Below are positions 1-64,000 of a stretch of 64,000 bases of DNA, piece after piece. Position numbers and translations under genes: made by a program. The notes under the pieces were generated by a model. The model saw only the letters and a list, made by a program, of their open reading frames with translations, did not search any database and had not been told where the DNA came from. The stretch spans positions 124,001 through 188,000 of the forward strand of contig CAXBME010000005.1 in assembly GCA_963976765.1 (NCBI GenBank). Direction: 5' to 3'. Positions within the stretch are counted from its first letter, which is position 1; the number at the start of each line of letters is the position of its first letter. This DNA comes from an uncultured Planctomycetaceae bacterium. GTDB lineage: Bacteria > Planctomycetota > Planctomycetia > Planctomycetales > Planctomycetaceae.

Positions 1-1332
1 GTCGTCGATCGAAAAACGCGAGTGCTGGTGATCGCTGGCGGCCCCATGCGGGATTATCAGTTTGTTAGAAACATGTTGTATCGGCATTCGGCCATTCAGA
101 CCGATGTGTGGTTGCAGACGGCGGACGCGGCGGGTGCGGTCAGCCAGGAAGCGAATAAGATTCTGACGTCGTTTCCGGAATCGAAAGAAGAATTGTTCGA
201 CTACGACGTGATTGTTGGCTTTGACCCCGATTGGAATCGACTGAGTCCCGAGCAGGTTAACCTGGTCAGCGAATGGGTCTTCGCACAGGCTGGTGGACTG
301 GTTGTGGTGGCCGGAGACGTTTACTCGGCGAGCGTTGCCAGTGACGCCAGGCTGGAAAAGATCCGAGAGTTGTACCCGGTCGTGCTGAATCGATTTGTCA
401 CTGACAGTGGAGGCTCCCGCACGGTGATTCAGTCGTGGCCGTTTGAGTTCACTCGAGAAGGCCGCGAAGCAGGATTTCTTCAGATCACGGACGAGCAGGT
501 TTCTTCGGCGGAAGTCTGGAAAGAGTTCCAGGGCGTCTATTCCGCTTATCCAACCAGCGGTGCGAAGGCCGGGGCGACGGTCTATGCCTACTTTTCCGAC
601 CCCCGAACTCAAAGTGCCAGCGGACTGCCGGTGCTGCTGGCTTCACAGTATTACGGAGCCGGTCGAGTCATTTATCTCGGCAGTCCGGAAATGTGGCGAA
701 TGCGGTCGATCGACGAAGTCTACTACGACCGCTTCTGGACGAAGTCGATTCGGGAAGCCGGTCAGGCTCGGCTGAAACGAGGCAACAACCGCGGAACGCT
801 GCTGCTTGAGCGGAACCAGTTTGTCCTCGGTCAGACCGTGCGGGTTCGAGCTCAACTGACCGATCCACAGTTTGAACCGTTAGTGGCCGACTCAGTTCGC
901 GCCGAGATTTTCGACCCCGATGGTCGACCGATGATTCCGCCCGTTCGCCTGCAAAGGGACTCAAACCGCGCCGGGCAGTTTGTCGGCAGCTTCCGAGTCA
1001 GCGCGCCCGGCGTCTGGAGAATTGACATTCCGATTCCGCAGTCCGGCGATCAGCTGTCTGAGAAGATCGATGTGATCCTGCCCAACCTCGAAACTGACAA
1101 CGCCAGGCAAAACGCCCAACTGTTGAGACTCATTGCCGAAGATACTGGCGGAGCGTACTTCCCACTGAGTGAAGCAGCGGAAGAAGTTCCCAAACGGCTC
1201 CCCAATCGAGGCGAAGAATTTCAGATCGACCAGCAACTCAAGACGCTGTGGGACCGGGAGTGGCTGATGTACCTGCTGATCGGCCTGCTCTCGATCGAGT
1301 GGCTGACCCGGAAACTGTTGAAACTGGCTTAG
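1..1332 (+). CDS. VWA/class I glutamine amidotransferase-like (DUF1355-like) membrane-anchored protein, 5' truncated by window edge
   Basis: Frame is open from base 1. Motifs RVLVIAGGP..DYQF, LFDYDVIV, GGLVVVAG and YGAGRVIY..MWR are present, with a C-terminal TM 'LWDREWLMYLLIGLLSIEWLTRK'. Paralogous to 41709..44126. Confidence 0.75.
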   Translation, partial: VVDRKTRVLVIAGGPMRDYQFVRNMLYRHSAIQTDVWLQTADAAGAVSQEANKILTSFPESKEELFDYDVIVGFDPDWNRLSPEQVNLVSEWVFAQAGGLVVVAGDVYSASVASDARLEKIRELYPVVLNRFVTDSGGSRTVIQSWPFEFTREGREAGFLQITDEQVSSAEVWKEFQGVYSAYPTSGAKAGATVYAYFSDPRTQSASGLPVLLASQYYGAGRVIYLGSPEMWRMRSIDEVYYDRFWTKSIREAGQARLKRGNNRGTLLLERNQFVLGQTVRVRAQLTDPQFEPLVADSVRAEIFDPDGRPMIPPVRLQRDSNRAGQFVGSFRVSAPGVWRIDIPIPQSGDQLSEKIDVILPNLETDNARQNAQLLRLIAEDTGGAYFPLSEAAEEVPKRLPNRGEEFQIDQQLKTLWDREWLMYLLIGLLSIEWLTRKLLKLA

Positions 1333-1345
1333 GAGTTCAAGACTG

Positions 1346-1379
1346 CGGAACGCAGAGCGAGCAGAGGAGGCGCTGAGAG
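1346..1379 (+). repeat. Left imperfect inverted repeat flanking GxxExxY gene
   Basis: CGGAACGCAGAGCGAGCAGAGGAGGCGCTGAGAG matches the reverse complement of 1806..1839 at 28/34 positions, and the outer 12 nt match perfectly. Confidence 0.85.
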
Positions 1380-1407
1380 CTTAACGTAGAACTAAAGCGG
1401 AGCCGCG

Positions 1408-1797
1408 ATGACGTCGGTAAATACATTGACAGAAGCGATTATTGGATGTGCGATGACTGTGCATCGGCGACTTGGTCGAGTCATACTCGAATCGGCTTAC
1501 GAAGCTTGCCTGATGTATAAACTGCAGGCTGCTGGTTTTAGCGTTGTCTCACAAATGCCGATCCCCCTGATCGGTAGCGATGCTCATCTTGAATGCGGAT
1601 ACCGGCTCGATCTACTGGTTGAAGATCGCGTAATTGTCGAAGTGAAGGCCAAAGAATCGATCCCGCCTGTCGACTGTGCTCAATTGCTGTCATGCCTTCG
1701 GCTGGCTGAACTCGAATTTGGCCTGTTTTTGAACTTTCACACAGAAGTGCTCAAAGACGGCATCCACCGAATCGTCAACAATTGTTGCGAAGGTTGA
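1408..1797 (+). CDS. GxxExxY family protein (PD-(D/E)XK nuclease-like), somewhat degenerate
   Basis: LTEAIIGCAMTVHRRLG..ILESAYEACL, GYRLDLLVEDRVIVEVK, AQLLS.L, GLFLNF...LKDGIHRIVN; 129 aa. Confidence 0.92.
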   Translation: MTSVNTLTEAIIGCAMTVHRRLGRVILESAYEACLMYKLQAAGFSVVSQMPIPLIGSDAHLECGYRLDLLVEDRVIVEVKAKESIPPVDCAQLLSCLRLAELEFGLFLNFHTEVLKDGIHRIVNNCCEG

Positions 1798-1805
1798 TCA
1801 CCCGT

Positions 1806-1839
1806 TTCTCTGCGAGTCCTCTGTTCCCTCTGCGTTCCG
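1806..1839 (-). repeat. Right imperfect inverted repeat flanking GxxExxY gene
   Basis: TTCTCTGCGAGTCCTCTGTTCCCTCTGCGTTCCG is the inverted partner of 1346..1379 and is near-identical to 13974..14005. Confidence 0.85.
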
Positions 1840-1850
1840 AAATTTCACCA

Positions 1851-4334
1851 ATGCAAACTCCAGCTCGCCTCAACCCGGAACTTCAGAACATTCTGACGCA
1901 GTTGCGCGGGCGGATTCGTCGGTATGTTTTTCTCGAAGGAACCGCATTGATTCTTGCGGTGCTGGGTGGACTTTTCTGGCTGAGTCTTGCTGTGGATCAC
2001 GCCTGGTTTCAGATCAGTCGACTGGAGCTGCCGCGGTGGTTTCGGGCTGGGTTCGATGTGGTTGTCGTTGGACTGGTCGCCTTTCTGCTGTTGTCCTGGA
2101 TTGGGCTGCGGTTGTTGCGGAGTTATCGAACCAAGGCGCTTGCACTCGTGCTGGAACGTCGGTTTCCTGAGCTGGACGACAGGCTTGTCACAGCCGTTGA
2201 GCTGGCTGAAACCGGACTGGCGGACCAGGGAAAACTGGCCGTCGCGATGGCAGGCCGAACAATCGATGATGCCGTGAAGGCGACTCGGCAATTAGATCTG
2301 GCGAGCGTGTTCGACCGCAAGCCTCTGCAGCGAGCGATCGTTGCGGCGGCGGTCGCCATCGCCTCGATCGGTGGTCTGGCGGTTGCCAGCAACTCGACGT
2401 TGCAAACCTGGAAGAACAGTTTTGTCGACTTGAATCCGGAATACTGGAGCCGCGAAACGGGGCTCATTATCCGAGTCATCGCACAACCGGGAGATACCAT
2501 TCGCGAGTTCAGCGGCCAGTCTTACAAGCACGCTCGCGGTGCGGATCTCACGCTTCAGATCGATGTCGAAGAAGGGCGGAAGGCTCCTGAGCGAGTTCAG
2601 CTGAAATATCGGCTGGCCAATGGTCGCGGCCAGGGCACTGTGCTGTGTTCGCGAGTTGGCGACAACACATTTCGGCATTCGCTCGCGGCTTTGCTGGACG
2701 ATGTCGAGTTTTACGTTTACGGCGGCGACTTCGTGAACCGCACTCCCTACCGGGTGCAGATTGTCGAACCGCCCCAGTTAGAGCAGGTCGAACTGGCCTG
2801 TTTTTATCCTGCCTACACGCGGATGGGGAGTCCCGAGTCGACGGTTGAAAAGCCGCTCCGCGATGTCGTTCCCGTTCGAGGGACACAGGTCGAGCTTCCG
2901 AACGAAACCGAATTTCTTCTCAACGCAAAGTCCAACAAGCCGCTGACTCAGGTGAGGATGCAGTTTGGCGGTTACGAGTTGACGTTCGGACGTTCAGAAG
3001 ATGACGCCGGCTCGTCTGCGCGGCTCGTTCACCGCAGCGACGAAGACGAGGTTCTGGAAAATCGCGACATTCCGCCGCAAGAGTTCTCGAAGTGGGTCAG
3101 CAATGGTGGAACACAGATTTCAGTTCCCTTTGTTCTGACTTCGTACGAATCAGACGCCGCTCGATCACGTGCCGATTCGATGATGACGGAAGTCGGCAAG
3201 CCGTTTGTCCTGGCACCTGACACGAACCTGAGAATCTACCTGGAAGACGCAGATAGAATTCTCACCGCCGAACCGTCGCGCATCCAGGTCGGCGGGATCG
3301 TTGACGAGCCACCGGTCATCGAGACGAGCCTGCGCGGAATCGGAACGTCGATTACTCGCAAGGCTTCCATCCCTGTGCTGGGGCGGCTGGTCGATGATTA
3401 CGGGCTGGCGAGTGCTCAGTTTGAATTCAAGGTGGATGATGTCGAAGAAGTAAACGTTCGCCCCTTCGAAAACTCATTAACTCCCTACCTGGACGGCAGC
3501 ATCCGTCGTGAGTTTGAGCTGAAGCGAAACGACAGAGAAGGGTTCGAAAGATTTGATGTTCTTTCGCTGGATCTTTCTCTCGGCCAGAAGCTGGTGCTCA
3601 GCGTCGTCGCCACGGACGAGGACAATCTGAACGGGCCACATCGTTCGCGAGGTGAACGATACGCTTTCAAGGTCGTCAGCAACGAGGAGTTGCAGTCCGT
3701 GCTTTATCAGAGGGAACTGAATCTTCGATCGCAGTTTGAAAGAGTGATCACCGAAACAAAGCAGACTCAGCAGGACTTGATTCTGCATCGATCCCGGCTG
3801 GATGCGAAGAAGCGCTTGCTCGCTGACAACGAAGAGTCGGAAGCCGCCGACAAAGCCAAACGGATTCGGGAAATCGAACTTGCGGTAACGGCATGTGCCG
3901 AGCGGTCGTTGCACGCCGTTCGAAAGAACGCCAACGAAACGGCATCGGTCGAGCTTTCATTTCGAGACATTCGTGAAGAGCTGGTCAACAACGGTCTGCA
4001 CACGCCACAGACTCTGGAGCGAATTGACGACCGTATTGTGAAGCCGCTCGGGTTGATCAATACGACAGATTTTCCTGCCGTAGACGAAGCACTGGGCGTG
4101 TTCCGCCTGACCAACGAGCGAGGCAATGACGCGACGCAGGCGATCGATCAGAGTGTCGAGATGCTGCGCGGCATGATTACTCGCATGGAACGCGTGCTGA
4201 CTGAAATGGAGAAGCTGAAAGAGTTTCAGAAGGCAGTCGAAGAGTTGAAACTGATCCTCGAACAGCAGCAGCAACTTCTGGAACAGACGAAGAAAGAACG
4301 AAAAAGAAAGCTGCTGCTGGAGTCGTTGCAGTAG
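1851..4334 (+). CDS. Large membrane-anchored protein (3 N-terminal TMs, Ig-like middle, coiled-coil C-terminus; DUF4175-like, planctomycete VWA operon type)
   Basis: ATG at 1851 (MQTPARL) is preferred over the longer ORF start, which runs through the repeat. Motifs ALVLERRFPELDDRLVTAVEL, DEPP, DDYGL and ATD.D. Confidence 0.75.
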   Translation: MQTPARLNPELQNILTQLRGRIRRYVFLEGTALILAVLGGLFWLSLAVDHAWFQISRLELPRWFRAGFDVVVVGLVAFLLLSWIGLRLLRSYRTKALALVLERRFPELDDRLVTAVELAETGLADQGKLAVAMAGRTIDDAVKATRQLDLASVFDRKPLQRAIVAAAVAIASIGGLAVASNSTLQTWKNSFVDLNPEYWSRETGLIIRVIAQPGDTIREFSGQSYKHARGADLTLQIDVEEGRKAPERVQLKYRLANGRGQGTVLCSRVGDNTFRHSLAALLDDVEFYVYGGDFVNRTPYRVQIVEPPQLEQVELACFYPAYTRMGSPESTVEKPLRDVVPVRGTQVELPNETEFLLNAKSNKPLTQVRMQFGGYELTFGRSEDDAGSSARLVHRSDEDEVLENRDIPPQEFSKWVSNGGTQISVPFVLTSYESDAARSRADSMMTEVGKPFVLAPDTNLRIYLEDADRILTAEPSRIQVGGIVDEPPVIETSLRGIGTSITRKASIPVLGRLVDDYGLASAQFEFKVDDVEEVNVRPFENSLTPYLDGSIRREFELKRNDREGFERFDVLSLDLSLGQKLVLSVVATDEDNLNGPHRSRGERYAFKVVSNEELQSVLYQRELNLRSQFERVITETKQTQQDLILHRSRLDAKKRLLADNEESEAADKAKRIREIELAVTACAERSLHAVRKNANETASVELSFRDIREELVNNGLHTPQTLERIDDRIVKPLGLINTTDFPAVDEALGVFRLTNERGNDATQAIDQSVEMLRGMITRMERVLTEMEKLKEFQKAVEELKLILEQQQQLLEQTKKERKRKLLLESLQ

Positions 4335-4368
4335 ACTCTGTCCCGTAATTGAAAATTCATTCGTTTGT

Positions 4369-4432
4369 GAGCTGACGCCAGCGCGTTCGGCTTTCAATAA
4401 ATAAAAGGGCAGAGCCTGAACTGGCGTTGCTC
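4369..4432. repeat. Imperfect intergenic hairpin
   Basis: Nested complementary blocks GAGC/GCTC, ACGCCAG/CTGGCGT, GTTC/GAAC and GGCT/AGCC surround an A-rich loop. Confidence 0.45.
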
Positions 4433-4471
4433 TCGTTGCCGGACTCCGAAATTGAATCATGAATCAAGAGA

Positions 4472-4529
4472 GCAGGGTGGGCGCTGCCCCCCTGTCAGAG
4501 ATATTCGTGGTGGGCGGTGCCCACCCCAC
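4472..4529. repeat. REP-like doublet (REPIN-like)
   Basis: GCAGGGTGGGCGCTGCCCCCC and the inverted GGTGGGCGGTGCCCACCCCAC are each a short palindrome preceded by a degenerate GTAG-like tetranucleotide. Confidence 0.7.
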
Positions 4530-4548
4530 TGACGGTTGGAGTTGAGCC

Positions 4549-6294
4549 ATGCGTTGTTGTTCAAGAAACGTTCGTCTGTTTGTGGGAATTCTGGCGTGCC
4601 TGTTCGGGGTCTGTTCGACTGTGTCCTCTCAGGATGCTTCGACTGAAAACGCCGCAACTCCAGAGAAAGAGCTGCCTCTGGACATTGGACAACAAGCGGT
4701 GCTCAGTCGTTTTGATCGGTTTGAAAAAGAGCTGGTGCAGATGGCCGAGCAGCTGCGCAAGGCTGATCCGGAACGCGCGGAGCTGCTGTTTCGAACTCAC
4801 AGCAAGAGTCAGCAGGAGCGAGTGATCGGGCAGATGCGGATCATTCAGGAGCTGCTGGCGGGTAAGACTCCTCAGTACGGCGACTCGATCCAGCGTCAGG
4901 AAGAGCTTGTTGCGAGTCTGGTGTCATTGCTCGATCTGCTTCAGAGCGAAAACCGTATCAGCGAAATCGAAGCAGAACGCGCGCGGGTTCAGGAAATCCT
5001 CAAGAACGTCAACAAGCTGATCGGCAAAGAGAAGGACGTTCGAGCCAACACGGAGCGGGGAGCCGATCCAAATAAATCGGCGAATGATCAGGAAGACGTG
5101 TCGAAAGACGCGGGCAAACTGATTGACAACGTGAAACAGCAGGACGTGGAGAAACAGGCGGAGCGCGAGTCCGGTAATCCAGCGACTGATCAGAAGGACG
5201 ATAAGAACTCAGAGAAGCCGTCGGGCAATGATGGTGACAGCAAAGAACCGTCGACGCCAAAGGATGGGAATTCCGATCCGAACGAACCGGGTAAAAACGG
5301 CTCAAAAAATGGCGATCCCAAAGACGGCGATCCCAAAGACGGACAACCCAAACAGGGCGAGCCGTCAGAAGGGGATTCCCAAGACGGAGATCCTCAGGAT
5401 GGCCAGAAATCAGAGGATGGCCAGAAGCCGAGCGGCCAGCCTCAGGATGGTCAGCCGAACGAACAGCAGAATCAGCAGAAGACGCCGGGGCGGGAAGATC
5501 TGGAAGAAGCTCGCCAGGAAATGGAAAAGGCGATTCAGGAACTGAGGGAGAAGAAGGATCGAACCAAAGCGTCGAAGCATCAGGACGAAGCGATCCGGCA
5601 GTTGCTTGAAGCGAAGGAGAAGCTCGAAGAAATTCTGCGGCAGCTTCGTGAGGAAGAGAAAAGTCTGACGCTGGCGTCGCTGGAATCGCGTTTTCGCAAG
5701 ATGCTCAGTATGCAGCTGCTCGTCTACCAGGAAACAGTTCGGCTCGACGGCGAAGCGGAAGGCAAAGATGCCGATATAACTGCTCGCGGCAGGCAGCTCG
5801 CGACGCAGGAAGAAGAAATTGTCCAGGAAGTCGACAAGGCGCTGGTCGTGCTGCGCGAGGAAGGCTCGTCCGTCGCGTTTCCCGAAGCCGTCGAAGCGAT
5901 TCGAGAAGATGCCGCTTCGGTCGTGCAACTGCTTGATCAGGGCAAGGCAGGTGAGCTAACGCAAACGCTTGAGCAAGCGGTGATCGAAGCCATCGAAGAA
6001 ATGGTCGATGCCCTGCAGAAGGAAATGGAAAAGAAGAACGACGAGGAACAGCAGCAGGGCGAGCAACAACAAGGGCAACCTCAGGACAAGCCTCTCGTCG
6101 ACGCGTTATCCGAGTTGAAGATGCTGAGGTCGCTGCAGCTGCGAATTAACCGCCGGACTCGGCAGCTTGGTCGAATGATCGAGGGCGAGCAGGCCGGGGA
6201 ACCGGAATTACTTCAACAGCTCAAGACGCTGTCAGGTCGCCAATCCCGGATCCAGCGCGCGACCTACGATCTCTCGACAGGCCGCAACAAGTAG
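4549..6294 (+). CDS. Secreted coiled-coil protein with D/G/P/Q/K low-complexity linker
   Basis: Signal-peptide-like N-terminus, long helical E/Q/K/L regions, GDPKD-type pentapeptide repeats and a C-terminal '[18 protein letters not shown]'. Confidence 0.75.
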
Positions 6295-7024
6295 ACGATA
6301 CGTGACCGATGGTTGGAGCGAGGATGGACCTTGCAATGTTGTTTTTCTGCAACATTCATGCTGGTCGACGCTGATTCTGATGGGTGATCAGGTCCGGTTG
6401 TCCTGCCTCTGCGACTGACGACTCACGTGCCGTTGCCTGTTTGACAGCTCCGGCATGAATTCCATCTTCGTGGTGCAAATCGGGTCTAGATTCTGTTTAT
6501 CCATTGATGTGCCCGTTGCGCTCTCTGGACGTTTTCAACGTGACAAACCGGATCCATTTCTCAATCCGACGGGATGAGCTGAAGGTGCTCGTTGAGTATG
6601 CGATATTCAGAGTTGATACTTACTCTGCGTGTTTCGTCGGTTTTGGGATGCGCTTGCCGGCGATTACCGCACGACCTCAAACTGCTTCGCTCTGTCTGCC
6701 ATCGTCGATAACGATGCTGGCAGCAGGCAGTCTCACTGGCGTAAGAGCGGTCGGTTGTTACGTTAGACCATTTTCATGGTTTCTATGCAGGAGCTGGTTC
6801 CCGGAATAGCCATTGTTTTCTATGCGGCCATTCTGCAGAACTTTGAAAACGAATTCTGAAAGTGCTTTAGAGAAATGCGGCGGCCACACCGCAACAATTG
6901 ATTGTTTGAAAATCAAGATATTGAAGTGGCAGGGATGGACGTCCTGATTCACGACGGGCGGGAGGCTCGCGCGCATCTTCCAGTTTGGATGCGAATCCTT
7001 CAGACGTGAGAGGTTGTCGTCCCG

Positions 7025-10000
7025 ATGTTTCTGTTTTGCGGGCCGAACCGACGCTCCATACGATCGCCACGTCGGCGTCGCGAAAGTCGGTTCTCTTTAC
7101 AATCCGGTGCGAGATGGCATATCCGAGCCGAGGTTCTTGAGTCTCGCACGCTGCTTGCAGCGACCCTCTATCCGGAGTCTGGCCTGCTATGGATCGGCAG
7201 CTCCAATTTCGCTGACAACGTCCTCGTTGAGTTGGTTGGCGAGTCCCAGATCCAGGTGACGCATAACCGGGAAGCATCCGTATTTCCGCTTGAGTCTGTC
7301 CGGTCATTGTTGTTTCTGGGAAAAGGTGGGCTTGATTACTTCGAAAACCGGACGCCCATCCCGGCAGATGCAATGGGTGGGCCCGGGGCTGACACCTTGA
7401 TCGGGGGCTCCGGCAACGACACTTTGAATGGCAATACTGGCAGTGATCTTCTGATTGGTAACGATGGGGACGATGTATTAAGCGGCGACAGCGGAATCGG
7501 AGACACTCTCGATGGCGGCGACGGCGATGATCACATCTCCGGCGGACTGGGAAGCGACACCATCCGGGGGGGGGATGGAGCAGACGACCTGGACGGCGGC
7601 GTCGGTGACGATTCTGTCTCTGGAGGTGATGGAAACGATACTATTGTCGGTGGCGGCGACCGGGACGTGCTGGACGGCGGAAACGGCGACGACCTGATTC
7701 GAAGTATGGCGACGTCGCAACAGGAAGTGGTTCGTGTCACGACGCTGGCACCCGATGGCCCTGGTTCATTGACCGATGCGCTTTCGCAGGGCAATCGGCA
7801 CATCGTGTTTGACGTTGGCGGGATTATTGATTTGCGCAGCACGTCAGCAGCGCGTCCTGACTACGAGATCATTCTGGCGAAATCCAACATCACCATTGAT
7901 GGCAGCACGGCTCCGTCGCCGGGGATTTCGATTGTTGGCGCCAGAATTCTGATTCAGAACGCATCGAACGTCACCATTAAGCACATCACGCTGGCGCAGG
8001 GCGATGATGTTGTCGGCGTCGACAATCGTGGGCAGCGAGACACGCTGACCATTCAGGCTTCGGAAGATGTCCTGATTCAGAACGTGTCGCTGTTCTGGTC
8101 TCAGGATGAGCTGGCAGATATTTGGGGCGGTTCGCGCCGTGTTACTTTTGACCGCGTACTGTTTGCCGAGCCGCTCGATAAAGACAACCACGCGCATGGT
8201 TTGCTCGCCGGTGCTGGCGCCACGGAAGTCACTATCATCAATTCCGTATTCGCGAGTCCTCGAAAGCGAGCGCCGAAGTTCGCATTTGGGACGGAGTTGT
8301 CTGGCCACACTGGTGGCCTGATGGTCAACAACATCATCTATAACCCGTTGAGCCGTACGGTCATCGTTGGCGATGGCGCGAAAGTCGCTGCCGTCGGGAA
8401 CCTCGTCATCCCGGGCCCCGATTCGCAGGGCCATATTGCATTTCTTGAGGCTCAACCTGACGTCGGATCCGGCACTGAGATCTTTCTGTCGGACAATTTC
8501 TTTCAGAATGCGGATCGGGTCATGGTGCCGAATCCCGGTCGGACCACTCCGTTGTTTACTGACCCCGTCGACTTCAACAACTCCGAAGCCTACGACTGGA
8601 ACGTTTCGTACAAGGCCGGAGTTGGTTCGATTCGCGGCTTGACCGCTGATGGCGTCTACGACCCGGAAGTCAACACGCCGCCGCAGCAATGGATGGTCGA
8701 CGCGCTGGCCGCCATGAATGTCCTGCCGGTGAGCGAAGTTTACAGCAACGTTCTGGCAAACGTTGGAACAACCCCCTGGTCACGAACAGCGGGCGATATT
8801 CGCGTCATCAACGGAATCATCAACGGCACGGGCCGAAAGGTAGAGACGACAGCTCAGGTTGGAGGCATGCCGGCATATGTTTTTGTTCCGCAGTCTGCTG
8901 AGTCTGCTCGCATTGTCACGGCTGAGGAAGCGGATTCCATCTTCGGCGGGCCGGGCAACGACACACTGATCGGTGGCACGGGGAATGATCATCTCAACGG
9001 TGAATCGGGCGACGATCTTATTTCCGGAGGCGACGGCGATGATGAGCTGATCGGTGACTTTGGGAACGACACTCTCAACGGCGAAGCCGGCGATGATCTG
9101 TTGCGTGGTCGTGAAGGAGTCGATCAGATTTCTGGCGGAGTAGGGAATGACATCGCGGCGTGGCAGTCAGGGCATGACAGCGACATCTTTGACGGAGATC
9201 TCGGAGTAGATGAAATTCAGATTACCGGTTCGACCGGCGCAGATGTCATTAAGTTGTCGGCGGTTGAACAGTCGTTGCAGGTGGAAATTGAGGCGAGAAT
9301 CCTCAACGTCAGCCGATTCGAGCGAGCGACGATCGATGGTCGACAGGGCAACGATCGTATTACGACCGATGCACTCGTCGCCTTCGCCAGTGATTATCCC
9401 ACTTATGAGCTGAACAATTTTGAATTCACAATCAGCGGCGGTGACGGACAGGACACGATCGATGCTTCTGCGGCGGTCGATGGCTTCATCGGATTCACCA
9501 TTGACGGTGGAAGTGGTGATGACATGATCGCGCTTCCTCGGTCGCCCGTGGTTGCAATCGGAACATCGATCAACGCGAACTCGGCGTTTGGCGGAGCGGG
9601 CAACGACACAATTATTGGTGGTCTCGGCGACGAAACCATTGATGGTGGAGAAGGTGCGGACAGCCTTGTCGGTAATGAAGGAGCCGACACGCTGCAGGGA
9701 CGGGGCGGCGATGACACCATCGAAGGTGGAGCGGGTGCCGACATTATCAATGGCCACACCGGGAACGACGTTCTGAATGGTAATGGTGATGGAGACACAA
9801 TCGATGGTGGCGATGGCAACGATCGGCTCGTTGGGGGAGGGAGCAGCGATTTACTTTTCGGAGGTGCGGGCAATGACGTCGTGATTGGCAACTCCGGTAA
9901 CGATTTTCTGTTTGGCGATTCCGGCTCGGATACGCTCGACGGTGGCGAAGGAAACGACCAGCTCGTTGGCGGTACTGAAAGCGATCTGCTGGTGGGCGGC

Positions 10001-10144
10001 GCTGATGACGACCTGCTCGACGGCGGTATCGAGCAGGATTCTCTGGCAACCGGCGGCGGCGTGGACACGATTATCGACACCGGGAATGACATCCTCGACG
10101 AAGCATTCGTCAATTGGCACGTTGAGGGCTTTGTCGCTCCGTAA
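7025..10144 (+). CDS. Secreted RTX (hemolysin-type Ca-binding) repeat protein with central PL1-like pectate lyase domain
   Basis: N-terminal EVLESRTLLA (LEPRxLL-like) and many GGxGxDxL repeats. The lyase block shows VTTLAPDGPGSL, IVFDVGGIIDL, SNITIDGSTAPSPGI, WSQDE and KRAPKF. Confidence 0.85.
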   Translation: MFLFCGPNRRSIRSPRRRRESRFSLQSGARWHIRAEVLESRTLLAATLYPESGLLWIGSSNFADNVLVELVGESQIQVTHNREASVFPLESVRSLLFLGKGGLDYFENRTPIPADAMGGPGADTLIGGSGNDTLNGNTGSDLLIGNDGDDVLSGDSGIGDTLDGGDGDDHISGGLGSDTIRGGDGADDLDGGVGDDSVSGGDGNDTIVGGGDRDVLDGGNGDDLIRSMATSQQEVVRVTTLAPDGPGSLTDALSQGNRHIVFDVGGIIDLRSTSAARPDYEIILAKSNITIDGSTAPSPGISIVGARILIQNASNVTIKHITLAQGDDVVGVDNRGQRDTLTIQASEDVLIQNVSLFWSQDELADIWGGSRRVTFDRVLFAEPLDKDNHAHGLLAGAGATEVTIINSVFASPRKRAPKFAFGTELSGHTGGLMVNNIIYNPLSRTVIVGDGAKVAAVGNLVIPGPDSQGHIAFLEAQPDVGSGTEIFLSDNFFQNADRVMVPNPGRTTPLFTDPVDFNNSEAYDWNVSYKAGVGSIRGLTADGVYDPEVNTPPQQWMVDALAAMNVLPVSEVYSNVLANVGTTPWSRTAGDIRVINGIINGTGRKVETTAQVGGMPAYVFVPQSAESARIVTAEEADSIFGGPGNDTLIGGTGNDHLNGESGDDLISGGDGDDELIGDFGNDTLNGEAGDDLLRGREGVDQISGGVGNDIAAWQSGHDSDIFDGDLGVDEIQITGSTGADVIKLSAVEQSLQVEIEARILNVSRFERATIDGRQGNDRITTDALVAFASDYPTYELNNFEFTISGGDGQDTIDASAAVDGFIGFTIDGGSGDDMIALPRSPVVAIGTSINANSAFGGAGNDTIIGGLGDETIDGGEGADSLVGNEGADTLQGRGGDDTIEGGAGADIINGHTGNDVLNGNGDGDTIDGGDGNDRLVGGGSSDLLFGGAGNDVVIGNSGNDFLFGDSGSDTLDGGEGNDQLVGGTESDLLVGGADDDLLDGGIEQDSLATGGGVDTIIDTGNDILDEAFVNWHVEGFVAP

Positions 10145-10231
10145 GGCTGATGCCGTTACGATGCTGCGACGTTTTTTGCAGGCCGCAATCTTCAGACCGT
10201 AACCTGTCTGCATCGCACGCTGCTGGCCGCT

Positions 10232-10741
10232 GTGTTCCGTTTGAAAGCGACGTCCGTGATCTTTGCCGACAACCCGCTGCAGCCTTACGAACAATGGATG
10301 CGCCGCTCTCTGGATGAGGCGGCCACGGCGTTTGAACTCGGTGAAGTTCCCGTCGGCGCGGTGATTGTTCACGGCGATTCGATCATCGGGACGGGTTACA
10401 ACCAGCGAGAAACACTGCAGGATCCAACCGCTCATGCCGAGATCATTGCCATCACTCAGGCTGCGCAGTCTCTGGGGTCATGGCGACTGACAGACTGCAT
10501 GCTGATTGTGACACTCGAACCGTGCCCGATGTGTGCCGGCGCGATCGTGCAGGCTCGGATACCAACGGTGATTTATGGAACGCCTGACCCGAAAGGTGGA
10601 GCGTGCCACACGCTTTACAACATCACGGACGACGATCGGCTGAATCATCGCTGTACGGTTCTTGGCGGAGTGATGGAGCACGACTGCCGAGCCATCCTGC
10701 AGGAATTCTTTCGTGCTCGCCGAGCCGAAGGCAAGAAGTGA
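10232..10741 (+). CDS. tadA: tRNA adenosine(34) deaminase
   Basis: [16 protein letters not shown] and [11 protein letters not shown] motifs, ending FFRARR. Exact start is uncertain. Confidence 0.95.
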
Positions 10742-10830
10742 ACCCCGGCACGGAATCGTGTAACGTTTTGTCCGATCCGGGCTCAGGATTTTACAACTGT
10801 GAAACCGTCAGCTGAAGAAAGACGTGACCA

Positions 10831-12366
10831 ATGTTGATGAACCGTCAAATTCGAATTGCTGTGGCCACAATAGCGTTGCTGCTTTTTGCAGGTCAGCTCG
10901 CTCAATCGGTCAAGGCAGCTGACACACGACCGAATATCCTGTTCATTATCGTCGACGATCAATCGCCGTTTGACCTGAAGATTTACAACCCGGATTCCGA
11001 ACTGGAGACGCCGAACATCGATCGGCTGGCTGCCGAAGGAATGGTTCTGGACGGGGCTTACCAGATGGGATCTTTCAGCGGAGCGGTCTGCACGCCTTCC
11101 CGTCACATGGTGATGTGCGGTCGCACGGTATGGCATCTCCCCAACTGGAGAGGCGCGATCGAAGCAGGGTTGTGTCCACCGAATCTTGAGCAGTCCACGA
11201 TGGGTGCGGTCTTTAACAAGGCTGGCTACTCGACGATGCGAACCTGTAAAAAAGGGAACAGCTATGAGGGAGCCAACAAGCAGTTCACGGTTCGCCACGA
11301 CGCCACAAAACGAGGCGGGACTGACGAAACCGGCAGTGTCTGGCACGGCGATCAGGTCACGAACTATCTGAACGATCGAAAGACCAGCAAAGACGAGAAG
11401 CCGTTTCTGATCTACTTTGGATTTTCGCATCCTCACGACACGCGGGATGGCACGCCAGAACTGCTCAAGAAGTACGGAGCCATCAATCACAAGGACAAAC
11501 AGAATCTTCCGCCGGCCAATCCGAAGCAGCCGGCGTTGCCTGTGAACTATCTGCCGGAGCACCCTTTCCACCACGGCCATCCGGGCCTGCGAGATGAAGT
11601 CTCTGTCAGCGGCGTGTGGGAAAAACGCGATGAGAGAACCATTCGCAATGAACTCGGTCGCGAATTCGCCTGTAGCGAAAATATCGATATCCAGGTTGGT
11701 CGAGTTCTGAAACAACTCGAAGAGATGGGCGAACTCGACAACACGTATATCGTCTATACCGCCGACCACGGGATGGCGATCGGTCGTCACGGTCTGCAAG
11801 GCAAGCAGAATCTTTACCAGCATACATGGCGAGTGCCTTACATCGTGAAAGGCCCCGGAATCAAAGCTGGCACGCGAGCCACCGGGAATGTCTATCTGCT
11901 CGACTCGCTGTCGACCATCTGCGATCTCGCTGGCGTCGACGCTCCGTCGTCCAGCGAAGGCATCAGCTTCAAGCCGGTCCTCGAAGGCAAGCAGGAAACC
12001 GTTCGAGACACGCTTTACGGAACTTACAGCGGCGGCACGAAGCCAGGCATGCGCTGTGTCCGAAAAGGCGACTGGAAGCTGATCAAGTACGACGTGATGG
12101 ACGGCCAGGTCCGCGAGACGCAACTCTTCAACCTCGCCGAAAACCCGCACGAGTTCCTCGCCGAGCACAACCGCCAATCACCGATGGAAACAAACCTCGC
12201 CAGCAACCCGGCTCACACAACGAAGCTCGCCGAAATGGAAGCCTTGCTCCTCGCCGAAATGCGCCGCCTCAACGACCCCTACCGCCTCTGGAACCAACCG
12301 GACGACAACGTTGAACCACCAAAGCCGGCTCCGCCTCGAAGAAAGAATACGAAGAAGGTGAAGTAG
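10831..12366 (+). CDS. Formylglycine-dependent (S1) sulfatase, secreted
   Basis: Signal peptide; RPNILFIIVDDQ, CTPSR, PHD, TADHG and GKQNLY. Confidence 0.93.
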   Translation: MLMNRQIRIAVATIALLLFAGQLAQSVKAADTRPNILFIIVDDQSPFDLKIYNPDSELETPNIDRLAAEGMVLDGAYQMGSFSGAVCTPSRHMVMCGRTVWHLPNWRGAIEAGLCPPNLEQSTMGAVFNKAGYSTMRTCKKGNSYEGANKQFTVRHDATKRGGTDETGSVWHGDQVTNYLNDRKTSKDEKPFLIYFGFSHPHDTRDGTPELLKKYGAINHKDKQNLPPANPKQPALPVNYLPEHPFHHGHPGLRDEVSVSGVWEKRDERTIRNELGREFACSENIDIQVGRVLKQLEEMGELDNTYIVYTADHGMAIGRHGLQGKQNLYQHTWRVPYIVKGPGIKAGTRATGNVYLLDSLSTICDLAGVDAPSSSEGISFKPVLEGKQETVRDTLYGTYSGGTKPGMRCVRKGDWKLIKYDVMDGQVRETQLFNLAENPHEFLAEHNRQSPMETNLASNPAHTTKLAEMEALLLAEMRRLNDPYRLWNQPDDNVEPPKPAPPRRKNTKKVK

Positions 12367-12449
12367 CGAACCGAGGCTTGGCGTCTGGCATCGGGGCGGC
12401 ACATTTCAGAAGCAATAATCAGGACGGCACAAGCAAACAGGGACTCTGA

Positions 12450-13856
12450 ATGTTTCATCCACTCGTCGGTCACTCATCAGTCTCGATCGCCTTCACAGTG
12501 CTGACAGGCGTGTCGGTTTGTCTTCAGTCTTTAAATGATTCAGCGGCTTCTGCTGGAGAATCAGCGAAACGTCCCAACGTCATTGTGATCATGGCGGACG
12601 ATATCGGGGTGGAAGGGCTGAATTGTTATGGGGGGACGAGTTATCGGACTCCGAGGCTGGATCAAATGGCGGCGGAAGGGCAGCGGTTTACTCAGGCGTA
12701 CGCTCAGCCGCTGTGTACGAACACTCGAATTCAGCTGATGACGGGGCTCTACAACAATCGCAACTGGTTGTACTTCGGGTGTCTGGATCCCAAAGCAAAG
12801 ACGTTTGGGCACTGGATGAAAGACGCTGGCTACAACACGTGTATCGCCGGCAAGTGGCAACTTCAAAGTTACGACCCGCCCGACTATCCCGGCTCAGAGT
12901 TGCGACGTGACAAAGGGATGAAAGTCCAGGACGCAGGCTTTGACGAGTACTCGCTGTGGCACACGGCTCACACCGAAGACAAGGGGCCTCGGTATGCCGA
13001 TCCGGTGATCTTTCAGAACGGAAAGTTTCGCACCGATACCAAAGGGAAATACGGTGAGGACATCTGGGTCGAGTTCATTCACGACTTCATGAATCGTCAC
13101 CGTAACGACGCTGAACCGTTCTTTGTTTATTACCCGATGACGCTGCCACACTGGCCGTTCGTGCCGACGCCTCACAGCGAAGACTGGGGCATCGAAGAGA
13201 AAATGCACCCACCGCTCGGGACAACGGGTGGCGATACGAAGTACTTCCCGGACATGGTCGCCTACATGGACGAAGTCGTTGGGCGAGTGATTGATTCCGT
13301 CGACGAACTCGGCCTGAAAGAAAATACGCTCATCCTGTTTTACGGAGACAACGGCACGGACCGGCGAGTGGTCTCACAGACTACGTTTGGCGAAGTCGTC
13401 GGAGGAAAAGGAGCGACGACAAACGCGGGGACTCACGTTCCGCTGATTGCTCGCTGGCCGGGACGGATCAAAGCGGGAATCAATGAGAACCTGGTCGATT
13501 CAACAGATTTCCTGCCGACAATTCTGGAAGCGGCGAGTAAGCCGGTTCCCGATAAGGTAAAGCTGGACGGACGAAGTTTTTTCCCGCAGCTCATGGGTCA
13601 AGCCGGAACGCCTCGTGAATGGGTGTTCTGTCATTACGATCCTCGACCAGGCTGGGACAAGGACAAGTTCCGGATGGAACGCTTCGCGCGGGACAAACAG
13701 TTCAAGCTGTACGGCGATGGCAAGCTGTATCACATCCCGCGAGATTTGACCGAGCAACGTCCGATCCCCGCTCAGTACGATTGGCCAGAGTCAGCTGCTG
13801 CTCGGACGGCGTTGCAGGCCGTGCTGGATGGGATGCCGGCTCCGGAGCCGAAGTGA
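12450..13856 (+). CDS. Formylglycine-dependent (S1) sulfatase-like hydrolase
   Basis: RPNVIVIMADDIG, CTNTR.QLMTG, AGKWQL, LPH.P, GDNGT and GGKG. Confidence 0.9.
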   Translation: MFHPLVGHSSVSIAFTVLTGVSVCLQSLNDSAASAGESAKRPNVIVIMADDIGVEGLNCYGGTSYRTPRLDQMAAEGQRFTQAYAQPLCTNTRIQLMTGLYNNRNWLYFGCLDPKAKTFGHWMKDAGYNTCIAGKWQLQSYDPPDYPGSELRRDKGMKVQDAGFDEYSLWHTAHTEDKGPRYADPVIFQNGKFRTDTKGKYGEDIWVEFIHDFMNRHRNDAEPFFVYYPMTLPHWPFVPTPHSEDWGIEEKMHPPLGTTGGDTKYFPDMVAYMDEVVGRVIDSVDELGLKENTLILFYGDNGTDRRVVSQTTFGEVVGGKGATTNAGTHVPLIARWPGRIKAGINENLVDSTDFLPTILEAASKPVPDKVKLDGRSFFPQLMGQAGTPREWVFCHYDPRPGWDKDKFRMERFARDKQFKLYGDGKLYHIPRDLTEQRPIPAQYDWPESAAARTALQAVLDGMPAPEPK

Positions 13857-13877
13857 TGGGGCGATCAGCCTGACTTT

Positions 13878-14005
13878 GAACGCAGAGGTCGCTGAGGAGA
13901 AAAACTCAGAGGAAAAGGCGATTCTCTTTGTTATCTCTGCGAATCCTCTGTTATCTCTGCGAATCCTCTGTTATCTCTGCGAATCCTCTGTTATCTCTGA
14001 GTTCC
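13878..14005. repeat. Gene-less inverted-repeat element related to the GxxExxY-flanking repeats, with internal 20-bp tandem array
   Basis: Left arm is GAACGCAGAGGTCGCTGAGGAG...CTCAGAGG. Right arm is (TGTTATCTCTGCGAATCCTC)x3 plus TGTTATCTCTGAGTTCC (13929..14005). 13974..14005 is 28/32 identical to 1807..1838. Confidence 0.85.
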
Positions 14006-14047
14006 TAAGTCTGGATTAGAGCAGAGGTTGAGAAGTCTGCAAAAGTC

Positions 14048-14872
14048 CTATGCGGCAACCTGAATTGGCTGTTGCGCGGGCACAGCCATTGCCAGGACTT
14101 CGGTGACCATGTTGGCATAGTCGACTGCGCCGTTGCATTTCGGATCGTAGTCGAAGACGGATTGCCCATAGCTGGGAGCTTCGGCCAGTTTGATATTTCG
14201 ACGGATCCTGCTGTCGAAGATTTTCGCTGTCGACCAGGGGTTGTCGCCATCGCTGCGGGCCAGGAAGTCGTTGAGGTCGTCGCACACGTCTGACGCCAGA
14301 CGCGTGCCGGTTTCGTAAAGGCAGAGCATGATGCCGGTGACTTTGAGATTTCGATTCAGTCGCCGGGAAACCAGTGCTGTCGTCGCGAGCAGTTTTGACA
14401 AGCCCTGCAGTGCGAAGAAGTGCGGCTGCAGCGGTATGAAGACTTCGGACGCGGCGGTCAGCGCGTTGATGGTCAGCACGCCCAGCGACGGTGGACAGTC
14501 CATGATCACATATTCGAACGCGTTCGAATCGGCGATCAGATTCAGCGCGTCGCGAAGGACGGTTTCTCGATTTGGAGCGTCGACCAGTTCCAGTTCGGCG
14601 GCGGCCAGATCGACATTCGACGGAGCGACCCAAAGATTGTCGCAGACCATGTGCCGGACTTCGCCAATCGTTTTGACACTGGAGAAGACGTCGTAGATCG
14701 TTGGCGTATCGCCGACGGCTTCGTAGCCAAGGTGCAGCGAAGCGTGGCCCTGCGGGTCGAGGTCGATCAGCAGAACCCGTTTTCCCTGCCGAGCCAGTCC
14801 GGCGGCGAGGTTCACACTGCTGGTGGTTTTTCCGACTCCACCCTTCTGATTCATAATGGCAATCGTACGCAT
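14048..14872 (-). CDS. ParA/Soj family ATPase
   Basis: [23 protein letters not shown] and LAEAPSYG. Confidence 0.93.
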
Positions 14873-15018
14873 CGGAATCCTTTCCTGACGTCTCGCTGGC
14901 CCTGTCCAATTCGAGGCCGAATCCGGCCATTACTCGTTCAATGAGCGTAACGGAAAGGCTCCGTCTCTGGCGCGGCGGCGGAGTATAACGGCCTTTCGCG
15001 AATCGCCGGAAGAGGGCT

Positions 15019-16113
15019 TTAAGCCGTTGCTGAATCAGCAGATAACGATAACTGAACAGCAATTTTTGCAGCTTCGATCATGCCTTCGGCTGATGCGACA
15101 CCCTGTCCCGCGATATCGAAAGCCGTTCCGTGGCTGGGACTTGTGCGAACGATCGGCAGGCCGAGTGTGATGTTGACCGCTCGGTCGAAGCCGATCAGCT
15201 TCAGAGCGATGTGGCCCTGGTCGTGGTACATCGCGACGACGCCGTCGAATTCACCGCCGACCGCCCGGCGAAGCAGTGCGTCGGCGGGAATCGGGCCGGT
15301 CGCGTTGATACCGGATTGCTGACATCGATCGACGGCAGGGGCGATCAGGCGAGCTTCCTCGTCGCCAAAGAGGCCTTCTTCACCGGCGTGAGGATTCAAC
15401 GCGCAGACTCCGACTCGGGGTATGTCACACCCAACTCGCCGCATGAACGAATCCATCAGCCCGATGTTGCTGGCGATAAGTTCGGTGGAGAGCAGCTTCG
15501 GAACGCTGGCGATCGATGTGTGCAGCGTTGTGTGAACGACTCCCAAACCGCGCGGCGACCGCACGATGTCTCCCGGCGGCAGGTAGAGCATCATGGCGAA
15601 TTCGTCGACTTCGCAGACATGGCCGAGGATTTCCGTGTGGCCAGGATAGTCCAGATCGGCAGCTTTCAAAGCGGCTTTGTTGAGCGGGGCCGTGCAGATG
15701 CCATCGATCTGTTTGGCGAGAGCCGCTTTTGCGGCGGCGACCAGACAATCGTAGGCCGCTCGGCCTGCTCGACCGTCGATGCTTCCAAACGGAACTTGCG
15801 CAACATCGTTTTCGCACGCCGGGATGCATGGCAGAGTTTGAATCTCAAAATTGCCGGGCTGTTGATCTGCCCAGCCGAGCACTTCATCAAAGCTGTGGAC
15901 GTCTTCGAATCGAAGCGTTGATTCCGTCAGCCGGGCAGCTCGCTTCAGCACTTCCGGGTGGCCGACCGCGACGAGCTGGCAGATGGATCTCAGTGATTCA
16001 TCCATCGCCGTTTTGACGAGAACTTCCGGGCCGATCCCTGCCGCATCGCCCATCGTCAGGGCGATGACTGGCCGCCTGGAATTCGCCGAGGTTGTATGCC
16101 CGGATTTCTGCAT
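15019..16113 (-). CDS. pdxA: 4-hydroxythreonine-4-phosphate dehydrogenase
   Basis: TMGDAAGIGPE, TAPLNK, GHTE, LNPHAGE.GLFG.EE, AMYHDQG and NITLGLPIVRTSP.HGTAFDIAG. Confidence 0.93.
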   Translation of the reverse strand: MQKSGHTTSANSRRPVIALTMGDAAGIGPEVLVKTAMDESLRSICQLVAVGHPEVLKRAARLTESTLRFEDVHSFDEVLGWADQQPGNFEIQTLPCIPACENDVAQVPFGSIDGRAGRAAYDCLVAAAKAALAKQIDGICTAPLNKAALKAADLDYPGHTEILGHVCEVDEFAMMLYLPPGDIVRSPRGLGVVHTTLHTSIASVPKLLSTELIASNIGLMDSFMRRVGCDIPRVGVCALNPHAGEEGLFGDEEARLIAPAVDRCQQSGINATGPIPADALLRRAVGGEFDGVVAMYHDQGHIALKLIGFDRAVNITLGLPIVRTSPSHGTAFDIAGQGVASAEGMIEAAKIAVQLSLSADSATA

Positions 16114-16279
16114 GAAGAGTTGTGCCGAGTTCGTGGTCGAACCGTCCAGTCAGGTCGTGCATGAAGTATGTCGACCTGAGCGAAACGCTGAAAAACGATG
16201 GTACGATACCAGCATTTCATCTGTCATCACCGCTGGTCCAAGGGTAACGCAGACGTTTACTTCACTCACCGATTTACTT

Positions 16280-17110
16280 CTACACGTCGACGGAGAGGCC
16301 GATTTCGTCGGCAACGGATTCGACTTCACGGGTCGTCAATTGGTTCATGCCGTCTGCAAAACCGACGAGCAGCGTCAGGTCGGCGATGCGATTAATACGG
16401 CGAGGGACTCCGCCGGAAAGTTCGTGGATCTCGTCCAGGGCGGATTCGTCAAATGGGGAATCCGCAACGCCAGCGACTTCCAGGCGATGACTGATGTAAT
16501 CAGCCGTTTCTTCGCGGCTGAACGGCTGAATCAACGATTTGACGCCGATGCGTTCATCGAGTTCAGTGATTCTTGAGACTCGACTGAGGACGCTCGGCTG
16601 CCCCGCCAGCAGGAACGTGAACGGGTAGTCGGATCGATAGTTGAGCAGAAGCTGGATCGTGCGGAAGACTTTCTGATCCTCGATCAGGTGAGCTTCGTCC
16701 AGAACGATAATCGGGTGACGACCGGATTGTTTGAAGTGGGCGAACCGTGCTTCCAGTTGCCGGAGCGTCGTGTCGAAACCGATGTCGGCGTTGCGGACGA
16801 GGGCCTCTTCGGCTCCCAGTTCTGCGGCCAGGAATCCGACAAGTTCGTTCGACGTGAGAAACGGATAGTTGAGCTGAACGAAAGGGCCAAACTTTGAATC
16901 GACTTCCTGCAACTCCTGCTTGAACATGCGCAGCAGGAATGTTTTGCCGACTCCGGTATTGCCACACAGGACCGCGGCGCCTTTGTTGCTGTCGATGAGG
17001 TATCGCAGTTTCAGCATCGCTGCCTGATGAGTACGGCTGCGAAAAAAGAAAGCCGGATCCGAGTTACACTCGAATGGCTTGCTGTCGAGGTTCCAGTACT
17101 GAGCGTACAT
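16280..17110 (-). CDS. ExeA/GspA-family AAA ATPase
   Basis: MY..YWNL..KPF...DP.FFF, Walker A GNTGVGKT, LDEAHL, LAGQP and SGGVPRRIN. Confidence 0.9.
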   Translation of the reverse strand: MYAQYWNLDSKPFECNSDPAFFFRSRTHQAAMLKLRYLIDSNKGAAVLCGNTGVGKTFLLRMFKQELQEVDSKFGPFVQLNYPFLTSNELVGFLAAELGAEEALVRNADIGFDTTLRQLEARFAHFKQSGRHPIIVLDEAHLIEDQKVFRTIQLLLNYRSDYPFTFLLAGQPSVLSRVSRITELDERIGVKSLIQPFSREETADYISHRLEVAGVADSPFDESALDEIHELSGGVPRRINRIADLTLLVGFADGMNQLTTREVESVADEIGLSVDV

Positions 17111-17187
17111 CGCCTGCCCGTTTCTTTGAGTCGACTGGTGGATTCGAATTCGCCGCGATCAACGACGTCAGTAATTCAGAGGCTGAT

Positions 17188-17796
17188 TCAGTGGGTCTCG
17201 ATGCTGCCTGTCAGCCAGACGGCCTGATTAGCGGTCACCCGGGCGCCAACGACTTGCGATGGTACGTTGTCAGGTTGCTTGTAGTCTGCCTGCTGAATGG
17301 CTGGTGCGGACCGAGGATCTGTGATGATGATCGGCCTCCCGAACCGCGGGCCGTCGTCGTCAAATGATGGTTCAAAGTGCGGGGGGGCTGCAGAAGCGGT
17401 CGATCGGTCGAGAAAGCTCGACGCGCTGGCAAAGTTCTGGAGTTCCGGTTCGGATTCATCGTCGAATTTGAAGTCTGGATTGATGCCCCCCGAAACCGGG
17501 TTGGCTGAATCGCTGACCCCCAGAGCGCCCAGAGCGAGGAAGTCCGACTCAAGCTGCTCATCGGTCAAGTCTGTGTCCGCGACAGAATCCGAACCAGATC
17601 GGAATGCGAAGATCGTGGTGATCATGGCCAGCAGCACACAGCTACCAATAATCAGCGACTTCGGCTGGCGACAGATCTCGAGCACGCTGTGTGGCGTCAT
17701 AAAGCTCTTCGCTGAACTCTTCTGGCGTTTTCTAGGGCGCGTGGGCATGAAGCCTCCGGGGAAAGACAGTCGGGTGTCTCCTGGAGCATCGTCCAA
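17188..17796 (-). CDS. Hypothetical single-TM protein
   Basis: One hydrophobic segment, an acidic disordered body and a C-terminal 'AVWLTGSIE'. Start may be the internal ATG (MPTRPRK). Confidence 0.6.
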   Translation of the reverse strand: MDDAPGDTRLSFPGGFMPTRPRKRQKSSAKSFMTPHSVLEICRQPKSLIIGSCVLLAMITTIFAFRSGSDSVADTDLTDEQLESDFLALGALGVSDSANPVSGGINPDFKFDDESEPELQNFASASSFLDRSTASAAPPHFEPSFDDDGPRFGRPIIITDPRSAPAIQQADYKQPDNVPSQVVGARVTANQAVWLTGSIETH

Positions 17797-17903
17797 TGGC
17801 GGCGCCGGTCTTGAGGAATTTTCTGAAATTAACGGTCAGGTCGACTTTGCGGGCTGGTTACAGGATGGCGGCAGTGCTGCACGAAGAATTTCGAACGGTG
17901 GCA

Positions 17904-17946
17904 CGGTTGCTGGTTCCGGGGGGCTTGTACCCGGAACCGGCAACCG
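17904..17946. other. Strong intergenic hairpin between divergent genes
   Basis: CGGTTGCTGGTTCCGGG, a 9-nt loop, then CCCGGAACCGGCAACCG: a 17-bp stem with one G-U pair. Confidence 0.7.
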
Positions 17947-18070
17947 AATATCGGAGCAACGTTCGATTCGGTGTGTTCAGGCCGGAACGTTCTCTACGAT
18001 TCCGCTTTTGGGGCCGGGTTGGTCGGTCCGGTCGCGTTACATCTTCAAACTCTGAGGCACGCATCCGACG

Positions 18071-18901
18071 ATGGATTTTCTGCAGGTATCCGGGCGAAAC
18101 ATTCTGGTCATGGGCGTCGCCAATCGGAAAAGCGTCGCGTACCACTCGGCGAAGGTTCTGGCCGATGCCGGGGCCAACGTGATCTTCAGCGTTCGGTCTG
18201 AGCAGCGTCGCGAGGCGGTTCAGAAGCTGTTTCCTGATGCTCCGTGTTTTCTGTGCGATGTCGAGGATCAGGTTCAGATCGACCGACTCAAAGACGAGGT
18301 CGCTGACCTGCTGGCCAGTTGCAGCGAAGATGGCTCACAGGGAAGTGGCACACTGCACGGCATCGTGCATTCGATTGCCTTTGCTGATTACTCGGCGGGC
18401 TGGCTGCCGTTTCATGAGACTCCACGGTCGGCGTTTCTGCAGGCGATTGACCTGTCATGCTACTCGCTGATCGCTGTTTCGAACGCGTTTCGAGATTTAC
18501 TCGACAAAGAAGATGGCAGCGTGGTGACGATTTCGATTTCGACGACTCGAATGGCGGCGGAAAACTACGGGTACATGGCTCCGGTCAAGGCCGCACTCGA
18601 TTCGTCGATCTGCTTCCTGGCGAAGGCGTTTTCGAAGTTCTCGACCGTTCGATTCAACGCGGTTTGCCCTGGCCTCTTGAAGTCGTCAGCGTCAGCCGGA
18701 ATTCCCGGCTACGTCGACAGCTACCTTTACGCCGAAGAAGCGACGCTGCGGAAAAAGGCGGTTCAGACCGGCGAAGTCGCGGACACCGTCGCGTTTCTGC
18801 TAAGTCCTCGCTCGTCGGGCATCAATGCTCAGGGCATCGTGATCGACGCGGGAATGTCGACCAACTATTTCGATGCGGACCTTGTAAATCGCGGAAACTG
18901 A
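18071..18901 (+). CDS. fabI: Enoyl-ACP reductase (NADH)
   Basis: [23 protein letters not shown] and the YxxMxxxKAAL catalytic motif. Confidence 0.85.
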
Positions 18902-18945
18902 TTACCGATTTTGATCGCCAGAACACAGCAGCGTGGACCCAATCC

Positions 18946-19419
18946 GTGGCCGAAAAACCGCTTCTCAACGTCGTGCTTTACCAGCCGGACATTCCACAGA
19001 ACACTGGCAACATCGGTCGGACGTGCGTTGCGGTCGGGGCGAAGTTGTGGTTGATTCGACCGCTGGGATTTCGCCTGGACGAGAAACATCTGAGACGCGC
19101 CGGGATGGATTACTGGCAGCATCTCGACTGGGAAGCCGTCGACTCCTGGGAAGAGGTCCGGGAGCGGCTGCCGGATTCCAACGTCTGGTGCCTGACGAAG
19201 TTCGCGACGCGGCTCGTCTGGGAAGCCGACTTTCAAACTGGTGATATTCTGCTGTTCGGCAGCGAGTCTCGTGGCCTTCCAGACCGGATCCGGGAAGAGC
19301 AGCCCGGTCGCAACCTGAAACTTCCGATGAGCGATCTTGTCCGCAGCCTGAATCTGGCCAGCACAGCGAATACGGTCGTTTACGAAGCCGTACGGCAGTT
19401 CGGTGGGCTGCCGACATGA
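18946..19419 (+). CDS. trmL: tRNA (cytidine(34)-2'-O)-methyltransferase, SpoU family
   Basis: [37 protein letters not shown] and RSLNLA. GTG start inferred at 18946. Confidence 0.93.
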
Positions 19420-19527
19420 GCCCGCGGGTGACAGCTCGGCGTTTCCTTTCGATTCAGCCGTAATTTCGATAAAACGCGACGGTTCATAAATCGGAATAAC
19501 CAACAACACTCAAAGTTAAGAGCTGTC

Positions 19528-21447
19528 ATGAGCACCGAAACGTTTCCCATCGATTTGTCACAATTCAAAGCCCTGCCACTGGATCCGTCGAATCCGACGT
19601 TGACCGATGACCAGCGGGCGACTCTGCAGGCCAATATTCAGTTGTGCCGCGACGCGATTATTTTCTTCACCGCTGTCGCGGACGCCAAAGGTCTGGGAGG
19701 GCATACCGGCGGCCCTTACGACACCGTGCCGGAAACGATGATTGCCTACAGCTTTATGCTGAACGCTCAGGCAGGTGGCGCAGTGGATTGCGTGCCGGTC
19801 TTCTTCGATGAAGCCGGGCACCGAGTCGCGACTCAGTACCTGATGGCCGCCCTGGAGGGAAATCTTCCGGTCGAGAAACTGCTCCACTACCGCGAGTACC
19901 TCAGCCATCTGCCGGGGCATCCGGAACGCGATCACGAGCGGGGCATCAAGTTCTCATCAGGCCGACTTGGTCACATGTGGCCGTTCGTGAACGGCGTCGC
20001 AATTGCCAATCCGGACAAAGTGACGTTCATGCTGGGGTCTGATGGCTCGCAGATGGAAGGTAACGATGCAGAAGCTGCTCGTCTGTGTGTCGCTCAGAAT
20101 CTGAATGTCAAACTGATCATTGACGATAACGACGTCACGATCGCCGGCTTCCCGTCAGACTACCTGCCGGGTTACAGCGTCGCGAAAACGCTCGAAGGAC
20201 ACGGCATCACCTGCGACATCGGAGACGGAGAAGACATCGACGGGCTTTACGCCCGGATGTGCAAAGCCGTGACGACGCCAGGGCCGTACGCACTGATCAA
20301 CCGTCGAAAGATGTGTCCGGGCATTGATGGCCTGGAAGGTTCGAACCACGGTCACGACGTCATCAAAACGGCCACCGCCATTGACTACCTCGAAAAACGC
20401 GGTCGTGGTGAAGCGGTTGCCTTCCTGAAGAACGTCACCAAAGGACCAGGCGGACCGTCTTATCGAGGCTCGACAGGAGCCGGCAAGAACCGCTCTGCAT
20501 TTGGCACGATCGTCAACGGAATTCTCAGCGGCATGTCCGAAGAAGATCGTGTGAGAAAAGTCCGAGTATTCGACAGCGACCTGGAAGGCTCGTGCGGTCT
20601 GGACAGCATCCGTAAGGAATATCCTGAAGTCGTCGTTCGCGGCGGGATCATGGAACGCGGCAACTTCTCCGCAGCGGCCGGCTTCGGCTTTGAAGAAGGA
20701 CGGCAGGGTATTTTTGGAACGTTTTCAGCGTTCCTGGAAATGATCGTTTCCGAAGTCACGATGGCTCGGCTGAACAATGCCAACGTGCTTAGCCACTTCT
20801 CGCACGCCGGTTGCGACGATATGGCTGACAACACGTGCCACTTTGGCCTCAACAACATGTTCGCCGCAAACGGCCTGCCGGACGACGGCAAGGATCAGAC
20901 GCGGCTGTACTTCCCGATCGACCAGCACCAGTTCAAAGCCTGTCTGGAGCGGATCTTCAACGATCCAGGTCTGCGGTTCATCTTTTCAACCCGATCGGCA
21001 GTGCCGGACATTCTCGATGAGAACGACAAACCGTTTTACGGTGAAGGCTACGAATTCGTACCGGGCAAAGACGACATCATCCGAGAAGGGACGGCCGGCT
21101 ACATCGTCTCATTCGGCGAAACGCTGTATCGAGCTCTCGACGCCGTCATCCAGCTCAAAGAAGACGGTCTGGACGTTGGCCTGATCGGCAAGGCAACACT
21201 GAACGTCTACGACGAAGAAGTCATGCAGAAGCTGGCGGCCGCTCCGCTGGTTCTGGTGGCTGAATCCTTCAACGTATCGACTGGCCTGGGATCGAGATTC
21301 GGCAGCGAGCTGCTGAAGCGAGGCTTCAAAGGCTCGTTCTCACACATCGGCACGAACAAGGAAGGTTCCGGCGGATTGTGGCAGCAGATGGGCTACCAGG
21401 GGCTCGATTCAGCAGGAATTCAGGCAGCCGTGAAAGAACTTGCTTAA
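19528..21447 (+). CDS. Transketolase-like thiamine-diphosphate enzyme
   Basis: GHTGG, GH, LPGHPE, SSGRLGH, ThDP-like motif SDG..MEG...E...DDN, DSDLEGS, GIMER, GTFSAF and SHAG. Confidence 0.85.
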   Translation: MSTETFPIDLSQFKALPLDPSNPTLTDDQRATLQANIQLCRDAIIFFTAVADAKGLGGHTGGPYDTVPETMIAYSFMLNAQAGGAVDCVPVFFDEAGHRVATQYLMAALEGNLPVEKLLHYREYLSHLPGHPERDHERGIKFSSGRLGHMWPFVNGVAIANPDKVTFMLGSDGSQMEGNDAEAARLCVAQNLNVKLIIDDNDVTIAGFPSDYLPGYSVAKTLEGHGITCDIGDGEDIDGLYARMCKAVTTPGPYALINRRKMCPGIDGLEGSNHGHDVIKTATAIDYLEKRGRGEAVAFLKNVTKGPGGPSYRGSTGAGKNRSAFGTIVNGILSGMSEEDRVRKVRVFDSDLEGSCGLDSIRKEYPEVVVRGGIMERGNFSAAAGFGFEEGRQGIFGTFSAFLEMIVSEVTMARLNNANVLSHFSHAGCDDMADNTCHFGLNNMFAANGLPDDGKDQTRLYFPIDQHQFKACLERIFNDPGLRFIFSTRSAVPDILDENDKPFYGEGYEFVPGKDDIIREGTAGYIVSFGETLYRALDAVIQLKEDGLDVGLIGKATLNVYDEEVMQKLAAAPLVLVAESFNVSTGLGSRFGSELLKRGFKGSFSHIGTNKEGSGGLWQQMGYQGLDSAGIQAAVKELA

Positions 21448-21484
21448 GACTGGGCCGACGCGTCCTGCAGAAACTGACAATAAG

Positions 21485-21525
21485 AAAACGCCCGGTCGAG
21501 GAATTCTCGGCCGGGCGTTTTTGTT
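21485..21525. terminator. Bidirectional intrinsic terminator
   Basis: AAAACGCCCGGTCGAG-GAATT-CTCGGCCGGGCGTTTTTGTT between convergent genes. Confidence 0.85.
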
Positions 21526-21560
21526 GAGGTGCGGATGATTGTCTGTGGAGTCGCCGTTCC

Positions 21561-21830
21561 TCAGATCGGAGCCTGGAAGCCCATGGCCTGGAATCTAGCC
21601 AGCTCCATTGTGGTCGGTAGTCGCACGGCACAGATTTGATCGTAGGCCAGGATCACTTTCCGCGTGCCGAACTGGTCGGGCTTGTCCCGTTCGAGCAGCA
21701 GCAGGCCGCCGGAGATCATGAAGGCCTGAAACGGGATGGCCTCGCCGAACGATGTGACGACCATGCCTTTTCGCTCGATTGCGTCGGGCCAGCCTTCAAA
21801 TATGGCTTTCCAGGCGGCGGGCGTTTCCAT
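21561..21830 (-). CDS. Small hypothetical protein
   Basis: METPAAWKAIFEGWPDAIERKGMVVT...LLLERDKPDQFGTRKVIL; 89 aa and compact, ending at the terminator. Confidence 0.7.
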   Translation of the reverse strand: METPAAWKAIFEGWPDAIERKGMVVTSFGEAIPFQAFMISGGLLLLERDKPDQFGTRKVILAYDQICAVRLPTTMELARFQAMGFQAPI

Positions 21831-21893
21831 TCTTCGGCTCCTGAGGTCTGATGATCTGGCGAGTATGACTTCTACGAGATTCCGTCGGCGCAC

Positions 21894-21927
21894 AAAAAAT
21901 GCCCGAGCCTTGATGAGCTCGAGCATT
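21894..21927 (-). terminator. Intrinsic terminator downstream of tRNA-Glu
   Basis: Minus strand reads ATGCTCGAGC-TCATCAAG-GCTCGGGCAT-TTTTT. Confidence 0.75.
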
Positions 21928-21933
21928 TCGAGA

Positions 21934-22006
21934 TGACCCCAACGGGATTTGAACCCGTGTTGCTGGCGTGAAAAGCCAGAGTCCTAGGCCACTAGACGAT
22001 GGGGCC
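21934..22006 (-). tRNA. tRNA-Glu (anticodon TTC)
   Basis: GGCCCCATCGTCTAGTGGCCTAGGACTCTGGCT-TTC-ACGCCAGCAACACGGGTTCAAATCCCGTTGGGGTCA folds as a cloverleaf. CCA is not encoded. Confidence 0.97.
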
Positions 22007-22022
22007 GGCCAGTAGGCTGCGT

Positions 22023-22050
22023 ACATTACTTTTCGACTCAGAGCTGTCAA
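22023..22050 (-). promoter_or_regulatory. Putative sigma70-type promoter of tRNA-Glu
   Basis: TTGACA-16 nt-TAATGT, 16 nt upstream of the tRNA. Confidence 0.55.
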
Positions 22051-22104
22051 CGCTCCAGAGAAACTCTTACCGAAAATCCTGGACTCTACTGATTCGGGGG
22101 CCGG

Positions 22105-22302
22105 TCATTCCGACCGTTCGGGAGTTTCCTGTTGCTCCAGAGCCTTGACAATTGCTTCGTGAATTTCCTCACGATGGATAGGAACGTCGCGAGGGGCGTC
22201 AATTCCGATCCGCACGCGGTCGCCGCGGACATCGACGATCGTGATGACGATCGACTCGTTGATAACAATCTTCTCGTTCTTTTTTCGTGACAGAACCAAC
22301 AT
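22105..22302 (-). CDS. csrA: Carbon storage regulator
   Basis: [14 protein letters not shown]...[18 protein letters not shown], with a GGAGG SD upstream. Confidence 0.96.
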
Positions 22303-22387
22303 GGCTGTCTCCTCCAGGCAACTCGCGTATCTTTCAGCCTGTCAGAGGCTTACGAAAGGGTGCTCGCGGCCAGCGAATTTCGTGCCT

Positions 22388-22416
22388 AAACTACCCCGGC
22401 TTTTTGATAACGTCAA
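22388..22416 (-). promoter_or_regulatory. Putative sigma70-type promoter of csrA
   Basis: TTGACG-17 nt-TAGTTT. Confidence 0.5.
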
Positions 22417-22532
22417 GCGCCGGTTTGAAAAGAGCTCGTTTCACTACGAATCCCAAACCCTGACAGCTTGAAGAGTTCGTAAGTTCGAGATCGTTTTGCT
22501 CAGTCCAGCATTTCCAGCCAGCCCGGTCACTT

Positions 22533-24464
22533 ATGAAGAATCTGCGACGTCTCGCTCTGAGTAGAATCCGCAACGATTCGACACTCAGCCGGCAACATCG
22601 GACAGCCTGCGGCGGCTGGAAGAGGCAGATTCTGCGAGCATCAGTGTCGTACGCGGTCCTGCCGATCTCAGCGATTCTGATCGGCGCACTGGTTGCCTGC
22701 CTTGGTGCTGCAATGGGTTCTGCAAACCTGACAGCAGAATATCAGCTTGTCAGCACAGTCGTCTCCACAGTGATTTCGGCTGCTCACATCGGTTGGGTGC
22801 TGCGTGAACTAATCGGATCTCGCAGCCTGGCCGTCGCCAGTGTGATACCTGATCCTGACCGCAGCTACGCAGCTGGCCGTCTCGTTAGTTCATTGAAGAA
22901 AACGCTCGTGTTTCTGGTAGGAGCGTTGTTGCTCGGCGGTGGGATGGCTTTCGGAGCCGAATTGAATCTCGTCGAGACAGTGCAGGTTGTGCTGCTTTCG
23001 ATTCTGTTGTGGGCGATGGTCGCTTCGCTGTCGGTTTTTGTGCCAGCCTGTTTGCCCGTCTTCGCGCGACCGGCAATGACTGGGGTTATCACAGGAAGCG
23101 CGACGCTGGTCGTATTCACAGGGGCGATGCTGGCTTCTTTCGGTGTGGTTCGTCAGGAAGTCCTCGTCCATACGGCCTTAGTCTCGCTTCCGACTGGCTG
23201 GCCGATTCTGATGATCAAGTACGGGGTGATTCTCAAGCAGCCGGAATACTGGCTGTTGTTGATCCCGGCGGGCGGCGTTGTGCTCCTCGCGGTGTATTCC
23301 TGGTTCCGGCTGCTGGCGAGGTATCGGATTCAGGAGTTTTCTTACGAAGCTGGTTCCCTGGCGATCGCCGAATTTCGATCGGTCAGTGAGCGCGCAGTCG
23401 CTGTCGAACATGTTCGAACACTGTGGCCAGAAACAGGTTTTGAAAACGGTTCCGAGCGGACACAACCAGCTGACACCTCAAGCTGGTTGAAAGATGTCAA
23501 TCGTCGGTTCAGACGCTGGCTGAAGTTCCCCGAGTCTGACGTTGCCTCCGAAGACCTGCCGCGCGAACAGGTCATCGCTCGAATTCGCGAAAGCGGTTTC
23601 ACGAAAAAATTCGCGTGGTCTGAGGCCGGTTTCGTCGAACGGGCGACGGCAAAGATTCTGCGCGACGACGAGTTGCTGTCCGCCGAGATCCTGTCGTGTG
23701 CCGAGCCGAAATGGAGCGTCGCACTGACCCGGTCGCTTGTTCCGGCGTCGGCTGCGGTAATGCTCGTCGTTGTGGCGGCATTGGTCATTGATCGAAAGAT
23801 CGCCGTGATCAGCGGCCACGTCGGCCTGGGCGGCCTGATCGGAGTGTTTGCCGGCAGCCGCATGGCTGTGCAGTGGAGATCAGGCAGCGGAGAATTCTGT
23901 TCGTCTCTGGCCTTGTTGCCGATTGACGCGAAACATGTTTCAAGAGTGCTGATGACACTCGGCGCGATTCGAAGTGTGCTGATCTTTCCGCTGGCGGTTG
24001 GCGTCGTCATGGCCATTACGTGGGGCCACAGCGGGAGAGTCGAAGTGCTGAACTCGGCGGTCTTCGGTGCAAAAGCAGCTCTGATTCTCTTCATGATCCA
24101 CCAGTGGTGGTTCCTGATCATGCAACCGTGCTCTCATTCAAGGTCTGTGCTGATGACGGCTTGCGACCTTATCGCCGCTCTGACGGTTGTTGGCGGTGCG
24201 ATTGCCGGAGTTTGTCTGCTGTTGATGTCTGGCCTGTCCGAATTCTGGTCGGCTGCTGGCGCGGGGCTATTATTCAGTTCGGGCTGGATCGCACAGAAAA
24301 TTCAGCGACGACGGGTGCAGCATTCACCCACGGATTTCGTTGTTCAAATGCAGACTCAGGCAGCGACCGCCCAACGTCAGCAGCGGCAGAGGAGCCATTC
24401 TTCTCAAGTGCCGATCTTCTGGCCGCGACCGGTCGGTAGCCAGATCACCGAGGTGGAGCTGTGA
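22533..24464 (+). CDS. Hypothetical polytopic membrane protein
   Basis: 643-aa ORF with two blocks of roughly 5-6 hydrophobic helices. Its stop overlaps the tilS start (GTGA). Confidence 0.7.
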   Translation: MKNLRRLALSRIRNDSTLSRQHRTACGGWKRQILRASVSYAVLPISAILIGALVACLGAAMGSANLTAEYQLVSTVVSTVISAAHIGWVLRELIGSRSLAVASVIPDPDRSYAAGRLVSSLKKTLVFLVGALLLGGGMAFGAELNLVETVQVVLLSILLWAMVASLSVFVPACLPVFARPAMTGVITGSATLVVFTGAMLASFGVVRQEVLVHTALVSLPTGWPILMIKYGVILKQPEYWLLLIPAGGVVLLAVYSWFRLLARYRIQEFSYEAGSLAIAEFRSVSERAVAVEHVRTLWPETGFENGSERTQPADTSSWLKDVNRRFRRWLKFPESDVASEDLPREQVIARIRESGFTKKFAWSEAGFVERATAKILRDDELLSAEILSCAEPKWSVALTRSLVPASAAVMLVVVAALVIDRKIAVISGHVGLGGLIGVFAGSRMAVQWRSGSGEFCSSLALLPIDAKHVSRVLMTLGAIRSVLIFPLAVGVVMAITWGHSGRVEVLNSAVFGAKAALILFMIHQWWFLIMQPCSHSRSVLMTACDLIAALTVVGGAIAGVCLLLMSGLSEFWSAAGAGLLFSSGWIAQKIQRRRVQHSPTDFVVQMQTQAATAQRQQRQRSHSSQVPIFWPRPVGSQITEVEL

Positions 24465-25519
24465 GTTCGCGCGAACCACAATCTCAGCTGCTGGCGATGC
24501 TGAAAGCCGGACTGCAGCGATGCGAATTTCAGGGTGACAGGATTCTTGTCGGAGTTTCGGGCGGTGCTGACAGTGTCGCTCTGCTGCGAGGACTGGCCCG
24601 GCTCAGCAAGTCCGGTGCAGCAGGAAGTCAAACCACGACCGATCGCTTCGAAATCGTCGCGGCACATATCGATCACCAGATTCGAGACGACTCGAAGGAT
24701 GACGCAAAGTGGGTGCGATCGCTCGCCGCCGAGTTGAACCTGGAGTGTCGAATCGAAACTGCCGATGTGCTGGCCCGAGTCGCGGAAACTCAGGAATCGA
24801 TCGAAGAAGCCGCTCGAAAAGCACGGTATGAAGCGCTGTCCAGGATCGCTCAGGAAGAGGCGTGTTCGGCGGTCGCCGTTGCCCACACGGCGGACGATCA
24901 GGCAGAGACCGTACTTCACCATCTCGTTCGAGGAACCAGCGTCACGGGTTTGAGAGGGATGCTCTGGAATCGCCCATTGAATGACGGTTTGGACGAATTC
25001 GGCGTGAAACTGATTCGACCTATGCTGGAGATTCGCCGAGCGGAACTCGAAGCCTGGCTCGCTGAGATTGGGCAGCCTTTTCGGACAGACTCGACGAACG
25101 ATGACGACACGTTGACGCGGAACCGGATCAGGCATCAACTGTTGCCGACGCTCGAGCAGGAATTCAATCCACAGATTCGAAAAGTTCTGGGCACGCTGGC
25201 AGGACACGCGACCGAGGTCAGTGATCTGCTCAGTGACCTCGCGCGGCAACTCATTGAGGGCTCGTTGGTTCAAACTTCGGAAAGCTCGATCAGGATTTCC
25301 TGCACTGCCCTGAAAAAACAGCCACCGATACTGGTCAGAGAAACTCTACTGGCAATCTGGAGACAGGCAGGCTGGCCTTTGAAGCGAATGGGGCATCGGG
25401 AGTGGCACAAACTCGAGGAACTCGTCTCGAAACACGGCACTGGGTCGGTTTCTCTACCTGAACAGATCGACGCTCGGAGACGCGGTCAGTTGCTGATACT
25501 CACTCGCCGTTCGGAATGA
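24461..25519 (+). CDS. tilS: tRNA(Ile)-lysidine synthase
   Basis: VSGGADSVALL, HIDHQIR, EEAARKARY, AHTADDQAETVL, RP, D.TN and RNRIRHQLLP. Confidence 0.95.
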   Translation: MSSREPQSQLLAMLKAGLQRCEFQGDRILVGVSGGADSVALLRGLARLSKSGAAGSQTTTDRFEIVAAHIDHQIRDDSKDDAKWVRSLAAELNLECRIETADVLARVAETQESIEEAARKARYEALSRIAQEEACSAVAVAHTADDQAETVLHHLVRGTSVTGLRGMLWNRPLNDGLDEFGVKLIRPMLEIRRAELEAWLAEIGQPFRTDSTNDDDTLTRNRIRHQLLPTLEQEFNPQIRKVLGTLAGHATEVSDLLSDLARQLIEGSLVQTSESSIRISCTALKKQPPILVRETLLAIWRQAGWPLKRMGHREWHKLEELVSKHGTGSVSLPEQIDARRRGQLLILTRRSE

Positions 25520-25622
25520 CGGCCCGACCGAATTTCGTGGTGACTGTCTGACGATCAATGTCGTTCAGCGGTGGTCGCTTCATGTCGCCGTTTGAAAGAT
25601 GGAACCTCGTTCCTAAAGATTC

Positions 25623-25685
25623 AACCACGGAACTGCACGGAAAGATGGATCTTGTCTTCCGTGTTTCTCCGTTCCTTTCGTGGTT
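25623..25685. repeat. Short palindromic element with internal CACGGAA sub-repeats
   Basis: AACCACGGAACTGCACGGAAAGAT...TCTTCCGTGTTTCTCCGTTCCTTTCGTGGTT. Confidence 0.7.
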
Positions 25686-25723
25686 AATTCCATTGGTTGG
25701 CTTCGTCAGGCTACGCCACATTC

Positions 25724-26095
25724 ATGAATGAGCCGAGCCCTGAAAAAGAGATTAAAGAAATGTCCATCGACGGAAATCTGTTTGAGTCGTTGCCGAAAAA
25801 ACTTCCGACAGAACTGATCGAGAATCTCGTTGAGAACGATGGAATGCGGCTCGAACGGATCGTTTCGACCGGTCACGTCACACCGGCAGGCGAATGGTAC
25901 GACCAGGATTCGGACGAGTGGGTGGTGCTGCTGACCGGTGCCGCTCGGCTCCTGTTCGAGGCTCCGGGAGAAATTGTGACGCTGAGGCCCGGCGATCATT
26001 TGAAAATTTCAGCCCACCGAAAACACCGCGTAGAGTGGACAGATCCAGACGAACCCACCGTCTGGTTGGCTTTGCATTTTCACATCCCGTATTGA
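25724..26095 (+). CDS. Cupin domain protein
   Basis: GNLF, RLERIVSTGH.TP...WYDQ..DEWVVLL.G.A and L.PGD.L.I.AH.KHRVEWT. Confidence 0.88.
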   Translation: MNEPSPEKEIKEMSIDGNLFESLPKKLPTELIENLVENDGMRLERIVSTGHVTPAGEWYDQDSDEWVVLLTGAARLLFEAPGEIVTLRPGDHLKISAHRKHRVEWTDPDEPTVWLALHFHIPY

Positions 26096-26356
26096 CGCCG
26101 TTTTTTCGATCCCATATTGGTTCCGCCCCTTCCTGCTGGAATTGCAGGCTCAGAGTTCGTTTGTCGTCACATCTGCACGGCAAAAGAACATCCCTTCCTT
26201 TCCTGAATCTGAGCGTTGCGGCTTCGGCAATCCAATCCCTTCACACCTCTTTCGATTCTCTCAAGCTTCAGTCGACCTGTCTGGATTGCTTCGGCGTCCT
26301 TCTGGTTGTCGGTTCGCGCGAGATTGAAAGACGGCTCAACGGACTTCTCGCATTTC

Positions 26357-27544
26357 ATGGACGAACACCGACAGAGGACGCCAGGGCTCGTTGCGTCTGA
26401 ACGGTCTCGCTCTTCGCGCGATTCTCGTTCGCCGGACGCCGAACTTCGGCGCCAAGTACGCTCCATCCATTGGTTGATTCTCGCAGCGATTTCGCTGTTG
26501 AGCGTCGGCTGCGCATCAATGAACGATAATCATTATTACGCTGGCCACATTCCCGGAGGGTACAACGCACCTCCGAATACGAACCCGCAGTCGATCGACT
26601 TTGCTCAGCTCAGCGGCACCGCGACCGACAGCGACGTCATCGCTAAGGGGGACGTGGTGAATGTCGAAATCGCCGCCAGCGTGAGTGCCAAAGACATCTT
26701 CAGTTACTCCGTGCGAGTTCGTGACGATGGGCACGCCGACCTGCCATTGATCGGGCCCGTTCGCATGGCAGGACTCAGTCTGGCCGACGCCGATGCAACG
26801 TTGACCCAGGTTTGTGTCTCCCGAAACCTTTACCGGGCACCGAAAGTCAACGTCACGATTCGCAAACGAAAAACGAATCGGATCCTCGTTGTCGGTGGGG
26901 TGAAGGATCCTGGTGTGAAAGAAATTCCCGTCGCGGAAAGCGACCTGCTTTCGATCCTGTTCTATGCAGGCGGACTGGCCGACGACGCAGGCGCCAACAT
27001 CGAAATCCGGAACGTCCTGAGCCGTGAAGAAACGATGAATGAAGCCATCGCTGCCGATGGAACTCGCGGAGGCATTACTCAAACGGGCTACTCGTCATCC
27101 GGCTACGTCCCTCGGTCCGTGAAGATCGATCTGGTCTCGGCGGCTCAGTCGGGAGCGAACGATTATTTTGTTGGTGACCGGGGAGTCGTCGTCGTCGAGA
27201 AATCCGAACCGAAAGCCGTCACGGTCACAGGGCTGGTCAGAAGGCCTGGCCGTGTTGAGTTTCCCAAGGGCGAAGACTTGAGACTGCTCGATGCCATTTC
27301 ACTGTCGGGATACACGTCGTCCCAGGTGGCGAACAAGGTGTTCATCATTCGTCAGCCGACTCCCGAAGCAAAGTCAATCGTGATCGAAGCCAATCTTTCG
27401 AAGGCAAGTCACGACCCAAGACACAACGTCCGTCTGGCTCATGGCGACATCGTGAAGGTTGAACACACGTTTGCAACGATGTTGATGGAAGCCGCGCAGC
27501 TCATCCGAGTCGGCGTCTCCGGCAGCCTGAACCCGCTGTTCTGA
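26357..27544 (+). CDS. Polysaccharide export lipoprotein (Wza/SLBB family)
   Basis: Lipobox LSVGC, I..GD.V.V, VRDDG..DLPLIGPV and SLBB repeats V.G.V..PG. Start is uncertain. Confidence 0.85.
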   Translation: MDEHRQRTPGLVASERSRSSRDSRSPDAELRRQVRSIHWLILAAISLLSVGCASMNDNHYYAGHIPGGYNAPPNTNPQSIDFAQLSGTATDSDVIAKGDVVNVEIAASVSAKDIFSYSVRVRDDGHADLPLIGPVRMAGLSLADADATLTQVCVSRNLYRAPKVNVTIRKRKTNRILVVGGVKDPGVKEIPVAESDLLSILFYAGGLADDAGANIEIRNVLSREETMNEAIAADGTRGGITQTGYSSSGYVPRSVKIDLVSAAQSGANDYFVGDRGVVVVEKSEPKAVTVTGLVRRPGRVEFPKGEDLRLLDAISLSGYTSSQVANKVFIIRQPTPEAKSIVIEANLSKASHDPRHNVRLAHGDIVKVEHTFATMLMEAAQLIRVGVSGSLNPLF

Positions 27545-27611
27545 AAATCCTGACCACTTCGTTTCAAATCGAATTCCGCGTGGCCCACATCCACCAGAAG
27601 AGACACCATTC

Positions 27612-29984
27612 ATGAGCCTGGAAAGTGCACATCCGGAACATGCAGCTATTGATGTGGTTTCGTCCGCGCCAGCGACCAGTCAGGTCAATGTCTTCGCGAC
27701 GATTCTGCGTTTCGTGCATCTCGTGCGGCTTCGCAAGTTCACGCTGATTGCGTGGCTGGCCGTTTCGATTACCGGTGGTGCGATCTTCTACTCGGTCGCT
27801 CCGCGCCTTTACGACTCGTTTGCGACCATCTACGTGATCCGCGCCGAGGGGTCCGCCAAGGCCAACACGTCGCTGGGCGACGACCAGGTTGACGTCCAGA
27901 AGATCATTGCCAATCACGTACGAATCATCTCAAGTCCCGTCGTTCTCTCGGCGGCTCTTGAGCAGATCGGTCCCGACTACCGAGTCGATCTCCAGGGAGT
28001 CAGCGAGCAGAACTGGCCTGAGGCATTGGCCAGGAACCTTGTCGTCAATTTTGAGCGAAACTCCAGCATGATCGACTTGCGGTACCGCTCGCTCGACCCG
28101 GTCGCCGCCAAGGAGATCGTCACGGCAATCCTCGATGCCTACCTGGTCTTTGTGAACAAGACGACGAAAGAAGGTGCCGACAAGGACCTGGCCAAACTGC
28201 TGGCCGACCGGGATAAGATCGCGAAGGAAATTCAAAGAAACAGTCAGGATCTGTTCCGGCTGCGAGAAGACTACGGCAACATCATCTCGACCGATTCGAA
28301 TTCGTCGGTCGACATTGGCGCTCAAAGAATCCTCGATTTGAATCAGGAGCTGACCGTTGCCGAAAAGAAACGCCGCGAAGCCGAAGCGTTTCAGTTCGCG
28401 ATCCGACGAGCCGTCGCCAACAACGAAGATCTGTCGCAATTCGCCGTGCAGTCGCTGGACGGAATCGGTGCTGACCTGATGCGGCAGGAATTCAGCCCGT
28501 CTCAGCAGGACGCGCTGCTGACCAATCGGATTATGGAAAAGTTGATTAAGGACGAGGCTGAATTTCGAGCGTTGAGTCAGATCTATCTTTCCAATCACCC
28601 CGAGATTCAGAATCTGCAAAGTCAGATCGATATTGCCCGAGCGTGGCTTGGGAATTACGAAAATCAGAGAATGACCAAACTTCACGAACTGAAGAATTCC
28701 CGGCTGGCGAAGACGCTGCAACAGCTTGCCGAACAGCGGGTTCAGCACACTCGCGAGAACGAGCAAAGTATTCAGAGTCAGTTGACTCTCGCCCGAAATT
28801 CGTTCGAAGAGTACCGCGAAACCCGAATTCAGATTCAGCAGATCGAAACCGACATCGCTCGCCTCACCAGTTTTCAGCAGTCCAACGAGGAAGCCATTAC
28901 ACACATCCGCACGATCGGCAACAGCGGCCTGGAAACAACTCCAATTCGCCGTCCACTGGTGGCTCGAATGGCCGCTTCGCCGAAGCTGACGCTGGTGGCT
29001 GCCGCGTCACTGTTTATCGGACTCTTTTTCGGGCTGGCGACAATTTACATCATCGATGTTCTGGACGATCGATTCCGATCTCCGGAAGAACTTCGGATGC
29101 AGATCGGAGCGCCGGTGCTCGCAATGGTTCGACAAATGGAGCCGACCGACGGAGCCGGTATCAACGCCATTCATACTCACGTGAAGCCGAACGCGGTCGA
29201 AACAGAAGCCTTCCGTTCGCTGCGAACGTCGATCTCGTTTTCCGATGGCGAAACTCGCCGGCTGATGGTGACAAGTTCTGAACCGAGCGATGGAAAGACG
29301 ACCGTGATGGCCAACCTGGCCGTCGCGTTTGCACAAAGTGGAAAGAAGACGCTGCTGATTGATGCCGATATGCGGCGTCCCGGAATGTCGACACTGCTCG
29401 AAAAGCGAGGCCGTCAAGGGCTTTCTCAAGTGCTTCGCGACGATGCTCCACTGGAAGAAAGCGTCCAGGAAAATATCTTCACGAACATGGTCGATGGGCT
29501 CGACTTCATCCCATCGGGGACTCGGCCAGTCAATCCTGCCGAGTTGCTCTCCAGCGACCGCTTCTCAGAACTTCTGGCGTGGGCTGAAACCGTTTACGAC
29601 CAGATTCTAGTAGACGCTCCGCCGATCCTTGCCGTGTCCGATCCGGCGATCATCGGTCGCATGGTCGACGGTGTCGTGCTCGTCATTCGTCCGGACCAGA
29701 ACCGTCGCAAGATGGTGATCCGAGCCGCTGATTCACTGACCAGTGCCGATATTAATCTGCTCGGCATTGCTGTGAACCGAGTCTCTGGCAAGAACGGAGG
29801 CGACTATTACGGATACGGTTATGGCTACGGGTACGGGTACGGCTACGGTTATGGCTACGGCAAAGAAGGTTACGGCAATGAAAAGGACGATCTGGCTCCG
29901 CTTGACGAGTCCGAAATGGTGACCATGCCGGTGAATGCGTCCTTCAACGACGATGATTCCGAACCAGAAAGAATCGCCGCATGA
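27612..29984 (+). CDS. Polysaccharide co-polymerase / BY-kinase (Wzc-like)
   Basis: Two TMs with a periplasmic coiled coil, EAFRSLRT, SSEPSDGKTT, LIDADMRRP, DAPP and a C-terminal (YG)n cluster. Confidence 0.93.
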   Translation: MSLESAHPEHAAIDVVSSAPATSQVNVFATILRFVHLVRLRKFTLIAWLAVSITGGAIFYSVAPRLYDSFATIYVIRAEGSAKANTSLGDDQVDVQKIIANHVRIISSPVVLSAALEQIGPDYRVDLQGVSEQNWPEALARNLVVNFERNSSMIDLRYRSLDPVAAKEIVTAILDAYLVFVNKTTKEGADKDLAKLLADRDKIAKEIQRNSQDLFRLREDYGNIISTDSNSSVDIGAQRILDLNQELTVAEKKRREAEAFQFAIRRAVANNEDLSQFAVQSLDGIGADLMRQEFSPSQQDALLTNRIMEKLIKDEAEFRALSQIYLSNHPEIQNLQSQIDIARAWLGNYENQRMTKLHELKNSRLAKTLQQLAEQRVQHTRENEQSIQSQLTLARNSFEEYRETRIQIQQIETDIARLTSFQQSNEEAITHIRTIGNSGLETTPIRRPLVARMAASPKLTLVAAASLFIGLFFGLATIYIIDVLDDRFRSPEELRMQIGAPVLAMVRQMEPTDGAGINAIHTHVKPNAVETEAFRSLRTSISFSDGETRRLMVTSSEPSDGKTTVMANLAVAFAQSGKKTLLIDADMRRPGMSTLLEKRGRQGLSQVLRDDAPLEESVQENIFTNMVDGLDFIPSGTRPVNPAELLSSDRFSELLAWAETVYDQILVDAPPILAVSDPAIIGRMVDGVVLVIRPDQNRRKMVIRAADSLTSADINLLGIAVNRVSGKNGGDYYGYGYGYGYGYGYGYGYGKEGYGNEKDDLAPLDESEMVTMPVNASFNDDDSEPERIAA

Positions 29985-32626
29985 CCAGCAGACGGTCGCT
30001 TCTGATCATCGACGCTGGAATGCTGCTCGGAGCATTTGCCGTTCCGTTCGCTTTTGGCGGACGACATTCGATCGGAGAGTTTCTGCTCGTCTGCTCGGCT
30101 GTAGTTTGCGTCGCTGGCTGGGTGATTCATCAACTGGTGAGTGACGAGCCCGACTGGGTGAGCACTCGAGTCGAGCCGCTACTTCTGGCGATTCTGGCTC
30201 TGGGCCTGATTCAGATTGTCCCGTTGCCGCACTCGATCGTCCGTGCTCTGTCACCCGCGATGGACGACGTCATCCCGCTGCTGTCCGCTTCGGCGATGGA
30301 AGACGGAGTCTTTCGCACGCCCTGGTCACAGCTTTCAATGACCGTCAGCGAGTCTGCTCCAGGACTGGCGGTCGGCATCGCCTACGTGCTGATTTTCCTG
30401 GTAACGACTCAACGAATCCGCGCCGTCGATGATGCCTCACGCATCCTGAAGATCGTCGCGGTTTCCGGCGTCGCGATGACCGCTTTCGCGTTCGTGCAGT
30501 TCTTCTTTTCGAACGGTCTCTACTTCTGGCTGATCGATTTGCCTCAGGGGGTCGCCGACGACCGACTGAAGGGCGCGTTTCTCAACAAGAATCACTTCGC
30601 TCAGTTTGCGGCATTGTCAGTTGGCCCGCTGGTCTGGTGGCTGGGAGTTCAGACCGCATCCGATAAACGGCCTCGCTTCGATCATTCACGACGAAGAAGC
30701 AATCCGCGTTCGCCACATTCGATGATGCCCGTTCTGCTGGCAGCTGCGCTGGGGGCGGTCGTCACGGCGGTAATGATTTCACGAGCCCGCGGCGCGTTTG
30801 TCGCTCTGTCCGTCGCCTCGGTCGTGCTTGTGGCGATGCTCTTTTCAAAAGAGCTGATCAATCGAAAACAGCTGGCTGCTGCCGCCGCCGCCGTCGCGGT
30901 GGGAGTCCTGCTGGTCGCCATCGTTGGACATCGGGAACTTGCGCGAGTCACCGAACGGCTTCATAACTGGGACAGCAACGGACGAGTCCAGATCTGGAAG
31001 GCAAACCTCGACGTCTTCAGTGAGTTTCCTGTCGTCGGTACCGGCGTCGGCAGTCACGTTTACATTCACCAGAGACATCTCGACCAGCCGTACAGCGTCA
31101 GTCGCTACACTCACGCCGAAAGCAGTTATCTGCAGGTCGCGTCCGAAACAGGTTTACCCGGCCTGATTCTGATGCTCACGTGCCTGGTTGTCGCCTTTTT
31201 CTGGTGCATCCGTGGAGTTCGCATCAGCCGGAACCGCACCGTGACGCTGGCCCTGTGCGGCGTGATGTGTTCGCTGCTGATTTCGTGCATTCAGTCGGTC
31301 GCTGATTTCGTGTGGTACATTCCCGGCTGCATGATCCCGCTGGTTCTTCAACTCGCCTGCGCCTGCCGGCTCTACCAGTTTGAAGCGGACAACCAGGCAT
31401 CTCCAAAGTCCCGTCGCATTCGGCACCTGCCTCGCCTCGGTGTCGCTGCTGCCGCCGTAATGGTTCTTCCCGTGGCGGGCTGGATGTTTTCCGAGTGGAC
31501 GCCGAGGTTGCTCGCCGAACCGTACTGGTCGAACTACCGAAAGATCGTTCTCGCTGAGTACACCGGCAAGGATATCTCGACGAGCGTCGATGGGAATCCA
31601 GAATCAAAGACCGAAACTCTTCAACAGATCATGAGTGATCTTCGCGAGGCGGCGGAGAGAAATCCCAACGACTCGCGAATTCATACTCGCCTGGCCGTTC
31701 AGTACACCCGAGTCTTTCACCTGTTGCAGGAAGAGTCGGAAAACTCGTTGCCGCTCAACCAGATTCGAGACGCCGCTGAAACGGGCGGCTTCGAAACTCA
31801 CGTGGAAATGCTCGACTGGCTGACGCGAGCGTTCGGTAGCAATATCACTTACGCCTTTGCTGCCAAACGGCATGCACGGCGAGCCATCGAGTTGAATCCG
31901 CTCGATGGTCGAGCATGGCTTGCCTACTCAGAACTCGCGTTTCTGGACGATGCTCCAGCCGGCTACGACCGCAAGTGCATCGACCAGAGTCTGCGTCTCC
32001 TGCCAAACGATGCTTCCGTGCTTTACACCGCCGGTCGGGAAGCTCGTGTCGACGGTGACGTCGAACAGTGGATTGAACTCTGGAAGAAAGCCTTCCATCG
32101 TGACGTAGCCGTTCAGGAGCAGATCACGCGACGGATGGCGGAATGGTCCGAGTTGCCCGTCGAAGTGATCGTTAAAGCCTTCGATCCTGACGTCGATGCG
32201 ATGGACAGAGCGGTTGAAATTTTCAGTCAGCTCGGACAGGAACAGAATAAACAAAAGGCTTTGGAAGTGCTGGCCGCGCGGCTGATCGAACGAGCTCAGG
32301 TTCCCAGCAACCTGGACCGAGCGACCGATTGGCGCAAAGCCGCTGTCGCGTTTCACCGACTCGACAACGTCGAGCAGGTTGAAGCCTGCTTCAAAAGTGC
32401 CGCGGAAGCTGCACCAACGAATTTTCGAGTCCGTTTTGACTACGGCTCGTGGCTGCTGACTCAGGGCCGCCCCGCCGCAGCGACAGAACATTTGCAATGG
32501 TGCCAGCGGATGGCCCCTCACGACGGACAGGTTCAGAAAGCCCTGGACGCTCTCAACCGAGCCATCCGCCGAAACAACAACATTCGCCAGGCAACCATGA
32601 CGTCGGATGACCTGACTGGCCGTTAG
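29981..32626 (+). CDS. O-antigen ligase/Wzy_C family protein with C-terminal TPR region
   Basis: G.F.NKNHFA, SRARGA, GR..IW, P..GTG.G and HAESSYLQ...ETG..G, followed by a helical TPR-like tail. ATGA overlap with the Wzc-like gene. Confidence 0.85.
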   Translation: MTSRRSLLIIDAGMLLGAFAVPFAFGGRHSIGEFLLVCSAVVCVAGWVIHQLVSDEPDWVSTRVEPLLLAILALGLIQIVPLPHSIVRALSPAMDDVIPLLSASAMEDGVFRTPWSQLSMTVSESAPGLAVGIAYVLIFLVTTQRIRAVDDASRILKIVAVSGVAMTAFAFVQFFFSNGLYFWLIDLPQGVADDRLKGAFLNKNHFAQFAALSVGPLVWWLGVQTASDKRPRFDHSRRRSNPRSPHSMMPVLLAAALGAVVTAVMISRARGAFVALSVASVVLVAMLFSKELINRKQLAAAAAAVAVGVLLVAIVGHRELARVTERLHNWDSNGRVQIWKANLDVFSEFPVVGTGVGSHVYIHQRHLDQPYSVSRYTHAESSYLQVASETGLPGLILMLTCLVVAFFWCIRGVRISRNRTVTLALCGVMCSLLISCIQSVADFVWYIPGCMIPLVLQLACACRLYQFEADNQASPKSRRIRHLPRLGVAAAAVMVLPVAGWMFSEWTPRLLAEPYWSNYRKIVLAEYTGKDISTSVDGNPESKTETLQQIMSDLREAAERNPNDSRIHTRLAVQYTRVFHLLQEESENSLPLNQIRDAAETGGFETHVEMLDWLTRAFGSNITYAFAAKRHARRAIELNPLDGRAWLAYSELAFLDDAPAGYDRKCIDQSLRLLPNDASVLYTAGREARVDGDVEQWIELWKKAFHRDVAVQEQITRRMAEWSELPVEVIVKAFDPDVDAMDRAVEIFSQLGQEQNKQKALEVLAARLIERAQVPSNLDRATDWRKAAVAFHRLDNVEQVEACFKSAAEAAPTNFRVRFDYGSWLLTQGRPAAATEHLQWCQRMAPHDGQVQKALDALNRAIRRNNNIRQATMTSDDLTGR

Positions 32627-33267
32627 GGATTCGTCTGGACGGCGTTCGACCTTTTACCGCAACAGCCCGAACCCCCACTACGCATTCCGGTTCGTTAGTG
32701 AGGCGTCAAAATTCGGTCGCAGACGCGGACTTACCCTGTGCACGATCTTCGGCTCTCGACGATTCCGTCCTTGAATTCACATCCAGCGACCGCGATATCC
32801 TGGTGTCTCGATCGTCTTTCCCTGGGTCTCTCGAAGAGATTGTCCATCGCCGGGGGATAATGCGTGAGCGAATACGGCAACTGGAAGTACAGCGTAAAGC
32901 AAGACTTCCTGCTCGGTTTACGAACACGTTCAAACGCCTCGGACTTGCCGTACTTTCTGAATGCACTCGTCGGCTCGCTCCGATTGAAATCCTGCTCCTG
33001 GCTGCATGGTGAACCGTATCTGGCAGCCAGTGGAGAGACATCGCCGCCGCTGTCGTGTTGCAGGCGATCGGTCTCTGGAGATGCACTGACGAATGGGCAG
33101 TGCATCGGGCAAGTGACGAGTGAGCAGGCAGTTCCTCGCTGGCAAACGGAGCTTTCGAATTCCGGATTGCCCGTTCCGTGGGCGCGTCGAGGTGCGGTCG
33201 ATAAACTCGCCGCCTCGGTTTAACACAAACCGCTCCGCATGATGGAGCGCCACAGAATTCTGACAGG

Positions 33268-34548
33268 ATGAAATCAATGATTCGCGAATCCCGTTTGCTG
33301 ACGGCACTCGTTCTATTTCCCCTTTGCGCTCTGATGCTGTGCGTTTCAGCCGTTTCGGCTCAGGACGAAAAGACTGAGGGCGGTGCTGCAAAGTCGCCCG
33401 CACCGGCTCTGAAGGTCACCGTCGATGCGGATGAGAAAGAACCGAGTGAACAATGGAAGTCGCTTCTTACGCGTCGGCTTGCAATCTTTGAGAAACTTCA
33501 GGAACTGAAGAAGAAGTTTGAGGACGCAGCAACGAGTGACGAGAAACGGAGCGTTCGAGATCAGTACGTTGACCTGATTCGCGAGTTCGAGGTCGAGATT
33601 TATCCGGACATGCTGGAACTGGCTGCAAAGGTCTATGAGAAGAACGAAAGTGATCTCGACGCCGGCGAAATCGTCATGAAGGAAGCCTTCAATAACAACG
33701 ACTTTGATCGTTCTGCCGAAATCTCTGCGAAGCTGCTGGCCGCTGACCGGAACACGAAAGATGTGCTGAGTATGGGGGCCGTTTCTCAGTTTGCACTGCA
33801 CAATTTCGAACAGGCATCTGCAATCTTCGCCGAAGCTCAGAAAAGCAACCGGCTCGACCTGCGTTACGAAACCTATATCGACGCCGCAAAGAAGTATCAG
33901 GAATTGTGGAAGGCCGAGCAGGAAATTCGAGCCAAAGAGGACGCGCTGGAAGGCGACGCTGCTTTGCCGCGGATTCAGTTTGAAACGTCGAAAGGCAAGA
34001 TCGTTTTTGAGCTGTTCGAAGATCACGCACCAAACACCGTCGCCAATGCGATCAGCCTGGTCGAAGGCGGTAAGTACGATGGCATCGCCTTCCACCGAGT
34101 TATCAACGGGTTCATGGCTCAGGGCGGAGACCCGAACACGCTTGATGACGATCCGAGCAACGATGGTTATGGCGGACCGGGTTACTCCATCAAATGCGAA
34201 TGCTACGAGCCGGGCACACGGATGCATTTCCGGGGAAGCCTCAGCATGGCTCACTCCGGACAGGACACGGGCGGGTCGCAATTCTTCATTACTCATCTCC
34301 CGACCGACTGGCTGAACGCTCGAACGGAACCCGACAAAGGCGGCCACACTGTCTTCGGGCGGGTGATCGAAGGAATGAAGGTCGCTGCAGCGTTGCGACG
34401 CGGCGACAAAATCACGAAGGCCACCGTGCTGCGAAAACGCCCCCATGAATACAAGCCGGAGATCACTCCTGACGAGAAGCCCGAAGAGCCGGCTGACGAC
34501 AATTCGACGGATGAATCAACAAAAGACGATGACACGAAGACTGAATAA
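33268..34548 (+). CDS. Secreted cyclophilin-type peptidyl-prolyl isomerase with N-terminal helical/TPR-like domain
   Basis: TSKGKIVFELF...APNTVAN, FHRVINGFMAQGGDP, GGPGY, GSLSMAH.G.DTGGSQFFI and HTVFGRV. Confidence 0.93.
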   Translation: MKSMIRESRLLTALVLFPLCALMLCVSAVSAQDEKTEGGAAKSPAPALKVTVDADEKEPSEQWKSLLTRRLAIFEKLQELKKKFEDAATSDEKRSVRDQYVDLIREFEVEIYPDMLELAAKVYEKNESDLDAGEIVMKEAFNNNDFDRSAEISAKLLAADRNTKDVLSMGAVSQFALHNFEQASAIFAEAQKSNRLDLRYETYIDAAKKYQELWKAEQEIRAKEDALEGDAALPRIQFETSKGKIVFELFEDHAPNTVANAISLVEGGKYDGIAFHRVINGFMAQGGDPNTLDDDPSNDGYGGPGYSIKCECYEPGTRMHFRGSLSMAHSGQDTGGSQFFITHLPTDWLNARTEPDKGGHTVFGRVIEGMKVAAALRRGDKITKATVLRKRPHEYKPEITPDEKPEEPADDNSTDESTKDDDTKTE

Positions 34549-34571
34549 TTAACTTGCTCAATTATCAACCA

Positions 34572-34609
34572 GAAGAACCCCGGGATCATCGATCTGCCGG
34601 GGTTTCTTC
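34572..34609 (+). terminator. Probable intrinsic terminator
   Basis: GAAGAACCCCGG...CCGGGGTTTCTTC lies just after the cyclophilin stop. Confidence 0.65.
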
Positions 34610-34627
34610 ACGTAGCATGGAGCTTTC

Positions 34628-36406
34628 GTGATCGAGCAACTACTGATTTCGGTTATGCTGATTGCTCCGCTGGCTGGCTGGCTGCTGGCCGAGGGGCTGC
34701 CGCATCAGCGAAATTCTGCATTACTCATTCCAACGACGATCACGGGAATAGCGGCCCTGTCATGGATGGGCTGTTCGTACGCAGGGGTGACTGAGACTGC
34801 TGCTCAAATCTCCGTTGGCAACTGGATGGTCATCCCTGATGGGAATGGGCTGGCTATCAATCTGGCATTTTACGCGGACCAGTCGCGGTGCATGCTGACT
34901 CTTGCTGCCTCATTGATACTGCTGCTGAGAATTGTCCGAAACAGCTGCGCAGCAAATGATGTCGAGGCCACAGTACCACTGCTTTATCCGTTGAGCATCG
35001 CCGCGATTATGGTTACAGACCTGGTCGTCATAGCGAGTCTCTGGGGTGTCATAGACTGTTGCGTTGTCGGTATTGTGGCCAGAGAAACCGCTTCGACGAC
35101 TCCGTCAAGGCGACGTCTTAACACGACCAGAATTCTCAGCGGCTCTGCGGTGTTGCTGCTGCTCGCATCTTTGATGGCGATGGCTCGGTACGACTCGTCC
35201 GTTGTCTCAGAAATCGTGGCTGGGGCAGCCGAGGATCGCCGGATCGACGGCACGACTGTTGCCTCAGGCTTGTCAGTGTTGATTGTCGCAGCAGTGACCA
35301 TTCGCTGTGCATTCTTCCCGGCCTTGATCTGGCCTCGATCCGTTCTGGAGTCCGGTTCTCGCGATGCAGGAATCGTCGTCGTGCTTGCCGGAATTCTGCC
35401 TGGCCTGTCGCTCGCTGCTGCTTTAGCACCACTTGGCGCCGTCGCGTCTGAAGCATTTCTCCTGTTCGGAATGCTGGGAGTTCTTACGTCCTTTACCGCG
35501 ACGGGTGTTGCCCTGGTTCAGAACGGCATAGCCAAAGTCGCTACGCTGTTAAGCATTGGTGCAGCCGGCTTGTCGGCTGTCGGGGTCGCCACGAGTTCTT
35601 CTGCGCTGAGCTGCATCACGATTGGCACCTTGTTTGTTCAACTGATTGGCATCTTTGTTCTGCGTCGATGCAGCGAGCTGGCGAACCGAGGTACTGCGTT
35701 TGGTGTTGCGATTCTGGTTGCCGTTTCTGGAATCGGCGGCACCAACAGGATCCTGTCACTTATTGAGTTTTCACTGGCAGAGACCGAAAAAAACGGCAGC
35801 GGAGATTCAACAAGCCACCTCCTGGTTTATATGTGGTGGGGAATTGTCGTCAGTCAGATCCTCTGGGGATTTGCCGTCGTAAAACTGGCAACAATTCAAC
35901 CGCCGATGCAGGCTTTACGGACTATCAGCGCGACCGATTCCCGACTGGGAAATTTCGTCGCGACGACGGCTGCTTGCCTTGCACTCATTAGGTGCATGAT
36001 TCCTCTGAGTAACGCTCAGCCAGGTCTGCCAGTCCTGTTGCTGACATTCGGAGCCGCGACGCCAGCGTGTCTGCTCGGCGCAGTCGCTGCATGGCTGCTG
36101 GCAAAATCAAGTGACGTAGCGCGGGGCAAAGTCGTCGACTCCCTCGACTCACTGACGCGACTCAGTCGTGAGTGGTTCTACATCGAAGATGCAATCCACT
36201 ACGGAATCAGATTGCCTGTTCGAGGTTTGGCTCTGCTGGCGGACGTGTGTGATCGCAGAGTTCTTGGTGGTCGGCCCGAAGAGGCCTGGGAGCATGTGCC
36301 GACACGCATCGCCGACCCCTTCGAGTATCTGCGAACTCAGCCGGCAACTTATTACGGGCTGACGGGCACGCTACTCGTTGTCGGATTGCTGTGGGCACTT
36401 GCTTAA
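34628..36406 (+). CDS. Highly divergent NuoL/ND5/MrpA-like membrane protein
   Basis: About 15 TMs with NuoL-like landmarks: W......I.L.FY.D, RCAFFP..IWP (cf. KSAQ.P..WLP), ALVQN.I.KV and a C-terminal W.YIED...LR..Q. Key charged residues are altered. Confidence 0.6.
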   Translation: MIEQLLISVMLIAPLAGWLLAEGLPHQRNSALLIPTTITGIAALSWMGCSYAGVTETAAQISVGNWMVIPDGNGLAINLAFYADQSRCMLTLAASLILLLRIVRNSCAANDVEATVPLLYPLSIAAIMVTDLVVIASLWGVIDCCVVGIVARETASTTPSRRRLNTTRILSGSAVLLLLASLMAMARYDSSVVSEIVAGAAEDRRIDGTTVASGLSVLIVAAVTIRCAFFPALIWPRSVLESGSRDAGIVVVLAGILPGLSLAAALAPLGAVASEAFLLFGMLGVLTSFTATGVALVQNGIAKVATLLSIGAAGLSAVGVATSSSALSCITIGTLFVQLIGIFVLRRCSELANRGTAFGVAILVAVSGIGGTNRILSLIEFSLAETEKNGSGDSTSHLLVYMWWGIVVSQILWGFAVVKLATIQPPMQALRTISATDSRLGNFVATTAACLALIRCMIPLSNAQPGLPVLLLTFGAATPACLLGAVAAWLLAKSSDVARGKVVDSLDSLTRLSREWFYIEDAIHYGIRLPVRGLALLADVCDRRVLGGRPEEAWEHVPTRIADPFEYLRTQPATYYGLTGTLLVVGLLWALA

Positions 36407-36451
36407 GCAGATTCAGGATTAGTTTTCATACGGAGTTACCTGCACGTAGCC

Positions 36452-36874
36452 TTACTCGCCAATGATTTTGACGAGAAGTCGCTTCTTACGCCGCCCGTCA
36501 AACTCATAGTAGAAAATGTGCTCCCACGGTCCCAGGTGCAGTTTTCCGTCGGTGATTGCGACCACAACTTCGCGGCCCATAATCTGCCGCTTGTGATGCG
36601 CGTCGGCGTTGTCTTCTCCCGTACGGTTGTGGTGGTACCGTTCCGGTGAAGGGTCGAACGGAGCGAGCTGTTCCAGCCAGAGGTCGTAGTCGTGATGAAG
36701 TCCCGGCTCGTCGTCATTGATAAAAACGCTCGCCGTTATGTGCATCGCATTTACCAGAACGAGTCCATCCTGCACGCCGCTTTCGGCAACGAGTCGCTCG
36801 ACTTCGCGGTGGACTGAGACAATCGCCCGTCGTTGGGGGATCTCCATCCAGAGTTCTTTGGTCAGTGTTTTCAC
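36452..36874 (-). CDS. yjbQ: YjbQ/UPF0047 family (secondary thiamine-phosphate synthase-like)
   Basis: [27 protein letters not shown] and L.LGPWE.IFY.EFDG.R. GTG start has an AGGGGA SD. Confidence 0.88.
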
Positions 36875-36887
36875 CGTTTCCCCTTTA

Positions 36888-37892
36888 CTACTGAGCGGTT
36901 CGGTTTTCTTCCGCACGAGTCTGAATCTCTTTCAGAGATGGCATCAGGGCATGCTGATCCCGCAGCACGGCAAACACTCCAGCCGTGACAAGGTCGGCGG
37001 TGGTGCCAGGATTTCGCTGACTACCTTTCGCTCGGAGCCAGCGGTCGAATTCTCTGATCCTCATTCGACCTTCCATTGCCATCGGCCAGCCAGCTCGCAG
37101 AACAGACCTGGCTCGTCGCACAACCTCGCGGGCATCGATCGAATTGCATTTCCTGGCGATGTCCGTGTCACCATCCCGGGCAAGCAGTGAGAGATGAAGG
37201 TGGACGATGGTCTGCTCCCAGTCTTCTTCGAAACGCCCCGACGCAATCAACGACGAAACGCCGAACTCAAGAACCGTTTCAAAACCGCTGGCGTATTGCT
37301 TAGCCACGGCGTCGCGACTGGACGCCAGCGTCATGACTTCGGTCAACGTCCCCGTCGGCGACGACGTGGAGACATCTTCTGAGTCAGCGCTCCCCAGACC
37401 GCGAGGTTGCGCCAGACGAATGGCTTCAAAGACGTACGCGGCATCTTCCTGCGTGAGCCCGGACAGGACACCAGGAATTCCTTCTGATAGAGTTGTGTCG
37501 AGCGGAACGGCGGTCAGTGGAGCGAGCAACAGAATGATGCCGAGATTCGTGTTGTGCTCGCAAACGGCCCGCGTCGCCCTGACTGCATCCAGGATGCTTC
37601 TGCCGACTCCGATATCGGCTGCGCGAGCCAGCACGGGAGCAATTGCTTCGGCGGATGCGACAAAATCTTCGTACGCGATATGCTCGAACGATTCGCCAGG
37701 GTGGACGTTGCCCGGTTTTCGTGACGTCGCTTCGAGCAGGCAGGCCCGATGAACGCACTCCTGAAGATTGACGGCGGGCACGCGATACCTTGGTTGTAAT
37801 TCTGGGGGTGATTGTGTCGCGGTTGTGGAATTCTGCGATGAAGAAGACCGGCATGAATTCACGCTCGGTCCTAATTCTGCAAGAGACACCAC
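36888..37892 (-). CDS. CitG-family (triphosphoribosyl-dephospho-CoA synthase-like) protein
   Basis: ACLLE...[25 protein letters not shown] and NPGTTADLV. True start is probably about 100 nt downstream of the ORF start. Confidence 0.88.
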
Positions 37893-37963
37893 ACTTCAAG
37901 CCTGCAAAGTCGACAATTTCATGATACTGAACGGCCATTGAGCCACTGGTCAGGATTTATGTC

Positions 37964-39712
37964 CTATCCTTCGCGGCCAAACGTCATGATCGTAATGTCG
38001 TCGTTCTGAGCGCGGCCGTTAGCATGACGACGAACATCGGCCAACAGAATTTTGCCAAGTTCTTCCGGGTCGCGCGGGCTCTTCGAAATCAATTCCCGCA
38101 TTCGCTCAAGAGTGTACAGCTCGCCGTCCGGATTCATGGCTTCGTCAACGCCGTCCGTAAACAGCACGACCGTTTCGCCGGCATTGATGACGCGTTTCTC
38201 GACTTCGTACGGATAATCTTCCATGACTCCGATGGGCAGTCCGATCGAGTCTTCAGGAAACTCATCGATCGAACCGTCCGGCTTCAGAATCATCGGCGAC
38301 ATGTGTCCCGCATTGACCAGTTGAATTTCGTTTGTATTCACGTCGAGCAGCACGAAGTTATAGGTAACGAATCGTCCTTCAGCAGCGTTGGCGCACATGT
38401 GCGTGTTGATGGCGTTGACCGCTTCCAGCGGATCGTGCGTGAATTGCAGCGTACTCTGCACGCAGCTCGACATGCGTGACATAATGATGGCACCGGGAAC
38501 GCCCTTGCCTGAGATGTCACCGAACGAAAGAACGTACTTGCCATCGCCCAGGTCGAAGGCATCATAGTAGTCGCCGCCGACTGCCTGCGCGGAATCGTAC
38601 GACGCGTAAAACTTCCAGCCAGCGGGCTGCGGCAGCGTATCAGGAAGCAGCGCCTGCTGAACTCCCTGCGCGATATTCATTTCGCCGTCCTGTTTCTGTT
38701 TTTCAAGGAAGACTTTCATAAGCCGCGCGTTCTCGTACGTCAGTGCGGCCTGGCCGGCGATGGTCATCAGCAGGTCGAGATCTTCGCTCGTAAACTGAGT
38801 GACCGGGTTCATCGTGTCGATATTGATCAGCCCGATCGGTTCGTTTTCTTTGTCGAGCAGCGGCACGCACATCATCGAGCGGATGGCGAGATTTGAGATC
38901 GACTCAGAAGCGTCAAACTGATCGTCGTTCGCCGCGTCGGCCGACAGGATTCCAGCTTTCTCTTCGATGACTTTCTTCACGATGGTTCGCGATAGGCGGA
39001 CGGTGGAGTCTTCGCCTTCGCGGCGGTGCTTGAACGCTCGCGGAACCATTTGTCCGCCCTTCTCGGGATCTTTCAGCAGGACGCAACCACGGTCGGCGTG
39101 TGGGAAGACTCGGAACAGCGAGTCAAGGATCGCCGGCAGCATCCGGTTGAGATTCGTTTCGCCGCAAAGGCTCCGCGTGATATCGATGACTGCTTTCAGC
39201 TTTACTTCCGGCTGAACTTCCAGACCGCCGAAACCGCCAGCGGCACCACCACCGGCGAGCGTTCCCATGATTTCTGCTTCGTCGTCGTCTTCGTCCGAAT
39301 AGTTGACGGTGGCTCCAAAGTCGTCGCCCGCTCCGAAATCATCGCCGCCTGCGGGAATTCGAGGTGCTGCGGGAGCAGGCGCCGGCGCTGCTCTGGCAAC
39401 GGGGCGAGCCTCTTCACATTCGAACCTCAGCAGCATCGGTCCGAACTTGATTCGGTCTTCGTGATTGATTGGGTGCGGCTGTTCTTTTTCCAGTTGCGTG
39501 CCGTTGACGACCGTACCGTTTCCGCTACCGAGATCTTCAATGTAGAACTGGCCGTCGCGTTTAGTAAAGCGCGCGTGTCTGCGCGAGACCGTGTTTGACT
39601 TCAGTTGGATTGTGCAATCGGGGTGGCGCCCAACAATTGTCTCGCCATCGCCAACGGGGTAAGGAATTGCCTGACCTTCCTGAAGTAATACAAGACTTGC
39701 CATGAGTTCCAT
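37964..39712 (-). CDS. FHA-GAF-SpoIIE (PP2C-type) protein phosphatase
   Basis: FHA GR.P.C.....VSR.HA, DLGS.NGT.VNG; GAF IRS.MCVPL; PP2C VGGDYYD, GDISGKG, NAGH, FTDG and DDIT. Confidence 0.93.
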   Translation of the reverse strand: MELMASLVLLQEGQAIPYPVGDGETIVGRHPDCTIQLKSNTVSRRHARFTKRDGQFYIEDLGSGNGTVVNGTQLEKEQPHPINHEDRIKFGPMLLRFECEEARPVARAAPAPAPAAPRIPAGGDDFGAGDDFGATVNYSDEDDDEAEIMGTLAGGGAAGGFGGLEVQPEVKLKAVIDITRSLCGETNLNRMLPAILDSLFRVFPHADRGCVLLKDPEKGGQMVPRAFKHRREGEDSTVRLSRTIVKKVIEEKAGILSADAANDDQFDASESISNLAIRSMMCVPLLDKENEPIGLINIDTMNPVTQFTSEDLDLLMTIAGQAALTYENARLMKVFLEKQKQDGEMNIAQGVQQALLPDTLPQPAGWKFYASYDSAQAVGGDYYDAFDLGDGKYVLSFGDISGKGVPGAIIMSRMSSCVQSTLQFTHDPLEAVNAINTHMCANAAEGRFVTYNFVLLDVNTNEIQLVNAGHMSPMILKPDGSIDEFPEDSIGLPIGVMEDYPYEVEKRVINAGETVVLFTDGVDEAMNPDGELYTLERMRELISKSPRDPEELGKILLADVRRHANGRAQNDDITIMTFGREG

Positions 39713-39835
39713 TCCCGCTTTGCGAAAGTGATGACCCGCACGTCCGACTTTCAGCCCGATCAGCCAGGCTATAGCCGTCCATCAAGTTTCGTTGTGCGTT
39801 GCTTCGTCAATTTTTCAGGTTGTGCGAACCAGATT

Positions 39836-41116
39836 TCACACATCAAATATTGTCTCGACGTTGCCTCGAAGATTCAGCTTGCCCAGTGCGATGGCCCGCT
39901 CTTCACTCCAGCCTCGATCGATTACAAAGTCGTTCGCCAGAACCTTCGCCAGAATTCGTCGATACATCGCAAATTTCGGAAGAGCGAATTCCAGTTTGTA
40001 CATGTCGCTGTAATAACCGACCTGTTTTGTCTGAGGTACGGCACTCAGTCGAGTTCGGCAGTCAAGTTCGATATGCGGCGGGATGTTCGAGTACCACCAG
40101 TGGCCATTGGTGACGACATTCGGAAAAATCCAGGCATAGCTGACCAGTTCCTGGTTACTCGTCTGAGCAAGCACGGAAACAGGAAACGTCACCTGCGGAA
40201 ACGCGTTGAAAAGTTCCTGATACTGAATCAGCGAAACCCGCGAGTCATACAAGTCCTGTCCCTGGAAGACGCCAGCCGGATAGACCCGGCGGTTAACTCC
40301 GATCATCAGGTCAAATGGTAGTTTGTACTCGTCACAGAACGTCGCGAGTGTCCAGAAGTTGAACTGGCTGAGCATCGCCGCTTCGTCCGGAGTCAGCTCA
40401 CGGCCAGAAAGCACGCTGGCCAGAATCGGCTCGATTTCGGAATCGGAAACGGCTGCCGGTGCAAACGTCGGCGGAATCGAGATCGCACAAGCCTTCGCGC
40501 CGTTCTTCGTGAAGTGTTCGAACAACTGGCCGATGGCGGCTCGCAACGATTCCGGATCGCTGACGTTCGAGCTGGTGGCTTTTTCGAGTCGCTCGCGAGT
40601 TTCCGGCTTCGTGAAATGAAAGACCAGATCGTCAGTTCGCAGACACGGCACGTAAAGAGAAGTGTCAAAGCCAGTCAGTGGATCGTCGAAGTCGTTGGTC
40701 AGGAAAACTTTTTCGAGGCCGCTCTGCTTCAGAACCTGCTGCTCCCAGTCCGGCTCGGCCATCTTTGCCGCAGCGTTGTCGTAAAGAGCTTCCCAGTTTG
40801 CGGTCGTAACGGCTTCGTCTTCAAAGCCGAAAAACTTCTGAGCCATCTCGACCAGCCAGCTCACCTGAACGGTGTTGTCGAGATCGCCCAGCTTTTCGAC
40901 CAGCCGACCGACCTTCTCTTTCGGGCTGATGCCGGGCTCTTCAATCTGCTCACGAGGCAGTCCGGCCGAATGAGCCAGCTCTGTGTAATAGTGATAACCC
41001 ATGATGTCGGCGAGCGTTTCGGAAGCGGCCGCGTGAGGGTTGATATGTGTGTGCGGATCGATCAGGACGAGCGAGTCGAGCTCTGCCTGGATGGTTTGAA
41101 CAAGCTTACTGGACAC
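39836..41116 (-). CDS. Amidohydrolase-superfamily protein, uronate (glucuronate) isomerase-like
   Basis: IDPHTH metal site, YHY..EL.S, TND..D, R.D, GHWWY and YSD.YKLE. GTG start inferred. Confidence 0.75.
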   Translation of the reverse strand: MSSKLVQTIQAELDSLVLIDPHTHINPHAAASETLADIMGYHYYTELAHSAGLPREQIEEPGISPKEKVGRLVEKLGDLDNTVQVSWLVEMAQKFFGFEDEAVTTANWEALYDNAAAKMAEPDWEQQVLKQSGLEKVFLTNDFDDPLTGFDTSLYVPCLRTDDLVFHFTKPETRERLEKATSSNVSDPESLRAAIGQLFEHFTKNGAKACAISIPPTFAPAAVSDSEIEPILASVLSGRELTPDEAAMLSQFNFWTLATFCDEYKLPFDLMIGVNRRVYPAGVFQGQDLYDSRVSLIQYQELFNAFPQVTFPVSVLAQTSNQELVSYAWIFPNVVTNGHWWYSNIPPHIELDCRTRLSAVPQTKQVGYYSDMYKLEFALPKFAMYRRILAKVLANDFVIDRGWSEERAIALGKLNLRGNVETIFDV

Positions 41117-41708
41117 AGAAAATCCTGCTGGAAAAGGTCGAAACTCTGAAGAGCGAATCCCGAAAACGGCTGTCAGGATCCAGCATCTCGATGCTGAGGC
41201 CAGAAGGGCGGCGAGCACTCACTCTCAATTCTCATCACGAATTAACAAAACATGTCGCTTTACTGATTCGAGCCGCCAGTTTGGCGGGTTCCCGATGGTG
41301 AATCAAGTATCACAGAAACGCGACGTTTTCACGCCTCTGACAATATCCGGCAACTTTCAAACAGCGATGCGAGTAATTGCGGACGTGGCAATGTCGTGGC
41401 GTTTGCGAGACGCCGCCGCAGCCAATTTCTGGCTGGCCGCTCACTCATCCCCCAATCTGGTCGCCGAGTCGTTCAGTCCTGCCAGCAGGGCACTTCTCAG
41501 CAACAACGATTGCTTCATTCTGTTCCGCCCGGCCTGCTTCAATGCCGGAAGTTTTCTCACCCGCTATCATCGAGGTGCCGTGCTGACTGTTGAGCAGAGT
41601 TCTTCGAGTCGGTCAGTCAACGATTAACCAGCGTGCTGAGTTGACGTTTCGAGTTATGATTTTCAAAAACCCAAACGAACCATCGTTGCAGGATGGCTTT
41701 CTCGATTC

Positions 41709-44126
41709 ATGAAGAACTTCCTCGAATGGTATTTCGGCGTTCCACCCGCTCAGCCGGGGCAAGGAACGCAGTGGAGCTGGCTGTACCAGACTCCGTGGCC
41801 ATCGGGGATGCCACAATGGAGCGTTCTGCTTGCCGCCGTTTCACTCCTGCTTTACGTCTGGTGGATCTACCGTCGCGACGCCAGTTCGGCTTCGCGAATC
41901 AATCGTTTCGGACTGGTCGCGCTACGGCTGGCGGTGATCGGCATCGTGCTTGTCGTTTTGTCAGAGATCACTCTGGTCGTCGACAGAACCGGGCTGCCGT
42001 TTATTGCGGTCCTGCTGGACGATTCGTCCAGTATGGGACTCGAAGATCAATACTCGAGTCCCAGTGACAAGTCTGCCGCGAAGTCATTTGCGAGCGTCAG
42101 CGGCGTGGGAAGAGCGTCACGGCTGGCGATCGGCCAGGGAATTCTCACCGGCAACGATGGAGAGTTCCTCCAGGAACTGCAGAAGCGGCACCAGCTTCGA
42201 GTCTACCGTTTTTCCGAAACGGCCACCGCGATCGGCAACGTCGATGCCCAGTCCGGCAACAGGATCGAAGGACTGATCGAGGCGATCAGGAATCTGGAAC
42301 CGTCAGGCAGCGAGACTCGTCCGGCCACGGCGTTACGGAAAGTCCTGAACGATTTCCGAGGCACACTGCCGACGGCGATTGTTATTCTGTCCGACGGGAT
42401 TTCGAGCGTCGGCGACGTGGAGCGGCTTTCAAAGGCCAGTGGTATGGCGGCGCAACGTCTGGTGCCGCTTTACACCGTCGGTATCGGCAGCGCAGAAGCG
42501 ATGCACGATCTCAACCTGTATGACACGCTGGTCGACGAAGTCGCATTTGTGGGGGACCCGATCACGTTTACGGCGAAGTTGAAAGCGTTTGGCTTCAAGG
42601 GGAAGTCGGTCGAACTGGTGCTTCGGGAAAAATCGAGCCGCTCGCCGCTGGCGTCAAAGCAGGTGATTGCCGCGGACGACGGTCAGACTCTGCCGGTTGA
42701 AATTACATGGATCCCGGAAGAGGCTGGCGACTACGAGTTCGTCCTCGAAGTAACACCGAAGTCGACGGAAATTGATCGAACCAACAATGCCGAAATCAGA
42801 CAGGTCAGCGTTCGCGAAGGTCGTATTCGGGTTCTTCTGATCGACTCCGCGCCGCGATGGGAATTTCGAGAATTGAAAGTGCTGCTCGAACGCGAGCGAA
42901 CCATCGAGCTGCATACTGTCCTGCAGGATGCCGATCTTCAGTACGCCGATCAGGACGCAACCGCGCGGCCGCTGCGTGGACGTTTTCCCGTCAGCCGCGA
43001 CCAGCTTTTTGCCTACGACACGGTCATCTTCGGAGACGTCAACCTGCAGTATCTCAGCCCGTCAGTTCTGGAGAATCTATCAGACTTTGTCGGTGAAGCC
43101 GGTGGCGGACTGATCATGATCGCGGGTTCGCAGTTCAACCCCGTCGCTTATGACGGAACGTCGCTGGAAACTCTGCTGCCGATCGAGCTTGACGGTGTGA
43201 AAGTTCCGCCTGCAGGCGAGCCGATTGTCACCCCGTTCCAACCGCAGCTCACGCTGGAAGGTCAGAAAAGCACGCCAATCTTCCGCCTGAATGAGGATGA
43301 AAAAGTCAGCCGCGAAATCTGGAACGGTATGCCCGGGTTTTACTGGCTGGTTGAAGCGCCCACGATTAAACCCGGAGCGGTGGTCTTTGCCGAACACCCG
43401 ACCCGCCTGGGAGCCGAACGTCGACTTCCCGTTATTCTGATGCAGCGTTTTGGAGCCGGCAAAGTTATCTTCCACGCAACTGACGAAACGTGGTCGTGGC
43501 GTCGTCGAGTGGGAGACCTTTATTACGGACGCTACTGGGTGCAGGCGATTCGTTATCTCAGCCGCTCTCGGTTGCTCGGACAGTCGAAGTCGGCAGAGTT
43601 GAAATCAGATCGACTGGTTTACAACCGTGGCGACAAGGTGACGCTGCGGGTTCGATTCTTCAATGAGACAGAGATCCCAACTGGTGACGATCCGGTCGAA
43701 GTCGTTGTCGAACGGCGAGGCGCTGATACTCAGAAGGTGACTCTGTCGAAAGTCCCACAGGCTCCCAACGCGTTCGAAGGTCAACTCCGCCGGCCAGCCG
43801 AAGGCGCGTACCACGCCTGGATCGCTCGCCCGGACTTTTCCGAATCGCCACCGTCTGCTGACTTTCGAGTGGAAGCTCCGGACCGCGAATTGCGGATCCG
43901 AGGTCTCGATAAGGTCGAGCTTTCCGGAGCGGCTCGCAAGACCGGTGGAAAGTATTACAGCCTCGCCGCAGCCAGTTCGCTTCCTGGAGACATCCCGCGC
44001 GGCCGCCCCGTTCCTATTCAGTCGGAAGAACCAATTCGCCTCTGGGCCAGATGGGAAGTTCTGTTGCTGTTTGCACTGCTGCTGACGGCGGAGTGGCTGC
44101 TTCGAAAACGGCTTCGACTGGTCTGA
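41709..44126 (+). CDS. VWA + Ig-like + glutamine amidotransferase-like membrane protein
   Basis: MIDAS LLDDSSSM, T, ILSDG; E....NN; RVLLID..PRWEFR; GGGLIMIAG; FGAGKV; C-terminal LLTAEWLLRKR. Confidence 0.85.
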   Translation: MKNFLEWYFGVPPAQPGQGTQWSWLYQTPWPSGMPQWSVLLAAVSLLLYVWWIYRRDASSASRINRFGLVALRLAVIGIVLVVLSEITLVVDRTGLPFIAVLLDDSSSMGLEDQYSSPSDKSAAKSFASVSGVGRASRLAIGQGILTGNDGEFLQELQKRHQLRVYRFSETATAIGNVDAQSGNRIEGLIEAIRNLEPSGSETRPATALRKVLNDFRGTLPTAIVILSDGISSVGDVERLSKASGMAAQRLVPLYTVGIGSAEAMHDLNLYDTLVDEVAFVGDPITFTAKLKAFGFKGKSVELVLREKSSRSPLASKQVIAADDGQTLPVEITWIPEEAGDYEFVLEVTPKSTEIDRTNNAEIRQVSVREGRIRVLLIDSAPRWEFRELKVLLERERTIELHTVLQDADLQYADQDATARPLRGRFPVSRDQLFAYDTVIFGDVNLQYLSPSVLENLSDFVGEAGGGLIMIAGSQFNPVAYDGTSLETLLPIELDGVKVPPAGEPIVTPFQPQLTLEGQKSTPIFRLNEDEKVSREIWNGMPGFYWLVEAPTIKPGAVVFAEHPTRLGAERRLPVILMQRFGAGKVIFHATDETWSWRRRVGDLYYGRYWVQAIRYLSRSRLLGQSKSAELKSDRLVYNRGDKVTLRVRFFNETEIPTGDDPVEVVVERRGADTQKVTLSKVPQAPNAFEGQLRRPAEGAYHAWIARPDFSESPPSADFRVEAPDRELRIRGLDKVELSGAARKTGGKYYSLAAASSLPGDIPRGRPVPIQSEEPIRLWARWEVLLLFALLLTAEWLLRKRLRLV

Positions 44127-44786
44127 CTGCCGTCTCGATCAAGCATGCTGCGTGCTTCGCCGGTGTCGTCTGCTCTCAGTGCGAAGCTCAGGTCTGACAA
44201 CTAAGTGTCAAAACCCGTTCGAATTGCTGGGACGGCGTGTTTTTCTCAGCCGACTGTCCTGTCTCAATTACGTCGATAATTATTCAGAACAGATGGAGTC
44301 TTCAAAAACTGCCTCCATTTAACTACTTCAGCCCACGAACGGCCAAAATGTAACCAGGGCGGCAACTGCGAGTTTCTGGGCATCTGCCGTTTCGGTGATC
44401 CGATTGGCGGAACTCGTGAGCGGACGGCTTCATCCCATTGAAGATTCGCGGACCCTGCTTGATTCATCTGGCATGCCAAATCTGAAAAAGGCACACTTGG
44501 TGCGGGGGATGCGTCCCGGAACCGGCTGAACAGGTGGCATCGCCAGCGTGAATGCCTCGCCAGCTTACCTCAGACGTACAAACAGAGTTCTGCTCATTGT
44601 CCGAGTTGTCGTTGCCGATGCGAGACTTGTATCGGTGTGCAAAGCAGCTGATTCTTGATTGCTTCATTGTGCAACGGTCAAAATCGAATAGTTTTTCGCA
44701 GTCCCCCCAGACTACCAGGGCCATAGGTTTTTCCCTCCCGAAAATCTAAAGGTCACTCCAGTGGCCGGATTTTGAGGACTTGATTC

Positions 44787-47700
44787 ATGCGGCTCAGCCC
44801 GTGGCTTGCTCCACTGACAGATTCCCGATCCCGACTGGCGGACAAAGTTATCCGGCGGAAGGTGACTCGCCGTCGAAAATTCAATCAGCTGTCGCAGATG
44901 ACCGAGCGGCTCGAAGCTCGAACTCTGCTGACGTCGTTTACGGTCGACAGCTTTTTCGACACGGTCGATGACAACCCCGGCGACACCGTTGCGGCAGATG
45001 CCACCGGTCGAACGTCGCTGCGTGCGGCAATTATGGAAGCCAACGCGTCGGCTGGTTCGGACACGATCACGCTGGGCGGCGGGGTCTTCAACCTGTCGAT
45101 CGAGGGGACGGACGAGGACGCAGCTTTCACTGGCGACCTCGACATCACCGACAACCTGACGATCCAGGGGCAGTCGGCTCAGACAACGATCATCGACGCG
45201 CGAACGGTCGATCGGATCTTCGACGTCATGCCCGGAATCACTCTGCAACTCTTTAACGTAACGATCACCGGTGGAAACCTGGCTGGTCGTGGAGACGGTG
45301 GCGGTATCCGGGTCGACAGCGGAATGCTTCAGTTAAACAACGTTGTTGTGACCGGCAACCGAGCGTCGAACGGCGGCGGACTTCATAATAATCAGGGGCT
45401 GGTGTTTGTTACGAATTCGACATTCGCAGAAAACCGGGCGGAAGGAAATTTCGGATTCGCCGAAGGGGGGGCCATCAGTTCGTTCGGCGGCAACATGACG
45501 ATTCAACAAAGCACAATTAACGACAACTTTGCGCAAGCAGTTGGCGGCGGTGTGTCGGCAAACGCAGATACGGTGGGAGGGTCATTATCGATCGAATCCT
45601 CGACCATTGCTTACAACCACGCTGGAGAGATGCAGGGCAGCACCGGCGAAGGCGGTGGAATTTACATTCAAACTAACGTCAACGCGACGTTGCTGGCTTC
45701 CACCGTCGCGTACAACTTTGCCGGCAATCAGGGAGCCGGAATCTGGACCGACGGATCCCTGACAATGGAACGGACTCTCGTCAGTGATAATTTCGGCACT
45801 CCCGATGACGGACCTGAAGGATTCATCAGTGGCGGCACTGTTACTTCCAACGGGTTCAACCTTGTCCGAGAAGACACCGATTTCAATTTCACTCCGGCGA
45901 CCGGTGACCTGATCGGTACCTTTGCCAGTCCGGTCGATCCGAACCTGCTCGGTCTTGCCGATAACGGAGGCCCGACTCAGACGATTGCGCTGGGCGGAAT
46001 GAGCCCGGCCATTGATGCGGGGCCATCGTTTGCCTCCCCTCTGTTTTCTGACCAGCGTGGCTTTGCTCGTGAGCGTGACGGCGACCGCAACGGGTCAGTG
46101 ATTACCGACATCGGAGCCTTCGAAGTTCAATCTCCATTCGACGTCTTTGTCGACGACATCGGCGGCGGTGCGATCAGCGGAGGATTTGCTGGTGATTTTC
46201 AAGTGATCATGGATGGAGACGGCTTGACCGGCGGAGGCGGCGGAACGCCGAACGGCATCCTCGATTTCGGTGACATTGTCACATTCAACCCTGGTAGCCA
46301 GCCCGTCTCCAATCTGGAATTCGGTGTGCGGGCCTTTGGTACGATCAACGAGGCGCTGGCCGCCATTCGGTTCGACAGTGATTTCCTGACTGAAGTTGTG
46401 CTCGGGCCAGGCATCTACGCCGAGAATCTGACGCTTGATTTTTCTGGCCTGACGCTGCGAGGGCACACGGGCATCGCAGCTGATGTTGTGATTGACGGGG
46501 GCGGAGCAGCAACAGCGATCTCCGTTGTTGAAGATGCCGTTTCGCTGGACTCACTGCGAGTGACGAATGCCACTACCGGGATCGACGTTGCGCCATTCAG
46601 CTCGGCGCAGTTCTTTGATGCGCAAAACATTCAGGTGGACGGCACAACCAACGGTCTGATGGTTTTGGATTCGATCGGCTTCATGGATGTCTCGATTGAA
46701 AATTCAGTTTTTACCGGAAACACGGGAGACGGCGTCAACATCACCAATGTTGGAATGGCGATGCTGAAAAATGTTTCATCGACGTTCAACGGGCAGGACG
46801 GCGTTGAAATCATCGGCTCAACCATCGTTGCCCTGGATACGGTGACGGTCGACCAGAATTCAGGACGAGGTCTGGTGGTTGATGGTGCCGACTCGATTGC
46901 TGTGATGAATCCTCGAACTTCGGCAAGCGCAAACGGAAATGTATTCTCGAACTCGTCGACCATCCTGTTCAATGGCGTGACCGGCCCCGTTTCCAATTCT
47001 ACGACCATCACCGCGACAGAAATTAAGTTTGACGCTGGCGCCGGAGCCGTTCAGGAAGACATTAACCTGACGAATGTTGTTTCGTTGTTTGTGACCGGCG
47101 ACGAAGGCAATGACACGCTGACAGTCGATTACTCCACAGGAAGCCCGTCGCCCGGTCGCCAGTTGTTTCTCGACGGGGGGGCAGGGCGCGACGCGATCCA
47201 TTCCATCGCTGATACTAACCACCGTGTCACAGAGGCCCGTTTGACCATCGGCGGCATTGACGAGGTGGCGATCACGAGTTTTGAACAGGCATCACTGACC
47301 GGTGGCGCTGGAAACAACAACCTCGATGCCAGAGAGTTCTTTGGTCAGACCACGCTGTCCGGGCTCGCCGGCAACGATACGTTGCGAGGCTCGGCTGGTG
47401 ACGATGTCCTCGACGGCGGAGCAGGCGACGATATCCTGGGAACCGGGCCAACTCACGAACAGTACATCGTCGGGGGAACGACGTTCGAGAATCTGAACCT
47501 TTCCGACTCCGACACCGGCGTGATGACAATCCTGGACGAAACGGACACGGAAACGGCCACGATTCTGCTCGACTCGGACTTCTTCCGATTTAACGATGTG
47601 TCTTACGCAGGCAACGTGCTGTTTGTTACTCCGTCCGGCGCCATCTCTTTTGGCGGCCCAATCCTTCCGCAGGACAACTTCGACCTGAACAAGGCGCCTG

Positions 47701-50700
47701 AGGCCAACATCGGAATTCTCGCGCCGCTGTTTGACGACTGGGTGACCGGCCTCACCTCGCCACCAGGGCTCACGCTCCCCGACGCAAAGGTGCTCTACAA
47801 ATTTGAAGACACAAATGCGGACTTCATCAACGATCGTCTGATCATCGAATGGAACGAGGTCTACCACCGGGACCAGATCGACACATCGTCCACCCCGTTT
47901 CTTAAAGCCGGAGCGTCGCCGGTGACGTTCCAGTTGATTCTTGAACTGAACACGTTCGGCCGCGATGGCGACATCATTTTCAACTATGTAGACCTCGACA
48001 CCGGTGTGCCATTCAGTGCGATCGCCAACGGAGCAAGTGCCACGGTTGGCGGAAAAGACGCTGGCGACAATCCCAACACGATCGAGCAGGTCTCATTCAA
48101 CTCGCTGAACACGCTGATCGGAGGTGGCCAGGCAATTGTCGCTCGCAGCGGTGAAAGCGATGGCGACGATATTCTGATCGGCGGCAATGGTGACGACACA
48201 CTGTATTCTTCGTCCGGGCTGGACCTGGTCGATGGCGGAGCTGGTGCTAACGATCGGCTGATCTTCGATGGTTTGAAAAGCGAACAGCCCTCGGATCATG
48301 CGATCAATAACGCCGCTGTTGACTCGACGATCTTCTCTGGGCAGGGGCGGTCATTCGATTTCAAAACGAGCTACTCGAATATCGAAGCTCTCAACGTCGG
48401 CTTCGGTCCGGCTGACCAGAACGTGCTCGTCGAGCTAAGTGGCCTGCCCGCTGAAGTATCGCTGGATACTCGCGGGCCATCCGCTTCTGACAAGGTGACC
48501 ATCAACGGCACTGCCGGAAACGATGCCCTGACACTGTCTGGCGAAACGCTGACCGACGGAACGACAACGCTTAATCTGGCCGGCATCGAAGAACTGACTC
48601 TCGAAATCTCCAGTGGCGGTGCAGACACGATTTCGGTTGATCAGGACTTCACCGGCTCGGCCAGAACCGTCGTCGTCTCTGGTGACTCAGCCGACGATAC
48701 CGTTTCGTTGCAATCAACGACAAAGCCTCAGCAGGTCAATATTTTCAGCGTCGAAGGTTACATGACGCAGATTCAGGAAGTTCTCGGCGGCAATCTGAAT
48801 CTTGAAGAAATCCTGAGCGATGGAGGCGACGACGGCTCCGAAAACACTATCACCAATCAGCAGGCTCCGGATCAGGTTATTGTCAGTCCCGACGGCACTC
48901 GGGTCTACGTGGCCGCGTCGGAATCGGACAGTCTGGTCGTTTATAACCGCGATCGAGTGACCGGTGACCTGACGTTTGTCGAATCCCTCGTCAACCTGGA
49001 CACCGACTTTCTATCGAACCCGATTTCCGGCCTCGACGGTGCCAGCAACGTCATCGTGTCAGCCGACGGTCGATACGTGTATGTGGCCAGCGAGATGGAC
49101 CAGACGATCGCCTTTTTTGTTCGCCACGAAGGCGACAATCAGCTGACGTTTCTCTCGTCAACGGTTCTGGACAATGCGGGAAATCCGGTCAGCATCCCTT
49201 TACCTTCGGACATGGCCTTCACCCCTGACGGTTCGGTTCTGCTGGTCACCTCGGAAGCCGGAAACCGAGTCGACGTCTTTGAAGTCAGCCTGAATGGCGA
49301 CCTGACATTTCAAGCGTCACTCGTCGACGGCGGACAGGATTCCGGCAGGTCAACGATCGACGGAATTGCTGGTGCATCATCGGTCGCGATTTCGTCCGAC
49401 GGTCGTTCCATGTATGTCACCGGTGCGGTCGACAATGCCATCGCCGTGTTCAGCAGCCCGGGTGAAGGGCCCAACATGACCGGTTTCGGGCTGCCGCTGT
49501 TTGTGCAGAAACTGGCAAACGGAGACATGGACGGAGCCCTGAATCTTGTTTCCGGGCTTGGCGGTGCATCGTCGGTTGAAATCAGTCCGGACGGTCGACA
49601 CGTCTATGTAACCGGTGAATCGGACAATTCCATCGTCGTGTTTTCTCGCGACTCGAACACTGGCCAGCTGACGTTCGTCGAGGAGCTGGTTGACCTCGGG
49701 CTCGATTCAATGAGCAACACCGTCGAAAACCTGTCCGCTCCGGTTTCGGTTTCGGTCAGTCCAGACGGCACCATTGTTTACGTCGCCGCGTCAGACAGCA
49801 ATGCGGTGACAGTCTTCGCTCGCGATATTTTCACCGGCATGCTGACGTTCCTGGAAACTCTGGCTGACGGTGATTCTGACGGTGCCGGAACAACCGTCGC
49901 CGGAGTCAATGGTGCTTCCAGCGTCTTCGCGAGCGTCGATGGCCAGCACGTTTACGTTTCAGGAACTGGTGACGATGCCATCGTCCGGTTCAACGTTCCA
50001 CGACTGCTTGATGTTTCGACCGACGGATTTGCGAGCCTCTCGGTCGCGACTTCTGAATCCGATGACATGATTTCGCTGAGTCTCGACGGGCAACCGGCAA
50101 CGGTGACAATTGATGCTGGCGGAGACGGGAATGACAATGACTCAGTCACGATTCAGGGAACAAGTGCCGATGACACGGTCAACGTGAATGGCGAGACGGT
50201 AACATCCGGAAGCACCACGCTTTCGATAACAGGTACTGAAAACCTGAGCCTGTTCCTGGGTGACGGTGACGACTTAGTCAACGTGACGGCGTCGGCATCG
50301 GGACCAGAATCTTTCTTTGTCGATGGCGGCGATCAAACGGGCAGCGATGTCTTAAATATTGATGCCCAGACCGCCCAGGTGGCTGACATTGACTCAAGCC
50401 TTTCGTTCAGCGACGGCCAGCAGTCAGTCAGCTTCAGCGACTTCGAAACGCTCGCAATCACGAATGCAGCACCGACGATCAATGATGACACCTTTGCGAT
50501 TGCCGAGAATTCACCAGTCAGCACTTCGGTCGGAACCCCCTTCGCCTCGGATCCAGAATTCGGTGAAAGCCTGGTGTGGCGAATCGTGTCAGGAAATGCT
50601 GGCGACGCGTTCGCAATCAATTCATCAACCGGCGAGATCACTGTTAACGCAACTTTGGATTTCGAAATCCAGGGCACTTATGCTCTGATTGTCGAAGTCG

Positions 50701-53700
50701 AAGACAACCAGTCGCTAACTGACCAGGCGACGATCACCATCAACGTCACCGACGTCAAGCCTGTAGTTGACGACCAGAATTTCAACGTTTTCGAGAGCCA
50801 GGCGAACGGTTCTGCAGTCGGAACCGTGATGCTCGAACCTGGCGACTTGAATTCCGTTGTCTTCAGTATTGTGGACGGTAATACCGGCGGAGCATTTGCG
50901 ATTGACAGTTTCAGCGGCCTGATTTCAGTTGCTGATACCGATGCAATCATTTTTGGCGGCCCGCCATTCCTGTTGACAATCGAAGTAACGGACGACGGTA
51001 ATGAAACGTTTGATTCAGGTACGATCACTATCAACGTTCTCGATGCGCCGCCAGCCGGTGCCGTATTCGACGATGCCATAGACAGCGGTGGCGGAATACT
51101 TGTCGGTCCTTTCGCTTCATTGGACAACGGACCGGGTGATGGCAGCGTCTCTATTTCCTCCGTTGATGCCTACGGTCAGTTTTTCAGTGCTGTATATGAC
51201 CCGATCGACGACAATCCGGCAGAAACGACTTTCGATTCAGAAGTCTATTTTCGATTCGGGAACTCCGGGACAAGACAGTCTCTGATTGTGGCATCGGGAG
51301 ATAGCGGTTCGTCAATTCGCAGCTTGAACAACGAGGCTAACAGTTCGTTCAATATCGGCGACCTTACGTTTGTACTGACTCAGACCCTGGAGCCTGTGTT
51401 TGACGAGTTCGGCAGTCAAAGCGGGACGCTGCTGACTCAGACGTACCGGATCATGAACACCGGTGCGTCGTCTCAGGCATTCGAACTCGTTCGGTATCTT
51501 GACGGCGATCTGGAGTTTGATGGTTCAATTGAAGAAGGCGGAGGACGCCTGCAACTGCCCACGGGCGAAGATTTGCTGTTCGAAACTGACCTGGGGACGA
51601 GTCCGGAAACTTCGACAAAGTTTCTGGGTATCACAGGATTCGGCGGAACTGTCCCTGAAGTGGGACGCTTCCAGATTGAAGAGTTCTCCGTATTGCAATC
51701 CGCTATTGTTAATGGCGATTCTTTGACGGACGACCTGTCAAACTTCGGAAACGCGGTCGATGGTAACGGTGACCAGTTTGTGGACGAGGGGTTGGAATTC
51801 GATCTGTCCCTGTCGTTGGCCAATTTGTTTGTGCTGGGCGCCTCTCAGTCTGCCACCTACACAACTCATACGCTCTTTGGGTCTGACTCACCGGCAAACG
51901 CGACAGGAAATACCGCTCCCACAATCGACACGCAGTCATTCAGCATTGATGAGAATTCGGCTGCTGAGACCTTTGTCGGAACAGTGCTGGCCGACGATCT
52001 GGAAACGCCCTCGAATCTGACGTTTGCCATCACGGGCGGCGATCCAGGTGGACTCTTTTCGATCGACTCTTCCACAGGTGATATTGTGGTGGCGAACTCT
52101 GGATTGGATCACGAAACTAATCCGTCGTTCGACCTGACGGTGCAAGTGACCGACCCTGGTTCGCTTAGCGCTTTTACGACTGTCACGATTAATATTGGTG
52201 ACCTCAACGAACCGCCAATACTCGACGCTATTGGCAACCGGACAGCCATCGTTGATGAGGAACTTTCTTTCACAGCGACAGCTACCGATCCGGATTCGCC
52301 ACCAGCCACGTTGACATTCAGTCTGGGAGCAGGGGCGCCGGCAGGAGCAAGTATTACCACTGCCGGGAACTTCACTTTCACTCCAACGTCCGCTCAGGAT
52401 GGTTTGACGTTTCCAGTTACGATCATCGTGACGGAAAACAACGATGGAGCATTGACAGCGTCGGAGACGATCACAATTTCAGTCAGCAGCGTTGCATTGG
52501 ACTTTGGCGACGCTCCGGACAGTTACAAGACAAGTCTGGCAAGTGATGGACCCCGCCACGTCATTGGATCACTGTTCCTTGGCTCTGCTGTCGACGCAGA
52601 AGTGAATGGTCAGCCTGATCCAGCAGCATTGGGTGATGACAACAACAGCACGGGCCAGGGCGCTTTCGTTGACGACGAAGGGGGCATTACTTTTCTGTCA
52701 GCATTGAGTGTCGGGACAACCCGTGAGCTCCGAGTCAATGCTTCGCAGGCTGGGTTCCTTGACGCATGGATTGACTTCGACCGGAGCGGTACTTTTACCG
52801 CTGGAGAAAATCTAAGTGCATTTTCACACCTCGTTACCGAGGGGGGAAGCTCCGGTGGTACGGGCGGCGGAGCCTCATCGGGTTCTTTCACCATTGGTAC
52901 AGGCATCAGCATTCCTGCCGGATTCAGCACGGTCAGCTTTAACATTCCGAACACCGCTCTTCCCGGACCGACGTTCGCCAGGTTCCGACTCAGCAGTACC
53001 GGCGGTTTGTCGCCGACTGGTCTGGCCGGCGACGGCGAGGTTGAAGATTACCTTGTCAACATCGCAGCTCCCCCAGCTGGAAACTCAAACTCAATCGAAG
53101 CCGCGCTTGGTATCGCCGTTGACGGATTTTTCGGAGCATTCCCGGACGAGCTGAACGATCCCGACCCAACAATCACGGGCAACGAATTACCTCTGGCTGT
53201 GCAGGCAGAGAATGGTGCACGAGCAGAACGCCGGAACGGTGCTCCGCCGTTGAATCAGACCGACCCGAAACTCCGGATCGTCATCCAGGCCATCAATGAT
53301 GCAGTTGCCCGGCTCGAGCAGAATCGCGGCGCAAATGAAAATATTCTTGTTCTGGCAACTCATCCGGTCGACTTTCTGCTGACCGATACACAAGGCCGAA
53401 CCGTCGGATTCACTCAAAGCAGGGGCACCGTCAACGAGATTGGTGCGAACGCCACCTTCAGCGGTGACGGCGTGGTCGAGCTGCTGACGATCCGCAACGC
53501 TGACCCTGGCGAGTACGGTCTTCAACTGGTCGGTGTCGGCGGTGTCTTCCGCGGTGGGGCGAGTCTGATCACCCCTGCCGGTACACAGCGGATCACTTTT
53601 CAGGGAAGCCTCGTTCAGGACGACAATGTCCAACTGGCGCTGACGTACCAGGAAGGTCTGGCGAGTTTCCCAACGCGGACTGATCTGGATCTGGTCAACT

Positions 53701-54440
53701 TTTCGGAGATCGCCGACCTGGTTGCTCAGATTCCAACAGCTAGAGATAACGCCAGGACACTGGCTGCAGGAGCGACCGAAGCACTGGCAAGTATCGCCCT
53801 GGACCGACTCGACGCTTCGCTGTTCAGCAAGAAAGACATGGACGAAGCAGCGTTGCAGGCACTGCTGGAGCGAATCAGCGCAGCTCGCAAGAAACTGCTC
53901 GATGCCATCGAAACGTCGCTGGACGACGACGAACTGGAGAAACTGAAACTCGTCTTTGGTGACGATGCAGAAGATGCCGACAACGTCGAAAAGCTCGCCC
54001 GAGTCCTGCTGGAAACCCTGAGCGGTCCACTGATTTCTGCGCCGCGTCAGGTGAAAGATCTTTCGAGCACGCTTCAACAACTGCTCGACCAACTGCAGGA
54101 GCAACGAAAAAATCAGCAGAATCAACAGGACAACCAGCAGCCTGCAAAAGCAGCAGAACCCAAAGGAGCCACGAAGCAGGACGCTGAGGACAAGCGAACC
54201 AGCCAGCGCACACGCACGAAGCCGTCGGCACCGTTCCTCCCCACATCCTTCGTCGTCAGCACTGAAGACGTCGCAGCGCGACGACGAACCACTCCGACAT
54301 CTGAAAAAACAGAAGCCGAGGCACCGGGACTCGTCGGGAAACAGCGGCTGTTAGGCCAGGAGTCACATCAGCAGAATCAGCCAACTGATTCGTCCGAACA
54401 GGCAGGTTCTGAAGGCGGCTCAGTAAAGATCAACGAGTAA
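44787..54440 (+). CDS. Giant secreted adhesin-like protein (LEPRxLL, CSLREA, choice-of-anchor Q, RTX, nidogen-like, lactonase-type propeller, cadherin, GEVED)
   Basis: 3217 aa: ERLEARTLL; TSLRAAIMEAN; LADNGGPTQT..SPAIDAG..DQRG..DIGAFE; GGAGDD repeats; repeated SPDGR.VYV; cadherin LDFE/LDHE; DFGDAP...AWIDF...ARFRLS...GEVEDY. Confidence 0.9.
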   Translation: MRLSPWLAPLTDSRSRLADKVIRRKVTRRRKFNQLSQMTERLEARTLLTSFTVDSFFDTVDDNPGDTVAADATGRTSLRAAIMEANASAGSDTITLGGGVFNLSIEGTDEDAAFTGDLDITDNLTIQGQSAQTTIIDARTVDRIFDVMPGITLQLFNVTITGGNLAGRGDGGGIRVDSGMLQLNNVVVTGNRASNGGGLHNNQGLVFVTNSTFAENRAEGNFGFAEGGAISSFGGNMTIQQSTINDNFAQAVGGGVSANADTVGGSLSIESSTIAYNHAGEMQGSTGEGGGIYIQTNVNATLLASTVAYNFAGNQGAGIWTDGSLTMERTLVSDNFGTPDDGPEGFISGGTVTSNGFNLVREDTDFNFTPATGDLIGTFASPVDPNLLGLADNGGPTQTIALGGMSPAIDAGPSFASPLFSDQRGFARERDGDRNGSVITDIGAFEVQSPFDVFVDDIGGGAISGGFAGDFQVIMDGDGLTGGGGGTPNGILDFGDIVTFNPGSQPVSNLEFGVRAFGTINEALAAIRFDSDFLTEVVLGPGIYAENLTLDFSGLTLRGHTGIAADVVIDGGGAATAISVVEDAVSLDSLRVTNATTGIDVAPFSSAQFFDAQNIQVDGTTNGLMVLDSIGFMDVSIENSVFTGNTGDGVNITNVGMAMLKNVSSTFNGQDGVEIIGSTIVALDTVTVDQNSGRGLVVDGADSIAVMNPRTSASANGNVFSNSSTILFNGVTGPVSNSTTITATEIKFDAGAGAVQEDINLTNVVSLFVTGDEGNDTLTVDYSTGSPSPGRQLFLDGGAGRDAIHSIADTNHRVTEARLTIGGIDEVAITSFEQASLTGGAGNNNLDAREFFGQTTLSGLAGNDTLRGSAGDDVLDGGAGDDILGTGPTHEQYIVGGTTFENLNLSDSDTGVMTILDETDTETATILLDSDFFRFNDVSYAGNVLFVTPSGAISFGGPILPQDNFDLNKAPEANIGILAPLFDDWVTGLTSPPGLTLPDAKVLYKFEDTNADFINDRLIIEWNEVYHRDQIDTSSTPFLKAGASPVTFQLILELNTFGRDGDIIFNYVDLDTGVPFSAIANGASATVGGKDAGDNPNTIEQVSFNSLNTLIGGGQAIVARSGESDGDDILIGGNGDDTLYSSSGLDLVDGGAGANDRLIFDGLKSEQPSDHAINNAAVDSTIFSGQGRSFDFKTSYSNIEALNVGFGPADQNVLVELSGLPAEVSLDTRGPSASDKVTINGTAGNDALTLSGETLTDGTTTLNLAGIEELTLEISSGGADTISVDQDFTGSARTVVVSGDSADDTVSLQSTTKPQQVNIFSVEGYMTQIQEVLGGNLNLEEILSDGGDDGSENTITNQQAPDQVIVSPDGTRVYVAASESDSLVVYNRDRVTGDLTFVESLVNLDTDFLSNPISGLDGASNVIVSADGRYVYVASEMDQTIAFFVRHEGDNQLTFLSSTVLDNAGNPVSIPLPSDMAFTPDGSVLLVTSEAGNRVDVFEVSLNGDLTFQASLVDGGQDSGRSTIDGIAGASSVAISSDGRSMYVTGAVDNAIAVFSSPGEGPNMTGFGLPLFVQKLANGDMDGALNLVSGLGGASSVEISPDGRHVYVTGESDNSIVVFSRDSNTGQLTFVEELVDLGLDSMSNTVENLSAPVSVSVSPDGTIVYVAASDSNAVTVFARDIFTGMLTFLETLADGDSDGAGTTVAGVNGASSVFASVDGQHVYVSGTGDDAIVRFNVPRLLDVSTDGFASLSVATSESDDMISLSLDGQPATVTIDAGGDGNDNDSVTIQGTSADDTVNVNGETVTSGSTTLSITGTENLSLFLGDGDDLVNVTASASGPESFFVDGGDQTGSDVLNIDAQTAQVADIDSSLSFSDGQQSVSFSDFETLAITNAAPTINDDTFAIAENSPVSTSVGTPFASDPEFGESLVWRIVSGNAGDAFAINSSTGEITVNATLDFEIQGTYALIVEVEDNQSLTDQATITINVTDVKPVVDDQNFNVFESQANGSAVGTVMLEPGDLNSVVFSIVDGNTGGAFAIDSFSGLISVADTDAIIFGGPPFLLTIEVTDDGNETFDSGTITINVLDAPPAGAVFDDAIDSGGGILVGPFASLDNGPGDGSVSISSVDAYGQFFSAVYDPIDDNPAETTFDSEVYFRFGNSGTRQSLIVASGDSGSSIRSLNNEANSSFNIGDLTFVLTQTLEPVFDEFGSQSGTLLTQTYRIMNTGASSQAFELVRYLDGDLEFDGSIEEGGGRLQLPTGEDLLFETDLGTSPETSTKFLGITGFGGTVPEVGRFQIEEFSVLQSAIVNGDSLTDDLSNFGNAVDGNGDQFVDEGLEFDLSLSLANLFVLGASQSATYTTHTLFGSDSPANATGNTAPTIDTQSFSIDENSAAETFVGTVLADDLETPSNLTFAITGGDPGGLFSIDSSTGDIVVANSGLDHETNPSFDLTVQVTDPGSLSAFTTVTINIGDLNEPPILDAIGNRTAIVDEELSFTATATDPDSPPATLTFSLGAGAPAGASITTAGNFTFTPTSAQDGLTFPVTIIVTENNDGALTASETITISVSSVALDFGDAPDSYKTSLASDGPRHVIGSLFLGSAVDAEVNGQPDPAALGDDNNSTGQGAFVDDEGGITFLSALSVGTTRELRVNASQAGFLDAWIDFDRSGTFTAGENLSAFSHLVTEGGSSGGTGGGASSGSFTIGTGISIPAGFSTVSFNIPNTALPGPTFARFRLSSTGGLSPTGLAGDGEVEDYLVNIAAPPAGNSNSIEAALGIAVDGFFGAFPDELNDPDPTITGNELPLAVQAENGARAERRNGAPPLNQTDPKLRIVIQAINDAVARLEQNRGANENILVLATHPVDFLLTDTQGRTVGFTQSRGTVNEIGANATFSGDGVVELLTIRNADPGEYGLQLVGVGGVFRGGASLITPAGTQRITFQGSLVQDDNVQLALTYQEGLASFPTRTDLDLVNFSEIADLVAQIPTARDNARTLAAGATEALASIALDRLDASLFSKKDMDEAALQALLERISAARKKLLDAIETSLDDDELEKLKLVFGDDAEDADNVEKLARVLLETLSGPLISAPRQVKDLSSTLQQLLDQLQEQRKNQQNQQDNQQPAKAAEPKGATKQDAEDKRTSQRTRTKPSAPFLPTSFVVSTEDVAARRRTTPTSEKTEAEAPGLVGKQRLLGQESHQQNQPTDSSEQAGSEGGSVKINE

Positions 54441-56106
54441 TCAGATCGAAGCACGCAGCTTCTTCGCCGTTGCGGACAAACAAATAGCCGTTCCAAACAA
54501 CCGGGTGGTTCCACGACTTTCCTTCGATTGCCTGGAACCGCCCCAGCTCGGAGTGTTTTTCAGGTGTCGCCGCCACGAAGACGACTTCGCTGTTTTCTGC
54601 CTGAACGACCAGCACATCTCCGCAAAGCAGAATCTGTCCGTAACCGTAGCGGCCGCGTTTCCATTCTGAATTGCCAGTTTTCAGATCGATGCACGTCAGG
54701 ATGCCTTCGTCGAGCCCGTAGATGTAGTTGCCTTTCCGCACCGGAGCGTTGAACTTCAGTTTCAGCCGCTTGGATTCCCAGCCGGAACTGACTTTCCAGG
54801 CGTCACCTTCGTTTGAAAAACGAAGCAGCGCGCTACCGATGCTGTATCCGCAACTGATCATGATGGACGAGTCGTCGATCAGCGTCGGGATCGCCGCGTT
54901 GACCTTCGGATCGTTCTGCCATTGGAAGCTCCACAATTCTTTTCCCGATTCCAGATCGTGTCCGACGGGGCCGTTGCCTCCAAAAACGATGACCTGTTCT
55001 TTGCCGAGCAGTGTCGCCAGGACGGGAGCGGTGTACGAAGCAGGATAGTTTCCAGCCGCCCAGATTTGATCGCCGGTTTCTTTGTGATAGGCGATGGTAC
55101 TGTGGTTGTTCTGGCCGCCGGGGTTAACGATGACTTTCTCTCCGACGACAAGCGGAGATCCAGACATGGCCCAGTTCAGATTCTTTGCGCTGGCGTCTTC
55201 GAGGGTGTTTGTCGTCCAGACTTTTTCGCCTGTTAGAACTTTCAGGCAGTTAAGTTGCCCGGTCGCCCCCAGGGAATAGAGCAGTTGCCCGCGTACCGTC
55301 GGAGTTGCTCGCGGGCCGGGGCCGCCGAGTGCTTCTTCAAATCGAATGGCGTCTTCGTGAACCCAGATCTGATCACCAGTCGTCGCGTCGTAAGCGACAA
55401 CGCATTCCTGCTCGCCACGTTGCTCCTGCGTAAACAGGTAAGCTCTGTTTTGTGACGGCTCGTCCGGGGTCAGTGATGCAAGAACGGCATCGGCAACGGA
55501 AAATGATGACCAGCCCTCGCCCACCGGATGTCGCCACACCTCTTTCGGAGTCTTCGACCAGTCGATATCAGCGGGCAATTGACGGACCACTCCGTCGCGC
55601 GCCGGGCCGCGATACTCGGGCCACGGTTGCTCGCTGGCAATTACCCATTCCGCCGCAACCGATTCCTGCGGCTTCTGCGTCTTCATAAACCTGGCTAGTT
55701 GAGCTTCGTTTGTCGGCGCGGATCGCTTCTCAAAGCGAGGGATCATGTCGCCCTCGAAGCCGTCGAATCGGTACTGCGAATAAAACAGCAGCACGACTGA
55801 AGCGACCGCTCCCACTCCCAGAAATCTTGTCGTCCAGTCAATGCCGCTGAAAACGATCCACCAGATCAGCAGAAAGAAAGGTGTGCCGGTGACAATTGGC
55901 AACGAGTAAAAGACCTGATGAGTGCGGTCCTGCCCGATTACATTCCAGACAAGCAGCTCAGCTGTGATGCCCAGTAGCAGAATGCCCAACCCCCAGCCCC
56001 ACCGGAACCGGTAGTCTTTTGCCTGGCGAGCAGGTTGTGCGGTGACGTCATTCGTCGACTCGAAAAGCTGATCGACTCCGGCTTTGTCCGGAAACTCATC
56101 CGACAT
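54430..56106 (-). CDS. Membrane-anchored PQQ-binding-like (BamB-like) beta-propeller protein
   Basis: Three N-terminal TMs; WPEYRGPARDG, G.GWSS, GPRATP and repeated TG...W docking motifs. 3' end overlaps the adhesin gene by 11 nt. Confidence 0.88.
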   Translation of the reverse strand: MSDEFPDKAGVDQLFESTNDVTAQPARQAKDYRFRWGWGLGILLLGITAELLVWNVIGQDRTHQVFYSLPIVTGTPFFLLIWWIVFSGIDWTTRFLGVGAVASVVLLFYSQYRFDGFEGDMIPRFEKRSAPTNEAQLARFMKTQKPQESVAAEWVIASEQPWPEYRGPARDGVVRQLPADIDWSKTPKEVWRHPVGEGWSSFSVADAVLASLTPDEPSQNRAYLFTQEQRGEQECVVAYDATTGDQIWVHEDAIRFEEALGGPGPRATPTVRGQLLYSLGATGQLNCLKVLTGEKVWTTNTLEDASAKNLNWAMSGSPLVVGEKVIVNPGGQNNHSTIAYHKETGDQIWAAGNYPASYTAPVLATLLGKEQVIVFGGNGPVGHDLESGKELWSFQWQNDPKVNAAIPTLIDDSSIMISCGYSIGSALLRFSNEGDAWKVSSGWESKRLKLKFNAPVRKGNYIYGLDEGILTCIDLKTGNSEWKRGRYGYGQILLCGDVLVVQAENSEVVFVAATPEKHSELGRFQAIEGKSWNHPVVWNGYLFVRNGEEAACFDLITR

Positions 56107-56160
56107 GCTTCCACTCCGTTGCTGCAATCGTTGATTCAGGCATGCGGGTTGGCCGTTCGC

Positions 56161-56484
56161 CTACCGAAACAGATCAACGTACCACTTCATGATGCTCGAA
56201 AACGGTTCAACGTTGCTCTTTACCAGCAACACGACCGGAGCATAGATCACCTCAACCGCCTTCTGAAAGGCGCGGACTTTGAGAACGTTGTGGATTCCAG
56301 CGACCGGCCCCGCAGACAACAGATAAAACGTCAGAAACCCGCAGACGCACAACGCGGTCGCTGCGAATCTCTGTTGCCGAGTTGCCGAAACTTCCGAATC
56401 GGCGACAGCCAGAGCGTCAGTCAGCTGGGCCGGCTCGGCCTCAAGCAGGTTATCTGTCCCATCGGATTGACTGCTCGCACTCAT
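56161..56484 (-). CDS. Small hypothetical membrane protein
   Basis: Y.LSAGP...IYAP...WY motif pattern; co-oriented between the two propeller genes. Confidence 0.65.
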   Translation of the reverse strand: MSASSQSDGTDNLLEAEPAQLTDALAVADSEVSATRQQRFAATALCVCGFLTFYLLSAGPVAGIHNVLKVRAFQKAVEVIYAPVVLLVKSNVEPFSSIMKWYVDLFR

Positions 56485-56548
56485 AGTTACTCTCGACACC
56501 GATGGTGAAAAACCGGAAGTCCAGTCAATCTGCAGAACGCCTGGAACT

Positions 56549-59500
56549 TTACTTACTGCTGGCAACTTCGTTTTTCTGCAACACTTCGATCGCGTTCAGG
56601 ACGACGCGAGCTTTGGCGTCGTCGGAGACTTTGGCGATGAGTTTCATTGTGAGGTCGCGTTCGACGTCGATTCCGGAAATCTCTTTCACCTGGGCGACGG
56701 GTTCGGCACCTCGTTCACGGCTGACTTCGACGTCGCTGAGGACGACTTTCCCGTTGATCTCGACGTCGAATCTTGCCGTGCCTTCACGAAGCTGAGCAAA
56801 GTGGAGCTTCAGGTCGTAGGTTGCCGGGCGGTCTTTCTCACCTAAAAGTGGCAGCGTCATTTCACTCAGACCACTGGCCCATGAGGTGTAGAGCCACGGC
56901 GTCGCTGCGCCAGTCACTGGCTGAGCGGCGGCGTTGACACTGGTGAAGCCTCCGGCGGTGAATTTTGGCTTCAGGTCGAAGGCCAGGTCCAGGCTGGTTG
57001 TCTTGTGAGGGTTCGGCCTGGGATAGGCGAGCCACAAGGTTCCGTCGTTGGCTCGGCGATCGCCGGGGGCGCCGAGATTCAGCGACATCTTTTTAACCGG
57101 AGTCTGAGCGCCGGTCGCGCTGATGATTGTCCACGGTCGGCGAGCCTGTCGCGGTTCGAGCACGATGGTCGAAGCGATCGAAAACTGGCAGACGCAGCCG
57201 GCGCTGGCTTCAGGAATCATGACCAGACCGTTGGCCGGAATCGCGTTGATCCAGCAACCAAGGCGGTGGCCGGCAAAGTGGCGAGTCCCTTCATCATTGT
57301 CGAGGTTGTAAAAGCCGGTGTAGCCCGAGCGGAACATCAGCATGCTGTCGCAACCGGTTAACATGCCGCAGTGATGACCGGGGCGGATCATGCTCCACGG
57401 AACTTCCTGGCCGGTAAGTGGATGAATTTTCGTGTGCTGCTCGCCCGTCGTCAGCTCGAACGACCAGGGTTCAGCAATGACTCGGTTACCGACAACGATT
57501 GGACGATGTCGATAGTTCGCGTCCTTCTTCCACATTGTGTAGCCGGCTTCGGCGGAGAGGGCCACCAGTCGACGGCGTTTGAATTCTCCGGCGATAAACT
57601 GGTTCCAGTAGTGGCCGTTGGCGTTCGCACCGCAGAGAACCAGGACGCCGTCCTGGTACATCATCGTCAACTGGCCACCACCGATGCCGATTTCACTGCA
57701 GTCAGTCACGTCGACTCCGACAGCCCAGATTTTTTTTCCGTTTTCGGCGTCGACCGCAACGGCGGTACGAGCATCCAGTTTCTTCATCCGGTCTTCGGCA
57801 ATCTTCAACGCTTCGCCGGTCAGCCCTTCGAGTTCCGATTTGTCTTCGCGCAGGATTCGCTCGCGTTCGGCGCTGGTGATCGTGCTGTCGATGAAGAAAA
57901 CTTCGTCGTCACTCAAAGCGATGGTGCGATGGGAAATGCTGCCGCCGGTGTAAGTCCAGAGGTGCCTTCCGGTTTTGACATCGATTGCGAAAATGCCGTC
58001 GGTTGACTCGGTCGTCTTGCGACCTCGGCGGCGGTATTGCGCTTCGACGTCGGCTCGAACGGTCGCCGTGCCGATCAGGCGTCCGTTGTTGTACGCAACG
58101 TAGCCCCACTCACGAGTGTCGTTGTCCATGTCTGGTGGCAGACGGTGCACGGCGACAACCTTCCCGGTGGCCGCGTCGAGCTGGAAGCATTCGTCCTTGA
58201 GGAAATGAAACAGGTGATCGTCGCTGGTGGCGAGGTTGCCGGGGTTCTGATTCTGAAACACACCCGTTCGGATGGCTTCTTCGTTTTCGTATTTCCAGAG
58301 AAAGAGACCGTTGTAAGCGTCGAAAGCGGAAATCGTCGCTTCACCCTGCACGAAGAGCCGACCGTTGACGGACAGCGGCCCGACGGCCCCTTCATGACGG
58401 TTGACCATGTCTCCGGGGCCTGGGTCGCCGAACCAGAGAACTCCCAGGTCGCCCTTCACGCGTTTCTCGTCGATGACCGCTGTGTTACCGACGTTGCCGT
58501 ACTGGTGTGACCAGTTGCCAGCTCCGGGAAGAGGTCCGCGTTTCAGCGAAACCCAGCCGTCTTCGAGTGAAAGCTGGTGCTCTTCTGCTTCGAATGGGCC
58601 ATCCAGCAATCGAGTGATGTCGCCTTGCGTAACATCGTGACTTGTTTTCGGCGTTCCCAGCATGACGACACCACCGAGCGGTTTGAGGTGTCGCATCACT
58701 CCTTCGGCGTTCGTGGGGAGCTTGCCCGTTCGGACGTACGTGTCAGAGACGATCAGGTTGGCAAAGTAGTTCGAGTACGGAATCGCTGAAAATTCAGCCT
58801 GATGCACCGTCACTCGGCTTCCATAAAGGCCAGCCGCGTTCAGCAGTTCGCGAGACTGGCGAACTTTCTCAGCGTTGGGCTCGATGCAGTAAATACTGAG
58901 TTCCGTCCGCCTGGCCAGTTCGTAAGCGAGATGTCCGTCCTCGCTGCTGGCGACCAGGCAGAAGCCTCGTGTGATGCCGGTCTTTTTGACGATCTGCTTG
59001 GCCGCGCCGCTGATCAGCTTTGCTTCGTCGTTTTCGGCGTACGGGTTCGGGTACTTCTTCGCTTCGGCGAGTGGGGTTTCTTTCAGCTCGCCTGGACCAA
59101 AGCAGAAGACCTGACCAGTCGTTGTGCTGACGAGCAGGTTTCCATTTGCGAAGACCAGGCCGCGAGCTTCGCCGTCGACAGACAACTTCAATGTTTCGTT
59201 TCCGGACTCACGGTCGTAGCCGAAGACTTCGCCGTTTCCACCGGAGATGATCGAGTCGCCGGTCATCAGAAGTGCCGCGTCGTGCTCGTTCGGTTTCTGC
59301 CAGATGACGCCCACCGCCGCCAGCTCTTTCTGCTCGGCCTGAAGCTTCTTTATTTTTTCGCGAATCTCGTCGGCCTTGTCGCCTTTTGCGCTGCGGAGTG
59401 ATCTCGACAGGCTGTAGAGATCCATTTCGATCTTGTGAGTTCGGCGGCTGTTCACCGCGTATTTCATGCGGTCGATTCGCGCGATGGCCGTGCCTGTCGC

Positions 59501-60526
59501 GATGGCGGCTTCGTCACCCGAGACAACCATCTGCCGACCCTCAAACCAGCCGAAGCCGACGTCTCCATCGTCCTGAGCGATTGCCAGTAGATGGTGAGCA
59601 CCGCCAGAGTAAATCTGTCCGTCCGCCAGGAGTGCTCGCGTGCCGCCGACGACTCCGCCAGCCGTGCTGCGCCAGCTGTAAGTTTTTTTGTGAAGCAGCA
59701 CTCCGTTGCTTCGATCAAACGTTGCCGGCATGGAGCGTCCCGACGGGACGAACAGCTGAGCCTTGCTGGCCAGCAGGTAACCTTGCGGCGAAAGATCGTC
59801 TCGCGCGGCGTCGTTCTCGCTGATGTCGTCCCTTGTCCAGACGACTTCGCCGGTCTTCGCATCGACGGCGTGCAGGTACACGTCTTCGTGCGGGAAGATA
59901 CCGGCTCCGAAGTAGGCAACTCCGTCGTCAACCAGGACTCCTGTTCGGATCGGCCAGCGGGAAACCATCTGGCCTCGGCCAAGAAACCACTCGTCCGACG
60001 GACCGGCTCGAAGCTTCCAGATTAACGCTCCATTTTCGGCATCGAGTGAGTAGGCAAAACCATCGTCTGAGCCAAAATAAATCGCGTTTCCCGAAACGGT
60101 TGGCGCCAGTCGAACCGGGGCTCCGGTAAAGAATGTCCACAGAGTTTTTCCGGATGCCAGGTCCATGCAGTGAAGCTGGTCGTCGGCAGTCGATCCGAAA
60201 TAGACTCGCTGACCCACGACGACAGGCTGGAACGCGTCGTCATATCTGACCCGGTCTTGAATGAGATGTCCTTCCATCGTTCGGCCCCCGGCTTCCGACC
60301 ATGCTCGTCGCGGCGGAGCCGGTGGGGAGTACGTCCACTTCAGGCTGAGCGGTCCGCCAATCTTTTCCGAGGTTGATCCCGAACGATCATTGTCCTGTCG
60401 GTAGGTCGGCCAGTCGTTGGCGAATAGTTTCGGCATTGCCAGCAGGACAAACGCAACGGCTGCGGTTCCCATAATCGGCAGGTGTCCCGAGCAAACGTTC
60501 CAGCGAAATTGAGCAAACCGTGGCAT
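56549..60526 (-). CDS. Large secreted PQQ-like propeller protein with internal methyltransferase-like domain and C-terminal malectin-like domain
   Basis: Signal peptide + DWPTYRQDN.RSG; propeller repeats; GFCLV...G.LA.ELAR, IPY..YFANLIV, R.LKP.GG; WSHQYG; RPGHHCG, GCWINAIPANG, AGCVC; LHFA..FDV.ING. Confidence 0.85.
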   Translation of the reverse strand: MPRFAQFRWNVCSGHLPIMGTAAVAFVLLAMPKLFANDWPTYRQDNDRSGSTSEKIGGPLSLKWTYSPPAPPRRAWSEAGGRTMEGHLIQDRVRYDDAFQPVVVGQRVYFGSTADDQLHCMDLASGKTLWTFFTGAPVRLAPTVSGNAIYFGSDDGFAYSLDAENGALIWKLRAGPSDEWFLGRGQMVSRWPIRTGVLVDDGVAYFGAGIFPHEDVYLHAVDAKTGEVVWTRDDISENDAARDDLSPQGYLLASKAQLFVPSGRSMPATFDRSNGVLLHKKTYSWRSTAGGVVGGTRALLADGQIYSGGAHHLLAIAQDDGDVGFGWFEGRQMVVSGDEAAIATGTAIARIDRMKYAVNSRRTHKIEMDLYSLSRSLRSAKGDKADEIREKIKKLQAEQKELAAVGVIWQKPNEHDAALLMTGDSIISGGNGEVFGYDRESGNETLKLSVDGEARGLVFANGNLLVSTTTGQVFCFGPGELKETPLAEAKKYPNPYAENDEAKLISGAAKQIVKKTGITRGFCLVASSEDGHLAYELARRTELSIYCIEPNAEKVRQSRELLNAAGLYGSRVTVHQAEFSAIPYSNYFANLIVSDTYVRTGKLPTNAEGVMRHLKPLGGVVMLGTPKTSHDVTQGDITRLLDGPFEAEEHQLSLEDGWVSLKRGPLPGAGNWSHQYGNVGNTAVIDEKRVKGDLGVLWFGDPGPGDMVNRHEGAVGPLSVNGRLFVQGEATISAFDAYNGLFLWKYENEEAIRTGVFQNQNPGNLATSDDHLFHFLKDECFQLDAATGKVVAVHRLPPDMDNDTREWGYVAYNNGRLIGTATVRADVEAQYRRRGRKTTESTDGIFAIDVKTGRHLWTYTGGSISHRTIALSDDEVFFIDSTITSAERERILREDKSELEGLTGEALKIAEDRMKKLDARTAVAVDAENGKKIWAVGVDVTDCSEIGIGGGQLTMMYQDGVLVLCGANANGHYWNQFIAGEFKRRRLVALSAEAGYTMWKKDANYRHRPIVVGNRVIAEPWSFELTTGEQHTKIHPLTGQEVPWSMIRPGHHCGMLTGCDSMLMFRSGYTGFYNLDNDEGTRHFAGHRLGCWINAIPANGLVMIPEASAGCVCQFSIASTIVLEPRQARRPWTIISATGAQTPVKKMSLNLGAPGDRRANDGTLWLAYPRPNPHKTTSLDLAFDLKPKFTAGGFTSVNAAAQPVTGAATPWLYTSWASGLSEMTLPLLGEKDRPATYDLKLHFAQLREGTARFDVEINGKVVLSDVEVSRERGAEPVAQVKEISGIDVERDLTMKLIAKVSDDAKARVVLNAIEVLQKNEVASSK

Positions 60527-60728
60527 TGCAAACTCCTGGCGAGCGACTGTGCGTCGGAGGGAAATCATCGTATCACTATATGCAGCCTGTTCGGTCGTTG
60601 ATACGGACCGGCATCCGTGAGTTGGGTGGTGCCCACCTCAGGGTGATCGAGTACGCCTTTCGGTGTCATCCCGACTCAGTGGCGGTATGCTGTGGCGGAT
60701 TCGAAATCTGAACCGGGAGAAGTCTGGA

Positions 60729-61943
60729 ATGATTCGTTCGATAATCACGTTCGGCGTTGTTGCATGTCTGGTTACCGCTTCCAGCACGCAGGCCTGTTCG
60801 GTCCCCGTCTTTCGTTATGCGCTTGAGCAGTGGCGACCTGACAACTTCGAAGTCATCGTCTTTCACAAAGGGCCGCTGTCAGATGTCGAAATGGAACTGG
60901 CAGAAAAGGTCGAACCGAAAAATATCGATGCCTCTTACACTGCGAACGCCTGGGTTCGCATGGTCGATCTGGATGCCTCACCTGAGCCGGCGATTCTGGA
61001 ACTGTGGGAGCAGCAGAAGTCGGAAACGCTGCCGTGGATGCTGGTGCGTTCTCCGGCGAAGTTTGGCAAGCCGCTGACCGTTGTTTCTCAGGAATTCAAC
61101 GAGGAGAACGTCACCAGGCTGCTCGACTCGCCGTTGCGAAAGAAAATTACCGAAAGCATTCTGAAGGGGGACTCGGTCGTCTGGGTTCTGCTGAAGTCTG
61201 GCGACAAGGCGAAGGACGCAGCTGCGGAAGAGATCATGCAGGGGGAACTTACGAGGCTGCAGGGAGAACTCAAGCTGCCCGAGATCGACGAGCAGGATAT
61301 CCAGGACGGATTTCTGTCGGTCAACCCGGACGAGTTGAAACTCAGGTTCTCGATGGTCAGCGTCGCGAAGGACGATCCTCAGGAACAGGCGTTTGTGCAG
61401 ATGTTACTCACGGTCGAACCAGACCTGCGTGATCCGGAGTTCGCCAACGATCCAATGGCACTGCCCGTCTTTGGTCGTGGCCGAGTGCTGTACGCTCTGA
61501 TCGGAAAAGGCATCAACGCGGAAACAATTGAAGACGCTGGTCGCTTCCTGACCGGAGCGTGCCAGTGCACCGTCAAAGCTCAAAACCCTGGCGTCGACCT
61601 TCTCACAAACGTCAACTGGGACAGTCTCGTCGTGCCGACTCTGGAGAAAGACACAATCCTTCCCCCGCTGGCTGGTTTGAGCGGGTTTGGAAAAGAGGAC
61701 GGCAAGGAACCGCACGAAGGAGACCACGCCGATATTATCAGGTCGGAAAAGACCGAGCCTGACCACGAAGAGACCAGCGGTGTTGCCGTCGCAGCCGCAG
61801 GATCAGCGGAAAGTTCCGGGACACCAATCGCGGCTACGTCCGCTCCGTCAGCCAGCGTTGGGAAACTCGCGATCTACGTTGTCGGTGGACTGGCACTGCT
61901 GGTCGTCGGCTTGTCTGTCGTTTTTGCGCCGAAGCCTTCGTGA
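60729..61943 (+). CDS. Conserved exported protein with C-terminal TM anchor (ACSVPVFRYALE type)
   Basis: Signal peptide ending AC; SVPVFRYALE.W; PVFGRGRVL; GACQCTVKAQNPGVDLL; C-terminal TM. Confidence 0.8.
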   Translation: MIRSIITFGVVACLVTASSTQACSVPVFRYALEQWRPDNFEVIVFHKGPLSDVEMELAEKVEPKNIDASYTANAWVRMVDLDASPEPAILELWEQQKSETLPWMLVRSPAKFGKPLTVVSQEFNEENVTRLLDSPLRKKITESILKGDSVVWVLLKSGDKAKDAAAEEIMQGELTRLQGELKLPEIDEQDIQDGFLSVNPDELKLRFSMVSVAKDDPQEQAFVQMLLTVEPDLRDPEFANDPMALPVFGRGRVLYALIGKGINAETIEDAGRFLTGACQCTVKAQNPGVDLLTNVNWDSLVVPTLEKDTILPPLAGLSGFGKEDGKEPHEGDHADIIRSEKTEPDHEETSGVAVAAAGSAESSGTPIAATSAPSASVGKLAIYVVGGLALLVVGLSVVFAPKPS

Positions 61944-61955
61944 GAATCTGCGGGT

Positions 61956-62018
61956 GCGGAGTGCGTCCTGACGCACCAGTGACCTGTGGGATTTGTGGTG
62001 CGTCGAGACGCACCCTGC
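61956..62018. repeat. REP-like doublet (second family)
   Basis: GCGGAGTGCGTCCTGACGCACC and the inverted GGTGCGTCGAGACGCACCCTGC (18/22 identical) each contain a GTGCGTC-NN-GACGCAC palindrome. Confidence 0.75.
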
Positions 62019-62042
62019 GACGTTCTACAAGAAGGGCGAACC

Positions 62043-63398
62043 ATGAGTGTCTGGCGACTCGTTCTGCGTGAGATGAAACATCGCAAAGCAAACTTTGTGC
62101 TGTCGCTGTTGTCGGTGACGGTCGCAATTGCGTGTCTGGTTGGCGCTCAGACGCTGCTTCGTTCGGACGAGATTCAGACCGAAACGATTCTTTCCGACAA
62201 GCAGGCTGAAATTGAATCGGCAATCGCTCAACGCGAAGAGGCTGTCGCTGAGGCCGGCAAAGCTCTGGAAGACTCCGTTCGCAAGGACATGCTCAAACTC
62301 GGATTTAACGTGCTAATCGTTCCGGAGAATCAGGACCTGTCCGAGTTGCACCTCGACGGAACGTTGACCGAAACGATGCCGGAAAGTTACGTCGACAAAC
62401 TGGCGAACTCAGAAATTGTCACGATCAACCATCTGCTGCCGAGTGTGACAAAACGCGTCAAGTGGGCAGAGAAAGAGATTGATGTGATCGTTCACGGAAC
62501 TCGCGGCGAAGTTCCCATCATGCACCGAGGGATAAAGAAGCCGCTGCTGGATGCCGTTCCGCCGGGGACGATGGTCGTTGGCTATCAGGTTCATTCGAAG
62601 CTGGGAGTGAAAACCGGCGACAAGGTGACACTGTTCGGTCGTGAGTTCACGGTGAAGACGCTGCATCCGGAACGCGGTTCAACGGACGACGTCACGATCT
62701 GGATTGACCTCGCCGAAGCACAACAATTGCTTGGCATGGAAAATGTCATCAACGCAATTCTCGCGCTGGAGTGCGGCTGCACTGGCGATCGAATCAGCCA
62801 GATTCGCGAAGAGATAGCCGGCATTCTGCCCGGCACAAACGTGATCGAGAAACATTCTCAGGCACTGACCCGAGCCGAGTCGCGGGCCAAGGCAAAGGTC
62901 ATGGCCGAGAACGCTCTGGCGGCTGAACAGAAAGCCGGGCAGGAGACGCTGGCTCGTGAAGCGGCTTCGCGAGCAGAGATCCAGAATCGACGCGCGGGAC
63001 TGGTCGGAATTCTTGTTCCGCTGGTCCTGATCGGCTGCGCGTTGTGGATCGGGTTTCTCGCCTTTGGAAACGTGCGGCAACGATTCAGTGAGATCGGTAT
63101 TCTGCGTGCGATCGGTCTGAGTTCGAATCAGGTACTGGCGATCTTCCTGATCAAAGCTGGGTTGATTGGCTTGATCGGCGGAATTACTGGAGCGGTTGCC
63201 GGAGTACTGATCGGAGTTCAGTTTGGCGGCCTGACCCCGTCGGAAGAAACGTGGCAGCGAATCATTGAAACGGGAGCGGTCCTCACGACCGTCGTGCTGG
63301 CACCATTGCTGGCACCAGTGTTTTCAGCCATTGCCAGCTGGTTGCCGGCACTCGTTGCCGCCCGCCGCGACCCGGCGATCGTTCTTCAGGCTGAGTAA
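62043..63398 (+). CDS. ABC transporter permease, FtsX/MacB/LolE-like
   Basis: N-terminal TM, periplasmic domain, NVRQR.SEIGILRAIG and PA..AAR.DP...L. Confidence 0.9.
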   Translation: MSVWRLVLREMKHRKANFVLSLLSVTVAIACLVGAQTLLRSDEIQTETILSDKQAEIESAIAQREEAVAEAGKALEDSVRKDMLKLGFNVLIVPENQDLSELHLDGTLTETMPESYVDKLANSEIVTINHLLPSVTKRVKWAEKEIDVIVHGTRGEVPIMHRGIKKPLLDAVPPGTMVVGYQVHSKLGVKTGDKVTLFGREFTVKTLHPERGSTDDVTIWIDLAEAQQLLGMENVINAILALECGCTGDRISQIREEIAGILPGTNVIEKHSQALTRAESRAKAKVMAENALAAEQKAGQETLAREAASRAEIQNRRAGLVGILVPLVLIGCALWIGFLAFGNVRQRFSEIGILRAIGLSSNQVLAIFLIKAGLIGLIGGITGAVAGVLIGVQFGGLTPSEETWQRIIETGAVLTTVVLAPLLAPVFSAIASWLPALVAARRDPAIVLQAE

Positions 63399-63434
63399 AG
63401 AAGCCGTTCGAAAGCCAACGGAAAGTAAAGACGG

Positions 63435-64000
63435 ATGCTTGTCGAGATTCAGGACGCCAGGAAAACGTACCAGGGCGCGAGCGGTCAGGTGGTCGCCGTT
63501 GACGGCCTCAGCCTGTCGCTTGATGCCGGTAACTTTGTGGCTGTTCAAGGGCCGAGTGGCTGCGGGAAATCAACTTTACTATTGCTCGCTGGTGGCTTGC
63601 TCGCTCCTGAATCGGGCAGCGTCCAGATCGCGGGCGAAAATCCCTACGCGTTATCAGCGGATGCTCGCTCGAAGTTTCGAGCCGAGAATATCGGCTTCGT
63701 CTTTCAGCAGTTTCATCTGGTTCCGTACCTGTCAGTGCTGGACAACGTGCTGGCTCCCAGCATTGCGACCGGCGCGGCAGGTTCTGATCAACGTGCACGT
63801 GAGCTGATCGACCAGTTTGGTTTGTCGCACCGTCTTGAACACACACCTGGCGAACTCAGCAGCGGAGAACGTCAACGAACGGCTCTTGCCCGAGCGATGC
63901 TCAATCAGCCGAAAGTGCTACTCGCCGATGAGCCGACCGGAAACCTTGATGCGGAGAACACTACCGAAGTTCTGAAGCACCTTCGCGAGTTCGCATCGTC
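63435..64000 (+). CDS. ABC transporter ATP-binding protein (LolD/MacB-like), 3' truncated
   Basis: Translated by hand, as it is absent from the ORF track: MLVEIQDARKTY..., GPSGCGKST, IGFVFQQFHL, LSSGERQR and LLADEPTGNLD. Confidence 0.92.
   Translation, partial: MLVEIQDARKTYQGASGQVVAVDGLSLSLDAGNFVAVQGPSGCGKSTLLLLAGGLLAPESGSVQIAGENPYALSADARSKFRAENIGFVFQQFHLVPYLSVLDNVLAPSIATGAAGSDQRARELIDQFGLSHRLEHTPGELSSGERQRTALARAMLNQPKVLLADEPTGNLDAENTTEVLKHLREFAS

Follow-up and report, generated by a model that had tools for sequence, protein, structure and literature searches.

Organization of the cassette locus

The window analysed here is a stretch of 64,000 nucleotides from an uncultured Planctomycetaceae bacterium (contig CAXBME010000005.1, positions 124,001 to 188,000), the genome of which is referred to as G000; G001 to G007 are its congeners, giving eight genomes of the genus in all. 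Close to the start of the window, two inverted arms and a PD-(D/E)XK gene of 129 aa lie between two host genes (Table 1), and both arms and gene are real. The preliminary description of this DNA had reported that the arms are complementary at 28 of 34 positions, without a mismatch in the outer 12 nt, that 13 nt separate them from the upstream stop codon at 1332 and 11 nt from the ATG at 1851, and that no target-site duplication is seen in the window sequence. All of this was reproduced. The arm pair ranks first among the 403 inverted pairs that a repeat finder detected in the window, and its inverted-repeat score (20.5) lies well above the value of 11.5 that marks the 99th percentile in a control set of 1000 ORFs from G000. 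Folded as single-stranded DNA, the spacer reaches z = -3.9, and 0/100 shuffles fold as well. A sigma-70-like promoter was not found in 1200-2000. No RNA data set was listed as containing the stretch, which has no bearing on whether it is expressed.

Table 1. Coordinates of the cassette, its arms and further features in the window
Feature	Position	Strand	Basis or remark
Upstream host gene, 3' part	1..1332	+	ORF, open at window start
Left extension outside arm	1333..1345	+	Common to type-A alleles of G006 and L378
Left arm	1346..1379	+	Three CGCAGAG-type words about 9-11 nt apart
GGAG, putative ribosome-binding site of the nuclease gene	1399..1402	+	Proposed from sequence
GxxExxY-family (TIGR04256 / PF13366) PD-(D/E)XK gene, 129 aa	1408..1797	+	Profile matches
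Codons 8-9 (Thr-Glu), helix 1, candidate specificity residues	1429..1434	+	Track G/A base of repeat word
Right arm	1806..1839	-	Three words of the same type; matches 3' arm of the G000 gene-less hairpin family (profile positions 48-106)
Right extension and first 12 codons of downstream host gene	1840..1886	+	Co-transferred tract
Downstream host gene, 827 aa	1851..4334	+	ORF, no family match
Gene-less cognate hairpin, 3' arm expanded into 20-nt tandem copies	13878..13999	.	Repeat listing and profile

The upstream host gene is collinear with the downstream gene in 8/8 congeners and at 13/22 loci outside the genus. Its earlier label as a VWA/GATase gene was not confirmed: within the window, its sequence matched no NCBIfam family, and its Pfam matches all stayed below the threshold. 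Elsewhere in the window (7025-10144), an ORF of 1039 aa contains many GGxGxD repeats, which are presumably of the RTX-like calcium-binding type, and is the source of most direct-repeat families of the window.

The nuclease and the probable decay of the window copy

The window protein exceeds the curated cut-offs of TIGR04256 (114 bits versus 35) and PF13366 (113 versus 22). The membership in the GxxExxY family that had been proposed for it therefore holds, but the eponymous motif is not intact: it reads V-I-L-E-S-A-Y, and its G is present in 140 of 141 homologues. This speaks for a decayed member of the family rather than an outsider. Six residues of the window copy (P24R, G25V, L26I, Y56G, Y96C and L107F) occur in 0/141 homologues, and E38K was found in 4 of 141; E28, D68, E78 and K80 are retained. 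In comparison with the intact allele of the congener G006, the rarer residue lies on the window side at 18 of the 20 resolvable differences (p = 4e-4, 3 ties). The arms of G006 are complementary at 30/34 positions versus 28/34 in the window, the left arm of which is more worn, including its third word. An intact allele is also present in L378, a metagenome contig with 95% aa identity to G006, and intact pairs within the genus show dN/dS values of 0.045-0.12, i.e. purifying selection. Judged from these sequences, the window copy is probably decaying and probably no longer an active autonomous element. That the odd residues stem from a faulty assembly is unlikely, because the same letters occur in contigs of the runs X1 and X2 and in L379; X1 and X2 are two runs of one study, one of them possibly the source, and L379 probably represents the same genome.

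A structure model of the nuclease was obtained with a pLDDT of 88.6. Its top fold matches are mainly PD-(D/E)XK nucleases, none of which stands above the rest (best Z 8.0). The predicted restriction-like fold, together with the D and ExK catalytic residues, places the protein in the PD-(D/E)XK superfamily. The modelled core fold and the E...D...ExK layout are shared with the nuclease domain of BpuSI (3s1s; Z 8.0, rmsd 3.1, 95 aligned), with the Cas4 protein SSO0001 (4ic1; Z 7.6, rmsd 4.1, 103 aligned) and with Hjc (1gef; Z 6.4, rmsd 3.3, 87 aligned); the fold search points to no more than the generic PD-(D/E)XK fold. Significant sequence relatives were not detected among solved structures (best E 0.3), and a protein atlas search returned only the GxxExxY family itself. 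PF13366 is given as 'Unknown' in a table of PMC3424549.

Arms and repeat words in the GxxExxY family

In the genus, 24 GxxExxY genes were detected in 7/8 genomes, each with a word typical of its clade, and a single genome can harbour several words together with several gene clades. To this set, loci from other taxa were added; altogether 195 loci were gathered, 188 of them with full flanks, and the threshold for arms was the 99th percentile of 1000 control ORFs. The preliminary description had predicted that GxxExxY genes are enriched in flanking inverted repeats, and this is indeed the case: 154/188 loci exceed the threshold (control 1%), namely 20/21 of the genus genes with full flanks, 94/108 loci of the host family as a whole and 60/80 loci of a cross-taxon set (78 genome-contig and 2 viral-contig loci from many phyla and archaea). 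Mismatched flank pairs exceeded it in 9%, and detectable arms were absent at 34/188 loci. Further metagenome loci gave a similar picture (32/43 above the threshold; 50 fetched). Single arms on both sides are the prevailing layout (156/188), and a two-hairpin layout occurs at 11/188 loci.

The repeat word also follows the protein clade, as had been anticipated, with 57 changes versus 96 in shuffled data (0/200). This was determined on a quick tree of 186 proteins with many weak forks, and the classifier left 42/195 loci unlabelled. As kin share word labels, the result stands for clustering and not for co-evolution.

The density of the repeats was counted in 121 host-family genomes, which are related to each other. 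The median is 23 three-word arms per Mb in the 89 genomes with the gene versus 6.3 in the 32 genomes without it, and a reversed-pattern control gave 2-3 per Mb. Within genera, the density follows the gene in 9/11 contrasts, in some of them marginally, and is reversed in 2. The three-word count pattern misses the two arms of the window itself; the density is thus a measure of the repeat class and not of the window arm. Four genomes (G005, G139, G093 and G096) gave no GxxExxY match, yet contain 9-40 repeats per Mb, which may be orphaned populations or reflect missing contigs.

The genes also reach new sites, since the gene L035 of G004 is 87% identical to copies of G000 and G007 and shares no flank with them. 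They are almost absent from plasmids (6/72,556 records) and phages (0/50,697). A search for other cargo between arms in G000 reduced 1653 loose arm matches to 5 pairs; two of these are GxxExxY loci, the remaining three are apparently unrelated pairs or due to chance, and the filter missed the GxxExxY locus on C25. In the same genome, unrelated inverted repeats of about 32 nt enclose an ORF of 1.1 kb (G000:C15:167304-168859).

Gene-less hairpins and gene turnover at other sites

A profile built from ten hairpins of G000 gave 56 matches in this genome, some of them partial. One match is the right arm of the window, and about 55 are gene-less. A stricter hairpin finder detected 36 doublets in G000 and 0 in the shuffled genome. 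The cassette gene occupies the position of the short inner loop of these hairpins, the median pairwise identity of which is 54% (maximum 71%). Fourteen hairpin sites were checked by eye in five congeners, and 11 had collinear relatives. Five of the 11 are conserved in all relatives compared. The other six are variable, the hairpin being absent, truncated or exchanged for one of a different family, and a clean target duplication was found at none of the 11. The divergence of the hairpins and the conservation of 5/11 sites throughout argue against a recent burst. At L244:16870, the site is empty in 5/5 relatives.

Some single sites show how variable these positions are. The hairpin at 13878-13999 of the window is intact in G002, is absent from G007, which has a 9-nt spacer instead, and is replaced by another family in G004, and G003 and G006 possess only the left arm and other repeats. 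A hairpin at L244:2635-2733 (G000:C13) is present in G000 and G006 and absent in G003 and G004, against the species tree. At L439 (G002:C382), a CACAGAG-type hairpin sits within the loop of another hairpin, which is worn and belongs to a different family; this suggests that hairpins may insert into hairpins.

Seven other cassette sites with collinear flanks were compared with G000, and no intact cognate hairpin was detected there in this genome. Instead, two sites show clear one-arm scars and one a weak remnant; of the other four, one carries one arm of another family and three are without arms. An eighth site has the order hairpin-gene-hairpin in G006 and a single hairpin of the same family in G000, G003, G005 and G007; G002 has a worn hairpin there with one of another family nested inside, and G004 is not collinear. 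The most parsimonious reading of the latter comparison is that the gene arrived at a hairpin already present there and that this hairpin was duplicated in the process; gene gain at a hairpin is represented by this one site. Excision joints were not listed among assembled contigs, which are not population reads. Y1 transposases were considered as mobilisers of the hairpins and rejected, since 0/8 Y1 loci of G000 have a three-word arm within 300 nt.

The cassette site in related genomes

With the downstream gene, 30 loci were fetched, 8 from the genus, all of them collinear, and 22 from outside it. Empty sites, which had been suggested as a check on mobility, were indeed found: 3/8 genus genomes are filled with two types of cassette, 4 are empty and 1 retains a one-arm scar. 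The possibility that the gene is syntenic in all relatives, which would have spoken against a mobile unit, is at odds with the 5/8 genomes in which the site is unfilled. Besides G000, the gene occurs at this site in G006 (84% aa identity over the tblastn match) and G002 (60%), and at 0/22 loci outside the genus, 13 of which are collinear. The four empty spacers comprise 27-28 nt and are homologous and mutually alignable (14-26 of 27 identical). The spacer of G001 (62 nt) contains a scar of a right arm of the G002 type (25/32 nt; 0/500 shuffles). A precise junction of empty and filled alleles or a target duplication was detected neither here nor at the 11 hairpin and 7 cassette sites, in a comparison with relatives that are only about 80-88% identical. 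The arm word is absent from the empty 27-28-nt spacers, and an enzyme reading the repeat would therefore have no evident site there.

In trees of rpoB and of the flanks, G000 and G002 are sisters and G006 groups with G003/G005, but the genes of the sister species G000 and G002 at this site share only the 60% aa identity given above. Common to G000, G006 and L378 are the cassette, the 13 nt that precede the left arm, and a downstream gene with a derived start. This start (three extra codons, R-to-N and S-to-N, within the tract 1840..1886) is common only to type-A alleles and occurs in 0/7 other genomes compared. In the first 37 aligned nt of the downstream gene, 8 informative sites group G000 with G006 and 0 follow the species tree, four of the 8 falling in the gap-affected start; in the rest of the gene, the numbers are 26 versus 191. 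Since cassette and gene start match those of a non-sister species, an exchange of alleles between species has taken place, through recombination reaching past the arms. The co-transfer of flanking host sequence shows that recombination took place, not what caused it. The nucleotide identity between G000 and G006 is equal in cassette (79.7%) and flanks (78.6%), and the dS of the cassette (0.77 +/- 0.14) is clearly below that of the downstream gene (1.60) and not distinct from that of the upstream gene (1.08).

These results bear on the proposal that the gene and its inverted repeats form an autonomous unit. It found partial support: the arms are not the limits of what moved at this site, because the shared sequence continues for 13 nt past the left arm and for about 12 codons into the downstream gene, and losses leave one-arm scars.

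Further observations were made around this site. The empty spacers L006 and L007 (G007 and G004) are identical at 26/27 positions though the rpoB genes are only about 81% identical, possibly owing to another allele exchange or to a constrained site. In other genera, unrelated palindromic repeats occur at the same operon junction (L023 of G008 and L020 of G012), which could thus be a hotspot for repeats in general. In G006, another GxxExxY cassette (L053), with a word of a different family, precedes this site by about 3 kb within the same run of genes. Its counterpart in G000 (C5:122776-122845, about 1.2 kb before the window) is a spacer of 68 nt with a possible arm remnant.

A candidate recognition code

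The fifth base of the repeat word is either G or A, and the two adjacent helix-1 residues 8-9 show the strongest association with it. G-words go along with Thr at position 8, or with Glu, Gly, Ser or Asp at position 9. The residue classes were read from all 137 labelled loci and then scored per set. The rule was correct for 47/54 G-word and 37/39 A-word loci of the host family and for 33/37 and 12/17, respectively, of the cross-taxon set, which belonged to the first residue scan and is thus not fully held out. In a later, independent set of metagenome loci, it was correct for 23/23 G-word and 4/6 A-word loci. When only host-family loci were used for training, position 9 shared first place among all columns on the cross-taxon set, with a balanced accuracy of 0.80 (median column 0.50). 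The A-type codons spell the A-word in only 2/56 cases, and since the codons do not spell the word, a link at the level of the protein is favoured. Phylogenetically independent, well-supported pairs number only 6, which makes the test on them underpowered, and the association is not significant there (median p 0.125). A code from residue to base is hence a lead, not a result.

Proposed mechanism and alternative explanations

Congeners either have the unit, lack it or have another in its place, and related genes occur in non-orthologous sites. We consider it an even chance that the window cassette is a copy, probably a decaying one, of a mobile unit, the nuclease of which nicks its own arms while host recombination copies or swaps the cassette. 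Several copies of the protein would bind the three words of each arm, which lie about one helical turn apart, residues 8-9 of helix 1 would read one base of the word, and a metal-dependent active site would cut at or near the arm or an extruded hairpin. Repair might then take another arm-bearing sequence or allele as the template. Such templated repair could lead to the gain of genes at resident hairpins, sometimes with duplication of the latter, to the replacement of cassettes with co-transfer of neighbouring host bases, and to imprecise losses that leave one-arm scars, all without a target-site duplication. In this scheme, hairpins without a gene would serve as landing sites and also arise as by-products. 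Swapping, imprecise loss, co-transfer, hairpin duplication and the lack of target duplications together favour arm cutting plus host recombination over a cut-and-paste process.

Other explanations were weighed against this one. The protein itself might excise hairpins, and rarely its own cassette, and re-insert them at new sites as a RAYT-like mobiliser with a new chemistry, the allele exchange at the window site being ordinary host recombination. We regard this as unlikely. PD-(D/E)XK enzymes hydrolyse and normally do not join strands, the fold is without an HUH/tyrosine or DDE element, and the compared sites offer no precise empty/filled junction or target duplication, even if hairpins at lineage-specific sites such as L244:16870, a repeat density following the gene and the near-absence of the gene from plasmids and phages, which the REPIN preprint also describes for RAYTs, would be in agreement with it. 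Purifying selection on the intact genes, the many hairpins conserved at orthologous sites across the genus and the several words and gene clades in one genome could also indicate a domesticated repair or regulatory module, i.e. a protein processing stalled forks, cruciforms or transcripts for the host, and the patchy distribution would then reflect the usual horizontal acquisition and loss of a small gene in spacers rich in repeats. This is decidedly unlikely, as about 55 cognate hairpin matches persist in G000 while the only cognate gene decays, the arms carry each gene's own word instead of a host-wide one, and genes turn over between sister species.

The preliminary description had also considered that the arms act in RNA, pairing in the operon transcript and looping out the cassette or marking a cleavage, as in rRNA intervening sequences. 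In the predicted sense-strand fold the arms do pair, the ribosome-binding site of the G002 allele would be masked by an inner GGAGA/TCTCC stem (family consensus), and the gene points in the same direction as its downstream neighbour more often than control genes do (128/166 versus 322/573, determined with a crude ORF caller). Nonetheless, such a role is highly improbable and found no support: the stems show no bias of G-U over A-C (25 versus 24; sense strand 25 versus 14, p = 0.11), the hairpins have no fixed polarity to transcription, and 3 loci (33.9 kb) gave no Rfam match. The word at helical phase with a free middle base would rather suit a protein reading duplex DNA.

Returning to arm cutting followed by host recombination, we tentatively propose, with slightly less than even confidence, that GxxExxY genes and phased-word hairpins constitute an undescribed kind of prokaryotic selfish DNA, a repeat-homing system that is transposase-free and operates via host recombination. 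It would comprise a PD-(D/E)XK nuclease of only 120-130 aa, which has a simple residue-to-base code and maintains its own dispersed repeat family.

Significance and comparison with known systems

The feature belongs to a widespread gene-plus-repeat system for which no description was found. A search of the full-text literature, which covered few subscription papers and no supplements, yielded no account of a pairing of GxxExxY, PF13366 or TIGR04256 with a repeat; in one paper, GxxExxY is mentioned in passing beside a reverse transcriptase. PF13366 spans many bacterial phyla and archaea, and the arms are its candidate substrate. The correlation of residues 8-9 offers a direct mutational test. 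The proposed mechanism, if true, would account for a large class of intergenic hairpins that apparently has no name and numbers tens to hundreds of members in each genome of the host family. It would also represent a repeat-mobilising system without a transposase, and provide very small nucleases with a sequence preference that is perhaps switchable. The window locus adds a polymorphic site with two cassette types, a co-transferred host tract, a pair of decayed and intact alleles and the lead on specificity.

The closest likeness is to REPIN-RAYT systems and TIRtrons. Dispersed inverted doublets of about 100 bp sharing the gene-flanking sequence occur in G000 (the 56 profile matches), and extragenic doublets of like size, in which the arms are conserved and the spacer varies, also make up the repeats of those systems (PMC3116915; PMC3733652). 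Like the GxxExxY unit, REPIN-RAYTs, REPtrons and TIRtrons further combine the repeat with a cognate gene for a small nuclease that it flanks, and have several repeat-specific genes per genome and old, diverged repeat populations; rarity on plasmids and phages is another shared trait (bioRxiv 10.1101/2021.07.10.451892). In contrast, those systems have an HUH-Y1 enzyme and short palindromes with a GTAG/CGTC tag, and the cassette has a PD-(D/E)XK enzyme (PF13366) and arms of phased direct words. Moreover, RAYTs are described as vertical and non-jumping, whereas the GxxExxY gene changes sites and crosses species lines. The analogy to RAYT/REP with another nuclease fold, drawn in the preliminary description, therefore holds for the gene-less cognate hairpins and the PD-(D/E)XK enzyme and breaks down at the gene, which is not vertical, and the site, which is not fixed. 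The GxxExxY unit is REPIN-RAYT/TIRtron-like in layout and population structure, yet it is no member of these systems.

IS elements and MITEs have inverted ends around one ORF and gene-less derivatives, and the cassette resembles them in both respects. Unlike them, it is without a DDE, HUH or serine/tyrosine recombinase domain, as only PF13366 / TIGR04256 matched, and shows neither target-site duplications nor near-identical copies, and the tracts that were exchanged reach past the arms. Free-standing homing endonucleases, some of which are of the PD-(D/E)XK type, are small nuclease genes between host genes. Filled, empty and decayed alleles and flanking host bases that travel with the gene are common to them and the cassette. 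The target of a homing endonuclease, however, is a unique host site that is disrupted by the insertion, whereas the likely target of the cassette is its own dispersed repeat family, which remains in the filled allele. In 23S rRNA intervening sequences, an ORF may be enclosed by a long stem; the cassette differs in its position between protein genes, its protein family and the lack of an RNA-strand bias in the stem. Membership of the cassette unit in the RAYT, IS/MITE and intervening-sequence classes was thus rejected in each case. The unit would be categorically new if a transposase-free mechanism is confirmed, and otherwise belongs to the kind formed by a repeat and its cognate nuclease.
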